DNA of 63,671 nucleotides, counting the filler, from Octopus bimaculoides (taxonomy: Eukaryota): NCBI RefSeq assembly GCF_001194135.2. It is 5 parts of 4 records of this genome, joined end to end, with 100 filler letters (N's around TTAATTAATTAA, not from the genome) between each part and the next. Parts side by side here need not be neighbours in the genome. Positions count along the whole stretch, not along the records: positions 56,870 to 61,019 come from NW_026295624.1; positions 61,120 to 63,671 come from NC_068984.1; 3 more parts are not named here. One strand, given 5' to 3'. This document shows positions 1 to 63,671 of this stretch, in pieces. Each line of letters begins with the position of its first letter. Positions within the stretch are counted from its first letter, which is position 1. The notes beneath the pieces were generated by a model. That model made no database searches. It worked only from the letters and a program-made list of their open reading frames with translations, and was not told where the DNA came from. The position numbers and the translations under genes were made by a program.

Positions 1-331
1 ATATATATATATATATATGTGGGGGGGGGTTCTTCGGTTTCTTTGGTTTGTTGGTTTGTTGGTTTGTTCCCAAACAACACTTATTTTAGTGCTGTTGACA
101 CCACCGGACTGAATGGTACTGCTCAGGTGCCGAAACCATAATGATTTCCGTGGGGCAGCTGATGATGTAGGTATATCGGATTGTTGTATGACTGTGGAAT
201 AGTATTTTAACACATCCTTTTGATACATACATACATACAAACATACATACATACATACATACATAAATACATACATACATACATGCAGACATTGATACAG
301 ACATATACATATACAAAATACAAAATTTACT

Positions 332-664
332 GCAGAAGAAATGGAAAGAAAAATCACTCCATGGTCAATACCTTGTGAGGCTCAATAGAGAGAAAATGAG
401 CCAAAGTGAAACGCAACTGTAGCTCCAATGCTCCGAGCTAAGAGCAGAAACGGAGGAACTGACCCTCACTGCACAAGACCAATGTCTGGCCAGAAATATC
501 TACAAAATTACAATCATAATGGACCCTAACACCAAATGGAAAATGTACAGCTACGCAGCGAGACAACAGAACACGGCATCTGTGGGTGTCCAGCTCTTTG
601 TAAATCTGAGAATACATACAGACGTGATAGTGTTAGCGGTTACACTCACTGGGAAATATGCCAG
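332..664 (+). mobile_element. R4/Dong-clade non-LTR retrotransposon, C-terminal ORF fragment (decayed)
   Basis: Hand translation gives KWKEKSLHGQYLVRL...LRAETEELTLTAQDQCLARN, then after a frameshift ETTEHGICGCPALCKSENTYRRDSVSGYTHWEIC. This matches R4/Dong motifs WxxKxLHGQY, ETEGFIIAAQDQ and ETxxHIxSGCP...RHD...HW. One stop and one frameshift. Confidence 0.8.
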
Positions 665-800
665 GCCGGGTTAAGACCCATGGAGACCCTAAGCAAGTAG
701 AAGATTTTGTTTCCCCCGTGTTTATGCAATTCAAAATATAAACAACAATAAAACATAAAGTATTTTTTTACTTTTCAAAATGAAACGAAACTAACAGTAA
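662..800 (+). mobile_element. Probable hAT-type MITE end
   Basis: Starts CAGGCCGGGTTAAGACCCATGGAGACCCTAAGC, a CAGG-type TIR-like start. The partner end was not identified and the right boundary is approximate. Confidence 0.35.
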
Positions 801-863
801 GAAGGGAAAAGAATGTTTTTTTAGTATACTTCCAGTTTATCTAAATTTTATGCTTTTCTTTGA

Positions 864-1231
864 TTTGTTTCAGTCATTTGACTGCGGCCATCCTGGAGTA
901 CCGCCTTTAGTCGAGCAAATCGACCACAGGACTTACTCTCTGTAAGCCTAGTATTTATTCTATCAATCTCTTTTGCCGAACCACTAAGTTACGGGGACAT
1001 AAACACACCAGCATCGGTTGCCAAGCAATGAGGAGTGACAAAAGCACAGACACACAACACACACATATATATATATATATATATATGTACACGACGGGCT
1101 TCTTTCAGTTTCCGTTTACCAAATCCACTCACAAGGCTTTGGTCGGCTCGAGGCTATAGTAGAAGACACTTGCCCAAGGTGCCACGCAGTGGGATTGAAC
1201 ACGGAACCATGTGGTTGGTAAGCAAGCTACT
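864..1231 (-). mobile_element. tRNA-derived CORE-like SINE (family A)
   Basis: Same sequence as the full copies at 47169-47563 and 61623-62100, including the CCTTGGGCAAGTGTCTT core and an internal CA/TA microsatellite. Confidence 0.85.
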
Positions 1232-1465
1232 GAAATTTCGTGTCCTGTAGAAATGAAATTTCAGTAAATTTCTATATCATTGTGTAGCTGATGATTGCTC
1301 CGCATTTTACATTTGATGTAATGTTCAAATTGCTTAAATAAATAGAGTCGCATGAAACGATCGTACTGAATTAACTTTAGATATCCTTGTTGCTTATTTT
1401 CGTTTATATATATATATATATATATAAGAGAGACCAAAGTGTACGTACTTTTTATATATTTTATA

Positions 1466-2047
1466 TATAAAAATACAAAAATGGGACAAGAACGCAAAAC
1501 ATCTAGACAGTTAGGTGATACAAAAAAAGGGGACAGCAAAACATCCAGACAGACGGGTTATTCGGAGTTTTCTATCCTCATTTGAGTTCCAGACACAGTG
1601 AAGTGAAAGAGGAGGGAAAGTGAGCATGAAGAGAAGGCCAGGAAATGTGAGAGAGGGGGGACGAAAGAACGAAGAATGGAATGAACGGAGTGTGAAAGGG
1701 CTGATAGAAAGAAGGGCAGAATGAAAGAATAGCAAGAATAATAGAGTCGTACAAATTCGTATACATTCGCTGCTTTCTTCCAAGGAATCTAATGCTCTTA
1801 GCTTAGTTTTCCTTTGGGCTGGCCAGATTCGAGCAATCTCGATTATAACCGACCGAAATAACAAAGATAATCNNNNNNNNNNTTTGGGCTGGCCAGATTC
1901 GAGCAATCTCGATTATAACCGACCGAAATAACAAAGATAATCTGGAACTCGACTGAGGATGGAAAACTCCGAATGACCCGTCCTTGTTTTCTTTGTATCG
2001 TTTCTGGATGTTTTGTTGTCCCTTTTTTTGTATCACCTAACTGTCTG
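1466..2047. mobile_element. Inverted-repeat-bounded element (MITE or Penelope-like inverted end)
   Basis: 1503-1593 is the reverse complement of 1941-2047, apart from a ~20-bp indel and a few mismatches. The interior is purine-rich. Confidence 0.65.
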
Positions 2048-2152
2048 GTTGCTTTGCGATCTTGTCGACTCTAGGACTTATTCTTTGTAAGCCTAGTGCT
2101 TATTCTGTCGGTCTCTTTTGCCGAACGGCTTGTCAAGCTATGATGAGAGAGA

Positions 2153-2199
<47 letters not shown>

Positions 2200-2388
2200 G
2201 CCGTGATTGATCGCTAACTCCTAAAGTTTTTGTATTCTCTGTTTATTTTCTAGTGTTCCTTTCTGTTGAAGAGCGTAGGCTCGAAACGTAAAAGACTTTA
2301 TCACTTTCTCGAGCATCAAACTAGTACACCTGTTTGTTGTTTATAAACCTGCCTTCGTCTTTTGTTTTTCTGTAAATTTCAACTGTTT
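2200..2388 (+). mobile_element. Short Penelope-type repeat with hammerhead-like motif, nested in a family A SINE
   Basis: Homologous to 17940-18095. Contains CTTT-CTGTTGA-A-GAGC(GTAG)GCTC-GAAA-CG-TA-AAAG. Family A pieces flank it at ~2060-2160 and 2397-2537. Confidence 0.6.
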
Positions 2389-4559
2389 GTATATATGACA
2401 TGCTTCTTTCAGTTTCCGCCCATCAAATCATCTCACAAGGCTTTGGTCAGCCCGAGGCTATGGTAGAAGACACTTGCCTAAGGTGTCACGCAGTGAGAAT
2501 GAGCCCGGAACCATGTGGCTGGGAAGCAAGCTTCCTACCACACAGCTACGTCTCCGTCTATATATGTGTGTGTGTGTAATTTAATGCACACTGCATTAAG
2601 ATAACAGCTACTAATAATTTCTTGCTACCGAAGCAAGTAGTTGGGCGAATTTTTATATCGTATCTTATATCTCCAAGCAATTTTCAGGCTCTGCGCACAC
2701 TGATGGGAGATACAGGGCACGCTCTAAAAATTTGATTCACAATATGTCTCAATGGTAAGAATCTATATGTAGCTATTATTTTAACACAGTCTACATTAAA
2801 TGATATCTATCTCTCACTGGCTGGAATACTTGTTTGTTAATCCAACCTCAATGGAACAGTAAGCTGTATTATATATATATATATNNNNNNNNNNNNNNNN
2901 NNNNNNNNNNNNNNNNNNNNNNNNNNNNNNNNNNNNNNNNNNNNNNNNNNNNNNNNNNNNNNNNNNNNNNNNNNNNNNNNNNNNNNNNNNNNNNNNNNNN
3001 NNNNNNNNNNNNNNNNNNNNNNNNNNNNNNNNNNNNNNNNNNNNNNNNNNNNNNNNNNNNNNNNNNNNNNNNNNNNNNNNNNNNNNNNNNNNNNNNNNNN
3101 NNNNNNNNNNNNNNNNNNNNNNNNNNNNNNNNNNNNNNNNNNNNNNNNNNNNNNNNNNNNNNNNNNNNNNNNNNNNNNNNNNNNNNNNNNNNNNNNNNNN
3201 NNNNNNNNNNNNNNNNNNNNNNNNNNNNNNNNNNNNNNNNNNNNNNNNNNNNNNNNNNNNNNNNNNNNNNNNNNNNNNNNNNNNNNNNNNNNNNNNNNNN
3301 NNNNNNNNNNNNNNNNNNNNNNNNNNNNNNNNNNNNNNNNNNATATATATATATATATATATATATATACGTATGTGCATCTACGCACATGCAGATATAC
3401 ACGCAACTATAAACATATACGTATTAAACAAAGTCAATAAAATAAGGCAAGAACGTAGCTGAATCATGTAACCATACGAATATATAATTTAAGCACCTTC
3501 TATATATACATCCATCACTCTAACACAAATGTATGTACATAGTGATACATATGTATACAAGAAAACTGACACAAATTCATTCAGACATACCGTTAGCGAA
3601 GTAAAATGCAGACAGAAAGAGATAAAAATAATGAAAACTGCTTGAATATCTCACTGTAAATTACCAATAAGATGCAAGGAGAAAAGACCGGATATTATTT
3701 TCTGAGACATTGAATAAAATAACATGTTGTCTGTTGTAGGACTTGGTTATCTAGCACTGATAAACATCACATCAAAAAATAAATGAGAAAAATATAAGAA
3801 TGTCTATGTACAACTAATGAAAATCTTACAACTTCAATAAGATTTTAACTTATTAAGAGCGGGACATTTCGCTAGAAGACAAAACGTCCGTATGTTAATA
3901 ATCTTTAATATTTTGAATTTATAATGGAACAATGGTATCTATCTATTGATTCTTTGCAGACGACACCTATTGTAAACGACATTTATTGTTGATAGTGGCG
4001 GGTCCGTAAAAATAATGAAAATATTTTTTGAAATTTAACTTTCAATTTCTAACAATTATTCGTCTTTAGGATTTTTTTCTTTTTTTGCGCCTATGTTGGA
4101 AATTAACAACAATTAGTCCTATATCTTCAAGACAGAAGCTTCATATCTCGACAAAGATGCGTTCTTTATTCTTAAAAAATATAATGCCATGAAAACATAT
4201 TTTGGTTAACTTAGATTTGGTAAAATGTTATTTTGTTTTGCCAGAAGAGGGTATAATGAGATATTTTGCAGATATTCCCAAGAGCATCAATGGAATTAAA
4301 CGAAATAACTTCAAATATAAAATTGAAAAACAGATGCGATTCACTATGGACTTTGCCTCCGGCTATTTTGATCTCCAAAATTAGATATAAGCCGTTAGAG
4401 AAGAAAGGCGAGATTTTCTGTGGTGGTTGTTATTGTAATGGCCAGAATGAAATCCAAGGTTTATATTTAGAGCTGAGATGAAACTAAATAATGGGTCGTG
4501 TTTAACTCAAATCATACAAGCCTCTCCGAGAAATTTCCCGAGATAAAATACTGGTTTTA

Positions 4560-4785
4560 AATGTTGACACAAGGCCAGCGGGTTTTGGGGAAAGGGATAA
4601 GCTGATTTAATGGAGTCCAGTGATTAACTGGTACTTATTTTATCAACCTGGAAAGAGTGAAAGAGAAAGTCAACTCCGGCGGAATTCGAACTTAGAACAT
4701 AATGACGGACGAAATACCGCTAAGTATTTCACCCAGCCTACTAACGATCCTGTAAGCTCGCCACCCTCCGCAGACAAAATTTCAC
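4560..4785 (-). mobile_element. SINE family B
   Basis: Shares GGTACTTATTTTATC...GAAAG..AAAGTCAAC...GAATT.GAACT.AGAAC with the copies at 19930, 22210, 31480 and 39915. Confidence 0.75.
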
Positions 4786-5232
4786 AGCTTGTGCCTTACC
4801 GATATTTTATCCTAAGGCCGTTTCACGTGCTTATATTAATGTACTTCTAATCTGGTTAGCCTTTGTTGTTTTGTTCTGCGATTTCTATATTAGACCAAGC
4901 ATTTTTCATCTTAGCTTTGAACATCCAACTTATTCGTCACTGAGGAGAACGCAATTAGGTAGAAAACCCGTATCCGGCTATCTGCCGATATTCTGAGCAA
5001 AGCCCTGTGCTTTTAATAGACAAGTCTCTTTGAGAAGTTTCTTTGACACAAAACATTACACCTAGTGCCTTACCACGTTTGTATGTGCATTGTAAGTGTG
5101 TATACCAGGTGGTATTTTAATCTAATGTTGTTTAAGAGTGTGTTTATTTAATTCCAACATGGTTAACGTTTTCACAAATCAATAAATGTTTTATTTATCG
5201 ATTTCTAAATTGGAGCAAATATTTTCAGCTTG

Positions 5233-5528
5233 TGAGGGTGCCTGGCCTAATGGTTAGGGCGTGACATTCACGATTGCTAGATCGTGGTTTGATTCCCGGA
5301 GCAGGCGGCGCGTTGTAGTCTCGAACAACACTTCCTTTCAAGCTACTCCTGTCCACTCAAATATGACTAGATGAGCCTGCGACGGAATGACTTTCCGGTC
5401 AGAGGGAATCTTGGTTTAGTAGCATAGCCATCGGACGGCATTATTCGAATATCAAAACAATGCAAAGCGTATTGTGACCAGTGATGTATAACAACATCCA
5501 ATTTTCTGGTTGACTACGTCGTCACGTG
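5233..5528 (+). mobile_element. tRNA-derived SINE (family C) with perfect 12-bp TSD
   Basis: A-box-like TGGCCTAATGGTTAGG and B-box-like GGTTTGATTCC. ATTTTCAGCTTG is repeated directly at 5221-5232 and 5529-5540. Confidence 0.8.
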
Positions 5529-5814
5529 ATTTTCAGCTTGCTTTGGATCGTACAAGATATTCATCATTGAGGAGACGAATTCAAGTCGAGACTCGGTGTC
5601 TGGTGATTCATAGGTGTTCTGATCCAAACTTTGTGTTATTAACAATTTTCTTCGTGAAGTTTCTCTGAGACAAAATACTGCAGAAAATGCTATTACACGT
5701 TTGTAAGCGCATTATAAATCTGTATATATACCCGTATTTTACTTCATCTAACCACGATCTTTACGAGTCTCAAAAGGACATAATCATAATATTTGAATAA
5801 TTTTGAGTTGATTC

Positions 5815-5870
5815 GATAGACGGAAACTAAAAGAAGCCTTTCGTATATATATACATATCTATATATGTGT

Positions 5871-5906
<36 letters not shown>

Positions 5907-6110
5907 TTGTCTCCGACTCACCGCTTGACAATCGTGTTGAGGTGTTTATGTTCCCGTAACTTAGCGGTCCTGCAAAAAAAGACTGATAGAATAAATACCA
6001 TATTTAAAAAAAAAAGTGCTGGGGTTGATTCACTCGCCTAAACATTCTTCAAGGTGGTGCCTCAACATGGCCGTAGTCTAATTACTAAAACAAGGAAAAG
6101 ATAAAAGATT
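5815..6110 (+). mobile_element. SINE family A, 3' part
   Basis: GACGGAAACTAAAAGAAGCC, (GT)n and GTAACTTAGCGG tail, as in other family A copies. Confidence 0.75.
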
Positions 6111-6381
6111 ATGTTATCGACTTCGGAACGATGAAAGACTGGTAATAAGAATGGGATTTGAACTCGAAACGTAATAATACAAAAGTAAATACCGCAAGGC
6201 ATTTTATCCTCCGTATTACTGGTTCCGTCATGTACCACCACATTCTGCAGAGCTAATCTTAATGATTTCTTTTATGCTGGTAGAAGACCAATATTTATTG
6301 TGGGAAGAAAATATATTCTACTTATTGGGTGACTCTCAACCAATCTTCGTCTTCTACAGATATTTATCGTATTAAGTATAG

Positions 6382-6385
<4 letters not shown>

Positions 6386-6468
<83 letters not shown>

Positions 6469-6493
6469 CAGAGAGACAGAGAGAGAGAGAGAA
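6386..6493. repeat. (GA)n/(GACA)n microsatellite
   Basis: Read directly; it explains the ER/SL-repeat ORFs. Confidence 0.95.
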
Positions 6494-6989
6494 AGAAGCG
6501 TAGAAATAGCATTCGCCAGCAGATTCCAATACACCAAACTAGCGGAATAGATTCATTTAATAAAGTTTGAATGGAGAAGTAAATAAAGACACGGAATTAC
6601 ATGTTTTCCAATGAACGAAAGTGATTTGTTTTTTATCGAGTATCAACTGGAGAACTAAAGCAATGATTAACTGCTGTGTAATAGTGGCGAATGTGTCTTT
6701 GTTGGAACAACAATACCAAACATACTATTTAATTCATAAGAATAAATAATAAATCAGTAAAGAACATAATATGAAGCAGTAAAACATCTCGTGTTTTGAG
6801 GAACACATATATAACAGACCATAAAAAATGAAAATCATCTTCCGCCATATAAGAAAGAGTTATGGACAATAACACATCTCCATTGAAAAGAAGATCACGA
6901 GAAAAATCCATGGTAACTAAAATTTTCATATCAATGCCATGACGTGGTAATCAACGCAGTGATGCTGAAGATTCCGGAAGAGAATCTTT

Positions 6990-7312
6990 TTACTGGCTCT
7001 CCGTCGGTTACGACGATGTGGGTTCGAATTGATCCGATCAACAGAAAAGCCTGCTCGTGAAATTAATGTGTAAGTGGCTGAGCAGTCCACAGATACGTGT
7101 ACCCTTAACGTAGTTCTTAGGGAGATTCAGCGTGCCACAGAGTGTGACAAGGGTGCCCCTATGAAATACAGATACTACTCATTTTTGCCAGTTGAGTGGA
7201 CTTCGGCAACATGAAATAAAGTGTCTTGCTCAAGGGCACAACGTATCGCCGGGAATTGAACTCACGATTGTAAGGTTGTGAGTTCAATGCCCTAACCATT
7301 AAGCCATGTGCC
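6990..7312 (-). mobile_element. tRNA-derived SINE (C-type core, tail D)
   Basis: The tail is the reverse complement of 22990-23175. The head and core match 25280-25410. Confidence 0.8.
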
Positions 7313-8347
7313 GGGAGTGTATTTTCATCGTGATTGAGCATTTCAATTGTGTAAGAAGTTTAGGGATTAACAACAAAACCAGCGACGAAAGGTCCTCATT
7401 GATGCAGTATGACAGNNNNNNNNNNNNNNNNNNNNNNNNNNNNNNNNNNNNNNNNNNNNNNNNNNNNNNNNNNNNNNNNNNNNNNNNNNNNNNNNNNNNN
7501 NNNNNNNNNNNNNNNNNNNNNNNNNNNNNNNNNNNNNNNNNNNNNNNNNNNNNNNNNNNNNNNNNNNNNNNNNNNNNNNNNNNNNNNNNNNNNNNNNNNN
7601 NNNNNNNNNNNNNNNNNNNNNNNNNNNNNNNNNNNNNNNNNNNNNNNNNNNNNNNNNNNNNNNNNNNNNNNNNNNNNNNNNNNNNNNNNNNNNNNNNNNN
7701 NNNNNNNNNNNNNNNNNNNNNNNNNNNNNNNNNNNNNNNNNNNNNNNNNNNNNNNNNNNNNNNNNNNNNNNNNNNNNNNNNNNNNNNNNNNNNNNNNNNN
7801 NNNNNNNNNNNNNNNNNNNNNNNNNNNNNNNNNNNNNNNNNNNNNNNNNNNNNNNNNNNNNNNNNNNNNNNNNNNNNNNNNNNNNNNNNNNNNNNNNNNN
7901 NNNNNNNNNNNNNNNNNNNNNNNNNNNNNNNNNNNNNNNNNNNNNNNNNNNNNNNNNNNNNNNNNNNNNNNNNNNNNNNNNNNNNNNNNNNNNNNNNNNN
8001 NNNNNNNNNNNNNNNNNNNNNNNNNNNNNNNNNNNNNNNNNNNNNNNNNNNNNNNNNNNNNNNNNNNNNNNNNNNNNNNNNNNNNNNNNNNNNNNNNNNN
8101 NNNNNNNNNNNNNNNNNNNNNNNNNNNNNNNNNNNNNNNNNNNNNNNNNNNNNNNNNNNNNNNNNNNNNNNNNNNNNNNNNNNNNNNNNNNNNNNNNNNN
8201 NNNNNNNNNNNNNNNNNNNNNNNNNNNNNNNNNNNNNNNNNNNNNNNNNNNNNNNNNNNNNNNNNNNNNNNNNNNNNNNNNNNNNNNNNNNNNNNNNNNN
8301 NNNNNNNNNNNNNNNNNNNNNNNNNNNNNNNNNNNTATATATATATG

Positions 8348-8379
<32 letters not shown>

Positions 8380-10325
8380 TATGGAGAGAGAGATATGCAC
8401 TCACACAGAGTAAGGAGGAGATTAAAGAAGAGGAGTGAAAATATGAATCACAGCAGACAAATATGAAAAGATCAATGCGTAAACGGTGTCAGACACGATA
8501 AAGTCAATATTTCCCAAATTGAGAAATCGAACAATGGAGCAAGTTTTGTAAAAAGACAGATCGGTGAATAGATTAGTAAATACTCTAATGAAGTACAATA
8601 GAAAATAAAGTTGTTTTTTATTTGAAATGTAAGCGTTGAATTAGCGAAATGCAAATACAACGTATGGATATAAAAAAAATCAAAAATAAATAATGAAACT
8701 GAAGTAATAGTCACAGCATCACAGAGATAATCATGTAATTAAACTGAATGAAGTTGTCAATATTAGTTTGCTAATGCTTTAGTAAGTGAAGCAGTGGATG
8801 TGCCAATGAAAAATTTCAGGGTCCCTCTGAGTATTAGGAGGGAGGGAGTGAAATAGCAATTTCGCGAATGGCGTGTGTACCCTAAGGCCCGCAACAAAGT
8901 AGTATAAAGGATAAACCCCACTCCGGAATCATATAGATTCATTGGGTCGATTTTCTAATTTCTGGGACTTATATATTCTCCACCTGGTCAAGACACCTGT
9001 CTCTCGCAGGAGCACTCCCATTTGCCAGCTGACTGGACTGCAACAACGATTGAAATATTTTGCTTAAGAATACAGCGCGTTGCACGGTCCAGGAAATGAA
9101 ATCGCAATTTTACGATCATGAATCCAACATCCTAACCACGAAACCATGTGCCTCCACAAAGATCTGCAGCAAAGTGAACTCTAATACAGTTACTCAAGAA
9201 TCATGCAGTAGTATTAAACCGGGCGATGGATAGAGAATGGAACATAATGTGCGTGTTGTGAGGTTATTCAAAAGTTCAATGCTTCATAGTGACTGTTAGT
9301 TTCATCCCGGGTGGTAATCGTCAGGCCGTGAAATTTTTTGTATATATGTGATTAAGACTTTTTATTATGCTCCAATGAATCTCAGTCTCTCAAACAATAA
9401 TTCACACCTGTCCTGTTTCCATGTTAACACTTGCTTTCACATGCTACCCCGATGACTTTCAAATTAAAAGTATCTACCTATTATTAGCAGGTAATTCTGT
9501 AGCGGAGATTCCTGCAGCTTCCGTTTACCAAATTTTATTCAGATGGCTTTGGTTGATCCGAAGCTATTTGAATACCAGGAAAGACATTTACACAAGGTAA
9601 CGCGCAGTGGGATTGAACCGGAAATTACGCAGTTGCAATGTGAACTACTTAATCACACACAACCATGCGTTGTAAATGAGATCAGAGGATCATTAATACG
9701 CAGGAATGAGGGGAGGGCAACAGATGATACGCGAATACATGAGTACTGCACTAAAAAAAAAGACAATAATCTGTGGTTTATGTGACACGCATGTCTAAGG
9801 CGAAACATAGAGATACTATGAACAAAAGGCATTAAAATTAGAATTTCAGATTCCAATGTGATCAGACATATATAGAGAACAAACAATTATATATAATTGC
9901 AAATAAAATAACAAAATAATTTGTTTGATCATTCACGTGATGTTCATTGGGAAATATTCGGTTAGAAAGTTAAGATGAAAAAGACTGGCATTGGTTGAAG
10001 TCTGGGAGATTTGATGAGACAACGGAGACTAAAGCAATTTTGTGATTATTGTTGTTTTGGAAAGGTTTAGAGATAATAAAATGTATACATACACACATGC
10101 ATACATAGATGTTTTAAGTATATGGATGTGCGCATACAGACTAAAGCACATGTCAAATGTATATATGTATGGAAAGATAATAAAACTTATATAGATATTA
10201 ATATGGCTTTCAGTCATGAAACTTCGTTTGAATATTTGAAATTACTGTGGAAAAGAAGAAAAGTATAATACATATATAAAAGCAGTATATGGATAGCGCG
10301 CATGTATATCTATATACATACATAA

Positions 10326-10360
<35 letters not shown>

Positions 10361-10388
10361 TGTATGTATGTATGTATGTATATATATA

Positions 10389-10447
<59 letters not shown>

Positions 10448-10971
10448 TATNNNNNNNNNNNNNNNNNNNNNNNNNNNNNNNNNNNNNNNNNNNNNNNNNN
10501 NNNNNNNNNNNNNNNNNNNNNNNNNNNNNNNNNNNNNNNNNNNNNNNNNNNNNNNNNNNNNNNNNNNNNNNNNNNNNNNNNNNNNNNNNNNNNNNNNNNN
10601 NNNNNNNNNNNNNNNNNNNNNNNNNNNNNNNNNNNNNNNNNNNNNNNNNNNNNNNNNNNNNNNNNNNNNNNNNNNNNNNNNNNNNNNNNNNNNNNNNNNN
10701 NNNNNNNNNNNNNNNNNNNNNNNNNNNNNNNNNNNNNNNNNNNNNNNNNNNNNNNNNNNNNNNNNNNNNNNNNNNNNNNNNNNNNNNNNNNNNNNNNNNN
10801 NNNNNNNNNNNNNNNNNNNNNNNNNNNNNNNNNNNNNNNNNNNNNNNNNNNNNNNNNNNNNNNNNNNNNNNNNNNNNNNNNNNNNNNNNNNNNNNNNNNN
10901 NNNNNNNNNNNNNNNNNNNNNNNNNNNNNNNNNNNNNNNNNNNNNNNNNNNNNNNNNNNNNNNNNNNNNNN

Positions 10972-11108
10972 TGCCACCACCCCCTGCTGGAGCCTCGTGG
11001 AGCTTTAGATGTTTTCGCTCAATAAACACACACAACGCCCGGTCTGGGAATCGAAACCGCGATCCTCCGACCGCGATTCCGCTGCTCTAACCACTGGACT
11101 ATTGTGCC
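10972..11108 (-). mobile_element. SINE family E head (runs into gap)
   Basis: Reverse complement of 22796-22935. Confidence 0.75.
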
Positions 11109-11109
11109 C

Positions 11110-11360
11110 CCTCTTGCGCCCTTTTAAAGCCTAGCGAGGCTCGCGGGCCCGGTTTCCTGGTTTCAATGGCGTATGTGTTCCCCAGCTGGACGGGACGCCA
11201 GTCCATCGCAGCGTTACTCATTTTTGCCAGCTGAGTGGACTGGAGCAACGGGAAATGAAGTGTTTTGCTCAAGAAAACAATGCATCGCCCGGTCCAGGAA
11301 TCGAAACCATAATCTTAAGATCATGATGCTGACACCCTAACCACTAAGCCACGCGCCTCC
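11110..11360 (-). mobile_element. tRNA-derived SINE (C-type core, tail F)
   Basis: Core CCAGCTGAGTGGACTGGAGCAAC.GGAAATGAAGTG.TTTGCTCAAG with a distinct GC-rich tail. Confidence 0.75.
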
Positions 11361-11770
11361 ATATATCTATATATGTATATGTATATTAACATACATATAT
11401 CTAAATATACATACATGCGTACGTACATACATACAGGTAAGCATAACAAAAATAATAGTGAAAGTGACTTCGAATTTCGTCCAGTTAAGCCATTATCGGA
11501 AAGCTCGGTGATGGTTTAACTGGGAAAAACTTTGAAGCCACTGTCAACAATACTCTTGCTTAAGAGTAATAAGATTGTACTCACATGTATACATATATGT
11601 GCGTGTGTGGCGTGCCTATGCGTGTATAAACGAATACGGATACAGCGTGAAACAAAGAGAGAAACGAAGTTGAAAATGCAACTGGAGTTTTAAGGAGGTT
11701 TAACACTTATTTTACATTTAAGGTTTGTAAACGTAAAGAAATATTCTCAAGGACTCCAGGTGCATTTTTA

Positions 11771-11814
<44 letters not shown>

Positions 11815-12589
11815 NNNNNNNNNNNNNNNNNNNNNNNNNNNNNNNNNNNNNNNNNNNNNNNNNNNNNNNNNNNNNNNNNNNNNNNNNNNNNNNNNNNNNN
11901 NNNNNNNNNNNNNNNNNNNNNNNNNNNNNNNNNNNNNNNNNNNNNNNNNNNNNNNNNNNNNNNNNNNNNNNNNNNNNNNNNNNNNNNNNNNNNNNNNNNN
12001 NNNNNNNNNNNNNNNNNNNNNNNNNNNNNNNNNNNNNNNNNNNNNNNNNNNNNNNNNNNNNNNNNNNNNNNNNNNNNNNNNNNNNNNNNNNNNNNNNNNN
12101 NNNNNNNNNNNNNNNNNNNNNNNNNNNNNNNNNNNNNNNNNNNNNNNNNNNNNNNNNNNNNNNNNNNNNNNNNNNNNNNNNNNNNNNNNNNNNNNNNNNN
12201 NNNNNNNNNNNNNNNNNNNNNNNNNNNNNNNNNNNNNNNNNNNNNNNNNNNNNNNNNNNNNNNNNNNNNNNNNNNNNNNNNNNNNNNNNNNNNNNNNNNN
12301 NNNNNNNNNNNNNNNNNNNNNNNNNNNNNNNNNNNNNNNNNNNNNNNNNNNNNNNNNNNNNNNNNNNNNNNNNNNNNNNNNNNNNNNNNNNNNNNNNNNN
12401 NNNNNNNNNNNNNNNNNNNNNNNNNNNGGGAAAAACTTTGAAGCCACTGTCAACAATACTCTTGCTTAAGAGTAATAAGATTGTACTCACATGTATACAT
12501 ATATATCTCTGTAGATATATATACATATACATACAAACATACATACGTACATAAATATAGACTCTCATATATACATTCTTATTTTTCTT

Positions 12590-12970
12590 TTATTATTTTG
12601 TTTCAGTCATTTGACTGCGGTCATACTGGAGCAGCACGTTTAGTCGACCAAATCGACCCCAGGTATTATTCTTTGTAAACCTAGTACTTATTCTATCGGT
12701 TCCTTTTGCCGTACCGCTGACTTATGGGGACGTAAACACACCAACGTCGGTTGTCAAGCGATGGTGTCGGGACAAATACATACACACAAACACATACACA
12801 CTTACATACACACACACACAGGGCTTCTTTCAGATTCCGTCTACCAAATCCACTCACAAGGCTTTGGTCGACCCGAGTCTATAGAAGACACTTGCCCAAG
12901 ATGCCACGCAGTGGGACTGAAACCGGAACCATGTGGTTGGTAAGCAAGCTACCTACTACACGGCCATATA
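12590..12970 (-). mobile_element. SINE family A
   Basis: Near full-length match to 864-1231. Confidence 0.85.
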
Positions 12971-13019
12971 TGCATATATATACACACACACACTATATAT
13001 ATATATCGATCTATATATA

Positions 13020-13949
13020 GATCGATATTTAAAATATTGATTTTATCAAGTGGCCAGCATGGGAATAAAAACCATCAAAGGTAACAATTATTTAAAATTA
13101 TAATATAGGGTATCTAAGAGATACCGCCACGCTGAAAAATAGCAGTCAAATCTTGACTCTAAACCACAATAAATGTTCATATAACACAAAGAGCGAAGAC
13201 GAAGACTAAATAAACTAGTAAAAATAACTGGATAATTCCAGATCCCGGATTTCTGGCTTTGCATAATAAATGCTTTGCCTTCATCGGTGGAATATACTCA
13301 GAAAAGCACATAAATACAAATATATATATAGAGACATACAGTATACTTACATATACGAACGTATACATACATATATATGCACGTATGTACACAACCAGTT
13401 TAAATTGCCCGCCTAAAAACTCCTCGTGCGATATGGTCAGAATATCACCGCAGTAAATACACCGACAAAATAAATTTATATAAATAAGGATAAGATCGAT
13501 ATTTAAAATATTGATTTTATCAAGTGGCCAGCATGGGAATAAAAACCATCAAAGGTAACAATTATTTAAAATTATAATATAGGGTATCTAAGAGATACCG
13601 CCACGCTGAAAAATAGCAGTCAAATCTTGACTCTAAACCACAATAAATGTTCATATAGCACAACGAGCGAAGACGAAGACAAAATAAACTAGTAAAAATA
13701 ACTGGATAATTCAAGATCCCGGATTTCTGGCTTTGCACAATAAATGCTTTGCCTTCATCGGTGGAATATACTCAGAAAAGCACATAAATACAAATATATA
13801 TATATAAACATACAGTATACTTACATATACGAACGTATACATACATATATATGCACGTATGTACATCTCTTAGATACCCTATATTATAATTTTAAATAAT
13901 TGTTACCTTTGATGGTTTTATTCCCATGCTGGCCACTTGATAAAATCAA
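13020..13949. repeat. 372-bp direct duplication plus inverted partial copy
   Basis: 13020-13391 and 13494-13865 are ~98% identical. 13866-13949 is the reverse complement of 13511-13595. Confidence 0.9.
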
Positions 13950-14099
13950 GAAGAAGAAAAAAAAGAAGAAGAAGAAGAAGAGTAGGCGATGGAGAAGAAC
14001 AGAGATAGATAGAGAGAGAAAGAGAGAGTGTGTGAGGGAGAGGGGGGAGGATAAAACTAATGATCAATTACCAAACAAACGGTTCTTTGATTGAAACAT

Positions 14100-14950
14100 T
14101 TAACGAGAGGGTGTACAGTGCGTACATATGCGCGTGAGTGTGTGTATGTGTGAGCATGTGTGTGTATGTGTGTATTTATTGGCGGGAGAGATAGTGTGTG
14201 TTAATCTGTGTTAATGTGGGTATCATTGTGTTCAGTGAATGTGTATGTGTTCTCTTTGAACGTGTTTGTGTGTCTGTATGTACGAACTGTCTTTGTGTTT
14301 ATGCGTTGCACGCGAATAGTATGTCAGTATTTGCATGCACGTGTGTACTGTCTTTGCGTCAGTTTGTGTATGTGTGTGAGGATTCAGTGCTTTTGTAATT
14401 ATATATGTATCTATGTGTATGTGGTGAGTAATGCGTGTTCGAATGAGTGTTGGTAGGGTTGTTAGTGTCTTTGTACTGGAGTATTTGTGTATGTAAGCGA
14501 AATTGGAGGAATATATGTAAGTTAGTACATTATTAGTATGCGTGTATTTATATTTGTATATCTGGCTGTTTCGATATTTATGCATACTATGTCTATATTT
14601 AAGAGAGAGACAGAGACAGAGACAGAGACAGACAGACAGACAGAGAGATAGTGTGGATGTGGGTGCGTGTATGTATGTGTGTACGTGTATGAGTATCTAT
14701 GTGTGTACGTATATGGGTGTGTGTATGTGTATGAGTGCGTTCGTGTGTGTATGTGTGTATGCGTGTGTACGTGTGTCAGTGCGTGTGCGTGTATATTGTG
14801 TGTATGTGTGTGTATGTTGTGTGTATGGGTGTGTATGTTCGTGTATAAGTATGTGTGCGTGTGTGTATGCGTGTGCGTGTGTGTGTATGCATGTGTGTGT
14901 GATTGTGCGTGCGTGAGCGTGTGTGTGAGTGCGTGTGTGTGTGTAAGTCA
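14100..14950. repeat. Degenerate (GT)/(GTAT) low-complexity array
   Basis: Read directly; it generates the VC/HT-repeat ORFs. Confidence 0.9.
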
Positions 14951-15056
14951 ATTAGTATGATTCTAGGTCTCCAATAATGTAATTCTACTACTGAACTCTT
15001 GTTTTCATTAATTATACTGTGGCCATACTGGGGCACCACCTTGCAGAGTAAAGTGG

Positions 15057-15117
<61 letters not shown>

Positions 15118-15828
15118 NNNNNNNNNNNNNNNNNNNNNNNNNNNNNNNNNNNNNNNNNNNNNNNNNNNNNNNNNNNNNNNNNNNNNNNNNNNNNNNNNNN
15201 NNNNNNNNNNNNNNNNNNNNNNNNNNNNNNNNNNNNNNNNNNNNNNNNNNNNNNNNNNNNNNNNNNNNNNNNNNNNNNNNNNNNNNNNNNNNNNNNNNNN
15301 NNNNNNNNNNNNNNNNNNNNNNNNNNNNNNNNNNNNNNNNNNNNNNNNNNNNNNNNNNNNNNNNNNNNNNNNNNNNNNNNNNNNNNNNNNNNNNNNNNNN
15401 NNNNNNNNNNNNNNNNNNNNNNNNNNNNNNNNNNNNNNNNNNNNNNNNNNNNNNNNNNNNNNNNNNNNNNNNNNNNNNNNNNNNNNNNNNNNNNNNNNNN
15501 NNNNNNNNNNNNNNNNNNNNNNNNNNNNNNNNNNNNNNNNNNNNNNNNNNNNNNNNNNNNNNNNNNNNNNNNNNNNNNNNNNNNNNNNNNNNNNNNNNNN
15601 NNNNNNNNNNNNNNNNNNNNNNNNNNNNNNNNNNNNNNNNNNNNNNNNNNNNNNNNNNNNNNNNNNNNNNNNNNNNNNNNNNNNNNNNNNNNNNNNNNNN
15701 NNNNNNNNNNNNNNNNNNNNNNNNNNNNNNNNNNNNNNNNNNNNNNNNNNNNNNNNNNNNNNNNNNNNNNNNNNNNNNNNNNNNNNNNNNNNNNNNNNNN
15801 NNNNNNNNNNNNNNNNNNNNNNNNNNNA

Positions 15829-17843
15829 GGGTAGTGCAGTGCAAGCTACACCCACTGAAAATTATTCATCTGCATAGGTACTTCCTGTACTCCAAATCTT
15901 AGTAAAATCATTCAACTGGTTGGTTGGCAGAAACCTAAAACTGCACTTGCAACTTACTCTAAAATGTCTCAAACAAATTCAGTAAATAGGAAAAAAGGCT
16001 TGGGAACGTCAGGGGAACAGGTCTGGTTTGGCAGGTGCCCCAGTGTCTCACAGGCTGGACCCGTTCGTCATCTTGTCACTGTGATCAAACAATCTTCAAG
16101 AAAAAGTAAAAATAAACATCCTTTGAATTTCGGCTGTTGGAATGTGCGCACGCTTCTTGATAATTTCAAATAGAGGCCAGAAAGGCGTACTGCACTTGTT
16201 GCATGTGAGCTCAAGAAAGATTCCCTTGATATAGTTGCGCTCTCTGAAATTTGTCTCTCTGGTGAGGGTCAAGTAAATGAACCTACTTATGGACATACTG
16301 TATTTTGGAGAGGCCTACCTAAGGGTCAACGTAGAGAATCTGGTGTTGGATACATTAGTATCCTCCGTTGCAGAGCTTCCAGGTATTATATCTGAACGGA
16401 TTATGTCATGCCGTATTAAACTGACAAAAAGTAGGTTTCTTACCGTTGTCAGTATTTATATACCAACAATATCCCATTCTGATGAAACTGTAGGACCGTT
16501 TTATGACGATCTAGCACGATTATTGAGGAAAGTACCAATTTCTGACAAGCTGGTCAAATTGGGAGATTTCAATGCAAGAGTTGGAAAGGACTATGTTTCA
16601 TGATCTGTTTTAGGTCGACATGGGATTGGTAAATGCAATAAAAATGGAATAGCTCTTTTGACGTTTTGCACTGAGAATAATCTGGTTGTCAACAACATTG
16701 TTTAAGCAGAAAAATAAATATAAAACCATCTGGATGTACCCATGATCTAAGGTTTGGCATCTCATAGAATATATTCTATATATTCTGATCAGGAAACGTG
16801 ATATGAAAGACATTTCTAGCGTTCGGGTCATGAGAGGGGCAGAGAGCTGGACTGATCATCATCTAGTGCATGGAAAAATAGATTTTTCGATAATTCTTTA
16901 AAATTGACAGTCTGGTCCTAAGGTACCCCAACAATTAAATGTTGCAAAAGTTAAATTATCTAGCAACTTGCAAAGATTCCACAATGCTATAGAAAGTAAC
17001 GATCCTGACCCAAAACAAAAGTATTTCAGGCTGCAAGTACGTGAGTGGGATTTAAATCTCATAAATACAGTGACTGGTTCTCAGATAGATCAGCAGAAAT
17101 CCATGATCTACTTTTAGAAAAACAAAGCTTAGGCAATACACTTCTTTTGTCAGTCCTTCAACCCCAGCTCAAACGAAACTTACAGAAATTTGAAAAGGAA
17201 AATGCAGACTGCTCTAAGGAAAATTAAACAGGAATGGTGGAATAATAGAGCAAAAGGGACACAAGAAGCAGCTGATAGAAATGATGCTAAGGGATTGTAC
17301 TCTTATGTTAAAGTGGCATATGGCTCAAACTCTTCTTCAGTAACACCAGTGAGAATAGCAAATGGACGTTTGATTCTGACTGACACTGCTTCTATTCATA
17401 AGCACTGGGTAGAACATTTTTCTGCACTTTTGAATAGACCATCATCTGTTGACATGACGACGACAGAAAAAACCAAACACCTTCCAGTTATAGAAGAGAA
17501 GGCATTTCAGCCAACTCTAAATGACATTTATTTAGCTGTGAATAAGTTGAATAACAGTAAGTCTCCAGGGTCTGATGGAATCTGTGCAGAAATCTTGAAA
17601 TATGGGGGTGACAAAATGTTTGAACTCTTAAATATATCAATTTGTCACTGTTGGAGAACTGAGAAAGTGCATCAAGACTGGATTGATGCCATTTTAGTCT
17701 CCTTGTATAAAACGGGGCCAAAGGATTTGTGTGGTAATTTTCGTGGGATTTCGCTTTTGGCTGTGGTTTAAAAAGTACTTGCCCGCATTTTGTTATATAC
17801 TTTGCAATAGTTTCAGGGTGTTTGCCCTTTATCAGTGTGGAGT
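15829..17843 (+). mobile_element. RTE (BovB-like) LINE, APE endonuclease plus N-terminal RT, decayed and 3'-truncated
   Basis: Motifs LNFGCWNVRTLLD, RPERRTALVA, DIVALSE, LGDFNARVG, WTDH, KSPGSDGICAEILKYGG and CGNFRGISLL. Multiple stops and frameshifts. Confidence 0.9.
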
Positions 17844-17939
17844 AGTCGAACCCAGCAGGCGTCACTGTTGACTGTCTCTTCGAAGGTTTATATATATTCA
17901 GTGGAACACGTACACAACACACACGCACAAACATATATA

Positions 17940-18091
17940 TCTCCCTGTTTATTTCTGTGTTCCTTTCTGTCGAAGAGCGTAGGTTCGAAACGTAAAAGAC
18001 TTCCTCACTTCCCGAGCGATAAACTAATACATCTGTTCGTTGTTTTCACACCCGTATTCGTCTTTTGTTTTGTTTGTTTTTCGTAAATTTC

Positions 18092-18095
<4 letters not shown>
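17940..18095 (+). mobile_element. Short Penelope-type repeat with hammerhead-like motif
   Basis: Homologue of 2240-2388. The motif lies at 17963-17998. Confidence 0.6.
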
Positions 18096-18127
<32 letters not shown>

Positions 18128-18171
18128 NNNNNNNNNNNNNNNNNNNNNNNNNNNNNNNNNNNNNNNNNNNN

Positions 18172-18183
18172 TTAATTAATTAA
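18172..18183. other. Assembly linker TTAATTAATTAA (six-frame stop) inside a 100-bp gap
   Basis: 44 N + TTAATTAATTAA + 44 N. The same pattern occurs at 35133-35144, 56814-56825 and 61064-61075. Confidence 0.9.
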
Positions 18184-18466
18184 NNNNNNNNNNNNNNNNN
18201 NNNNNNNNNNNNNNNNNNNNNNNNNNNGATGATGATGATGATGATGATGATGATGGATGATGGCGGTGGTGGTGGTGGTGGCGGTGGTGATGATGATAGA
18301 TAGTGATGGTGATGATGGTGGTGATGAGGAGGAGATGATATTGGCTATGATTTGTTTCATTTGTATGTGATATATCTTATCTTGTTTAAAAAAACATAAG
18401 TTGAGACTGACACTGAAGATGTATTGACAATCACTTTAATAGTTGGATATTACATGCATGTCTATA

Positions 18467-18504
<38 letters not shown>

Positions 18505-18641
18505 ATATACATATGTACTTATACATATTAATACATATATCAGCATATGTAGACTGATCTGCTTAAGGATCGGTATTGATATTCTATCAAATTATATGCT
18601 TCAAATCTTCATACACTCACAGAATACAAACATATATGTAG

Positions 18642-18680
<39 letters not shown>

Positions 18681-19929
18681 TGTGTACATGTGTGTGGGTG
18701 TGATAGATAGATAGATAGATAGATACATACATACATACATGCATACACATATATACATATTAGAGTATGGTGACACTACTTATGGCATTGATCACTCAGG
18801 GTATTGACCGTATAGTAAATGTGCAACATGGTTAACAGTCTGTATAGAAGAAAGAGAAATGAAAGATAAAGAGCCAGGCTGAGAGTGTTGTAGAAGAGAG
18901 AGTATGATGGGAGAAACAAAGTGATAAAACTGAGAGTATGATAGAGGAGGGAGTAATGAAAGAGAGACAGTGACAGCTACATGACAGTTGTTGGTAAGGA
19001 AATTGAATAGAAAAATATCAAGAGTGATATGGGAGAAGGGAGAATGACTGAAGGTAGACAGAGTGATTGAAGGAGAAGCAATGCAGTAATGGAAGTGAGA
19101 GTAAATCTTTTATCTTTTTAGTCAGGAGAAAAGGCATTTCCCATGACCTGTTATAGTTCCTCCAAGACTAGTACAAAGGAAGAAGGTATTGACCTGCCAA
19201 ACGCTCACAACAAAGTGGACTCTGGTAAAAGGGTGCAAGGTATCAGCCAGTGATGTTAAACCAAGTGATGAATTAAGTTTACCACCCAAATAAGCCATGG
19301 TTAGATTTGAACCCAAGATGCAAAGACTGAATGTATGGTATCCTATCCAATGTTCTTACAGTCCTGCCAATCCACTATCCTGGATTGGTACTTTTTTCAT
19401 GACCCCAAAAGTATGAATTGCAAAGTTGACCTCTATAGGATTTGAACTCATAGCCCTAAGTGTCAGAATAAATACAGTGAGACAGTCTATCCAATACTCT
19501 AACAATTTGCCCATGTATCACAACAAGGAAAGGTAGATGGGAGAATTTTGTAAAATCCAACAGCATTTCTTTGCTACTAGAGATAACCAAGGAGAAGGTG
19601 AAGAGAAAAATCAGATATTTTTGCTAATGAAAAGACGAAGGCAGATTAAGTTTCTCCTTCATGTCAAGAAGTACAACAAACGGTTCAGGATCCAGGACTT
19701 ACCAAGAGAAATTATCTTAATTGAAAAAGGTAAAAGTTGGGACACTATTTTGTGACTTTAATGCTGAAAATTTAGCCAAAACACAGGCTGCAGTTGTCAG
19801 ACCTACTTCTGACGATACATTTGTGTCTCAGTGTATGGCTTAAAGAAGCACAGGAATCCTAATAAGAGACACTGGACATGATGTAAATCCATGGCTTGTA
19901 GCAACTAATTGGTCTCAAATTTTGACGTA

Positions 19930-20125
19930 AGGCAGCAATTTGAGGGATGGGGTAAGTTGGTTTCATCGACCCCGGTGCTCAACTGGTACTTATTTTATCA
20001 ACCTAGGGAGGGTGAAAAGTAAAGTCAACCTTGGTAGAACTTGAACTCAGAACATAAAGGCAGACAAAATATTGCAAAACATTTTGCCTGACTTGCTAAT
20101 GATTCTACCAACTCGTTGCCTTTAT
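19930..20125 (-). mobile_element. SINE family B
   Basis: Matches 39915-40127. Confidence 0.75.
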
Positions 20126-20237
20126 TGTAGTGACTAATTAAAAGTGATTTTGACCAGTTAACAATGAAATGGACTTGCAAGTACTAATTATCACTGAAAG
20201 TCACAGAGTGATACTGGAACTGGGCCTTGTAGAAGGT

Positions 20238-20307
20238 ACCAAGACAAAGGTCATGAGATTGATCTTTGTCTCATGACAAAGATCAATCTCATGACTTTTG
20301 TCTTGGT
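20238..20307. repeat. 33-bp-arm hairpin with 4-nt loop
   Basis: ACCAAGACAAAGGTCATGAGATTGATCTTTGTC-TCAT-GACAAAGATCAATCTCATGACTTTTGTCTTGGT, one mismatch. Confidence 0.95.
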
Positions 20308-20440
20308 TGATCCTGCCAATAGTCATAAGCTTGTCTCAAAGCTTAAGCCATGCAACTGTAAGTTCATGCTGTAAACGAATGGTGAAACGTCGAATGGCTC
20401 AGGAACCGGACCTAATCCGCGGGACCGTATTCCTCACCGC
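20301..20440 (+). rRNA. 18S: 18S rRNA 5'-terminal fragment (dispersed, pseudogenic)
   Basis: TTGGTTGATCCTGCCAATAGTCATAAGCTTGTCTCAAAGCTTAAGCCATGCA...GGTGAAAC..CGAATGGCTC matches the universal eukaryotic SSU start CTGGTTGATCCTGCCAGTAGTCATATGCTTGTCTCAAAGATTAAGCCATGCA...GTGAAACTGCGAATGGCTC. The 3' limit beyond 20400 is approximate. Confidence 0.9.
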
Positions 20441-21405
20441 GAGTAGAAAACTTTGTTGTTAGAGTAAAGCAAACATTTGAATGCCTGGAAGAATTGCTAA
20501 AGTTGAGTAAAATCAAGGAAAATAATGAAGTGTTACAGTAAAAGAAATCACAGATCCGAGTTTCAAGAGCATCAGCAGCCAAATGAAGATAAGAAATTAA
20601 ATATCTTTGGGCCCAGTTTCACAAATAGATGAGTAAATGTTTTGTCCCCTTGCAGTACCCATTTGTAGTATCACACCTTCATCATGTGATGAGAAAGAAA
20701 TAATAATTACAGATAAATATTCACAAGCAGTTGATGAAAATACAGAAGGCAAATGGAGAAAAAAAAGTTGTCAAAATAGAAGGTTCAACATAAAACAAAG
20801 AAAACAGGTGAGGAACAATTTCTTTGAAATAACATTGAACCATCTTCAGGAAAATAACAAAGAAAATGAATAGGACAAAGATGAACTAAGATTCATCAGT
20901 TTTCGCAAAATCAAAAGAATTTATGGAAGCAACTCCACAACTCTGGTGCCATGGAGTCTCTGAAGAAGTTAGAATTATACACAAAGAATTAAGCTTAGAA
21001 TATAAGTAATATGCAAAGAATAAGTTTCTAGTAAGCCTAAAATTAAGACATTATACCAAATTTTAAAAGAGAATACCACCAAGATATTGGTGTTTTTCAA
21101 CACCAAATACCTCAAAAAATGCTTACTGGTACATTTAGTTGCACTTGCATAAAATTTAAGAAAGTGTTTAAGAAATAAAACATGAAAGATTTTTGCTAGA
21201 TTGAATCAAAACATTTTGTGGGGTGGACCCTGACTCAACCTTCTTACTTTAAGTCATATCTAGTTTTAAGTATTGTGTGTTTTATTGAATTTTTATGTAT
21301 TTTCATGCAAATATGCATGCATGTATGAACACATTTGTGTGTGCATGTATGTAATGTGCATGTGTGTATGTATATATGTATGGTTATGCATGAGTCTGAG
21401 TGTGT

Positions 21406-21447
<42 letters not shown>

Positions 21448-21474
21448 GTATCTATATGCACGCATGTGTATATA

Positions 21475-21670
21475 CGAGGGAATGCTGAAAAGTTCCTGGC
21501 TTTGGGTAAAAGAAAATACAGGAGGATCAGTTAATTATGATTTTATTCAACGTATTCCCCTCTCAGATTCACACACTTATTCTAGTGGTTCTTCTGCTTT
21601 TCTAAGCCCAGTAAAAGAACTCGGAAGACGGCAGCACCCTTAAAGCCAGGAACTTTCCACCATCCCCTTA
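21475..21670. mobile_element. Mariner-derived MITE
   Basis: TA|CGAGGGAATGCTGAAAAGTTCCTGGCTTT ... AAAGCCAGGAACTTTCCACCATCCCCTTA|TA: ~29-bp imperfect TIRs and a TA TSD. Confidence 0.8.
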
Positions 21671-22209
21671 TATATGTATACATGTGTGTATGTTTGTATA
21701 TGTATGCATATATGTGCATGTATGTGTGTGCATGTGAGTGTGTGTATTTTTAAAATCTTTGTTACATCCTTCCATACATTGTATAACATTTCTCACTTTT
21801 CTCTTTGAAATTTGTATAAACTTTTTTCGCACTCCAAATTCATATTTTTTTTGTATCTCATTGAGCTCTTGTAGAAGAACTTATGGTTAATTACTACTAC
21901 TATTATTAAAGTCGGCCATGTTTGAGTTGTCATAACAGAACCAAAAGCTGATTTACTTGATTTATTTCATCTTTTAGCAATTCTATGTGCTTATATCACT
22001 GAATAATCACTCTTGTAGATTTAATTATCCTTTTCATTATCATCATGATTGTGATTGTCATAGACATTTTCATCATCATCATCATCATCATCATCATTTA
22101 TATCAGATTTAGTGATTCTCTCTTCATTAAATTGGCTAGACCAGTGAAGACTCTGCTTTGCTGATGAGGTTAGTATAATATCGAAATATGTCTCAAGTTG
22201 TCTCCTGTA

Positions 22210-22370
22210 CTTTCACTAATATTGGTTTCAATTTTGGCACAAGGCCAGCAAGTTTGGGGCAGGAGGTAAGTTGACTTCATCAACCCCAGTGTTGAACTGG
22301 TACTTATTTTATCGACCTCAAAGGAATGAAAAGCAAAGTTGGCCTCAGTGGGATTTGAACTCAGAACATA
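22210..22370 (-). mobile_element. SINE family B
   Basis: Family B body and tail. Confidence 0.7.
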
Positions 22371-22382
22371 TCAAGAACTTTT

Positions 22383-22565
22383 ATGTGGTACTGGCACAGG
22401 TGCTTTAATGTGGCACCAACACAGGTACTTTTACATGACACTGGAACATGTGCTTTTAACATGGTACCAGCATAGATATTTTCTACATGGCACCAGCATT
22501 GATGCTTCCTACATGGCATTAGAACAAGTGCTTTTTATGTGGCACTAGCATGGGTGTTTTCCACA
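22383..22565 (+). repeat. Degenerate 25-26-bp minisatellite (~7 units)
   Basis: TGGCAC-like anchors at 22386, 22411, 22436, 22462, 22488, 22514 and 22540. Confidence 0.75.
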
Positions 22566-22795
22566 TGTGGTAGACATAATCCATTACTTGGTATGACAAC
22601 GTTGATGCTTCCAGTGAAGTCTACTCTTTCACAAGCATTCAACCTACTCTCCGGTTTGAGGAACCTTCCTCTCTTCCTTCTAATCAGAATGAGATATTAA
22701 AGGGTCATTGATGCTACCTTCCTCCTTGACTAAAAGATACAAAAAAGAAGGAAAAAACCCACTTGCATTTTTACGAGTTAATACATAACTTACAG

Positions 22796-23175
22796 TGGAG
22801 GTGCAATGGCCCAGTGGTTAAGGCAGCGGACTCGCTGTCGTAGGACCGCAGTTTCGATTCCCAAACTGGGCGTTGTAAGTGTTTATTGAGCTAAAACACT
22901 TAAAGCGCCACAAGGCTCCAGCAGGGGATGGTGGTGAACCCTGCTGTACTTTTTCCCCACAACTTTCTCTCACTCTTTCTTCCTGTTTCTGTTGTACCTG
23001 TATTTCAAAGGACCAGCCTTGTCACACTCTGTCACGCTGAATCTCCCCGAGAACTACGTTGAGGGTACGAGTGTCTGTGGAGTGCTCAGCCACTTGCACG
23101 TTAATTTCACGAGCAGGTTGTTCCATTGATCGGATCAACTGGAACCCTCGTCGTCGTAACCGACGGAGTGCCGAC
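22796..23175 (+). mobile_element. SINE family E (tRNA head plus tail D)
   Basis: TGGCCCAGTGGTTAAGG A box and GTTTCGATTCCC B box. The tail is shared with 6990-7170. Confidence 0.8.
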
Positions 23176-23369
23176 ATAACTTACTGACCTGGCTTCTGAT
23201 TTTGCTAAGGCAGACTTTTCATATCTTCTCTTTAAATGAATAATAGTAAGTACCAGCAATATCCTAGGGTTAAGGCACTCAATTATATCCTCCTTCTATA
23301 AGTATTGATCTTGGGGCTGATTAAATGAAGTTAATATTTCTGTAATTATTCACAAGTCATCACTTAGAC

Positions 23370-23699
23370 CAAAGGTTCTCAACCTGGGGTCCATACAAGA
23401 TTTTGTAGAGTCCACGGATGCAACATTGTAAATTGGGGGCCATGGTAATTTTTCAGGGGCCATGAAAAGATTGACTTTCAGACCAGTAAAATTCATGCGC
23501 AATAAATGGCTTTTATTTCTACAAAACACAAAACATTTTAACAATTTTTATACAAGTCCTAATAATATCTAATTATAAAAAATACAATAAGATTTTTTTA
23601 AACGCCAAATGGCTATGGGGTGGGGTGGGGGTGGGGGCCCACACAGGTAAAATAGGAATCAAAAGAGTCCATAAGCAAAAAAATGGTTGAGAACCCCTA
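23370..23699. mobile_element. hAT (Charlie-like) MITE
   Basis: TIRs CAAAGGTTCTCAACC / GGTTGAGAACCCCTA. 8-bp TSD ACTTAGAC/ACTTGGAT (two transitions). Confidence 0.7.
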
Positions 23700-23719
23700 A
23701 CTTGGATCAAGAAACATGT

Positions 23720-24110
23720 ACAGGTATCTCCAGGTATTTTACCCTACCAATTGGTATCACTTATTGCTCTGCAGGTATTCTACCGAGCCAAATAGTGTGG
23801 TGCACTATTATCCTAAAGTACTAATTCAGTCTGATGGTTTCATGTAATAATAAATCTAGAGACCTACGCTGTTAGATGCTGTCATGTATTACTATCTCCC
23901 AGTATTTCGTATTCCACCCAGACAAATGATATCGTGTACTGCTATCTTCTGGTACCTTACCCAGATGAATACTATCGTGCGCTGCTATTTCCCAATATCC
24001 TGACCAGACAAATGTTACACTGTACTGTACTACTGTTTTATGGTATTCTCCCCGGTACAGTGCTTTAATGTACTGCTATATCCAGGTATTCTACCCAGAC
24101 AAATGCTGTG
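23720..24110 (+). repeat. Degenerate ~43-bp minisatellite
   Basis: (A/C)CC(A/G)G anchors at 23917, 23960, 24003, 24051 and 24094. Approximate consensus GTACTGCTATCTCCAGGTATTCTACCCAGACAAATGCTATCGT. Confidence 0.7.
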
Positions 24111-24189
24111 ATGTAATATAAAATCAATCATGTGTGTTTGTATGTTTCTATGTCTGTGTCAAGTTGACATCGCCAGAAAGAAGCTGATG

Positions 24190-24191
24190 AG

Positions 24192-24227
<36 letters not shown>

Positions 24228-24830
24228 GTGAAAGAAAGTGAGAGGCAACTAGCATGAGAGAGATGAGGAGGAGGGGAGAGAGAAGGCGAGAAAGAGAGAT
24301 GGTGAAAGAAAGTGAGGGGCAGCTAGCATGAGAGAGAGATGGAGGGAGAGAGAGAGAGAGAGAGAAGGAGGGAGAGAGAGAAAGGAAAAGACTGTGAGAG
24401 AAGCAGCTAGCATACAAGAGAGAGAGAGAGACAGAGACAGAGAGAGAAAGGGGAAGGAGAGAGTGGGGAGGATATGAGAAAGAAGTCAAGAGTAAGAGGG
24501 AAATAGGGGGATAAAAGACAGGAGAGAAAGAAGGAAAAGGGGAGAGAAAGAGGGGAGAGTAAACAAGGGGAGAAAGTGAGTAGAGGGGGGGAAAGAAGGG
24601 TGAGAAAGGAAAAAGAGAGAGAGGAGAGGGAGAAGGGAGAGAAAGAAAGACAAAGAGATATATGCTGCTAGTATAGAATGAGAGAGAGAGAGAGAGTGAG
24701 AGTGTGAGGGAATAAGGGAGAGTGAGTGAGTGAGTGAGTTTGTGAGTGAGTGTGTGTGTGTGTGTGTGTGAGACCAAGAGAGAAAGAGTGAGAAAGAGAA
24801 AGAGAGAAAGAAAAAGATGAGACACATTAA
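24190..24830. repeat. Polypurine (GA-rich) tract
   Basis: Almost all A/G on the + strand, with three internal GC(A)ACTAGCAT/GCAGCTAGCAT repeats. Confidence 0.9.
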
Positions 24831-25223
24831 GAGATGCAAACCAANNNNNNNNNNNNNNNNNNNNNNNNNNNNNNNNNNNNNNNNNNNNNNNNNNNNNNNN
24901 NNNNNNNNNNNNNNNNNNNNNNNNNNNNNNNNNNNNNNNNNNNNNNNNNNNNNNNNNNNNNNNNNNNNNNNNNNNNNNNNNNNNNNNNNNNNNNNNNNNN
25001 NNNNNNNNNNNNNNNNNNNNNNAAAGAAAGAGGCAGAAGTTGCAGCAAACAACAAAAGAAAAGAGAGACTTTTATATTCTAGCTCAAAAACATTGTGATA
25101 TTAATATGTCTTAAAATATAAACACACACACACATATACACACTTACCACTTATAGTAGTAAGTATATGTATGTATGTATGCATATACATGTGTGTGTGT
25201 GTGTGTGTGCATGTTTATGTCTT

Positions 25224-25278
<55 letters not shown>

Positions 25279-25279
25279 A

Positions 25280-25535
25280 GGCACATGGCTTGGTGGTTAG
25301 AGTGTTGCGCTCGTGATCGCAGCATCGTGGGTTTGATTCCCACACTGGTAGTGCATTGTGTTCTTTGAGCAAAACACTTCATTTCCACATTGCTCCAGTC
25401 CACTCAGCTGCAAATAGGTAACCTTACAACAGACTGGCATTCCTTCCAGAGAATATTTTGGCCTACCTGCCTTGGCCAACAAGGTGGCATCCTTTGAAAG
25501 GTACAACATTGCAGGAAAAGTGCATTGTGACCAGC
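25280..25535 (+). mobile_element. SINE family C
   Basis: Head GGCACATGGCTTGGTGGTTAG, core and GCATTGTGACCAG tail, as at 5233 and 34100. Confidence 0.75.
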
Positions 25536-26408
25536 AATGTTTTACAACCAGGGACCATATGGCCCTTGGTGGGGTCCATTTAAGATTTCGTTGTTAAAAT
25601 TTATGTTCAGTAAATTTGTTATACTTCTACAATAGGCACAGGTGTGGCTGTGTGGTAAGAAGCTGGCAGAACCGTTAGCACGCCGGGCGAAATGCTTAGC
25701 GGTATTTCGTCGGCCGTTACGTTCTGAGTTCAAATTCCGCCGAGGTCGACTTTGCCTTTCGGGGTCGATAAATTAAGTATCAGTTATGCACTGGGGTCGA
25801 TGTAATCGACTTAATCCCCCTTGTCTGTCCTTGTTTGTCCCCTCTGTATGTAGCCCCTTGTGGGTAGTAAAGAAATAAGAAGCTTGCTTCCTAACCACAT
25901 GGTTCCGGGTTCAATCCCACAGTGTGGCACCTTGGGCAAGTGTCTTCTACTGTAGGTTTGGGCGTGATTGTTACCAGTGGTCACCGTACTGGCACTTGTG
26001 CCGGTGGCACGTGGAAAACAACATTCGAGCGAGGTTGTTGCCAGTGCCGCTGGACTGGCTCCTGTGCAGATAGCACATAAAAAACACCTTTTGAGTGTGG
26101 CCATCGCCAGTACCACCTGACTGGCCTTTGTGCCGGTGGCACGTAAAAGCACCCACTACACTCTCGGAGTGGTTGGCATTAGGAAGGGCATCCAGCTGTA
26201 GAAATTCTGCCAGATCAGATTGGAGCTTGGTGCAGCCATCTGGCTCACCAGTCCTCAGTCAAACTGTCCAACCCATGCCAGCATGGAAAGTGGACGTTAA
26301 ACGATGATGATGATGATGATGATGATACATTAAATGGCTATGTAGGTCCATTTGAGTAAAACAGAAATCAAAGGGACCCATAGGTAAAAAATAGTTGAGA
26401 AGTACTGG
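25535..26408. mobile_element. hAT-like MITE containing a SINE that itself contains a family B SINE
   Basis: Ends CAATGTTTTACAACC and TAGTTGAGAAGTACTG resemble the reversed ends of 31845-32934. The inner SINE B (25665-25875) is flanked by TAAGAAGCT at 25656-25664 and 25876-25884. Confidence 0.65.
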
Positions 26409-26476
26409 TCAGATCAAAACAACAATACAGTGAATATATATTTATAGTCTGTTTTATGCTCTTTCTAGAATATCTA

Positions 26477-27302
26477 CTTGTTTCAGTCATTTTGACTGTG
26501 GTCATGCTGGAGCACCACCTTAAAGGGTTTAAGCCTAGTACTTATTCTATTGGTTTCTTTTTTGCCAAACCACTAAGTTATGGGGATGTAAACATACCAA
26601 CATCGGTTGTCAAGTGATGGTGGGGAGACAAACACAAACACATCAACACACCTACATAGATATGTACGTATATATGTATGCAACGGGCTTCTTTCAGTTT
26701 CTATCTACCAAATCCACTCATAAGGCTTCGGTCAGCTCAAGGTTATATAGTAGAAGACATTTGCCTAAGGTACCACGCAGTGGGACTAGAGCTGGAACCA
26801 TGTGGTTGGGAAGCAAACTTCTTACCACACAGCCATGCCTGCACTTATAAAAATGATGCTTTGGCTTGTCCAGGATGTACAATACTCTTTTTTTACTCTT
26901 TCTATTTGTTTCAGTCATTTGACTGTGGCCATGCTGGAGCACCGCCTTTAGTCAAGCAAATCCACCCCGGGACTTATTCTTTGTGAGCCTAGTACTTATT
27001 CTATCGGTCTCTTTTTGCCGAACCGCTAAGTGACGGGGACATGAGCACACCAGCACACCAGCATCAGTTGTCAAGCAATGCTAGGGGGACAAACACAGAC
27101 ACACAAACACACACACACACATATATATATACATATATACGACGGGCTTCTTTCAGTTTCCGTCTACCAAATCCACTCACAAGGATTTGGTCGGCCCGAG
27201 GCTATAGTAGAAGACACTTGCCCAAGGTGTCACGCAGTGAGACTGAACCCGGAACCATGTGGTTGGTAAGCAAGCTACTTACCACACTACCACTCCTGCG
27301 CC
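26477..27302 (-). mobile_element. Two tandem family A SINEs (26477-26845, 26910-27302)
   Basis: Both match family A. The second retains more CpGs. Confidence 0.8.
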
Positions 27303-27718
27303 TATGTGTACAATATGTACAATTAATTTTGATATCATTCATAAATTGAAAAAAAGGAATAAATATTTGAAGACTCTTCCCCAATGTACACACACAAAGA
27401 GAAATGGTGTAACCATATTGTCAACAAGAGGATACAAGAACTGTATAAGCTGAGTGCAATATGTTGAAAATTTGAAAAATAAACGCTTTGTTTTTGTTGG
27501 CAATGCTTGTTACAGCATTTGGAAAAGAAGAGGAAAAAGAGAAACTGTAAAAGAGAAAAGAAGCAAAAAAAGAAAAAAAAGATGTTGACAAACCTTTATC
27601 AGATGTGTCTTCAACTACAATGAAATAAAAATATCGATGTTCACCAAAACCATATTCCTTCAAAGCTGAAAAGATAAATGATTGAATGATTCAGTTTGCG
27701 GACACTGGATAATAAATA

Positions 27719-27762
<44 letters not shown>

Positions 27763-28066
27763 CATGTGTGCCTGTATGCATGCATGCCTGTATGCATGCG
27801 TGCCTGTATGCATGCGTGTGTGTGTTTGTGTGTGTGTATGTGTGCTTGTGAGAGAGACTGTGAGAGAGAAGGAAAGAGAATTTACCTTTAACATGAAGTC
27901 AAATATTTTAAAGAGTGATACATGTTGGAATGATTCAACTCCAATATATTACTGGTACAAAACATAGTGAAAGTATATACACATGACATGGCTGCAGACT
28001 ATATGCAACAGACAATACTGAAAGACAGTCCATGCATTAGACAAAGTGGCAGTATATACACTAGAC

Positions 28067-28351
28067 CAGGGGTTTTCAAACTTTTTGACTTGCGGACTCC
28101 TTTATATTTCAGGCTCTACCTTATAAACGCTTATGAAATTTATACATAAATATTTGCTTAAAATAACATTTATTTTTACATTTATTTATTTAACAGTATT
28201 TAACAAATAGGTTTATTGTCAATTAAAAGATTTCGATTAAAAAACCTATATAAAATCAAATTGCCCATAAAAAGTATTTACTGTCCACGGACCCCCTGTC
28301 TTGTCCTTGCAGACCCCCTGTGGTCTGCGGACCACAGTTTGAAAACTTCTG
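28067..28351. mobile_element. hAT MITE with perfect 8-bp TSD
   Basis: TIR CAGGGGTTTTCAAACT / AGTTTGAAAACTTCTG. CACTAGAC at 28059-28066 and 28352-28359. Confidence 0.9.
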
Positions 28352-28589
28352 CACTAGACAACATGATTGTATTTACACCAGAGAAAGTGACCAACATTAT
28401 ACAGTGCAGTATATGCACCATATATATAGTGACAGACAGTATATAAACTACACACAGTATATAGTATTAGTCATTGTCACAGAATATATGTTAGATGTAG
28501 TAAGAATATATACGATAGACAATGGCAAGAGTATATACACTGAAAAATATGTGGTGCAGATTTCAATGAGTATTAGTAAAAAGGGTAAA

Positions 28590-28915
28590 GACTCCATTTG
28601 GTCATAAATGACAATGGGATTGCACCTAGAAAGTTCCCCTTCGAGGCACAAGTCTGGGCAAGGTTGTTTATGAAAGACCAGCAGTTGCCCATGCATACCA
28701 GCCTCCCTTCTCCATGCCAACGATGTTATCCAAAAGAAAGGCAAATACAGCTTGGCACCAGTGATGTCGCAAATCATTTCTACTGCTGAGTTAACTGGAG
28801 CAACGTGAAAATAAAGTGTCTTGTTCAAGAACACAACATATAGCCCGGTCCAGGAATGAAACTCACTATCTCATGATTGTGAGCCTGACACTCTAACCAC
28901 TGAGCTGTATGCCAT
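28590..28915 (-). mobile_element. tRNA-derived SINE (C-type core, tail H)
   Basis: Reverse complement of 33215-33545. Confidence 0.8.
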
Positions 28916-29414
28916 CACAAGTAGTAGTACACGATTGATATATAAACTGAAGCCAGAAAAAATTCATGGCTGTCATTTGCAAGCAAGTATAACTTGGTAG
29001 TATGTACAGTGGCATAGATAATAGGAGAAGAAAGGGAACGACTGTTCTCCATGAGCACATTTTCCAAGACTGGCACCATTTGAAAAATCTTTTAACGCTT
29101 TAGTTAACTTGTGTGAAAAAAAGTTGAATCTCTTTTTTTTCTTTTTTTGTTAATCACACGGCCTTGGAAGAACTTTCTGGGGTCATTACTGTATTTGACA
29201 AACCCTCTGTGTTTTTGAACTGTCTCATCAATCTGTTGTGATGTGTTAATGGCTGCTGATATCTGAAGAACCAAAACAAACCTTGACGTCATAACCTCTC
29301 AACATTAGACAATCCTGTGGAGTTTCATCTTTTTCTCATGAAACCTATATCAATAGTTGTTAGTTTCATACATAATGGCATTGTTACTAAAGCATGGAAT
29401 TAATGAATGTAGAA

Positions 29415-29730
29415 TACAGTTATGCATATTTCTCTGTATCATTCCTATCCAGTAGCCCCCACCCACTCTATATACCCAGGTTTTTACTACTCACTTCCCC
29501 TCCCCACTCTCTAATCACGCTTCTTTCACAATATCCCGCCACTTATATTATGACCTTCAAACTTCAAGGGTATGCCCTGGCATTTGCCACCATCTGTATC
29601 TCTCTCTGCCTTTACTCGACCATCCCATTTATATTCTGATCCCTGTCCCTTGTGAGTATGCCCGGTACTTTGCCACCATCTCTACCCTGCTATCTCCTAC
29701 TCTCTCTCTCTCTCTCTCTCTCCAGCCGGG
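29415..29730 (+). mobile_element. 3'-UTR fragment of the RTE LINE family at 38.3-42.8 kb
   Basis: Colinear similarity to 41915-42200, e.g. TATATTATGACC..CAAGGGTATGCC and CCCTTGTGAGTATGCC. Confidence 0.75.
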
Positions 29731-30319
29731 TAACCTATGGGGCTGAACCTGAAACCACATGATTGGGAAGCAAACTCTTTAACCACACAGCCATCCTTGC
29801 ACACCTATATGAAGTAAAATTCACAGAACTAAAAGTTCTGCATAAATACTGAAATAAAACCAACCACATTGGATTTGAACCTAATACCTATAAGCTAGTA
29901 ACCCATGGTAGATTTAAACCTACACCCTGCAAACTAATAATCCACTGTGGATTTGAACTGAGGACCTTTAAGCTAGAAATCCACTGTGATGGTCATACAG
30001 TCATATGACTTCAACCATTAAATATTCATAGATTCTTATTCCATTAACATTCATGTATGTTAATGTATGTTAGCATACATTAACATACATTAATACATTC
30101 TTCTATCATCAGCAAAACGTTCTACAGAGATATCAGTCAATGCCTGACATTCCAACCCTGTCTTCTCTCCTATAGCTCTGTCTTGGCTTATTATTATTGT
30201 ACAGATATATGTTATAACTGTTCCTAAGGTGAACATTTAATGTAGCTGGTGAAAAGAAGCATCTTCTTCATTGGTTGCAATTAATCTAGGTTGGAATTAA
30301 TCTCGCTTCTGTATTTTCC

Positions 30320-30327
30320 ACCATCTC

Positions 30328-30389
<62 letters not shown>

Positions 30390-30399
30390 CCATTCTCTA

Positions 30400-30431
<32 letters not shown>

Positions 30432-30850
30432 TCTATCTATCAATCAGTCAGTCTGTCTGTCTGTCTGTCTATCTATCGATCGATCTATCTCACTTTCTTT
30501 CTCTCTCACACCACATAGATACACACAGACATACGCGTTCACACATGTGCAAGCATGCACACACACAAACACACATATTCAAATACACATATGCACATAC
30601 ACACACAAACACACACAAACACACACACACACACATACATACACATACACAAGCATGCACACACACATACAAAGGCACAGACATATGTATACTTATATTT
30701 ATATTTTCACACATATATACACACATATTCAAATACACAGGGGCATATACAGTCACACACACATACACACACTTAAACATTCAAACACAGACACACACAA
30801 GAACACACACATTATACAAATACAAACAAAGGGACACACACAAGCATATT
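30320..30850. repeat. Compound microsatellite: (CT)n, (CTAT)n and CA-rich array
   Basis: Read directly. Confidence 0.9.
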
Positions 30851-31081
30851 TCATTTCTATTTAAACATCTATACAATGAATAATGTGTGTATGTGTGTGT
30901 ATGTGTGGAGCATTTAGTTTAATGCTTTGGGTTGTTCAACACAAGGTCAAGGGTTCAGTTCCTGAATCATGTAATGCATTATGTCTTGAAAAGGCACTTC
31001 ATTTCACATTGGTTGTAAATGAGTAATTAGTCAGATACTGCAGCAGCTCTCTCCTCTCTCAGCTGTTGTCATATCTTAGAG

Positions 31082-31378
31082 CAGGGGTTTTCAAACTTTT
31101 TGACTTGTGTACCCCTTTATATTTCAGACTTTACCTTAGGGACCCCGTTATAAACACTTATGAAATTTATACATAAATATTTGCTTAAAATAACATATAT
31201 TTTTACATTTATTTATTTAACAGTATTTAACAAATAGGTTTATTGTCAATTAAAAGATTTTGATTAAAAAACATATATAAAATCAAATTGCCCATAAAAA
31301 GTATTTGCTGTCCACGGACCCCCTGTCTTGTCCTTGCGGACCCCCTGTGGTCCGCGGACCACAGTTTGAAAACCCCTG
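31082..31378. mobile_element. hAT MITE, same family as 28067-28351
   Basis: TIR CAGGGGTTTTCAAACT / AGTTTGAAAACCCCTG. TSD TCTTAGAG/TCCTAGAG. Confidence 0.9.
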
Positions 31379-31479
31379 TCCTAGAGGATCCATTGAATCA
31401 AGGGCATGGTGGCTGAGAGGGTGTTCTTGCTTGTTTACCACTACATAGACACCTGGAACAGTTAGCAAAAGCATGGTAC

Positions 31480-31700
31480 ATGTTCTTTTCTACTCGAGGT
31501 ACAAGGCACGACATTTTTTGGGGAGGGGGCTAGTTGATTGGATCGACCCCAGTACGCAATTGGTACTTAATTTATCGACCGTGAAAGGATGAAAGGCAAA
31601 GTCAACCTTGGCAGAATTTGAACTCAGAACATAAAGACAGACGAAATACCACTAAGCATTTCACCTGGCGTGCTAACGTTCTTGCCAGCTCGCCGCCTTG
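31480..31700 (-). mobile_element. SINE family B
   Basis: Matches 39915-40127. Confidence 0.8.
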
Positions 31701-31951
31701 CATGGTACATGTTCTGCTAGAAGGTCCAGTCCTTGTTGTAATGTGGTGGCTTGTATGCCTCAGTGGTCCTAAAAGCTAACAAGTGAAGCACAAGCTCCTA
31801 GTAAGGCCTCCCATGCTGGACAGATCAGAGGAGAGAGACTAAACCATTAGTTCTCAATAATTTTTTGCCTATGGACCCCTTTGATCCCTATTTTACTTTT
31901 CTGGACCCTCATAATCATTCAATGTCTAAAAACTCATATTATATTCTTTAT

Positions 31952-32289
31952 GCATTATTTACATTTGATGGATATTTGTCCTCATCTTGTTTGTTATTAA
32001 TACATTTTGGCTGATACACCCACCGCCAGCCTTCATCAAGTGTCTTGGGGAAATTTTGAACCTGGGTTCTCATTCCTAAGGTATTTTTCATTGTTGTTGT
32101 TGTTGTTATTATTATTCAGGTCACTGCCTGGAATCGAACTCAGAATCTTCGGGTTAGTAGCCCCCCGCACTCTTAACTACTACGCCATATGCCCGTGGGT
32201 ATAGTGCTTAAGAGCATGAGCTACTAACTTCAAGATTCCAAGTTTGATTCCAGGCAGTGACCTGAATAATAATAATAATAATAATGATG

Positions 32290-32328
<39 letters not shown>

Positions 32329-32500
32329 TCAAAAAATACTTTAGGAATGAGAACCCAGGTTTGAAATTTCCCCAAGACACCTCATGAAAGCTGGAGGGTA
32401 TATCAGCCGAAACGTTGTGTTAACAACAAACAAGATCAGGACAAATATCCGTCAAATGTAAATAATGTACATAATTCCTCATCTCTTAAATATAGAACTG
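31952..32500. mobile_element. Head-to-head dimer of a tRNA-headed SINE with hammerhead-like tail
   Basis: 31954-32199 (-) and 32200-32500 (+) are copies of one element. TATATTCTTTAT is repeated at 31940-31951 and 32501-32512. Confidence 0.85.
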
Positions 32501-33214
32501 TATATTCTTTATATTTAAATACTGAGATTTCTGGTGCATTGCTGTACTCAAGAAAACCTGTCTACCACAGCAGAATTGATACTTGTGCTGGTGCCATGTA
32601 AAAAAACACTCGTGTTAGTGTCACATTAAAGCATCCCTACACTCTTTGAGTAGTTGGCATTAGGAAGGGCATCCAGCCATAGAAACCATGCCAGAACAGA
32701 CAACAGAGCCTGGTGTAGCCCCTGGCTTAACAGCTCCAGTCAAATCATTCAACCCATGCCAGCATGGAAAAGTTGACGTTAAATGATAATTATGATAATG
32801 ATGAACTGTATAAAAAAATTGTTAAAATATATTGTGGTTTGGAGATGTATAACCAGCTTATTGCACATAAATTTCAACAGCAAAATCTTTTATAGACCCC
32901 CGAGGGCCATATGGACTCCTTTTGGGAAACACTGGGTGAGACCAATATAGTTCACAGCTTCCCAGTGGTAAAAATGGGTCTGTATGGGGCTAACTTCCCA
33001 CCAAGAAAAACGACAAAGTTACAGAAGCATCAATGGCAATTCAAAACTCACAAGAATTTGGTGAGGAATGCCTTCCCTCACATCAGAAGTGAGAACGGTG
33101 GAGAAATGTCTTCACTGGCCTATGCTTCAGAAGAAGTGAAGGATTTAAAGTAAGGTATGATGGTACGTGATACTCAGTCATGGCTTGCTATACTTTGTAC
33201 ATATATATTTAAAG

Positions 33215-33545
33215 TGAAGGCACATGGCTCTGTGGTTGGGCTTGCAATCATGAGGTAGTCAGTCTGATTCCTGGACTGGGTTGTGTGTTGTGTTCTTGAG
33301 CAAGACACTTTATTTCACGTTGCTCCAGTTCACTCAGCTGTAGAAATGAGTTGCAATATCACTGGTGCCAAGCCATATTGGCCTTTGCCTTTCCCTTAGA
33401 TAACATCAGTGGTGTGGAGAGGGGAGGCTGGTATGCATGGGTGACTGCTAGTGTTCCATAAACAACTTTGCTCAGACTTGTGCCTCAGAGGGTAACTTTC
33501 TAGGTGCAATCCCATGGTCATTTGTGACCGAAAGGGGTCTTTACC
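33215..33545 (+). mobile_element. tRNA-derived SINE (C-type core, tail H)
   Basis: Homologous to 28590-28915. Confidence 0.8.
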
Positions 33546-34768
33546 CTATATTTAAAGCAAAGAACTCCAGTATTACTTATTTAATACTCTGATATTTTCA
33601 GTGAAAAACTCAGAGGTTAAGTACAGGAGGTTCAATTTTTCATATCTGAAGTATAGGTGTAGCTGTGGCAGCACTTCTTGTCTCATCTTTAGCTTTAAAT
33701 ATTGTCTGAAAACTCTCTTCTTTTTCATTTTTATTTACTTATTGAAAAACAAAGGTACATCACTTTCCTTCTTGTCCTTTCTTGTGTGAAGTCCTCAGAC
33801 AAAGAAGTACTCTCTTTTGTTATATACTTTTACCATGTTTTTTTTTGTTTTTTTGGCTGGGGGCTTACTCATGTTTATCACCTCACTTTGGCTCTCAATT
33901 CTAATGAAAGATGAGTTACTTTTATTGTGATGGTGCTTTCATTATTGTTATTTAAGATTGCTTTTATGTCATATGTTTTTGTGCTTCTTAAATTGGAACT
34001 GTTAGTGTTTGTAACTGCATTGTTTTGTTTAATTGGTAGTTGTCATAAATTTATTTGTCATAAATAAAGTGTTTACAAAATTGGGTGAGACATATTTGTG
34101 GATGTGAAATTGCATGGCCTAGTCACTAGGCAGTTGCACTCATGGTCACTAGATCATGAGTTCAGTTCCCAGACAGGGCAGCATGTTGTGTTCTTGACCA
34201 AAATACTTCATTTCACATTGCTCTAGTTCCCCCTTTTGATTGTGGGGGAATGTTGGCCTGCTCACCTAACTAGTAGGATGGTGTCATCCTAAGGTTAAAG
34301 TGATGCAAAGTGAATTGTGACCAGCAATGTGTAATAAGATCTGATAGTCTGGTCAGTCATATGATCATGTGATATTCAAAGATATCACCACAGTGATTTG
34401 TATGCCTTCCATCCACTACTGAGTTTTAGTTTCCATCCACTACTGAATTTTAAATCACAAAAATATAATATAAATGGCACCACATATAAATATATACACA
34501 ATTAAAAACAAAGTTTGAAAAAATCTACTTTTCCATTGGAAAACATGAAATCTACACATCAACAATGAATGACAACTACATCTATGGCATCTGTGCTATC
34601 TGAAGTACTTGCTCTCCCAGTGAGGTATTTGTCAAATTTACAAGTAGGACTTTTGGGCAACAGACAAGCATTATTTTGCCTGCTGAAATGTCAGGGCTGA
34701 CTGTCAGATGTGGTCAGTAATTGTGAGGGGTCATGTTGAACCCATTGGTCAGATCCAGCTTGACTCAC

Positions 34769-34921
34769 CCCCAGGTAAATGTCGCCACCAAGTACAAATT
34801 AAGTTGTACTTTTCCATCCTGGGCAATTTTAAATAATCCAAAGCTATTCTTTGGTAAAAACAACTTGCAAAATTTTTTTCATCAAGTAATACTGGAAGAA
34901 AATATCCTTCTGGATGCAACT
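34769..34921 (-). CDS. Candidate internal exon, unassigned
   Basis: Minus-strand TCTTTCACAG acceptor and GG|GTGAGT donor. 153 nt, phase 1-1, only one open frame (LHPEGYFLPVLLDEKNFASCFYQRIALDYLKLPRMEKYNLICTWWRHLPG). Family not recognised. Confidence 0.35.
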
Positions 34922-34976
34922 CTGTGAAAGATGACTATTTATGGCAAACAAGAACAAAAAGAATATTTCTAATTTA

Positions 34977-35019
<43 letters not shown>

Positions 35020-35298
35020 GTAATAATCTTTTCTACCAAAGGCACAAGGCCTGTAATTTTTGGGGAGGGGTAAGTTGATTACATCAACNNNNNNNNNNNN
35101 NNNNNNNNNNNNNNNNNNNNNNNNNNNNNNNNTTAATTAATTAANNNNNNNNNNNNNNNNNNNNNNNNNNNNNNNNNNNNNNNNNNNNAATCTGAAGGTG
35201 GAGAAGCTTTATTCTGTACTCTACTACATTCTTAACAGAATATACCATAACTACACACACACACACATGCACGCACGCACACACACACTTACACACAG

Positions 35299-35341
<43 letters not shown>

Positions 35342-35424
35342 CACACACACACACGTATAGTTCAAATTTGCAGAAAACAAAGGATGAAGACAGGTATATG
35401 TATGTATGTATGTCTGTATGTATG

Positions 35425-35458
<34 letters not shown>

Positions 35459-36029
35459 TATATGGGGGTTGTAGGTGTGAATGTTTGTATGTTTGTGTCT
35501 CACTCTCTTGACATTGTATAATTGTTGTAAACAAATATTCCTTCCTGATACTCTGTAAAAACATATCTGACTATTGGGAAGTATTCCTTTGCTTGGAAAT
35601 AGATTAGGGTTGGCAACAAGAAGGGAATTTGGCTGTAGAAAACCTGCCTCAGTAATTTTGTGTATTTCAAGTTCAAATACTGCCATAACCTACTTGGATG
35701 GTTAGACTTAATCTGTCGCCCATTTTAACATTACCACCTGAAACTCTGAGTGCATTTAGCCAACTCCACATTGTTGCATGCATTCAGGAAAAGTCTCGAG
35801 ATTGAGGACACCTTCCTCCCTCCCTCTTGCCAATCTCAGAAGCCCTGTAAAGGGTTATGGCCACTACTTTCACTCTTATCTAAAAGATAATAGAAAAATT
35901 TCTTTTAAATTCCTCCACCCTTTATTGTCACAGCTATGCTTTTGTTACAACCACCTTCAGCTGTTATACATGTAGTATGCCATCAATCTAAGTAGTTAGT
36001 GGATTTAATTTTCTGATTTTTTTCCTCCA

Positions 36030-36219
36030 ATTGTCATCTTTTACTTGTTTCAGTCATTGGACTATGGCCATACTGGGGCTCCACCTTGAATGTTTTAGAT
36101 GAATGAATCTTGTTTTTAAAGTCTGGTACTTATTCCATTAGGCTCTTTGGCTGAACCACTAAGTTACAAGGATGCAAACAAACCAACATTGGTTGTCATG
36201 CAGTGATGGGGTACAAAGA

Positions 36220-36262
<43 letters not shown>

Positions 36263-36430
36263 ATACACACACACACACACATACAACGGGCTTCTTTCGG
36301 TTTCTGTCTACAAAATCTCACAAAGTTTGGTTGACCCAAGGTTATATAAGTTGAAGCAGACATAGTGGGACTGAACCTGAAGCCATGTGGTTGGGGAGCA
36401 AACATTTTACCACACAGCCAGTTTGCACCT
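36030..36430 (-). mobile_element. SINE family A (decayed)
   Basis: Family A tail, (CA)n and head. Confidence 0.75.
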
Positions 36431-37107
36431 ATTACTGTATATCTATCCCCTCTAAAATGGATGTACAAAATGTACAAACAAATAATATTGTATCTATTAT
36501 ATTCTGAATACACACCCATCTTTATAAACGACAAATCATTCTTGATTAACAATAGACATATTTGAATAGCATAATCAATAGTCAGAGAAATGTAGAAATA
36601 TCATAAAAACAGAAAACCAAACCTGGCATTTTATCTAAGTGAACCTACATAATCATTGTCTAAAAAAACATAATCTAAAGTGACAATGCATTCTAGTGAA
36701 TAGGAGGAATAAAAACTGTTGCTTAGTTCTAGACTTTAAATGCTTCTGTATTCAACAATATAAGTGTAAAGTAAATTCATGATATGTATTTTATTCCAGT
36801 AATAAATATATTTTTTTTGAACCAAAGGAAACTGATAGTTGTTTTAGCTTAATGAACTCTAGCAGAGAAAAATTGTAATCTGGTGAGATAAAACTGAAGA
36901 AACATTTGCAAAACAAATGTGGGATGTAAACTAAGAAGGAGTGCAAGTATTACCATGTGGTTAAGAGGTTTGCTTCACAACCATGTGGCTTCAGATTCCA
37001 TTCTGTCACTACACAGTGAGATGGGCAAGTAGTTTCTACAAGAACTGGGGTCAGCCAATGACTTGTTGAGTTAAACTGATTGCCAGGAACTGTTTGGAAG
37101 CCTGTTG

Positions 37108-37171
<64 letters not shown>

Positions 37172-38289
37172 CATACATACATACATACATACATACATAC
37201 ATACATACATGAATATGAAAAATATGTTACAAATGGAAAGCATCAATTAAATACAAAACAAAAAGAGATGAAATATAATGAGTGTGACATAATTTTACTT
37301 TCATAGATTCCTTTAAGAAACAGTTCTGCTACTTGATAACCCTGCTGAAGTTGATGCCATGCAAAAAGCAGCCAGAACACTTTGTAAAGTAACTGGCATT
37401 AGGAAGGGTAATCAAGCTGTAGAAAGCATGCTAAAGTGGACACTAGAACTTGGTGCAGTCCTCCGGCTTGCCAGCTCCTGTCAAACTGTCCAAGCCATAC
37501 CAGTATGGAAACTGAATGATAAATGATGATGATGATGATGGTGATAAATTATCCAAGTTCAATAAACTATGATGTTAAAAGAAAAAAAAATTATACAAAT
37601 ATTCATAAACATAAAATTTATAATTAATGATTTGTCTGTAAATATTTGGACAATACAATTAATTTTCGGTTAATGTCACTGTTTAATAAGGGTGACAGTC
37701 TAATGATCAAAAATACTACCTAATCATAAAGTGTATTCATAAAATTTTATTAATTAAATGGTTGATACTGACAACATTTATGTATTAATATTTTAATGAT
37801 AATAATAATAATAATAATTATCAAATACTATGACTTTTCTTCTGAGCCTGTCTAGCTATGTGGAGTGCTCAACGTCCATTTTGCACACCCATTATGTCCA
37901 CCCATCCTCCCCCACCACTATATTAATTCATACTTTAACATTTTCACCTGGTGACTCATATGCTTCCTGTACTCTGTGTGTGAATACATATTTTGATTAT
38001 ACCCTTATACCCTCATACAGGTGCCCTGATAAGTGTTGTATACAGTTCAAGGTACCTCATATATGAATATTTAGACATATAATACTTAAACTGCCCTATG
38101 TAACCATCCTATTCTCATACCCACGTGTTGGCTCTTGCTCTAGATGTTGGATGAGGTGGGGGAAACTGTGATTCATTGTAATTCACTGAATAAACTATGT
38201 ACCAAAGCTCTATGCTAGCTGGAAAGCATTTTCACAGATCTTCATTTCAGGTGATGGCAAAATTTCCACAACTACTTTGCCACCACCAC

Positions 38290-41200
38290 TCCCAAATACT
38301 CAATCTCAGGACCACTACCATCATTGTTGGCACAATGAAAGGAAGGAAGGGAGAGATTATTGAAATGTTGGAGCGATGCCATGTTGATGTATGTGGTGTG
38401 CAAGAAGTAAGATGGAGGGAGGCATCAGCTAGATTCCTCATGGGTAAGAGACAAGAGATTCAAATTCTTTTGGCTCGGCAGGAAGGATGGAGTAGGTGGT
38501 GTAGGCATACTGTTAACAGAAAAGTGGCTAGATAAGGTAATTGAGGTAGTCAGAGTATGTGATACGGTAATTATGATGAGACTTATAGATAAATTAAAAG
38601 TTACATTTATCTCTGCCTATGCTCCTCAGTCTGGGTCGACTGATGATCAGAAGGACCAATTCTATGAGGTCCTTTTGCAGACAACCTCAACGACAAATGA
38701 CAGAGACTTTGTTATTGTGGCTGGTGACTTCAATGGATATGTTGGGCAACATCCCCATGGATTCCAAGGAGTGCATGGGGGCTGTAGCTTTGGACCTAGA
38801 AATGAGGAGGGAACAAGACTGCTGGAGTTCTGTGATGCAAATGATCTCATGATCTGCAACACTAACTTAAAAAAAACAGCCAGCCACCTAATCACTTATC
38901 AGTCTGGTGAACACATAAGCCAGATTGACTACCTCCACACCAGAAACTAGATAGATGGATGTTTAAAAATGCAAAGTCTTTCCCAGGTGAAGAGTGTTCA
39001 ATCCAACATAGGTTACTAGTTAGTGGCTTCAGAATTAGAGTTAGAAAGACTCAGAGAAATAAATCAATCTGGAAAAAAGACTATGGAAGCTCAAAGACCC
39101 AGCAAACAGAGATTTGCTAATGGAAGCTTCTGATGAAAGAGAGGAAGAGTTGGGGACATATAGCTTAGAGGATGATTGGAAGTTCCTGCAGGACAATCTA
39201 CTGAGGACTACAAATGAAATCTGTGGTTGGTGGAAAACCCCAGCTAGACCAAGGGTAACATGATGGTGGAGCAAGGAGGTTGACAGTGTCATAAAAACAA
39301 AAAGACAGGCTTGGAAAGATTGGGAAAATGGTGGAAGCAGAGAATTATATCAGGTAGCCAAAAGGGCAGGTAGGTGTCAGGTATACATAGCCAAAAGAGT
39401 AGCTGAAGGCAAGAGATTTGCAAATGTTCTACAGCATGAGGATCAGAGGCATGAGGTGTTCAAGACTGCAAAGCAGTGTATCAAAGAGAATAGAGATGTG
39501 GTAGGTGAGAAATGAGTGCAAATGGATAATGGTATGTTTGCACTTAGTGACTCAGAGAAGAAAGATGCATAGAAGTGTCACTATGAAAGGTTACTAAATG
39601 TGGAAAATGAATGGGAGAAAGAGAGTCTAATATATGTCGAACCAATTGAGGGAACAGCCATCAGGGTTGATAACAGCATAATAGAAAAGGAAATGAAGGA
39701 TATGAAGACAGGGAAAGCTCCTGGGCCATCAGGAATCACTGTTGAGATGATTAAAATTTCTGGTGGTGTAGGATAGAGCTTAGTCATATGTATAGTTAAT
39801 CAGGTTATTCAGGAAGGCACCATCCCCAAATGACTGGTGTAGTAGTATTATAGTTAGCTGCTACAAGGGTAAAGGTGATGCCTTAGATAGAAACAACTAC
39901 AAAGGCATTAAATTCTTTTCTACTCTAGGCACAAAGCCCCAAATTTTTTAGGACAGGGCTATTCGATTAGATCAACCTGAGTATGCAACTGGTACTTATT
40001 TTATCGACCCCGAAAGGATGACAGGCAAAGTCGACCTCGGCGGAATTTGAACTCAGAACACAAAGACAGATGAAATACCACTAAGCATTTCGCCTGGCAT
40101 GCTAACGTTTCTGCCAGCTCGCTGCCTTACAGAGGCATTAAATTGCTAGACCAAATCATGAAAGTTACTGAGAGGGTTATAGCTCAATCGATTAGATATA
40201 AAATTAAACTAGATGAGATGCAGTTTGGTTTTGTACCTGGGAAGAGTACCACAGATGCCATCTTCCTAGTGAGACAGCTGCAGGTAAAAGTAAGTTAATC
40301 ATTGTACTTACCTTTCGTTGCCCTGGAGAAAGCTTTCAACAGAGGTCCCTGCTCTGTTATTTGGTGGTCTCTAAGGAAGTTAGGAGTAGAGGGGTGGCTT
40401 GTTAGAGCTGTACAAGCCATGTACAGAGGTGCTGTCAGTAAGGTGAGAGTCGGCCATGAATACAGTGATGAATTTAGCATACAGGTAGGGGTTCACCAGG
40501 GCTCAGTTCTCAGACCGCTCTTATTCATTATAGTCCTCCAGGCCATAACAGAGGAATTCAAAACTGGGTGCATACAGGAACTGCTATATGCTGATGACCT
40601 TGCTCTTATTGCAGAATCTTTAGCAGAATTGGAGAAACAAAACCTGGAATCAAAGGGCCTTAAAGTTAACCTGGCAAAGACCAAAGTTGTTGTTAGTAAG
40701 AAAGAAGATAAAACTCTCTTTCCATCAAATAAATGGCCCTGCTCAGTATGTAGGAAAGGAGTTGGAAGAAATTCCATTTGCTACACCTAGCGTAAACTAT
40801 GGATACATAAGAGGTGCAGTGGAATAACAAGTAGATTAACAGATAAAGTTGTCTTTGTATGTGGCAGATGTGCAAGAACAATAAGCACTAAGAGCACACA
40901 GGACTTAGATTCTCTCAAATGTCCAGCAGGCTCTCTTGAAGTTGTAGATAGTTTCTGTTACATAGGTGATCAAATTAGCAATGGTGGAGGATGCTTTGAA
41001 AGTATTGTTTCTAGATTAAGAATTGGGTGGAGGATGTTCAAAGAGCTATTATCTCCGTTGGCAACAAAAGGACCCCCTCTCAGAGTGAAATGTAGACTAT
41101 ATCATGTTTGTGTGCGAATGGCTATACTCCATGGTAGTGAGACATGCAGAAGACATGCATAGACTGGAGAGAAATGAAGGTAGTAAGCTCCATTGGATAA

Positions 41201-42840
41201 GCAACAGCAGTGTGCATATACAACAAAGTGCAAATGTATTGGGAGAAAATTTGAGCATAAGAGGAATCAAATATTTCATGCAAGAGAGAAGACTACATTG
41301 GTTTGGACATGTGATGCATATGAATGAGGACAGCATAAAGAAGTACCAATCACTGAAAGTGGATGGTACCTGTGGAAGAGGGGAACTCAGTAAAACGTGG
41401 GATGAAGTGGTAAGGACCAATCTTAGGATGTTGGGCCTTACAGAGGAAATGACAATGGACCAAGATGTCTGGCGATATGAAATTCTTGAAAAAACTCACC
41501 CACATCAGCAAAACTGGGTTCTAGAAGCGCTGTATGTTCCACCCACACTTAACAAGAAAACTTCTCACACACTACCATAATAAACCAAACCACACCTCTA
41601 TATCTCTTCCCTTCCTCACATTTCCACTTCATGTACTATGCTTATCTTTCCCTCCCCAATCCTGTCCTCTTGGCCCTGTGCCACTGTATCATTGCTCTCT
41701 GCTAGCCCCCAACTTGTGGGTTCCACCCACATGCCCTGTTTCACTGTATCATTGCTATCTACTAGCCCCTAACCTGTCTGTCTCACCCACATGTAACAAA
41801 AAACATTTCACACACCCTACCCCAACAAACCAATCTACATCTCTTCTCTTCCTCATAATTCCTCCTTCATACACTATGCCTAGCTCTCACTCCCCAATCC
41901 TGTCCTCATGGCCCTGTTCCTCTGTATCATTGCTATCCAGTAGCCCCCTGACTCTATATATGCCCAGGTTTTCGCTACTCACCTCCGCTCCCTCCACACT
42001 CTTTAATCATGTTTCCTTTGCAATATCCTGCTATGTATATTATGACCATCGAACCTCAAGGGTATGCCTTGCCACTTGCCACCATCTATATCTCTCTCCT
42101 CTTTTACTCAACTATCCCATTTATATTCTGCTCCCCATCCCTTGTGAGTATGCCTGGCACTTTGCCACTATCTCTATTCTGCTGTCACCCACTCTCTTTC
42201 TCCTTCTCTTGTGCTTCACTCAGGTTGCGTAACCATGTATTTCCTTTGTGGCAGCACATCTTTTTCTGTGTTCATTCTCTCTCTATGTCTGTCTCTCTCT
42301 CTCTGTCTGTCTGTCTCTCTCTGTCTGTCTGTCTCTCTCTGTCTGTCTGTCTGTCTCTCTCTGTCTGTCTCTCTCTGTCTCTCTCTCCCTCTCTCTCTCT
42401 CCAGCCAGGTAACCTTCTATTTCTTCTACAGCAAGACACCTGTTTCTGTCTCTTTGTCTCCTTTCATCATCTGACACAAGATCATCTCCTCCAATGCCCC
42501 TTCCCCTCTCAAAAGAGATTTTTTTTGTGTTGCAAGTACTTGGTGACCCTGTCAGTGCAGGTGCCACTTAAAAGCACCCAGTCCACACTGTAGAGTGGTT
42601 GGCATTTGGAAGGGCATCCAACTGTAAAAACCTTGGCAAAACTGACCTTGCTTGTGCTTGTGCCACATAAAAAGCACTGGTGTTAGGAAGGGCATCCAGC
42701 TGTAAAAATTGTGCCAAAATAGTTACAGAAGTCTGGTGCAGGCTTCTACCTGGCTGGCTCTTGTCAAGGTGCCCCGCCCATGCCAGCATGGAAGGACGTT
42801 AAAAGATGATGATGATGATGATGATGATGACGATGACGAC
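38290..42840 (+). mobile_element. Near full-length RTE-clade LINE (APE + RT + 3' UTR), decayed
   Basis: APE motifs VGTMKGR..EI.EMLE, DVCGVQEVRW, AYAPQ and AGDFNG. RT motifs KAPGPSGI, QFGFVPGKSTTDAIF, LEKAF, QGSVLRPLLF, LLYADDLAL and GLKVNLAKTK. Pyrimidine-rich 3' UTR ending in (GAT)n. The 5' UTR may extend to ~37830. Confidence 0.92.
39915..40127 (-). mobile_element. SINE family B inserted in the LINE RT, 17-bp TSD
   Basis: TACAAAGGCATTAAATT (39898-39914) and TACAGAGGCATTAAATT (40128-40144). Removing the insertion restores NYRGIKLLDQIMKV. Confidence 0.9.
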
Positions 42841-43891
42841 GAATGTAATGTCATTTTTTAAAAAATTTCCATTTCCAAATCCATCTTTATATCACCAGAG
42901 GCTGACATGGTGTGTTTCAGGTTATCCTAGTTTTTTACCAATCATCACAGCTTAATCATTACTAATCCACCAACATTACTCAGAAGGTGATGTCATGTAT
43001 TTCAGTTGGTCTTAAGTTTTATAAATTAGCTGCATTCCACCTTTGTTAATTCATCATCATTACTTAAGTGAGTCATAGTGTGTTACACCTCAGTTTTCAT
43101 TAATCAGCTTGACCTCTTCGTTGTGTGTATATGTGTGTGTGTGTATGTATATGTGTGTGTATGTATATATGTGTGTGTGCTGATATATATATATATATCT
43201 TATTTGAATAAATTATTTGAATAGAAAAATCTTTCTAGAATTTGAAATTAGCTAATTTAAATATACCAGGAATCTAAAAATCATAATATTGGTATTTAGG
43301 CACAGGTGTGGCTGTGCGGTAAGAAGTTTCCTTCCCAGCCACATGGTTCAGGGTTCAGTTCCACTGCATGTCACCTTGGGTACGTGTCTTCTACTACATC
43401 CCCAAGCTGACCAAAGTGAGTGGATTTGGTAGATGGAAATTGAAAGAAGCGCATTGTGTATGTGTATATATATATATATATNNNNNNNNNNNNNNNNNNN
43501 NNNNNNNNNNNNNNNNNNNNNNNNNNNNNNNNNNNNNNNNNNNNNNNNNNNNNNNNNNNNNNNNNNNNNNNNNNNNNNNNNNNNNNNNNNNNNNNNNNNN
43601 NNNNNNNNNNNNNNNNNNNNNNNNNNNNNNNNNNNNNNNNNNNNNNNNNNNNNNNNNNNNNNNNNNNNNNNNNNNNNNNNNNNNNNNNNNNNNNNNNNNN
43701 NNNNNNNNNNNNNNNNNNNNNNNNNNNNNNNNNNNNNNNNNNNNNNNNNNNNNNNNNNNNNNNNNNNNNNNNNNNNNNNNNNNNNNNNNNNNNNNNNNNN
43801 NNNNNNNNNNNNNNNNNNNNNNNNNNNNNNNNNNNNNNNNNNNNNNNNNNNNNNNNNNNNNNNNNNNNNNNNNNNNNNNNNNNNNNNNNNN

Positions 43892-44265
43892 GCCAGTGGC
43901 ATGTAAATAGCACCATTTGAGCGTGATCATTACCAGCATTGCCTTACTGGCACATGAAAAAACATTTGAGCGAGGTTGTTGCCAGTGCTGCTGGACTGGC
44001 TCCTGTGCAGGTGGCACGTAAAAAACACCATTTTGAGCGTGGCTGTTGCCAGTACTGCCTGACTGGACCTCGTACCGGTGGCATGTAAAAGCACCCGCTA
44101 CACTCTTGGAGTAGTTGGTGTTAGGAAGGGCATCCAACTGTAGAAACTCTGCCAAATCAGATTGGAGCCTGGTGCAACCATCTGGTTTGCCAGTCTTCAG
44201 TCAAATCGTCCAACTCATGCTAGCATGGAAAGCTGACGTTAAACGATGATGATGATGATGATGAT
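43892..44265 (+). mobile_element. SINE family G (RTE-type tail); head lost in gap
   Basis: Matches 25975-26325 and 50070-50560. Ends GCATGGAAAGCTGACGTTAAACGATGATGATG. Confidence 0.8.
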
Positions 44266-45565
44266 ATATATATATATAAGTACATATATTTAATTGTCAC
44301 TAATTGTGACTGAGGATGCTGAATAGTACCTATACTGTAAGAAACAAGCTGAAACATTTAAGGCTACATGAAGTGCACAGTTTGTATACATTTGACAGGG
44401 GAGATAACTGCCCCATGAGCAAAGCTAAGAGCACTTGACCGGTTTCATCTGTTAGTTGCAGACTTGTCAGCAATGACTACTCAATTGCTCTAATGGTTAA
44501 GCTAAATCCATTTGTCATACATATACCATATATACCCTGTTAGTGTATATAAACTGTGTGCTTCATGTAACTCTTATTTCTTGCAATATATGTGTTATTC
44601 AGCACCTTCAGTCACAATCAGTGACGATTAAATTTTTCCTAATGATTTTTATATTGTGCCTAACTGTTTATATTACACTGACAATTTTGTTTAAAATTTG
44701 TGTACTAACTAGAAACTCGATTTGTCTTGAAGCTTAAGACTTCTGCGTTAGTAATGCAAAAACTTTTACCATTTTGCTTCTACATTGTACTATCCAGCTC
44801 ATGCAAGCATGGAAAACCAGAAGTAAAATGATAATGTGTGTAGTAGTTACATGCTATTAGGATGAGCACTGTTTTATGTTGGTGCCAAAATATGAGTAGA
44901 TTATTACATAATTTATATTTCATTATTTACTTAGTCTAAGGAGAGCTGTATCTCTGTCCTTCAGAGCAGGAGTCCCTAATCACTGAGCCACAGACCAGTA
45001 CCAGATCACATAGAAAAATTTTTTAAATTTTATTTCTATTTTATTATCTATTGCAGTCTGCAGCATGTTTTTGCATTATATATGTTATATACATAATATA
45101 CATGTACTATATATGTAATGGTTAAATTATATACTATATCATACAAGTTCTAGAATTTGTAGCCATTGTGAAGGTTTTAGTTTTATGACTACACCAAATT
45201 GTCATCATTGCTTTTATTATTTCAAGTTCACTTTCAATGCTGTTGTAGACTGGATGGTTTGACATGATTTAACAGGCTGATGGTATTTGTCCAAACATGT
45301 AGTTAGTAGTTGACTTCATCCAACTGTTAGCTGACATCTCACTGACACGTCTGGCTGTGAATATTTACAGCTCTAAAATTATTGTAATCATCTATTAATT
45401 AATTAAGTTTAGCTTTTCAAAAACTATTTAACATATTAGAAACATTTTTTTCTGCTGCTTTAAATTTGAATGGATTTTGTAAACAGAAACTGTAAGAATC
45501 TCATTGATATATAAATATACATACATACATACATACACACATACATACATACATACATGCATACA

Positions 45566-45614
<49 letters not shown>

Positions 45615-45892
45615 NNNNNNNNNNNNNNNNNNNNNNNNNNNNNNNNNNNNNNNNNNNNNNNNNNNNNNNNNNNNNNNNNNNNNNNNNNNNNNNNNNNNNN
45701 NNNNNNNNNNNNNNNNNNNNNNNNNNNNNNNNNNNNNNNNNNNNNNNNNNNNNNNNNNNNNNNNNNNNNNNNNNNNNNNNNNNNNNNNNNNNNNNNNNNN
45801 NNNNNNNNNNNNNNNNNNNNNNNNNNNNNNNNNNNNNNNNNNNNNNNNNNNNNNNNNNNNNNNNNNNNNNNNNNNNNNNNNNNNGAAACAAT

Positions 45893-45960
45893 TAACCCTA
45901 ACCCTAACCCTAACTCTAACCCTAACCCTACGGTTAGGGTTAGGGTTAGGGTTAGGGTTA
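45893..45960. repeat. Interstitial telomeric repeats, (TAACCC)6-TACG-G(TTAGGG)4TTA
   Basis: Read directly; one unit is the variant TAACTC. Confidence 0.95.
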
Positions 45961-47168
45961 AAGCAAATTTAAAATGAAAAAAGCAAATAAAACGAAGAAC
46001 CGTTTGTTTATGTAGTCGGCACTTAATGTATATCGGCTGAATGGACGTCAGTGATTGGTTGAAATTATCAAAATAAGACAATTTTTTACATGAAATAAAT
46101 TCGAATATAAAAATATTTTTCTGTTCTATAACACAAAATAGATAAGTATACGAAGTTTGAAAGTCTTTCGGTACCAAAAACGCTACATAAAACATTAATG
46201 AAAAATGTGGCCCCCGTTTTAAAAAAGATCCTATGTCTGTGTATGGGTGTATGTATATTTGTATCTCCTTGTCTTGACATCATATGATAGTTATGGATGA
46301 AAGTCATTGACATATATGCTGTGTCATTCATTTCCACTATTCTGTGAGAACATGTCTGGCCATGGGGAAATATCTACTTAGGTTGCAAACAGATGAGGGT
46401 TGTTGATAGAAAGGCTATCCAACTGTAGAATATCTGCCTCAATAAACTTTGTCTGGCCCATGTAAACATGGAAAAAAGGACATTAAAATGATAGTGATGA
46501 TGAATTTTCTTTTGTGGTTTAGTCAGGGGAAGAAGGGAAGTATTCTTGACCAGTTTTAGAGCTTCTGAGATATATGGGAAGAAGTGGATGGGTGATGGTT
46601 ATTCTTCAAAAAGAAGTCTACAAAATGGACTCTTCTAAGGCCACTCACGAACTGGGCATCTGATTAATTGAATCTTCCTCCCACAAACATGAATGGCCTC
46701 TCCAACTGGTTTTCACACAATTTTATTGTATCAAATTTTCACTTATAAGGCCCAAAACTATGGTAAAAGACATTTCTTAGGATTGAACTTGAAACCATGT
46801 GGTTGTGAAGTGAAGTTCTTTACCACACAGCCTTGCCTGTACTCATTAAAGAAGGGCAGTGTATTGTAGCATTGTCATAGATATAGTGTTTATATATCTT
46901 TAAAAAATGTTAACAATTATTTATTTAAAATATAAATCTATAAAACTATTTAAATGTTTTCAAATCATATGACTTTCCTTTCAAAAAGAAAAAAGAAACA
47001 TCACAATGACCTATAATTGATAAATTAAACAAAACTATACACACATACTTTACTCTAATTTTATTTGTTATTTTCAAACCAATGGTAAAAAAAAATCTGA
47101 AATATTTTCTGATTCAATTATAATAAAAGCATATTGTTTTATATTTTATTAACAAAATATACAACGTA

Positions 47169-47563
47169 GGCGTAGGAGTGGCTGTGTGGTAAGTAGCTTG
47201 CTTACGAACCACATGGTTCCAGGTTCAGTCCCACTGCGTGGCACCTGGGGCAAGTGTCTTCTGCTATAGCATTGGGCCGATCAAAGCCTTGTGAGTGGAT
47301 TTGGTAGACGGAAACTGAAAGAAGCCCGTCGTATATATATGTATGTGTGTGTGTGTGTGTGTTTGTGTGTCTGTGTTTGTCCCCCCAACATCGCTTGACA
47401 ACTGATGCTGGTGTGTTTACGTCCCCGTAACTTAGCAGTTCAGCAAAAGAGACCGATACAATAAGTACTAAGTATACAAAGAATAAGTCCTGGGGTCAAT
47501 TTGCTCGACTAAAGGCGGTGCTCCAGCATGGCCACAGTCAAATGACTGAAACAAGTAAAAGAA
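47169..47563 (+). mobile_element. SINE family A, full length
   Basis: A box TGGCTGTGTGGTAAG, B box GGTTCAGTCCC, CORE-like TGGGGCAAGTGTCTT and an A-rich end. Confidence 0.9.
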
Positions 47564-47595
47564 TAATGGGAGTCTTTTTTGTTGCTCATGAAATA

Positions 47596-48090
47596 CAAGG
47601 TGCATTCCAGAAGTTTTGAGACTTTTCCAGGAGAGACATCTACTAATTTCAGCCTAGTACAAAATTGTAATTTCCCTCAAAGTAGGATCTGTTTACTTCG
47701 GGGCACTTATTGTAGCACACCAATCACTCTATGAAGGTCTCATTGAAGTCCTCCAAAGTGAAGATGTCCAAGACCCTTGTTACAACCTTCTTCATTTTCT
47801 CCTTCAGCTTGGCAAACACCCAAAAGTCACATAGAGCAAGGTCTGGACGGTAGGGAGGGTGAGAAACAATTTCGATGCCTATCTCTGTCAAATAGTTGGC
47901 TACCAGGATGAAATTGTGGACTGGTGCAGGTACTTTTTCTTGAACTCCTTCAAAACCTCCACAAAGTACTCTTTGTTGACTGTCTTGCCAGAAGGAACTC
48001 AGTGAATGTAGATGATGCTCTTGCTGACAAAAAAAGGGGATCACCATAAGCTTCTCAGTGGACTTGCTTTGCCTGGCCTCAATGCCAACA
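47596..48090 (-). mobile_element. Mariner transposase C-terminal remnant with one TIR
   Basis: HPPYRPDLALCDFWVFAKLK (mariner YSPDLAP motif) and VPSGKTVNKEYFVEVL in another frame. TA|CAAGGTGCATTCCAGAAGTTTTGAGACT TIR-like end. Confidence 0.85.
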
Positions 48091-48624
48091 AAAAGCAGAT
48101 GCTTGGTTCATGCAAGTTAATCGATAAGCAGTCTGGAACATTTCTTAAGTTTCTGTAGCATTTTAGCCCAATATAACAATGCATCATAGTCGTGGTCATT
48201 GATGGTACCATGTAAATGGCACCCGTGAATTGTCATGGTCAATACCGATGCCATGTAAATGACACCCATGCATTGTAGCCATGCTGTCACTCCTATCTTC
48301 TTTGGCACTGGTTCCATGTTAAAATACCACCAGAGCTCTCTGAAAAATGGTTAGTGTTAGGAAGGGCATCTATCTGTAGGAATGAAGGTCAAAAGGAAAC
48401 TTACAAGCAAAATGTGGTCTTCCAAGCCATCTAGGACATCAGTATTTACTTGTCCAACACCTGCCAGCTTGGAAATCATCATCATCATTGTCATCACTTA
48501 ACATCTGTTGTCCATGCTGGCAAAAGTTGGGTGGTTTGATCAGAGCTGGCAGTCTGATTTGGCATGGTTTCTATAGCTGGATGCCCTCCCTAACACCAAC
48601 CACTCTACAGAGTGTGCTGGGTGC

Positions 48625-48890
48625 TTCTAACGTGGCATCGCATGGGCCCTTTTACATGGCACTGCATGGATGTTTTTATGTGGTGCTGCATGGGTGCTTT
48701 TATGTAACACTGCATGAGTGCTATCATGTGGCACCACACATATGCTTTTAAGTGGCACTGCACAGGCACTTTTAAGTGATGTCACACGGGTGCTTTTATG
48801 TGGCACTGTACGGGTGCTTTTACGTGGCACCACACAGTTATTTTTATGTGACACTGTCATAAATGCTTTTTACATGGCACTGGCCCAGGA
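48625..48890 (+). repeat. Degenerate 24-bp minisatellite (~11 units)
   Basis: Anchors every 24 bp from 48633 to 48849. Consensus TGGCACTGCATGGGTGCTTTTATG. Confidence 0.85.
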
Positions 48891-50069
48891 CTCTTGTAGG
48901 TCAATCCTCACCATTGGTGGAACCAGTCTTAACACTTCTGCAGCGGAGCATGGGTCTTCTTGAATACAGCAAGGTGCTAAGCATCTCAGTCCTTTGTCAC
49001 GTTACCTGAAATGTTTGGCATCCCGAGGTTGTTCTTCAGCACTTTGTCTAATGTCTTCCTGGGTCATGGAAAGTGGACATAAAATGATGATGATGATGAT
49101 GATGGCCATGATGACATCATCACAACTACCTCTGCTACTGATGTATCACAGTGTTAAAACAATAAATAAAAATGTATTTCCTGTTTCATAAGATACCAGT
49201 CTATCAGGCACAAGGCAGGAAAGCACTTCAGAGATTCAGCTCAGATCAAAACAGCCCAGCTAGATTTATACATTGTGATATTTTATGCCATCATCATCAT
49301 CATCATCATCACCACCACCACCACCACCATTACTGTCACCACTGTCACTACCAGAAGCCATCATTGGCTGTTGCAATTAGTGAAACTTTTGATCAGTAAA
49401 TACCATTCCAGAAATTGTGAATGATATTTACATTAGTGGAGATGACAAATGAAAGACAGGCTTTTATATTATAATTAAACATCCTTAATCAAACAGCAAC
49501 AACAACAATAACAAAAACGTTCCGGATGTCCGATGTCTGATCAGAAAAATATATGGCCACACTGCAATTTTGCTTTGCCAGGATATCCAGTAATGGCATG
49601 ATCACTTGTTTTATTGATGCTAATTGCATAATTTATGGTTAATATATGCTTGTAGTAAGGTTGTGAGCTGGCAGAATCATGAGCATGCCAGACAAAATGC
49701 TTAGTGGTATCTTATCTGTCTTTACATTCTGAGTTCAAATTCTGTCAAGGTTAACTTTGTCTTTCATCCTTCCAAAGTTGATAAAATGAGTACCAGTTGA
49801 GCACCGGGATTGATCTGATCGATGTATCCTCTCTTTGCTAGCCTTGTGCCACAATATGATATGCTTCTAGTTGAGAAGTAAGCTTTTTAACACACAGCTA
49901 TGTGTGCATAGTTTTCTCACAGGGTATTGGTCAGCCCAAGGCCCTGGTAGAAGGCACAACCATGTAGTGAAATTGAACCCAGAACCAATTATTATTTATA
50001 TTATTGTTATTGTTGTTTAGCTCTTAGTCAATCCTGATTGAGTAGGCCTAATCATAATTGAACCATACT

Positions 50070-50560
50070 CGATGACTGGCACCTGCGCCAGTGGAGCACT
50101 AACAGAACTGTCCGAGCGTGTTCATTGCCAGAGCAGCTGTCTGGCTTCCGTGCTAGTGGCCCATAAATAGCACCATTTGAGCGTAATTGTTACCAGCGTT
50201 GCCTTCTAGCACTTGTGCTGGTGGCACATTAGAAAATCATTCGAGCGGCTCCCTCCCATGCAGGCTCCCTCCCATGCAGGCTCCCTCCCATGCAGGCTCC
50301 CTCCCATGCAGGTGGCACGTAAAAAACACCTTTTTGAGCGTGGCTGTTGCCAGTACCATGTGACTGGCCCTCATGACGGTGGCATGTAAAAGCAGCCACT
50401 ACATTCTTGGAGTGGTTGGCGTTAGGAAGGGCATCCAGCTGTAGAAACTCTGCCAGATCAGATTGGAGTCTAGTGCTGCCTTCTGGCTTGCCAGTCCTTA
50501 GTCAAATTGTCCAACCCGTGCTAGCATGGAAAGCGGACGTTAAACAATGATGATGATGAT
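50070..50560 (+). mobile_element. SINE family G containing four perfect 16-bp repeats
   Basis: (GGCTCCCTCCCATGCA)4 at 50247-50310. Confidence 0.85.
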
Positions 50561-50813
50561 ATAATAAATAATTTGGACAAATTACCCAGGTGCCTGCATA
50601 CAGCTAAATACACAATCACATACTACAATCTAAACCATACCTAACTAATGCAAATCTAACACCCACAACTCGAATTAATCCTTCCGAGTTAAAACCTCAT
50701 GTATTAAATAAACCCAGTATCCAAGTAACATGTATTTAGACATGTACATTTACAATCCAGATGTGCATATGTATACATGTATCTATATATTTATGTATAT
50801 ATTTGTATTTGAA

Positions 50814-50844
<31 letters not shown>

Positions 50845-51801
50845 NNNNNNNNNNNNNNNNNNNNNNNNNNNNNNNNNNNNNNNNNNNNNNNNNNNNNNNN
50901 NNNNNNNNNNNNNNNNNNNNNNNNNNNNNNNNNNNNNNNNNNNNNNNNNNNNNNNNNNNNNNNNNNNNNNNNNNNNNNNNNNNNNNNNNNNNNNNNNNNN
51001 NNNNNNNNNNNNNNNNNNNNNNNNNNNNNNNNNNNNNNNNNNNNNNNNNNNNNNNNNNNNNNNNNNNNNNNNNNNNNNNNNNNNNNNNNNNNNNNNNNNN
51101 NNNNNNNNNNNNNNNNNNNNNNNNNNNNNNNNNNNNNNNNNNNNNNNNNNNNNNNNNNNNNNNNNNNNNNNNNNNNNNNNNNNNNNNNNNNNNNNNNNNN
51201 NNNNNNNNNNNNNNNNNNNNNNNNNNNNNNNNNNNNNNNNNNNNNNNNNTATGCATATATGTATATGCATGTGTGTGTGTGTGTATGCATGAACATGAGA
51301 CTATTTGTCTAAGTATTAATCTTCCTTTTCCTTCTACTTTCTTTTTGCCTCTAAGCAGTTATGACAGCGAAAGCTAATTAGGTCATTTTATCTAAACTGG
51401 AACACATGATTTCCATGTTCATATTTGAATCTTTTGCATTTCTATAATATTATTTGCTTTTATTCATTCTTGAACTGGATGGGTATATAACAATAAGCCA
51501 ACTGACTCTAAAAATCTCAAGTGATACTTCTTTATCAGTGTACCTGAAGGGACCCAGAGTGATGGCTCGAAACATATGTTGCACCTCATAAAAGTCTAAT
51601 ATGAACTCCGTCTCCTATAATTAATTAATACTATTATATATATATATATAGTGAAAGATATAAGTTAGAGGTAATGTAACCATCTAAGAGATAGATGTAT
51701 CCATAGGCACTCCTGCTATTACCTCAGTATGTATGGTCCTTGTTATAAGGTATACAGTAGTAGGTAATTTAAAAGGTAAAACCGTAGTTTAATATATATA
51801 A

Positions 51802-51947
51802 AGACGATGAGAAATGGAGCAATAAATAACAGTGAGAAGTGGATCTCTGTTGTTATTAAGTCATACTCTCATCTTAATTAAATAATGACTTTATAACACC
51901 AACGATCCACTTCTCAGTGTTATTTATTGCTCCATTTCTCATCGTCT
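51802..51947. mobile_element. Palindromic MITE in a TA tract
   Basis: 44-bp TIRs (51802-51845 and 51904-51947, one mismatch), flanked by (TA)n on both sides. Confidence 0.8.
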
Positions 51948-52049
51948 ATATATATATAGATCGGAAGANNNNNNNNNNNNNNNNNNNNNNNNNNNNNNNN
52001 NNNNNNNNNNNNNNNNNNNNNNNNNNNNNNNNNNNNNNNNNNNNCATAT

Positions 52050-52122
<73 letters not shown>

Positions 52123-52129
52123 TGTCACA

Positions 52130-52575
52130 CTCTTTTCACACTTTAGTACACTTAGCTACCCACGTACCCTTTTGTTCCTCTATCCTTACTCTCTCATATT
52201 CACCATGCACCTTGTGGGTATACCCAGATCACGTCTCTCTCTCTTTCTTCAGCTGGGGGAGCTATGTATTTGCCTCTTCAGCAAGATACCTTTTGCTCTC
52301 CCTCTATTATACTTTCCCTTCCTTCACTACTCTACAGTTGAGGGGGTTCTGGTCTTGCAAGTCACCTGGTGACCTCACCAGTGCTGGTGCCATGAAAATC
52401 ATCACTCTGTACACTCTCTAAAGTCTTTGGTGTAAGAAAGGGCACCCAGCTGTAAAAATCATACCAAAGCAGATATTGGTGATTGGTGCAGTCCTCTGGC
52501 TTGTAAGTTCCTATTGAAACCTCTAACCCATGCCAGCATGGAAAAGGGATGTTAAATAATAATGATGATGGTATA
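52130..52575 (+). mobile_element. 3' end of RTE-type LINE
   Basis: GGTGACCTCACCAGTGCTGGTGCCA...CCCATGCCAGCATGGAAA..ATGTTAAAT..GATGATG, similar to 42540-42840. Confidence 0.65.
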
Positions 52576-52761
52576 TATCTTCCATTTATTGTACTTGTGC
52601 ATAAGACTTTTACCCTTGCTGTAAGAAATGTATTGTATTTTTTGTGGGCCCCACCATGGCCAGTAAAGAAGGGGTTCTTGTTGCTTCTTCTGTTTGACAT
52701 TGTATTTCTATGATTTATTTCTCCCTTTAATTTTCGCTTCTTTTCTGGTATTATTTCATAG

Positions 52762-52873
52762 GTATTTGGAATTCTCTTCACAATTGGGATGAGGACCATT
52801 GTAAACCAAGCTTCTGTATTTGCAGCAAATCTCTCGATATGTATTGCCTTGCTTATTGGATTAATTCTCACAT
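52762..52873 (+). CDS. Candidate internal exon, possibly encoding two hydrophobic segments
   Basis: Long polypyrimidine tract ending TTTCATAG, and a GTAAGT donor. 112 nt. Frame 0 reads VFGILFTIGMRTIVNQASVFAANLSICIALLIGLILT; a second frame is also open. Confidence 0.4.
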
Positions 52874-52924
52874 GTAAGTTACTGTTTTGTGCAATTGATT
52901 GACATTTATTATTATGACACAGTT

Positions 52925-54800
52925 TTACATTCTGAGTTCAAATCATGCCAAAGTTTTCACCTTTCAACCTTTCAGGTTTGATAAAATAAGTCTCGGTTAA
53001 TCCCTGGGGGTCAATGTAATCAATTTCCCTTGAAAATTGTTGGCCTTGCGCCAAAATTAGAAAGAATTATGACATACTCATTACAACATTGAGAAAAATA
53101 CCTTGTAGTATTCCTTCTGGAATTTTATGTTTTGAAACAAATTGCCAAAGTAAACTTTACCTCTTTTCCTCCTCTGGAGGTTGATAAAACAGGGTAACAG
53201 TCAAGTACTAGGGTCAATATAGTTAACTATTTTCCCTCTTTCAAAAACTTTTCAGGCCTTGTGCTACTAACAGAATCATTGGTGTGTCAAACAAAGTGCT
53301 TCGTGTTATTTCTTTAGATTCTTTACGTTCTGAGTCCAAATCCTACCAGGGTCAGTTTTACTTTTCATTCTTTTGGTCCTGATAAAATAAAGTATAAGTC
53401 AAGTACTGGGGTCAATGGTTTCAACTTACTCTCCTACCCTCAAAATAGTTGGCCTTATGCTTAAACTAGAAACAATTATTATTATTATTTCATAAATGAA
53501 TTTGTCAATGGAGTGGTAGATTCATTAGAGAATATAAAAACAAAATATGCCTTGCACTATTTGGTTTTATCTTTTATCTTTTACTTGTTTCAGTCATTTG
53601 ACTGCAGCCATGCTGGGGCACCACAATTCAAATCCTATCAAGATCAGCTTAATTGTTTCTTCTTTCAGTGGTTGATGATATAAGTACCAAGCTATTTATA
53701 GAACTGGTTTAATCAACTGCTCCATCTACAAATACAATAAAAAGTATTTGCATCACCCTTCTGCCAATGCTATAAATCATAATTGGATTGGTCAATTCTG
53801 TAGAATGTTGGACAAAATATTTTGTAGTATATTTTGTTCTGGCCCTTTATTTTCTGAGTTCAAATCTCATCAAGATCAATGGTCAATAGAATAAAATGCC
53901 AGTCAAGTAATGTGGTCAAGTAAAGTGTTCCCCTATCTCAATATTTCTGGCCCTGTGCTTATGTTAGGAAATTAATAGGTTTGGACTGGTGAAATTCTTG
54001 GAGCATCAGATAAAAATGCCTTGTAGTATCTAGTTACAGCTCTTTATTTTCTGAGTTCAAACCCTGCTAGGGTCAATTTTGATAAAATGAAATCTAGTCA
54101 AGTACTAAGGTTGATATAGCTGATTACTCTACCTCCCTCGAGTCTGTGGTCTTGTGTCTGGGTCAGAAACTATTTGCTGAGGCTGAGTTCAAATCCTGTC
54201 ATGGTTAACTTTGCCTTTCATTCTTCTGAGTTCAGCTTCTGCCGAGGTTGACTTTGCCTTTCATCCTTTCCAGGTTGATAAAATAAGTACCAGTTGAGCA
54301 CTGGGATTGATGTAATTGACTTACCCCTCTGCTGAACTTGCTGTCCTTGTGCCAAATTTGAAACCAATATTTAGTTCTTTATAAGGCAGTGAGCTGGTAA
54401 AATCATTAGCATGCCAGGCAAAATGTTTAGCAGAATTTTGTCTGTCTTTACATTTTGAATTCAAATTCCACTGAGGTCCGTTTTTACCTATTATCCTTTT
54501 GGGGTTGATGAAATAAGTACTAGGAAAATACTGGTTTGATTTAATCAGCTATCACCCTACTGTCAGCTTTTGTCTTAACATTATGGTTAAATTAGCCTGG
54601 AGGCATTCTTGACCAAGTGAATACAGTTTCACTACATTTTCCTTACTTGTTGCTGTCTTTATAGCTCAACATGACAAAAGACTCATTAGAATATCAGACA
54701 GAACACCTTCCAGTATTTGTTCTGGCTTTTTGCATTCTGAGCCTAATTCTCTGAGGTCAACTTTGCTTTTTAAGCTTTTGACGTTGATAAATAAAGTCAC
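52925..54800 (+). mobile_element. Cluster of ~10 same-orientation decayed family B SINE fragments
   Basis: Recurrent TTCTGAGTTCAAAT...TTGATAAAAT..GTAC motif at roughly 150-300-bp spacing. Confidence 0.7.
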
Positions 54801-54879
54801 AGTTAAGATGGTGGATATTGGTGGAGTGTTCTGATAGTAATTGTGAGGATTGCATAATGTTTTGAGAGTTCTAGAGTGT

Positions 54880-55185
54880 CTCTCTTGCACAAGACTCCAT
54901 CAGTTTGGTAATACAGCTTGTGAGATTAACTGGACAGTAATTGACAAGCGATGTGTATTCAGCCTTTTTGAACAGGGGAATGATGCTGACAATTTTCCAT
55001 TGTTCTGGGGGTAACATAGTAACTGAGGTAGAATTGGAAAAGTAGACAAAGCTGATGCAGTAGACAGAGCCCACTTTATTTGAGAAGTAGATAAGTAACA
55101 TCAACAAGACCAAAGGAGGCACAGTCATGATAGTTTCAGAGGGAAGTGATTCTAGGAAAGGAAAATCAACCAATGTATTTATTTC
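54880..55185 (-). mobile_element. CR1/L2/Jockey-type RT fragment
   Basis: PEQWKIVSIIPLFKKAEYTSLVNYCPVNLTSCITKLMES matches the RT subdomain 1 consensus PxxWKxAxVxPIFKKG...NYRPISLTS..KLME. Confidence 0.8.
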
Positions 55186-55239
55186 AGAGAAAAGCAGAGG
55201 CTGTTGTGGTAGTGGTAAAGAAACAGAAAGAGATGGTTA

Positions 55240-55330
55240 GTAGTAATAGTAGTGGTGATGGTGGTGGTGTTGGTTGTAGTTGTAGTAGTAGTGGAAGTAG
55301 TGGTGGTGGTGGTTGTGATGGTGGTTGTAA

Positions 55331-55378
<48 letters not shown>

Positions 55379-55395
55379 CAGCAGCAGCAACAGCG
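55240..55395. repeat. (GTA)/(GGT)/(GCA) trinucleotide tract
   Basis: Read directly. Confidence 0.95.
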
Positions 55396-56704
55396 GTTGG
55401 TGTTGAATCTTTACCAGTTTGCCAGATGGCGTCTTTTTTGTTTCATTTTTGGGTCAAAAGCTCCAACATACCTACTCATTAATAGTGAATACCAGCAGCA
55501 TTTAGCTACGGAAAATGAAATTGTTTATGAACCTCCTAATTTGGAGATATATGTATTGATTATGGCTAGTATCTATGGAATTGCCTGTTAATCCCTGTTG
55601 GTGATATCTGTGAGGAATCCATGTTTTTCAGAGTATATGCTGTAGAATCTTATAAGAAACTATGTCATGTCCTGTTTAGATTTCTTATTTATTCAGGCAT
55701 GGATGTCTATCTAAGAAATCAGCTTTGCAACCATGTCACTCTTGTTTTGATTCCAGTATGTCACAGCCTGGGCAAATGGCTTCTACCACAGCCTCAGTTT
55801 AATCAATACTTTGTGAACAGAATTTAATAGATGAAAACGGTTTGACATGAATAATTGATCTATATGGAACATGATATACTTTCTGATAAGGAGATTGTGC
55901 TGCAAATATTCAGAAAAATATAGAGCATTATTGGTATTTCATTCATGCCTACACCCTTATAAAGTTTTTGAAGTTAATTTGTGATACCATATTTATTCAT
56001 GTATAATACACATTTGTGCATAACTTAAACCACCTATTATTAACAGTGATATCCTGGGACAAATTCTTTTGTGTTTACTTTGCACTGTCTTTATTATTAC
56101 AACGTATGGGAAGAGGAGTTTAGTCAGATTTATTATAACTACTGTATAAACTACACTCTAGAAGTTCTAACAAATTTGAAAATGGTCTTGGAACTTTACC
56201 AGTAAGTTATAAATAGGCATCTGCTGTAAAGTCAGCATTGTGGAAATCACATAATCAGGAGTTTTCTAGAAAATCAATTTGATTTAAATAATACTAGTGT
56301 ACTCAACTAAGTTTATGTTACTGTTCAGTTTAATATATTTCATTTAAGTATGGATTTTATTTAAAAAAAGAAGACTTTTCTAACTTTATTATGCATTTTT
56401 TAAAAACCAATCTTTGGATTTTTATGTTTAAATGTCAGACATTCCGGATCTGACTATCTTTAATCAACTGATCAATGGTCGTTCTTTGTGTTACTTGTCC
56501 TGTTTTCCATCATCACATTATTACTGTTATCACCAGTGTTGCTATCATCTTCATCATCGTAACTACTCAACCTCTTGTGGAAGGGGCATGTTTCACTGGA
56601 TATCTGTTCCAGCCACTGTCAGCACCCTCTGTAAGGTGAGTTATGACCTCAGTTTGACCAAAGCCTTGTTAGTGAATTTGCTAGATGGAAACTAAAAGAG
56701 ACCC

Positions 56705-56769
<65 letters not shown>

Positions 56770-56869
56770 NNNNNNNNNNNNNNNNNNNNNNNNNNNNNNN
56801 NNNNNNNNNNNNNTTAATTAATTAANNNNNNNNNNNNNNNNNNNNNNNNNNNNNNNNNNNNNNNNNNNN

Positions 56870-57470
56870 GGCAAACAAATAGCCAACTCTTTTTCAATAA
56901 TGTCTTTGTTGAAGAGGGTTAAGGCATTGCGTGACCTACAATAGGTCCGCATGACCACTGTCCTCTTCTCCATTTCTTTCAACCACTGCTTGGGTGGGCA
57001 CAGTTCCCACTCCAAGACAGTGTTGTTCTTTTTTGCCATGCCTTCAAAAGTTTAAAAAAAAAACAAAGAAAAGTTCGAACCAAAAAGTTCACAATAAAAA
57101 TAAATAAATAAATAAAAAGGAACAGAAAGACAGAGCAGAGAAAAAGAAGGAAGGAAGACAGTTTGATGCACAGCAACACAATTCCGGGCACTCGGTAATC
57201 CTAGCAGGTATTCCAGTAAAGGCAATCCACAGCAACAGGAACAGAGAAATCCTTAGAATTTTTTCGTCAAGTCTTTCGGAGGCGAGATACGCCCACAAAA
57301 AGCGACGGTTCTCTCCATTATGTGAGACACAAAAAGTTTTTTCACAAAAAATTCTCAGTCCGCTCTCATGGTGAGTCGAACACACCCACCAATAACAGTG
57401 AACGAGAACACAATTTGCTCACTATAAAATGAACAACAAATACAGCCGCCGTGGCAGAAGAAATTGCCCA
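56870..57470 (-). mobile_element. Probable 5' end (UTR plus ORF1 start) of a non-LTR retrotransposon
   Basis: ORF MAKKNNTVLEWELCPPKQWLKEMEKRTVVMRTYCRSRNALTLFNKDIIEKELAICL runs into the gap and follows a CpG-containing, pyrimidine-rich leader. The ORF1 assignment is inferred. Confidence 0.4.
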
Positions 57471-58333
57471 GAGCTAGGCTAAATTTACTGAAACAAATTA
57501 AACACAATAAATTATACCCAGCTCAAAAAACCAATTCCACCTACCTCGGTCGACTTCACAATTTTCAATTTCTGGACGGCACTCACACACGTCCACAATG
57601 TTCAATAGCAAGAAGGACTAACTCTCCAATACCGGAAGCAAGCTTCTTACCATACGGCCACACCTGTGCCTTTCTAGAACTTATTTTACAAACCAAGAAG
57701 AAAAGAAATGTAAAATTCTGGTGGGTTAGAACTCTGAGTAACATACAAAGACAGAACTAAATACTGGACCATTCCCCATCTATTTAGATAAGTAGTTTTA
57801 GACCAGGGTTCATATAAGAATTGGTTGACAAAGTTCATGTGCAATAAACTGGTTATTCTTCTACAATACATAAAATATTTTAACAGGCATAGATGTGACA
57901 ATGAAACATTACCACTTCTGAGGTGTAATANNNNNNNNNNNNNNNNNNNNNNNNNNNNNNNNNNNNNNNNNNNNNNNNNNNNNNNNNNNNNNNNNNNNNN
58001 NNNNNNNNNNNNNNNNNNNNNNNNNNNNNNNNNNNNNNNNNNNNNNNNNNNNNNNNNNNNNNNNNNNNNNNNNNNNNNNNNNNNNNNNNNNNNNNNNNNN
58101 NNNNNNNNNNNNNNNNNNNNNNNNNNNNNNNNGAACCTTGGTCATCTTCGAAAGTGACAGGTGAACAACATTCTGCAGTCATTGCTGTATTAGCTACTTT
58201 GGTCCACACCCCCACAAAAGAGCAAAGCATATTTATTAAAGTTTTTTTTTTAAATGCGGAGGAAAAAGCAAACTTTTCTGCAACTAAATTATACTGGAGC
58301 ATAGGTGACTGATGGGAGAGTGAGAGGCGGGGT

Positions 58334-58705
58334 CTAATTAATTAACAATAACTGTTTTCCAGTCATACAGGAAAGGGTTATTCAGCACCTAACATTGGAC
58401 CTTGTTGACATAATTTGAGATTGGCATTTTCACCATTGACCAGCTATAGACTAAAAGCATTACCTTTTTAACCATGTAATCCTATTGGGTTTCACATCAT
58501 GGTGCAGATACAGAAGACTGTTGCATCCTTTGTTTTTAAAGATGACGGACGACTACTTGGGCTATTATTTTCTTCGACACACTTGGGTTGACCAATGTCT
58601 TGTAATAATAATTTAATGGGCAGAAACCGCATGGAAACTTGAAAGTTTGCAAAAAAAATGGTGATGTGTCAGTGTGTATGTGTGCATGCACACAAATTTG
58701 TTTAC
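58334..58705. repeat. Left arm of >=372-bp inverted repeat (partner 60649-61019)
   Basis: Reverse-complement match with about a dozen differences. The right arm ends at a gap. Confidence 0.92.
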
Positions 58706-58831
58706 ATTACAGCACCAAACATTGTTGGTGTTCTTTAGATCAATGGTTCCAGTCTTCCAACTGACATTGCCAGTCTTTTGAGTATAATACTTAATGGAAC
58801 CAGACCATTCAAGTGTATCTGGAAGCTTCAT
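58613..58831 (-). pseudogene. Inverted, truncated copy of the USP37-like exon fused to the inverted repeat
   Basis: 58706-58848 is the reverse complement of 59073-59215 (2 mismatches). Encodes MKLPDTLEWSGSIKYYTQKTGNVSWKTGTIDLKNTNNVWCCN, then 30 unrelated residues. Confidence 0.65.
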
Positions 58832-59089
58832 ACTGATGGTGCTAGGTGAATGAGCTGCAATTCTCGGTTTTCCTTTCCTCGACTGCGAGTCCGTCTTGCG
58901 GTATCCGATCCTTGAAGCTTGCCCCGACCCAAGGTACACCAGGTATAGCAGCTGCNNNNNNNNNNTTTCCTTTCCTCGACTGCGAGTCCGTCTTGCGGTA
59001 TCCGATCCTTGAAGCTTGCCCCGACCCAAGGTACACCAGGTATAGCAGCTGCTTCTCCCAAACCTAGACCGTCACCTAGCACCATCAGT

Positions 59090-59236
59090 ATGAAGCTTCC
59101 AGATACACTTGAATGGTCTGGTTCCATTAAGTATTATACTCAAAAGACTGGCAATATCAGTTGGAAGACTGGAACCCTTGATCTAAAGAACACCAACAAT
59201 GTTTGGTGCTGTAATGTGACGTTGAGTACCAATAAG
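59090..59236 (+). CDS. USP37: Putative first coding exon of a USP37-like deubiquitinase (N-terminal PH-like domain)
   Basis: LEWSGSIKYYTQKTGNISWKTGTLDLKNTNNVWCCNV aligns without gaps to the human USP37 N-terminus as I recall it (LKIHGPIRIRSMQTGITKWKEGSFEIVEKENKVSLVV). G-x-I, TG-x3-WK-x-G and the hydrophobic spacing are conserved. Possible phase-0 donor AAG|GTTTAC. Not database-verified. Confidence 0.55.
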
Positions 59237-59439
59237 GTTTACCCAGCTATAACATTTAAGTCGATTCGTTCAAACATCAATTTTTAAGAAACGGCTTCTT
59301 CTGGAATTTGCTGGTGGGCTAGGTGAATGAGCTGCAATTCTCGGTTTTCCTTTCCTCGACTGCGAGTCCGTCTTGCGGTATCCGATCCTTGAAGCTTGCC
59401 CCGACCCAAGGTATAGCAGCTGCTTCTCCCAAACCTAGA

Positions 59440-59580
59440 CCGTCGCTTAACACGTCTTATCCTGACCGCAGCCCCGTTCGAAAAGGTCACGAACGCCGAT
59501 CGAGGCTCCCTCTGCCCTGTTTCCCCTTCCGGTCGACTCGCGCTTCCGGTCAGCCTCCCCAGACACTGACGTCATACCAT
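59440..59580. promoter_or_regulatory. CpG-rich promoter-like island with two ETS motifs and a CRE
   Basis: ~16 CpG in ~135 bp. CCGGAAG on the minus strand at 59526-59532 and 59543-59549. TGACGTCA at 59567-59574. Confidence 0.6.
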
Positions 59581-61387
59581 ATAGATAACAAGGATTAGGA
59601 CTTTCAGAGATGTAAGAAAGGCACATTCAAAACTACGTGCAGTTTTAAAACATATAAAGAATTAAATGTTTCAAGTAAAATATAATTTCATACAGTATAA
59701 TTTCCTTAAACTTTTATAAACTTCCAACTGTTTTGCAGTTTTCAAAATAATCGTGGAACTTCCATGGGTATTGCTAGTTTGCATAACTATTTATCATCGC
59801 TGAACATCACTAATTTCCTTTGATTCTACAGTTTTCCGGTGAAAATTATTAGGAATTACACGATAAGTCATAACATTCAATAATCTCAGGCGATAGTTGC
59901 ATTGAAAACTATAGTCTATGCACAAGCTTGGATAATAATTGTGTACGTATTTTTCTTTAGGAACTTATTTGGTATATCACCGATTTAAAATCGGTCATTA
60001 TTGCTATTTATGTTGTGTTGTCTTTAAATGCTCATGGCAGAAATATTTAGTAGAATGAAGACTGCGTAAATACACAAGGAAGGTAAGGCTGTATTGATAA
60101 TCTTGAACATGTTTGTGAAAGAAAGAAAAATATGTTAAAAAATCTAGTTAGCTAGTCTGTCTTGTAAAATGTTTACTAAGCACGTGTTTTAAACTTGTGT
60201 TACATTCATAGCAATAATGTCTATTATTTGTTTCCAAGCATATATCCTTGTAGATAAATAAGAAAACATACAACGAGATATTTCGAATCAATGAAGTAGC
60301 CTCTACATGCTAGATATAACAGCCACATTTTCTCAAAATATCCTATCGTGGTGAAAAGGAACCACATGTAGCATACAGGCGCAATAGTGTCCCCCACCAC
60401 CTTTGTTTTTTTTATAACTTTCAGGATATTTTTTTTATGAAATTTTCTCCAAAAACGTATCAGATGCTGTAGATTCCAATTGTATCGGAATTTGTTGTGG
60501 AAAATTTCCGGAGAGGAGTTAGGTAAATCCTCAGGAGTCTGTTTTTGTTTTCTCATGACTTTCAGAAAAATGCGTATTCTTTTAATGAAATTTTCTGCGA
60601 ATATCTTTCAGATTGTGTAGATTATATCAGAATTTACTAACGAAAAAAGTAAACAAATTTGTGTGCATGCCCGCATACACACTGACACATCACCATTTAT
60701 TTGCAAAATTTCAAGTTTCCATGCGGTTTCTGCCCATCAAATTATTATTACAAGACATTGGTCAACCCAAGTGTGTCGAAGAAAATAATAGCCCAAGTAG
60801 TCGTCCGTCATCTTTAAAAACAAAGGATTCAACAGTCTTCTGTATCTGCACCATGATGTGAAACCCAATAGAACTACATGGTTAAAAAGGTAATGCCTTT
60901 AGTCTATAGCTGGTCAATGGTGAAAATGCCAATCTCAAATTATGTCAAAAAGGTCCAATGTTAGGTGGGGAATAACCCTTTCCTGTATGACTGGAAAACA
61001 GTTATTGTTAATTAATTAGNNNNNNNNNNNNNNNNNNNNNNNNNNNNNNNNNNNNNNNNNNNNTTAATTAATTAANNNNNNNNNNNNNNNNNNNNNNNNN
61101 NNNNNNNNNNNNNNNNNNNTATATATATATATATATATAGTCACTACGAGGATATATTGTCCTCGTAAAGGGACACTGGTTTAATATCTTATATTGTTGA
61201 GAAATATTTCTTCAATATAAAGAGGTATATTATAAATATCAAAATATCAAATATTATTTAGTAAGAAATGAAGAGTTTAAATGCATATAAATTAATTTAT
61301 TAACCTTTCTTAATAATATTTTTAATACAGCCTACAATTCTTTCAATTTACACTCAATACAAATTACAAACCTATAGAATAAACTAA

Positions 61388-62965
<1,578 letters not shown>

Positions 62966-63239
62966 GATTGTTTTGGTTATTTAAGTGAAAAATTTGATTG
63001 ACATTCTATACTGAATATCAATTTGCAAATCTTTGCAGCCACTTTAATAAAACAGTGTGTGTGTGTGTGTAAATATATTTACAATTTAGATTAGTTGAAA
63101 TATGTTTGTCACGTATTTCAACTAACCTAAATTGTGATTATACGTAAACACTGCTTAGTGCATTTACTCCAATATAAATATATGTGCATATACGTACATG
63201 TATGTACATACCTACATCTACATGTATATATAGATGCAT

Positions 63240-63671
63240 ATCTGGGTACAGGACGTAGCAAAAAAAAAGGACAAAATGATAAACGGAGTACACAAAACAC
63301 ATAGGCTACATAGAAAACATTTCCTTCATCAGCAGTCACCATTCTAAAACTAAGCGTTTTGAAGAGTTAGGACAGGACGCATTGTTAGAATGGCTCTTCC
63401 CACGGACCACAAATTAAATTTAAATTAAATTTGTAACGTGGAGAAATGTAGTGGCGGACAGAAAACAAGACAGGAAAACGAAACAGTGAAAATAAACAAG
63501 AAAGGCCAAACGGCCAGACGTGAAAAAAAATATGAACGCTGTAAAGCAACGAACTGGAAGGGAGTCGAAGAATGTTCGTGCCAGCTTCGCGAAAGCGAAG
63601 ATATGAAAGGGAGAGAAGTAGCTGGACACGTGACCAGCGAAGGGTAAGGAGAAAGAGTGGTAGAGGAAGAA
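63240..63671 (-). mobile_element. Possible Penelope-like element end
   Basis: CTGATGAAGG and AAAACG motifs on the minus strand followed, on +, by a purine-rich tract resembling the interior of 1466-2047. Confidence 0.3.

What the first reader, a model, noticed from the sequence alone, without database searches (positions are those of the whole stretch)
58334..61019. Host-gene 5' end (USP37-like exon, leader, promoter) scrambled between long inverted repeats
Seen in sequence: the order is A(58334-58705), rc(B)(58706-58848), C(58840-59072 once the overlap across the 10-N gap is collapsed), B+U(59073-59317), C'(59318-59443), CpG island, unique DNA, rc(A)(60649-61019, cut by a gap). B carries the USP37-like exon. 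If the ancestral order was rc(U)-rc(B)-C-promoter, the new junctions show only short microhomology (AC at A/rc(B), TC at C/B, TGGTG near U/C'). C and C' differ by a 9-bp indel, and the two A arms are ~3-4% diverged. Inference: three options are a Pack-MULE-like long-TIR element that captured a promoter plus first exon, a template-switch (FoSTeS/MMBIR) inverted duplication, or staggered-break inversion ends. I am not aware of Pack-type capture being well documented in cephalopods. A minus-strand transcript from the island would contain rc(B)...B, a ~140-bp dsRNA stem, which is notable given extensive ADAR editing in coleoids.
Basis: partly seen in the sequence, partly recalled or inferred. Interest (0 to 1): 0.85.

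Follow-up and report, generated by a model that had tools for sequence, protein, structure and literature searches.

The report
Scrambled intronless USP37-like gene fragment
What looked like a gene's promoter and first exon shuffled between inverted repeats is three overlapping, alternately flipped pieces of the spliced, intron-free message of an octopus USP37-like gene. It is a scrambled retro-copied pseudogene fragment on a gap-ridden scaffold, and its main interest is that it would fold into a long RNA hairpin if transcribed.

Summary
The repeat pattern is real. Arms A are 375 nt long and 96% identical. The B copies match at 144 of 146 nt. C and C' differ only by a 9-nt indel. The 10-N gap is an unmerged overlap, because the 87 nt on its two sides are identical.

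The material is not a gene's 5' end in place. In Octopus vulgaris, O. bimaculoides and a more distant relative, the homologous coding exon (E2) has an acceptor 31 nt (octopuses) or 14 nt (distant relative) before the ATG and is followed by a 2-4.5 kb intron. In the window, 'B+U' runs from E2 straight into the next exon with no intron, and it carries an 8-nt frameshifting deletion. Both C and C' join an unrelated GC-rich leader to E2 exactly at that acceptor. Copy 1 is cut in mid-exon.

On the + strand the block 58704-59583 reads antisense, then sense, then antisense, and each segment holds an exon-exon junction. The segments are joined by 2-3 nt of microhomology.

My best reading is a processed (cDNA-derived) USP37-like fragment scrambled by template switching, either during reverse transcription or during later replication. 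Pack-MULE capture is not supported. Reads could not be consulted, so an assembly artefact remains possible (about 0.2).

The parts
58334..58708 (.). Left arm A of the outer inverted repeat. Its inner end abuts the cDNA-derived block at junction J1, which has AC microhomology at 58704-58705.
   Evidence: 375 nt, 96.3% identical to the reverse complement of 60646-61019; 58556-58683 is about 60% similar to a SINE-like repeat present at least 3 times in L002.
58704..58849 (-). B copy 1: coding exon E2, positions +14 to +159. The ATG is at 58831-58829 and the copy covers codons 1-43. It is cut in mid-exon where arm A begins.
   Evidence: 96.3% identical to O. vulgaris E2 and 93.2% to O. bimaculoides E2. 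In both relatives the exon continues for 43 more nt.
58841..59073 (-). C: the leader, which is sense on the minus strand. It consists of the first 22 nt of E2 (58841-58862) joined at 58862|58863 to 114 nt of an unrelated GC-rich upstream exon. It contains the 10-N gap (58956-58965), and 58966-59052 is a redundant repeat of 58869-58955.
   Evidence: for the 87-nt exact overlap; homology to the relatives stops exactly at the acceptor tttgtttcag|AATTGCA. for coordinates.
59072..59320 (+). B copy 2 plus U: an intronless sense fragment. It holds E2 from +14 to its end (59260) and then the first 60 nt of the next exon E3 (59261-59320). An 8-nt deletion lies between 59279 and 59280, causing a frameshift and a stop at 59285-59287.
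   Evidence: The relatives have introns of 1952 nt (L001 10172-12123), 4543 nt (L002 22499-27041) and about 2.9 kb (L003) at AAG|gt...ag|TTG. The ORF 59090-59287 equals the annotated 65-aa protein P0009.
59318..59444 (-). C': a second, direct copy of the leader. It has 22 nt of E2 and 105 nt of the upstream exon, with the exon-exon junction at 59339|59340. It lacks the 9-nt ACACCAGGT. Junction J3 with U has GCT microhomology.
59445..59583 (-). GC- and CpG-rich block continuous with C'. It is either the 5' part of the leader exon or promoter DNA. It holds a perfect CRE, TGACGTCA, at 59567-59574 and two CTTCCGG sites (ETS-type on the gene strand) at 59526-59532 and 59543-59549.
   Evidence: No counterpart was found within 22 kb upstream of E2 in O. 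vulgaris or 10 kb in O. bimaculoides.
59584..60645 (.). Spacer q: AT-rich and single-copy within the piece. Its first ~210 nt are about 65% similar to the region just upstream of E2 in the relatives.
60646..61019 (.). Right arm, rc(A). It is cut by the end of the piece.

Best explanation
The block 58704-59583 is made of reverse-transcribed (spliced) sequence from the 5' end of a USP37-like mRNA. It is not the gene's own exon, intron and promoter.

With the gap collapsed, the + strand reads as follows:
- arm A;
- antisense E2+159 back to leader -114;
- sense E2+14 through the E2/E3 junction to E3+68;
- antisense E2+22 back through the leader into the GC block;
- spacer q;
- rc(A).

Each of the three segments contains an exon-exon junction. 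The joints carry 2-3 nt of microhomology, and the third has a 10-of-11 imperfect match.

Shown: the fragment lacks introns, is truncated, carries a frameshift, and has the zigzag order with the joints described.

Inferred: a processed copy or cDNA was scrambled by microhomology-primed template switching. I see two ways this could have happened.
1. During retro-insertion. The inner unit C-[B2+U]-C' has the form of an antisense, internally primed, 5'-truncated cDNA insert flanked by a 127/136-bp target duplication. In this version two DNA 3' ends each prime on the mRNA, as in twin priming.
2. Later, by a replicative (FoSTeS/MMBIR, fold-back type) event acting on a pre-existing processed pseudogene.

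The A arms are more diverged than B and C, so they probably predate that event. The locus cannot encode the protein. If it is transcribed from the GC block, it yields a 146-bp hairpin.
For: - Intron positions. E2 is followed by an intron at AAG|gt in O. bimaculoides (1952 nt), O. vulgaris (4543 nt) and a distant relative (~2.9 kb). The window goes AAG|TCGATTCG straight into E3.
- Acceptor. Homology of C and C' to both octopuses ends to the nucleotide at the acceptor ...tttgtttcag|AATTGCA. The annotated O. vulgaris model P0008 splices to that same acceptor from a different exon.
- Disablement. There is an 8-nt deletion with a stop in copy 2, and copy 1 is cut at codon 43.
- No other USP37-like exon is present in the piece.
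- Junction microhomologies are AC, TC and GCT.
- Divergence. A has 13 substitutions in 375 nt and B+C have 2 in 272 nt (Fisher p = 0.03).
- Reverse transcriptase source. LINE elements are active in octopus (PMC9115989).
- Precedent. Fold-back junctions carrying reverse-transcribed mRNA inserts are documented for L1 (PMC11702581).
Against: - There is no poly(A) tract and no short TSD.
- The leader exon was not found in the relatives within 10-22 kb upstream of E2. That it is 'spliced on' therefore rests on the exact coincidence with the acceptor.
- The GC block carries a CRE and two ETS-type motifs. These fit non-transcribed promoter DNA better than a cDNA.
- The piece consists of three tiny contigs with gaps, and exact repeats of 84-96 nt had to be crossed by the assembler.
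Confidence: 0.55

Rival explanations
1. Assembly artefact. The short scaffold strings together contigs and gap-closing walks from two or more loci or haplotypes, for example a simple retro-copy plus another copy, through exact 84-96-nt repeats. Alternatively it contains chimeric library molecules. On this reading the scrambled order does not exist as one molecule.
For: - The piece is 4.15 kb, made of contigs of 1061, 823 and 2054 nt separated by 202-N and 10-N gaps and ending in a gap.
- The 10-N gap is an unmerged 87-nt overlap.
- Exact shared runs of 96 nt (C/C'), 84 nt (B) and 90 nt (A) exceed usual k-mer sizes.
- An alternative path through the same joints exists: A-rc(B1)-C'-GC block, plus a separate C-B2-U unit.
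Against: - The three non-colinear joints lie inside contigs and share only 2-3 nt, so a k-mer graph cannot invent them. Reads containing them must exist.
- Both sides of the gap carry the +9 variant of C, while C' lacks it. This supports the given adjacency.
- The copies differ (2 of 146 in B, 14 of 375 in A), which is not expected of one locus assembled twice.
Confidence: 0.2
2. The event took place at the gene's native promoter. On this reading the GC block and leader exon are the real promoter and first exon. A break just downstream was then repaired using the gene's own spliced transcript or cDNA as template, with template switches. That would fuse exon 1 to 22 nt of E2 and insert the zigzag.
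For: - The CRE and two ETS-type sites lie 82-130 nt upstream of the point where C ends, an arrangement typical of a core promoter. CpG o/e there is 1.36.
- C ends at a possible cap site.
- Using the gene's own transcript would explain why the inserted RNA and the target belong to the same gene.
- The first intron could be longer than 22 kb, which would explain why the leader is absent from L001 and L002.
Against: - It would disrupt a probably essential gene, unless the allele is heterozygous or the block is spliced around.
- There is no evidence here that this is the only copy of the promoter.
- It needs more steps than the best explanation.
- Retro-copies made from upstream start sites can also carry promoter-proximal motifs.
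Confidence: 0.15
3. A purely DNA-level rearrangement of the gene's genuine genomic 5' end. This is the reader's premise, either as FoSTeS/MMBIR acting on exon, intron and promoter, or as staggered-break inversion ends.
For: There is microhomology at every joint, and the segments are nearby with alternating orientation.
Against: - Two introns conserved in three relatives are absent from all three segments.
- Staggered-break inversion predicts only inverted duplications at the ends, not the direct C/C' repeat.
Confidence: 0.04
4. A Pack-MULE-like long-TIR DNA transposon that captured a promoter and first exon.
For: Inverted arms of at least 375 bp flank gene-derived cargo.
Against: - The cargo is intronless and internally scrambled.
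- The arms are 3.7% diverged.
- No transposase-related ORF or Pfam domain is present in the piece.
- Part of arm A resembles a SINE-like repeat rather than a TIR.
- The outer ends and TSDs cannot be seen, because the right arm is cut by the end of the piece.
Confidence: 0.03

Closest known systems
Processed pseudogenes and L1 insertions with inversions (twin priming; Ostertag & Kazazian 2001, cited from my own knowledge)
   Same: The sequence is spliced and derived from an mRNA. Adjacent segments of the same RNA lie in opposite orientation and are joined at a few nt of microhomology. Two DNA 3' ends priming on the RNA would reproduce joints J2 and J3.
   Different: There is no poly(A)-bearing 3' segment and no short TSD. 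There are three segments rather than two, and they overlap by about 150 nt. Only the 5' ~0.5 kb of the mRNA is present. The flanking duplication is 127/136 bp.
Fold-back junctions carrying reverse-transcribed inserts, induced by L1 ORF2p (PMC11702581)
   Same: Genomic arms in inverted orientation (A and rc(A)) with an asymmetric single-copy spacer (q, 1062 nt) and processed-mRNA sequence at the junction. Microhomology-mediated joining.
   Different: Those cases are somatic events in human cell clones, with full-length cDNA and poly(A) primed at endonuclease sites. Here the extent of the arms is unknown, the arms look older than the insert, and the insert is a zigzag.
Complex replicative rearrangements (FoSTeS/MMBIR, DUP-TRP/INV-DUP; Carvalho et al. 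2011, cited from my own knowledge)
   Same: A forward-inverted-forward order of overlapping segments taken from within about 1.5 kb, with 2-3 nt of microhomology at each joint.
   Different: The scale is hundreds of bp rather than kb-Mb. The template is an intronless copy. Copy-number evidence is not available.
Pseudogene-derived inverted-repeat (hairpin RNA / endo-siRNA) loci, e.g. psiPPM1K (PMC3616710), mouse oocyte and Drosophila hpRNA loci
   Same: A partial retro-copy containing an inverted duplication of parental exon sequence that can fold into a long perfect-stem hairpin (146 bp here).
   Different: Transcription and small RNAs are untested here. Nothing comparable turned up for cephalopods.
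Pack-MULEs (Jiang et al. 2004, cited from my own knowledge)
   Same: Long inverted arms around gene fragments.
   Different: Pack-MULEs capture genomic DNA with introns, have 9-11-bp TSDs and have family-specific TIR ends in many copies. Here the first feature is contradicted and the others cannot be seen.

Membership tests
Processed pseudogene / retro-copy | Lacks introns at positions where the parent gene has them | tested here: met
   The E2|E3 junction at 59260|59261 and the leader|E2 junctions at 58862|58863 and 59339|59340 are intronless. Introns are present at both positions in L001, L002 and L003.
Processed pseudogene / retro-copy | 3' poly(A) tract | tested here: not met
   The fragments end inside E2 or E3. 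No A-run adjoins them. The nearest run is 10 T at 58242-58251, outside arm A.
Processed pseudogene / retro-copy | Short (5-20 bp) target-site duplications | tested here: not met
   No short direct repeat flanks the block. The only flanking direct repeat is C/C' (136/127 nt), around the inner antisense fragment.
Processed pseudogene / retro-copy | Intron-containing parent gene elsewhere in the same genome | not testable with these tools
   The organism is not identified. P0009 is not on record with a position.
Processed pseudogene / retro-copy | Disabling lesions | tested here: met
   An 8-nt deletion gives a frameshift and a stop at 59285. Copy 1 is truncated at codon 43.
Pack-MULE-like TIR element | Captured fragment copies genomic DNA (introns retained) | tested here: not met
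   All gene-derived segments are spliced.
Pack-MULE-like TIR element | Terminal inverted repeats with defined outer ends flanked by 8-11-bp TSD | not testable with these tools
   The right arm is cut by the end of the piece at 61019, exactly where the alignment starts.
Pack-MULE-like TIR element | Arms belong to a multi-copy family with an autonomous, transposase-encoding partner | tested here: inconclusive
   No transposase domain was found in the ORFs of the piece. No copy of A occurs in 80 kb of related loci. A genome-wide count is not possible.
FoSTeS/MMBIR-type complex rearrangement | At least two breakpoint joints with short microhomology, joining nearby segments in alternating orientation | tested here: met
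   AC, TC and GCT at J1-J3, and an antisense/sense/antisense order.
FoSTeS/MMBIR-type complex rearrangement | Copy-number gain of the duplicated segments confirmed in reads | not testable with these tools
Hairpin-RNA (hpRNA / endo-siRNA) locus | Long inverted repeat that folds into a near-perfect dsRNA stem | tested here: met
   A 146-bp stem with 2 mismatches. The MFE is -430 kcal/mol for the 887-nt minus-strand RNA.
Hairpin-RNA (hpRNA / endo-siRNA) locus | Transcription through both arms, and small RNAs or editing from the stem | not testable with these tools
   No RNA data are available.
USP37 (N-terminal UCH_N / PH-like domain plus UCH) | N-terminal PH-like domain of USP37 type | tested here: inconclusive
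   There is no direct Pfam hit. The intermediate homologue P0006 carries PF16674 UCH_N over the matching residues. The top PDB fold hit of a low-confidence model (pLDDT 44) is 3U12, the USP37 PH domain (E 0.01).
USP37 (N-terminal UCH_N / PH-like domain plus UCH) | UCH catalytic domain in the same gene | tested here: met
   This holds in the orthologues. The next gene model carries PF00443, and the last exons of P0002 map inside the O. vulgaris UCH model. The window itself holds only the 5' fragment.

The most novel reading that the evidence does not exclude
The locus could be a functional hairpin-RNA gene born from a retro-copy. Transcription from the retained CRE/ETS-bearing GC block would give an RNA with a 146-bp perfect-stem hairpin against the first coding exon of the USP37-like parent gene. 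That would make it a substrate for ADAR editing or RNAi that modulates the parent. A related reading is that the locus records repair of a break at the gene's own promoter using its own spliced transcript as template.
Probability: 0.12. Interest if true: 0.65.

Novelty: new member of a known kind. Interest (0 to 1): 0.35.

Why it matters
This result changes what the finding is. It is not a promoter and first exon moved about by a DNA transposon or an inversion. It is RNA-derived sequence scrambled by template switching. It would be a concrete cephalopod example of a retro-copy with a sense/antisense architecture, consistent with the reverse-transcriptase activity reported for octopus LINEs. 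If it is expressed, it would be a natural long dsRNA aimed at a deubiquitinase gene in animals known for heavy ADAR editing.

In practice, the 65-aa protein annotated here (P0009) is a pseudogene ORF. The locus also warns that short gap-ridden scaffolds can hold structures that need long-read confirmation.

Tried and rejected
- The word-index protein search with the 40-aa exon found nothing, although close homologues exist. The exhaustive search found them.
- A chimeric query made of other ORFs of the piece found nothing.
- Exact look-ups of ten ORFs found nothing.
- P0007 and P0009 have no recorded position.
- Two metagenome scans, with an arm-A 22-mer and a leader 26-mer, found nothing.
- Pfam gave no direct hit for the exon or for other ORFs. 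Rfam gave only one chance-level sub-threshold match, and no tRNA was found.
- Searches for the leader/GC block, for arm A and for most of q in L001, L002 and L003 were negative.
- No further USP37-like exons are present in the piece.
- Classical twin priming was rejected as a full explanation, because there is no poly(A) segment and there are three overlapping segments.
- Snap-back of a single nascent cDNA was rejected, because the sense segment extends beyond the start of the antisense one and is itself spliced.
- A simple TE insertion of A into an intron was rejected, because rc(U) does not resume on the far side of A.
- O. bimaculoides as the source was rejected. The window shares none of about 12 O. 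bimaculoides-specific substitutions and is closer to O. vulgaris, without being identical to it.
Full report
**Observation.** The piece (56870-61019) consists of three contigs of 1061, 823 and 2054 nt, separated by a 202-N gap and a 10-N gap.
- A is 58334-58708 against the reverse complement of 60646-61019. It is 375/374 nt with 13 substitutions and one indel.
- B is 58704-58849 on the minus strand against 59072-59217 on the plus strand, 144 of 146 nt identical.
- C and C' differ only by the 9-nt ACACCAGGT.
- The longest exact repeats are 96 nt (direct) and 90 nt (inverted). In 100 shuffles they reach at most 14 and 18 nt.

**The gap.** The 87 nt before the 10-N gap (58869-58955) are identical to the 87 nt after it (58966-59052). 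The contig ends therefore overlap. Collapsed, C is 136 nt (58841-58955 plus 59053-59073) and colinear with C' (59318-59444). ORFs that cross the gap mean nothing. The right arm of A ends exactly at the edge of the piece, so its outer end and any TSD cannot be seen.

**What the exon is.** The word-index search with the exon failed. An exhaustive HMMER search found these homologues:
- O. bimaculoides LOC106871317 (P0002, 93% identical over 41 aa);
- a more distant 88-aa homologue (P0004);
- a starfish protein (P0006).

P0002 then led to the O. vulgaris proteins P0007 and P0008.

P0006 carries Pfam UCH_N, the 'N-terminal of USP37' domain, over the matching residues. In both octopus genomes the small N-terminal gene model is followed by a model with a UCH domain. 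The last exons of P0002 map inside the O. vulgaris UCH model, so the two models are one gene. A low-confidence AlphaFold model of P0002 (pLDDT 44) has the USP37 PH domain 3U12 as its best PDB fold match. 'USP37-like' is therefore reasonably supported. The window is 96.3% identical to O. vulgaris and about 93% to O. bimaculoides in this exon, and it shares no O. bimaculoides-specific change. The source is an unidentified octopod nearer to O. vulgaris.

**The key result: the gene-derived segments are spliced.** I call the ATG-containing exon E2.
- In O. bimaculoides E2 is L001 9970-10171. It is preceded by the acceptor ttttttgtttcag| and followed by a 1952-nt intron (AAG|gtaagt ... tttctag|TTGATTCGG).
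- In O. vulgaris E2 is L002 22297-22498, with the same acceptor and a 4543-nt intron. The annotated model P0008 splices an upstream exon onto that acceptor.
- A distant relative (L003) has introns at both positions.

In the window, copy 2 runs AAG|TCGATTCG (59260|59261) from E2 directly into 60 nt of E3. It then has an 8-nt deletion (59279|59280) that shifts the frame to a stop at 59285.

In both C and C', similarity to the relatives stops to the nucleotide at the E2 acceptor (58862|58863 and 59339|59340). It is replaced by a GC-rich sequence ending ...CCGAG. That is what an upstream non-coding exon spliced onto E2 looks like. Copy 1 of B is cut at codon 43, in mid-exon, where arm A starts. 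No other exon of the gene is in the piece. Neither copy is an intact gene start.

**Anatomy.** On the + strand, with the gap collapsed, the order is:
1. arm A;
2. joint J1 (AC);
3. antisense E2+159 back to leader -114;
4. joint J2 (TC);
5. sense E2+14 through to E3+68;
6. joint J3 (GCT, within CTGGTGG-GCT against CTGATGGTGCT);
7. antisense E2+22 through the leader into the GC block, up to 59583;
8. spacer q (1062 nt);
9. rc(A).

Each of the three segments contains an exon-exon junction. The inner unit C-[B2+U]-C' has the form of an antisense cDNA insert flanked by a 136/127-bp direct duplication of its target.

**Mechanism.** The following are shown: intronless, truncated and frameshifted gene fragments in alternating orientation, joined at 2-3 nt of microhomology. 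The mechanism itself is inferred: template switching on cDNA or on a processed copy. I see two versions and cannot separate them here.

(a) A reverse-transcription-coupled event. One 3' end (...CACCTAGC at E2+22) primes on the mRNA at E3+68. The other (...GACCGTC at leader -114, or the end of arm A at E2+159) primes as well. The two cDNAs then join at TC. This resembles twin priming and produces the long target duplication. Octopus LINEs are reported to be active (PMC9115989). L1-induced fold-back junctions with processed-mRNA inserts are documented (PMC11702581).

(b) A later replicative (FoSTeS/MMBIR, fold-back type) event on an ordinary processed pseudogene.

The A arms are more diverged (13/375) than B plus C (2/272; Fisher p = 0.03). 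They are therefore probably older than the B/C duplication.

**Open point: promoter or copied leader.** The GC block (59445-59583, CpG o/e 1.36) holds a perfect CRE and two ETS-type sites 82-130 nt upstream of the point where C ends. That looks like a real core promoter and fits an event at the gene's native promoter, repaired from its own spliced transcript. It also fits a retro-copy made from an upstream start site. The leader and GC block have no counterpart within 22 kb (O. vulgaris) or 10 kb (O. bimaculoides) upstream of E2, so this could not be settled.

**Rivals.**
- Assembly artefact (about 0.2). The contigs are tiny, one overlap is unmerged, and exact repeats of 84-96 nt exist. Against it, the joints lie inside contigs, share only 2-3 nt, and the copies differ.
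- DNA-level rearrangement of the genuine genomic 5' end, and staggered-break inversion. Both are contradicted by the missing introns, and the second also by the direct C/C' repeat.
- Pack-MULE-like capture. It is not supported. The cargo is spliced and no transposase remnant is present. Part of A resembles a SINE-like repeat. TSDs and outer ends cannot be seen.

**Hairpin.** A minus-strand transcript would fold into a 146-bp stem with two mismatches. The loop is about 125 nt once the gap is collapsed, and the MFE is -430 kcal/mol for 887 nt. This follows directly from the inverted repeat. Expression, editing and small RNAs are untested. Known analogues are pseudogene-derived hairpin loci such as psiPPM1K (PMC3616710).

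**Verdict.** The substrate is cDNA-derived, not a host-gene 5' end, and Pack-type capture is not supported. This is a new member of a known kind, of moderate interest, and it needs read-level confirmation.

Noticed in passing
window 59585-59794 (+); L002 21626-21709 and 22119-22276; L001 9793-9947: The first ~210 nt of the 'unique' spacer align colinearly, in gene-sense orientation, with the intron sequence just upstream of E2 in both octopuses. Identity is only about 65%, against 87% between the two octopuses there and 96% for the window's E2. The Smith-Waterman score is 37, against at most 25 in shuffles; 1 of 38 real-sequence control windows scored higher. It could be an old shared repeat or an ancient paralogue lying beside the young cDNA block. 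This is unexplained.
   Followed up: partly
window 58556-58683 (minus strand); L002 15137-15266, 18106-18229, ~21128-21270: The inner part of arm A is about 60% similar to the 5' region of a SINE-like repeat that occurs at least three times in the O. vulgaris locus. Arm A is therefore at least partly old repeat-derived sequence.
   Followed up: partly
window 59090-59287 (+): The ORF of the frameshifted copy 2 is exactly the 65-aa protein P0009, held in UniRef and clustered with the O. vulgaris proteins. The source genome's annotation thus calls a pseudogene fragment a protein.
   Followed up: yes
L001 10001-13445 and 14569-23445+; L002 10001-27374 and 28910-37374+: Both public octopus annotations split the USP37-like gene into an N-terminal 'uncharacterized/hypothetical' model and a separate UCH model. 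The last exons of P0002 map inside the O. vulgaris UCH model.
   Followed up: partly
L002 ~21710-22152: O. vulgaris carries a TTAA-flanked MITE (ends CCCTTTAGTG... and ...CTAAAAAG) with a SINE embedded in it, about 150 nt upstream of E2. O. bimaculoides has the empty TTAA site. A second copy of the MITE ends lies at L002 ~12300-12750.
   Followed up: partly
window 58334-58345 and 61008-61019: The visible outer end of arm A is CTAATTAATTAA, and its reverse complement forms the last 12 nt of the piece. This nearly equals the scan's artificial stop-codon linker TTAATTAATTAA. It is genuine sequence, because it also occurs inside the piece. The start of the arm alignment is set only by the end of the piece.
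   Followed up: yes
window 60427-60475 and 60575-60623; L001 1394-1444: There is an imperfect ~148-nt tandem duplication (80%) in the spacer just inside the right arm. One unit is 86% identical over 52 nt to a site 8.5 kb upstream of the O. bimaculoides exon. It is probably an interspersed repeat.
   Followed up: no
window 56870-57039 (-): An ATG-initiated ORF (MAKKNNTVLEWELCPP...) runs off the left edge of the piece. It has no Pfam hit and no homologue.
   Followed up: partly
window 57630-57680: A short fragment similar (82-86%) to a repeat found at four or more places in the O. vulgaris locus, the common octopus SINE. An (AAAT)n microsatellite lies at 57098-57116.
   Followed up: no
window 58242-58251: There is a run of 10 T (A on the minus strand) 82 nt outside the visible end of arm A. 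If A belongs to a poly(A)-tailed retroelement, this could be its tail.
   Followed up: no

What the first reader, a model, noticed from the sequence alone, without database searches (positions are those of the whole stretch)
59090..59287. Short ORF is a USP37-like N-terminal PH domain present in two orientations
The 49-codon exon aligns ungapped to the USP37/USP26/USP29 N-terminal PH-like region: about 11 identities in 43 positions, by eye and from memory of the human sequence. The two copies differ by only two substitutions, both conservative (I/V, L/I). No catalytic USP exons were recognised in the window, so this may be an orphan or micro-protein copy. The minus copy yields a 72-aa chimera.
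Basis: partly seen in the sequence, partly recalled or inferred. Interest (0 to 1): 0.7.

Follow-up and report, generated by a model that had tools for sequence, protein, structure and literature searches.

The report
Broken retrocopy of octopus USP37 start
The short ORF really is the start of an octopus USP37 (its CDC45-binding PH domain), but here it sits in intron-less, frameshifted, truncated copies arranged head to head, so it is most likely a dead processed pseudogene and not a new micro-protein.

Summary
Two inverted 146-nt copies (58704-58849 minus, 59072-59217 plus) differ at two bases, giving I/V and L/I. The plus ORF is 65 aa and the minus ORF is a 72-aa chimera.

The USP37 guess is also right in substance. 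The peptide is 94-95% identical to an Octopus vulgaris protein and 86-88% identical to O. bimaculoides LOC106871317. In O. bimaculoides that gene lies directly upstream, on the same strand, of USP37-like catalytic exons. A cephalopod N-terminal profile aligns with human USP37 PH and a Pfam-positive UCH_N protein (hhalign 89%, E 2.5e-6). The best PDB fold match is 3U12, the USP37 PH domain. Pfam UCH_N itself does not detect it.

The window does not hold the working gene.
- Exon 1 and exon 2 are joined exactly at the splice junction, and two other cephalopods keep a 2-3 kb intron there.
- An 8-nt deletion shifts the frame and creates the stop at 59285-59287.
- Exon 2 breaks off after about 60 nt into an inverted copy of the mRNA's own 5' end.
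- The flanks match nothing in the 23-kb stretch of the O. bimaculoides locus that I could fetch.

The proposed donor at 59236 is not an exon end.

Best reading: a rearranged processed pseudogene. The 10-N gap is an unmerged 87-nt overlap, and the minus copy lies on an 823-nt contig, so reads must confirm the palindrome.

The parts
59072..59260 (+). Plus copy of the ATG-bearing exon of the octopus USP37 orthologue. It holds 18 nt of 5'UTR (59072-59089) and 57 codons (ATG 59090 to ...TTTAAG 59260), which encode strands 1-4 of the PH domain.
   Evidence: blastn to O. bimaculoides L001 9983-10171, 92.6%. tblastn gives 93.7% identity to O. vulgaris P0008 and 85.7% to P0002.
59261..59320 (+). Exon-2-equivalent fragment, fused to exon 1 with no intron. 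An 8-nt deletion at about 59279/59280 shifts the frame and creates TAA at 59285-59287. Homology stops at ...GGTGGGCT (59320).
   Evidence: In L001, exon 1 ends AAG|GTAAGT at 10171 and exon 2 starts after ttctag at 12124. The window joins the two sequences exactly at that junction. In a second frame, IFKKRLLLEFAGGL matches P0002/P0008 residues 67-80.
58704..58862 (-). Minus copy of the same exon, covering mRNA positions -31 to +128 (ATG at 58831-58829). It is cut after codon 43 and joined to unrelated sequence A through a 2-nt GT microhomology.
   Evidence: blastn to L001 10128-9968, 93.2%. tblastn gives 95.3% identity to P0008. Homology upstream of the ATG stops at the O. bimaculoides acceptor ...tttcag|AATTGCAG.
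58613..58831 (-). 72-aa chimeric ORF: 43 USP37 codons followed by 29 codons read from sequence A.
58863..59071 (-). Loop of the palindrome. It is a G+C-rich segment 'U', contiguous with position -31 of the exon, and is a candidate upstream 5'UTR exon of the parent mRNA. It contains the 10-N gap (58956-58965), flanked by an exact 87-nt duplication (58869-58955 = 58966-52). Once the overlap is merged the loop is 125 nt.
   Evidence: The junction to the plus copy is at 59072-59073 (TC microhomology).
59321..59580 (-). Second, longer copy of U (59340 to about 59580) plus the first 19 nt of the ATG exon (59321-59339, positions -31 to -13), in inverted orientation. It is joined to the exon-2 fragment through a CT microhomology (59319-59320). 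G+C reaches 0.60. It contains TGACGTCA and two CCGGAAG motifs near its far end.
   Evidence: It lacks the 9-nt insertion shared by the two halves of the loop copy.
58334..58705 (-). Left outer arm (A') of the large inverted repeat. It directly abuts the minus exon copy.
   Evidence: the repeat finder I1 and I3: 324 nt at 97% plus 66 nt at 88%. No match in L001 or L002.
60649..61019 (+). Right outer arm (A). It is separated from the plus exon copy by 1431 nt (59218-60648) that the left arm lacks. It runs to the edge of the piece.

Best explanation
The window holds non-functional, mRNA-derived (processed) partial copies of the 5' end of the octopus USP37 orthologue, not the working gene.

The parent gene encodes a deubiquitinase. 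In mammals its N-terminal PH domain tethers the enzyme to CDC45 of the replicative CMG helicase. Inferred history: a reverse-transcribed copy of the 5'UTR, coding exon 1 and the start of coding exon 2 was inserted away from the parent locus. It was then scrambled by template switching or break repair into a sense / antisense / sense arrangement.

Read on the minus strand, the order is:
1. U-long plus exon positions -31..-13;
2. inverted exon 1 (-18..+171) plus exon 2 (about 60 nt);
3. U-short plus exon positions -31..+128;
4. flank A.

Each of the three novel joints has a 2-nt microhomology. The copy has decayed: an 8-nt frameshifting deletion produces the stop that ends the 65-aa ORF, and there are substitutions at residues invariant in cephalopods (M44T, L58S). 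The 65-aa and 72-aa ORFs cover only about four of the seven PH strands and are not expected to fold.

Shown: homology, identity of the parent gene, precise intron loss, frameshift, truncation, the junctions, and absence of flank homology within the 23 kb of the parent locus I could fetch.
Inferred: reverse transcription as the source, the order of the rearrangements, and lack of function.
For: Identity of the parent gene:
- phmmer over 1.84 billion proteins finds P0002 at E 2.5e-22 and P0003 at E 1.3e-8.
- P0002 is O. bimaculoides LOC106871317. A PF00443 gene lies next to it on the same strand, with USP37-like catalytic exons.
- O. vulgaris P0008 is 94-95% identical to the window copies.

PH-domain homology:
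- hhalign 81% and then 88.8%, E 2.5e-6.
- The bridging protein P0006 passes Pfam UCH_N.
- The AF2 model shows seven strands plus a C-terminal helix.
- Foldseek rank 1 is 3U12.

Processed origin:
- Exon 1 and exon 2 are joined exactly at the splice junction.
- The intron is present in O. bimaculoides (1.95 kb) and in a distant cephalopod (about 2.9 kb).
- Homology upstream of the ATG ends exactly at the orthologue's acceptor and continues into a G+C-rich segment like a 5'UTR exon.
- Nothing else in the piece matches the 23-kb O. bimaculoides locus, even with word size 7.

Decay:
- An 8-nt deletion and TAA.
- T44 and S58 at columns invariant in three cephalopods.

Background: LINE reverse transcriptase activity is documented in octopus (PMC9115989).
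Against: - There is no poly(A) tail, no target-site duplication and no 3' part of the mRNA, so this is not a classical LINE-mediated retrocopy. Only the 5' end of the transcript is present.
- U could not be shown to be the parent's 5'UTR exon. It is absent from the 10 kb upstream in L001.
- U-long carries promoter-like motifs (TGACGTCA, CCGGAAG). If these lie upstream of the parent's transcription start, they would argue for a genomic source rather than an RNA source.
- The parent locus of the window's own species was not available.
- The species is unknown. If it is not close to O. bimaculoides, missing flank homology is weaker evidence.
- The region has two assembly gaps, so part of the architecture may be artefactual.
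Confidence: 0.7

Rival explanations
1. The inverted arrangement is wholly or partly an assembly artefact. The minus copy lies on an 823-nt contig (58133-58955) bounded by gaps on both sides. It may be an allele or a second paralogous copy that the scaffolder placed and oriented here because of shared repeats. There would then be two separate fragments and no true palindrome.
For: - Gaps lie at 57931-58132 (202 N) and 58956-58965 (10 N).
- The 10-N gap sits at the centre of the palindrome and is flanked by an exact 87-nt duplication, a typical unmerged contig overlap.
- The left arm lacks 1431 nt that the right arm has.
Against: - The 87-nt overlap is exact and includes a 9-nt insertion that distinguishes this U copy from the other one at 59340 onwards. 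The two contigs therefore do seem to overlap in the given orientation.
- The arms differ (2/146 in the exon part, 3-12% in A). They are therefore not the same reads used twice.
- The joint between inverted U and the plus exon copy (59072) lies inside the right-hand contig.
- Even if this rival is true, both fragments remain intron-less or truncated pseudogene pieces.
Confidence: 0.2
2. This is the genuine first coding exon of a functional USP37 gene or USP37 paralogue of this species, with a nearby inverted duplicate. This is the reader's implicit model: an exon with a donor, and the catalytic exons elsewhere.
For: - It has an intact ATG and 57 codons, 94% identical to the O. vulgaris protein.
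- A G+C-rich, promoter-like segment lies nearby.
Against: - No usable donor exists at codon 57: the window reads AAG|TCGATT where the orthologues have AAG|GTAAGT or AAG|GTTTGT.
- Exon 2 follows directly, frameshifted, and is cut after about 60 nt.
- There is no orthologous intron or flank sequence.
- The plus copy is preceded by inverted U instead of the natural upstream sequence.
Confidence: 0.05
3. The inverted pseudogene copies are a working hairpin-RNA locus. A minus-strand transcript starting in U-long would contain antisense and then sense exon 1. It would fold into a 146-bp stem with a 125-nt loop and yield small RNAs against USP37 mRNA.
For: - The stem is nearly perfect. The folding energy is about -323 kcal/mol against -125 +/- 7 for shuffles, computed with the duplicated overlap still in the loop.
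- Promoter-like motifs lie at the upstream end.
- Pseudogene inverted repeats that give endo-siRNAs are known in mammals (PMC3616710; mouse oocyte studies, from my own knowledge).
Against: - There is no expression or small-RNA evidence.
- The structure may not be real (see the assembly rival).
- Any recent inverted duplication folds like this by construction.
- No conservation in another species: O. bimaculoides shows a single copy within +/-10 kb of its gene.
Confidence: 0.05

Closest known systems
USP37 N-terminal PH domain (Pfam PF16674 UCH_N; PDB 3U12). It binds CDC45 of the CMG helicase (bioRxiv 10.1101/2024.09.03.610971; PMC12084625; PMC11398331).
   Same: - It sits at the extreme N-terminus.
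- The core motif G-x-I-x(6)-TG-x(3)-WK-x-G is shared.
- The predicted topology is seven strands plus a C-terminal helix.
- The octopus orthologue lies directly upstream of USP37-like catalytic exons.
- The profile-profile match covers the whole domain.
   Different: - The Pfam model does not detect any cephalopod copy.
- Identity to human is only about 25%.
- The window's copies encode only the first 43-63 residues and are detached from any catalytic domain.
- CDC45 binding by the octopus domain is untested.
Processed pseudogenes and retrocopies with internal inversion or template switching (LINE-mediated retrocopies, twin-priming inversions, chimeric retrocopies; review PMC5408686; mechanisms from my own knowledge).
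   Same: - An intron is precisely removed.
- The copies are not in the parent locus.
- They show a frameshift and truncation.
- An inverted segment is joined at short microhomologies.
   Different: - Only the 5' end of the mRNA is present.
- No poly(A) tail and no target-site duplication were found.
- The arrangement is sense / antisense / sense with a 146-nt overlap, more complex than a simple twin-priming inversion.
Pseudogene-derived inverted-repeat endo-siRNA loci (for example psiPPM1K, PMC3616710).
   Same: Inverted copies of part of a protein-coding gene that can form a long hairpin.
   Different: There is no evidence here of transcription or small RNAs. This is only a structural resemblance.

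Membership tests
Pfam PF16674 UCH_N (USP37-type N-terminal PH domain) | Scores at or above the Pfam gathering threshold (25 bits) against the family HMM. | tested here: not met
   No hit at E <= 10 for the window peptides, P0002, P0008 or the full PH domain of the distant cephalopod. The recalled human control scores 158.7 bits. The bridging Patiria protein P0006 scores 26.1 bits.
Pfam PF16674 UCH_N (USP37-type N-terminal PH domain) | Profile-level homology to bona fide family members over the whole domain. | tested here: met
   hhalign of the cephalopod profile against human USP37 plus the Patiria UCH_N domains gives 88.8% probability, E 2.5e-6, 89 columns (81% with the shorter profile). Pairwise BLASTP gives E 1e-4. 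An HMMER profile against PDB sequences did not find 3U12.
Pfam PF16674 UCH_N (USP37-type N-terminal PH domain) | PH-like fold (seven-stranded sandwich capped by a C-terminal helix). | tested here: inconclusive
   The AF2 single-sequence model of O. vulgaris P0008 has the right order of secondary structure, but mean pLDDT is 57. The best of 350,542 PDB chains is 3U12_A, the USP37 PH domain, with TM 0.50/0.56 but E 0.056.
USP37 orthologue (gene level) | N-terminal PH domain followed, in the same gene, by a USP (PF00443) catalytic domain. | tested here: met
   Met for the O. bimaculoides orthologue: P0002 at L001 10001-13445 is followed on the same strand by a PF00443 gene model from 14569. Its exons are 61-74% identical to human USP37 motifs. 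The annotation splits the locus into two models. Not met for the window copy, which has no catalytic exon.
Processed pseudogene / retrocopy | Precise absence of parental introns. | tested here: met
   The intron after codon 57 is present in L001 (10172-12123) and L002 (about 10214-13086) and is exactly absent at window 59260/59261. A second candidate junction lies at position -31.
Processed pseudogene / retrocopy | Poly(A) tail and target-site duplications. | tested here: not met
   The copy ends inside exon 2 at an inversion junction. No A-tail or duplication flanks it.
Processed pseudogene / retrocopy | Located away from the parent locus, and an intact parent exists in the same genome. | not testable with these tools
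   There is no flank homology to the O. bimaculoides locus. Only 4.15 kb of the source genome is available, and the window ORFs are not in the contig index.

The most novel reading that the evidence does not exclude
The head-to-head pseudogene copies are real and are transcribed from the retained G+C-rich, CRE/ETS-containing segment. The transcript forms a 146-bp hairpin whose small RNAs tune expression of the replisome-protecting deubiquitinase USP37 in octopus. This would be a cephalopod example of pseudogene-derived endo-siRNA regulation.
Probability: 0.05. Interest if true: 0.6.

Novelty: new member of a known kind. Interest (0 to 1): 0.25.

Why it matters
The main value is for annotation.
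- It shows that cephalopod USP37 has the CDC45-tethering PH domain although Pfam UCH_N misses it.
- It shows that current octopus annotations split this N-terminus off as an 'uncharacterized' or 'hypothetical' small protein.
- It warns that this window's ORFs should be marked as pseudogene fragments and not as micro-proteins.
- It flags a probable scaffolding defect: an unmerged 87-nt overlap at a 10-N gap.

A 5'-end-only, inverted retrocopy is a minor curiosity for people who study template switching by reverse transcriptases in cephalopod genomes.

Tried and rejected
- Pfam on the window peptides and on all cephalopod N-termini gave no UCH_N hit.
- The word-indexed protein search with the 65-aa peptide found nothing.
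- The same search with concatenated octopus catalytic exons also found nothing, so I could not retrieve named mollusc USP37 proteins.
- phmmer and profile searches of PDB sequences gave nothing relevant, only a chance nanobody match on WSGSIKYY.
- Three exhaustive-search hits were rejected as repeat-driven chance matches: P0001 (a low-complexity repeat translation), P0004 (WW-domain repeats sharing YY-x-x-x-TG-x-x-SW) and P0005.
- A tblastn hit of human residues 72-87 at L001 17115-17162 (E 0.15) was rejected. A stop codon lies immediately 5' of it in that frame. I judged by eye that exon 2 of P0002 already covers that part of the PH domain.
- Rfam and tRNA scans of the piece found nothing meaningful.
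- A search for the U segment in the 10 kb upstream of the O. bimaculoides exon failed.
- Exact look-ups of the 65-aa and 72-aa ORFs in the contig index found nothing.
- A bacterial-type promoter scan of U-long is irrelevant and was empty.
- I considered that sequence A might be a SINE/LINE 3' end, which would fit a template-switch chimeric retrocopy. No repeat library was available to test this.

Full report
**1. What is in the sequence**

The piece (56870-61019) is A+T-rich eukaryotic DNA with two assembly gaps, at 57931-58132 (202 N) and 58956-58965 (10 N).
It starts at ATG 59090 and ends at TAA 59285-59287, 65 codons.
- A second copy of its first 43 codons lies on the minus strand, with its ATG at 58831.
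- The inverted repeat is 146 nt (58704-58849 vs 59072-59217) and 99% complementary. The mismatches are 58744/59177 and 58765/59156.
- The minus copy reads on into unrelated sequence and yields exactly 72 aa.

A larger inverted repeat surrounds these copies. A' (58334-58705) pairs with A (60649-61019) at 88-97% identity and reaches the edge of the piece. In the left arm the exon copy abuts A' directly. In the right arm 1431 nt (59218-60648) lie between them.

**2. Is it a USP37-type PH domain?**

Direct profile tests fail.
- Pfam gives no hit at E <= 10.
- PDB sequences give none.

I recalled the human USP37 N-terminus from memory and confirmed it as UCH_N at 158.7 bits.
- BLASTP against it gives 9/31 identities, 23.5 bits, E 1e-4 for that single comparison.

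The decisive evidence came from an exhaustive phmmer search of 1.84 billion proteins.
- P0002 (178 aa, 90% identity over all 49 residues, E 2.5e-22) is Octopus bimaculoides XP_014773192.1, 'uncharacterized LOC106871317'.
- P0003 (56% identity, E 1.3e-8) comes from another cephalopod-like contig.
- P0006 (E 3e-4) is a Patiria miniata protein with two tandem domains. It passes Pfam UCH_N itself (26.1 bits against a cut-off of 25, E 7.9e-6).
- Three other hits are repeat-driven chance matches.

In the O. bimaculoides chromosome, the P0002 gene (L001 10001-13445) is followed 1.1 kb downstream, on the same strand, by a 713-aa gene model with PF00443. The exons of that model are 74% identical (Cys box) and 61% identical to human USP37. 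P0002 is therefore the split-off N-terminus of the octopus USP37 orthologue.

An O. vulgaris 'hypothetical protein' (P0008, 119 aa) covers the whole domain. It is 93.7% identical to the plus copy and 95.3% identical to the minus copy.

Further support:
- A profile of three cephalopod N-termini aligns with human USP37 plus the Patiria domains over 89 columns, including the C-terminal helix (hhalign 88.8%, E 2.5e-6; 81% with a shorter profile).
- A low-confidence AF2 model of P0008 (pLDDT 57) has seven strands and a C-terminal helix.
- Its best match among 350,542 PDB chains is 3U12, 'PH domain of USP37' (TM 0.50/0.56, E 0.056).

The homology call is supported even though the curated Pfam model misses cephalopods and an HMMER profile does not reach 3U12.

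In mammals this domain binds CDC45 and tethers USP37 to the CMG helicase (bioRxiv 10.1101/2024.09.03.610971; PMC12084625; PMC11398331).

**3. Why this is not the working gene**

In O. bimaculoides the ATG exon has these features:
- It begins at an acceptor, ...tttgtttcag|AATTGCAG, 31 nt before the ATG.
- It runs for 57 codons and ends ...ATATTTAAG|GTAAGT.
- Exon 2 starts 1.95 kb further on, after ...ttctag.

A much more distant cephalopod locus (L002, 51-57% protein identity) has the same structure. It has an acceptor 14 nt before the ATG, an exon end at ...ISFK|GTTTGT, and exon 2 about 2.9 kb downstream.

The window differs in five ways.
- The exon-2 sequence follows the last codon of exon 1 directly (59260/59261), exactly at the splice junction.
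- Relative to O. bimaculoides it has an 8-nt deletion at about 59279/59280. In the other frame, IFKKRLLLEFAGGL still matches the orthologues.
- Homology to exon 2 stops at 59320. The sequence then switches to the reverse complement of the exon's own first 19 nt (59321-59339), followed by a G+C-rich segment I call U (59340 to about 59580).
- In the minus copy, homology upstream of the ATG stops exactly at the orthologue's acceptor position (-31) and continues into the same U sequence (58863-59071). U therefore behaves like the upstream 5'UTR exon of a spliced mRNA.
- Nothing else in the piece matches the 23-kb O. bimaculoides locus, apart from a 52-nt dispersed repeat, even with word size 7.

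The plus copy also carries T44 and S58 at columns invariant in three cephalopods.

**4. Architecture and mechanism**

Read on the minus strand, the order is:
1. U-long plus exon positions -31..-13;
2. inverted exon 1 (-18..+171) plus exon 2 (about 60 nt);
3. U-short plus exon positions -31..+128;
4. A.

The three novel joints each show a 2-nt microhomology (read):
- CT at 59319-59320;
- TC at 59072-59073;
- GT at 58704-58705.

This sense / antisense / sense pattern with microhomology fits template switching during reverse transcription or replication-based repair. Which of the two, and in what order, is inference. Octopus genomes have active LINE elements that could supply reverse transcriptase (PMC9115989).

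Against a classical retrocopy:
- There is no poly(A) tail, no target-site duplication and no 3' part of the mRNA.
- U-long carries TGACGTCA and two CCGGAAG motifs, which might be promoter DNA rather than transcript.

**5. Assembly caveat**

The 10-N gap lies at the centre of the palindrome. It is flanked by an exact 87-nt duplication (58869-58955 = 58966-59052). This is an unmerged contig overlap, and once merged the loop is 125 nt.

The two halves share a 9-nt insertion that the other U copy lacks. This supports the adjacency as assembled. However, the minus copy lies wholly on an 823-nt contig between two gaps, so reads must confirm the palindrome. The arms are not identical, so they are not simply the same reads used twice.

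**6. Function**

The most likely function is none. The 65-aa and 72-aa products hold only about four of the seven PH strands.

The most novel reading not excluded is a transcribed hairpin (146-bp stem; about -323 kcal/mol against -125 +/- 7 for shuffles) that gives small RNAs against USP37, as known for some mammalian pseudogenes (PMC3616710). I give this about 5%.

**7. Verdict**

- The domain assignment is right, a good call from sequence alone.
- The exon boundary and the micro-protein idea are not supported.
- This is an ordinary kind of object: a rearranged processed pseudogene fragment of a known gene, in an imperfectly assembled region.
- Its by-product value is for annotation of cephalopod USP37.

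Noticed in passing
window 58869-59052: An exact 87-nt duplication flanks the 10-N gap (58956-58965). It is almost certainly an unmerged contig overlap left by the scaffolder or gap-closer, not a biological tandem repeat. TRF reports it as a 97-nt period, which is 87 nt plus the 10 N.
   Followed up: yes
L001 10001-23445 (O. bimaculoides CM046610.1): The annotation behind the L001 gene calls splits the USP37 orthologue into two gene models: a 178-aa 'uncharacterized' protein carrying the PH domain and part of the linker, and a 713-aa PF00443 model. O. vulgaris likewise has the N-terminus as a 119-aa 'hypothetical predicted protein' (P0008).
   Followed up: partly
P0006 / P0007 (Patiria miniata XP_038073202.1 / XP_038073201.1): A sea-star protein of about 800 aa carries two tandem UCH_N-like PH domains (around residues 150-270 and 318-440). 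They are followed by a long C-terminal region with no Pfam hit and no USP catalytic domain. This is a use of the USP37-type PH domain outside a deubiquitinase. In the 25-residue core it is closer to the octopus peptide (52-64% identity) than human USP37 is.
   Followed up: no
window 60427-60475 and 60575-60623: Two copies of a roughly 148-nt direct repeat unit (80% identity over 49 nt). One part (60553-60604) matches O. bimaculoides L001 1394-1444 at 86.5%. It is probably a dispersed octopus repeat.
   Followed up: no
window 56870-57039 (minus strand): An ATG-initiated ORF (MAKKNNTVLEWELCPPKQWLKEMEKRTVVMRTYCRSRNALTLFNKDIIEKELAICL...) runs off the left edge of the piece. It has no Pfam hit. It could be an exon of a neighbouring gene or a transposon remnant.
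   Followed up: partly
window 59560-59580 and 59500-59545: A perfect palindromic CRE (TGACGTCA) and two CCGGAAG (ETS-type) motifs lie at the far end of the G+C-rich U-long segment, where G+C reaches 0.60 in an otherwise 0.30-0.40 region. Whether this is promoter DNA or 5'UTR of the parent gene is unresolved.
   Followed up: partly
P0004: The octopus motif YY-T-x-K-TG-N-x-SW resembles the WW-domain core (YYYN-x-x-TG-E-SSW). This is enough for a 7-repeat WW protein to reach E 3e-7 in the exhaustive search. I judged it a chance motif match, not homology.
   Followed up: no
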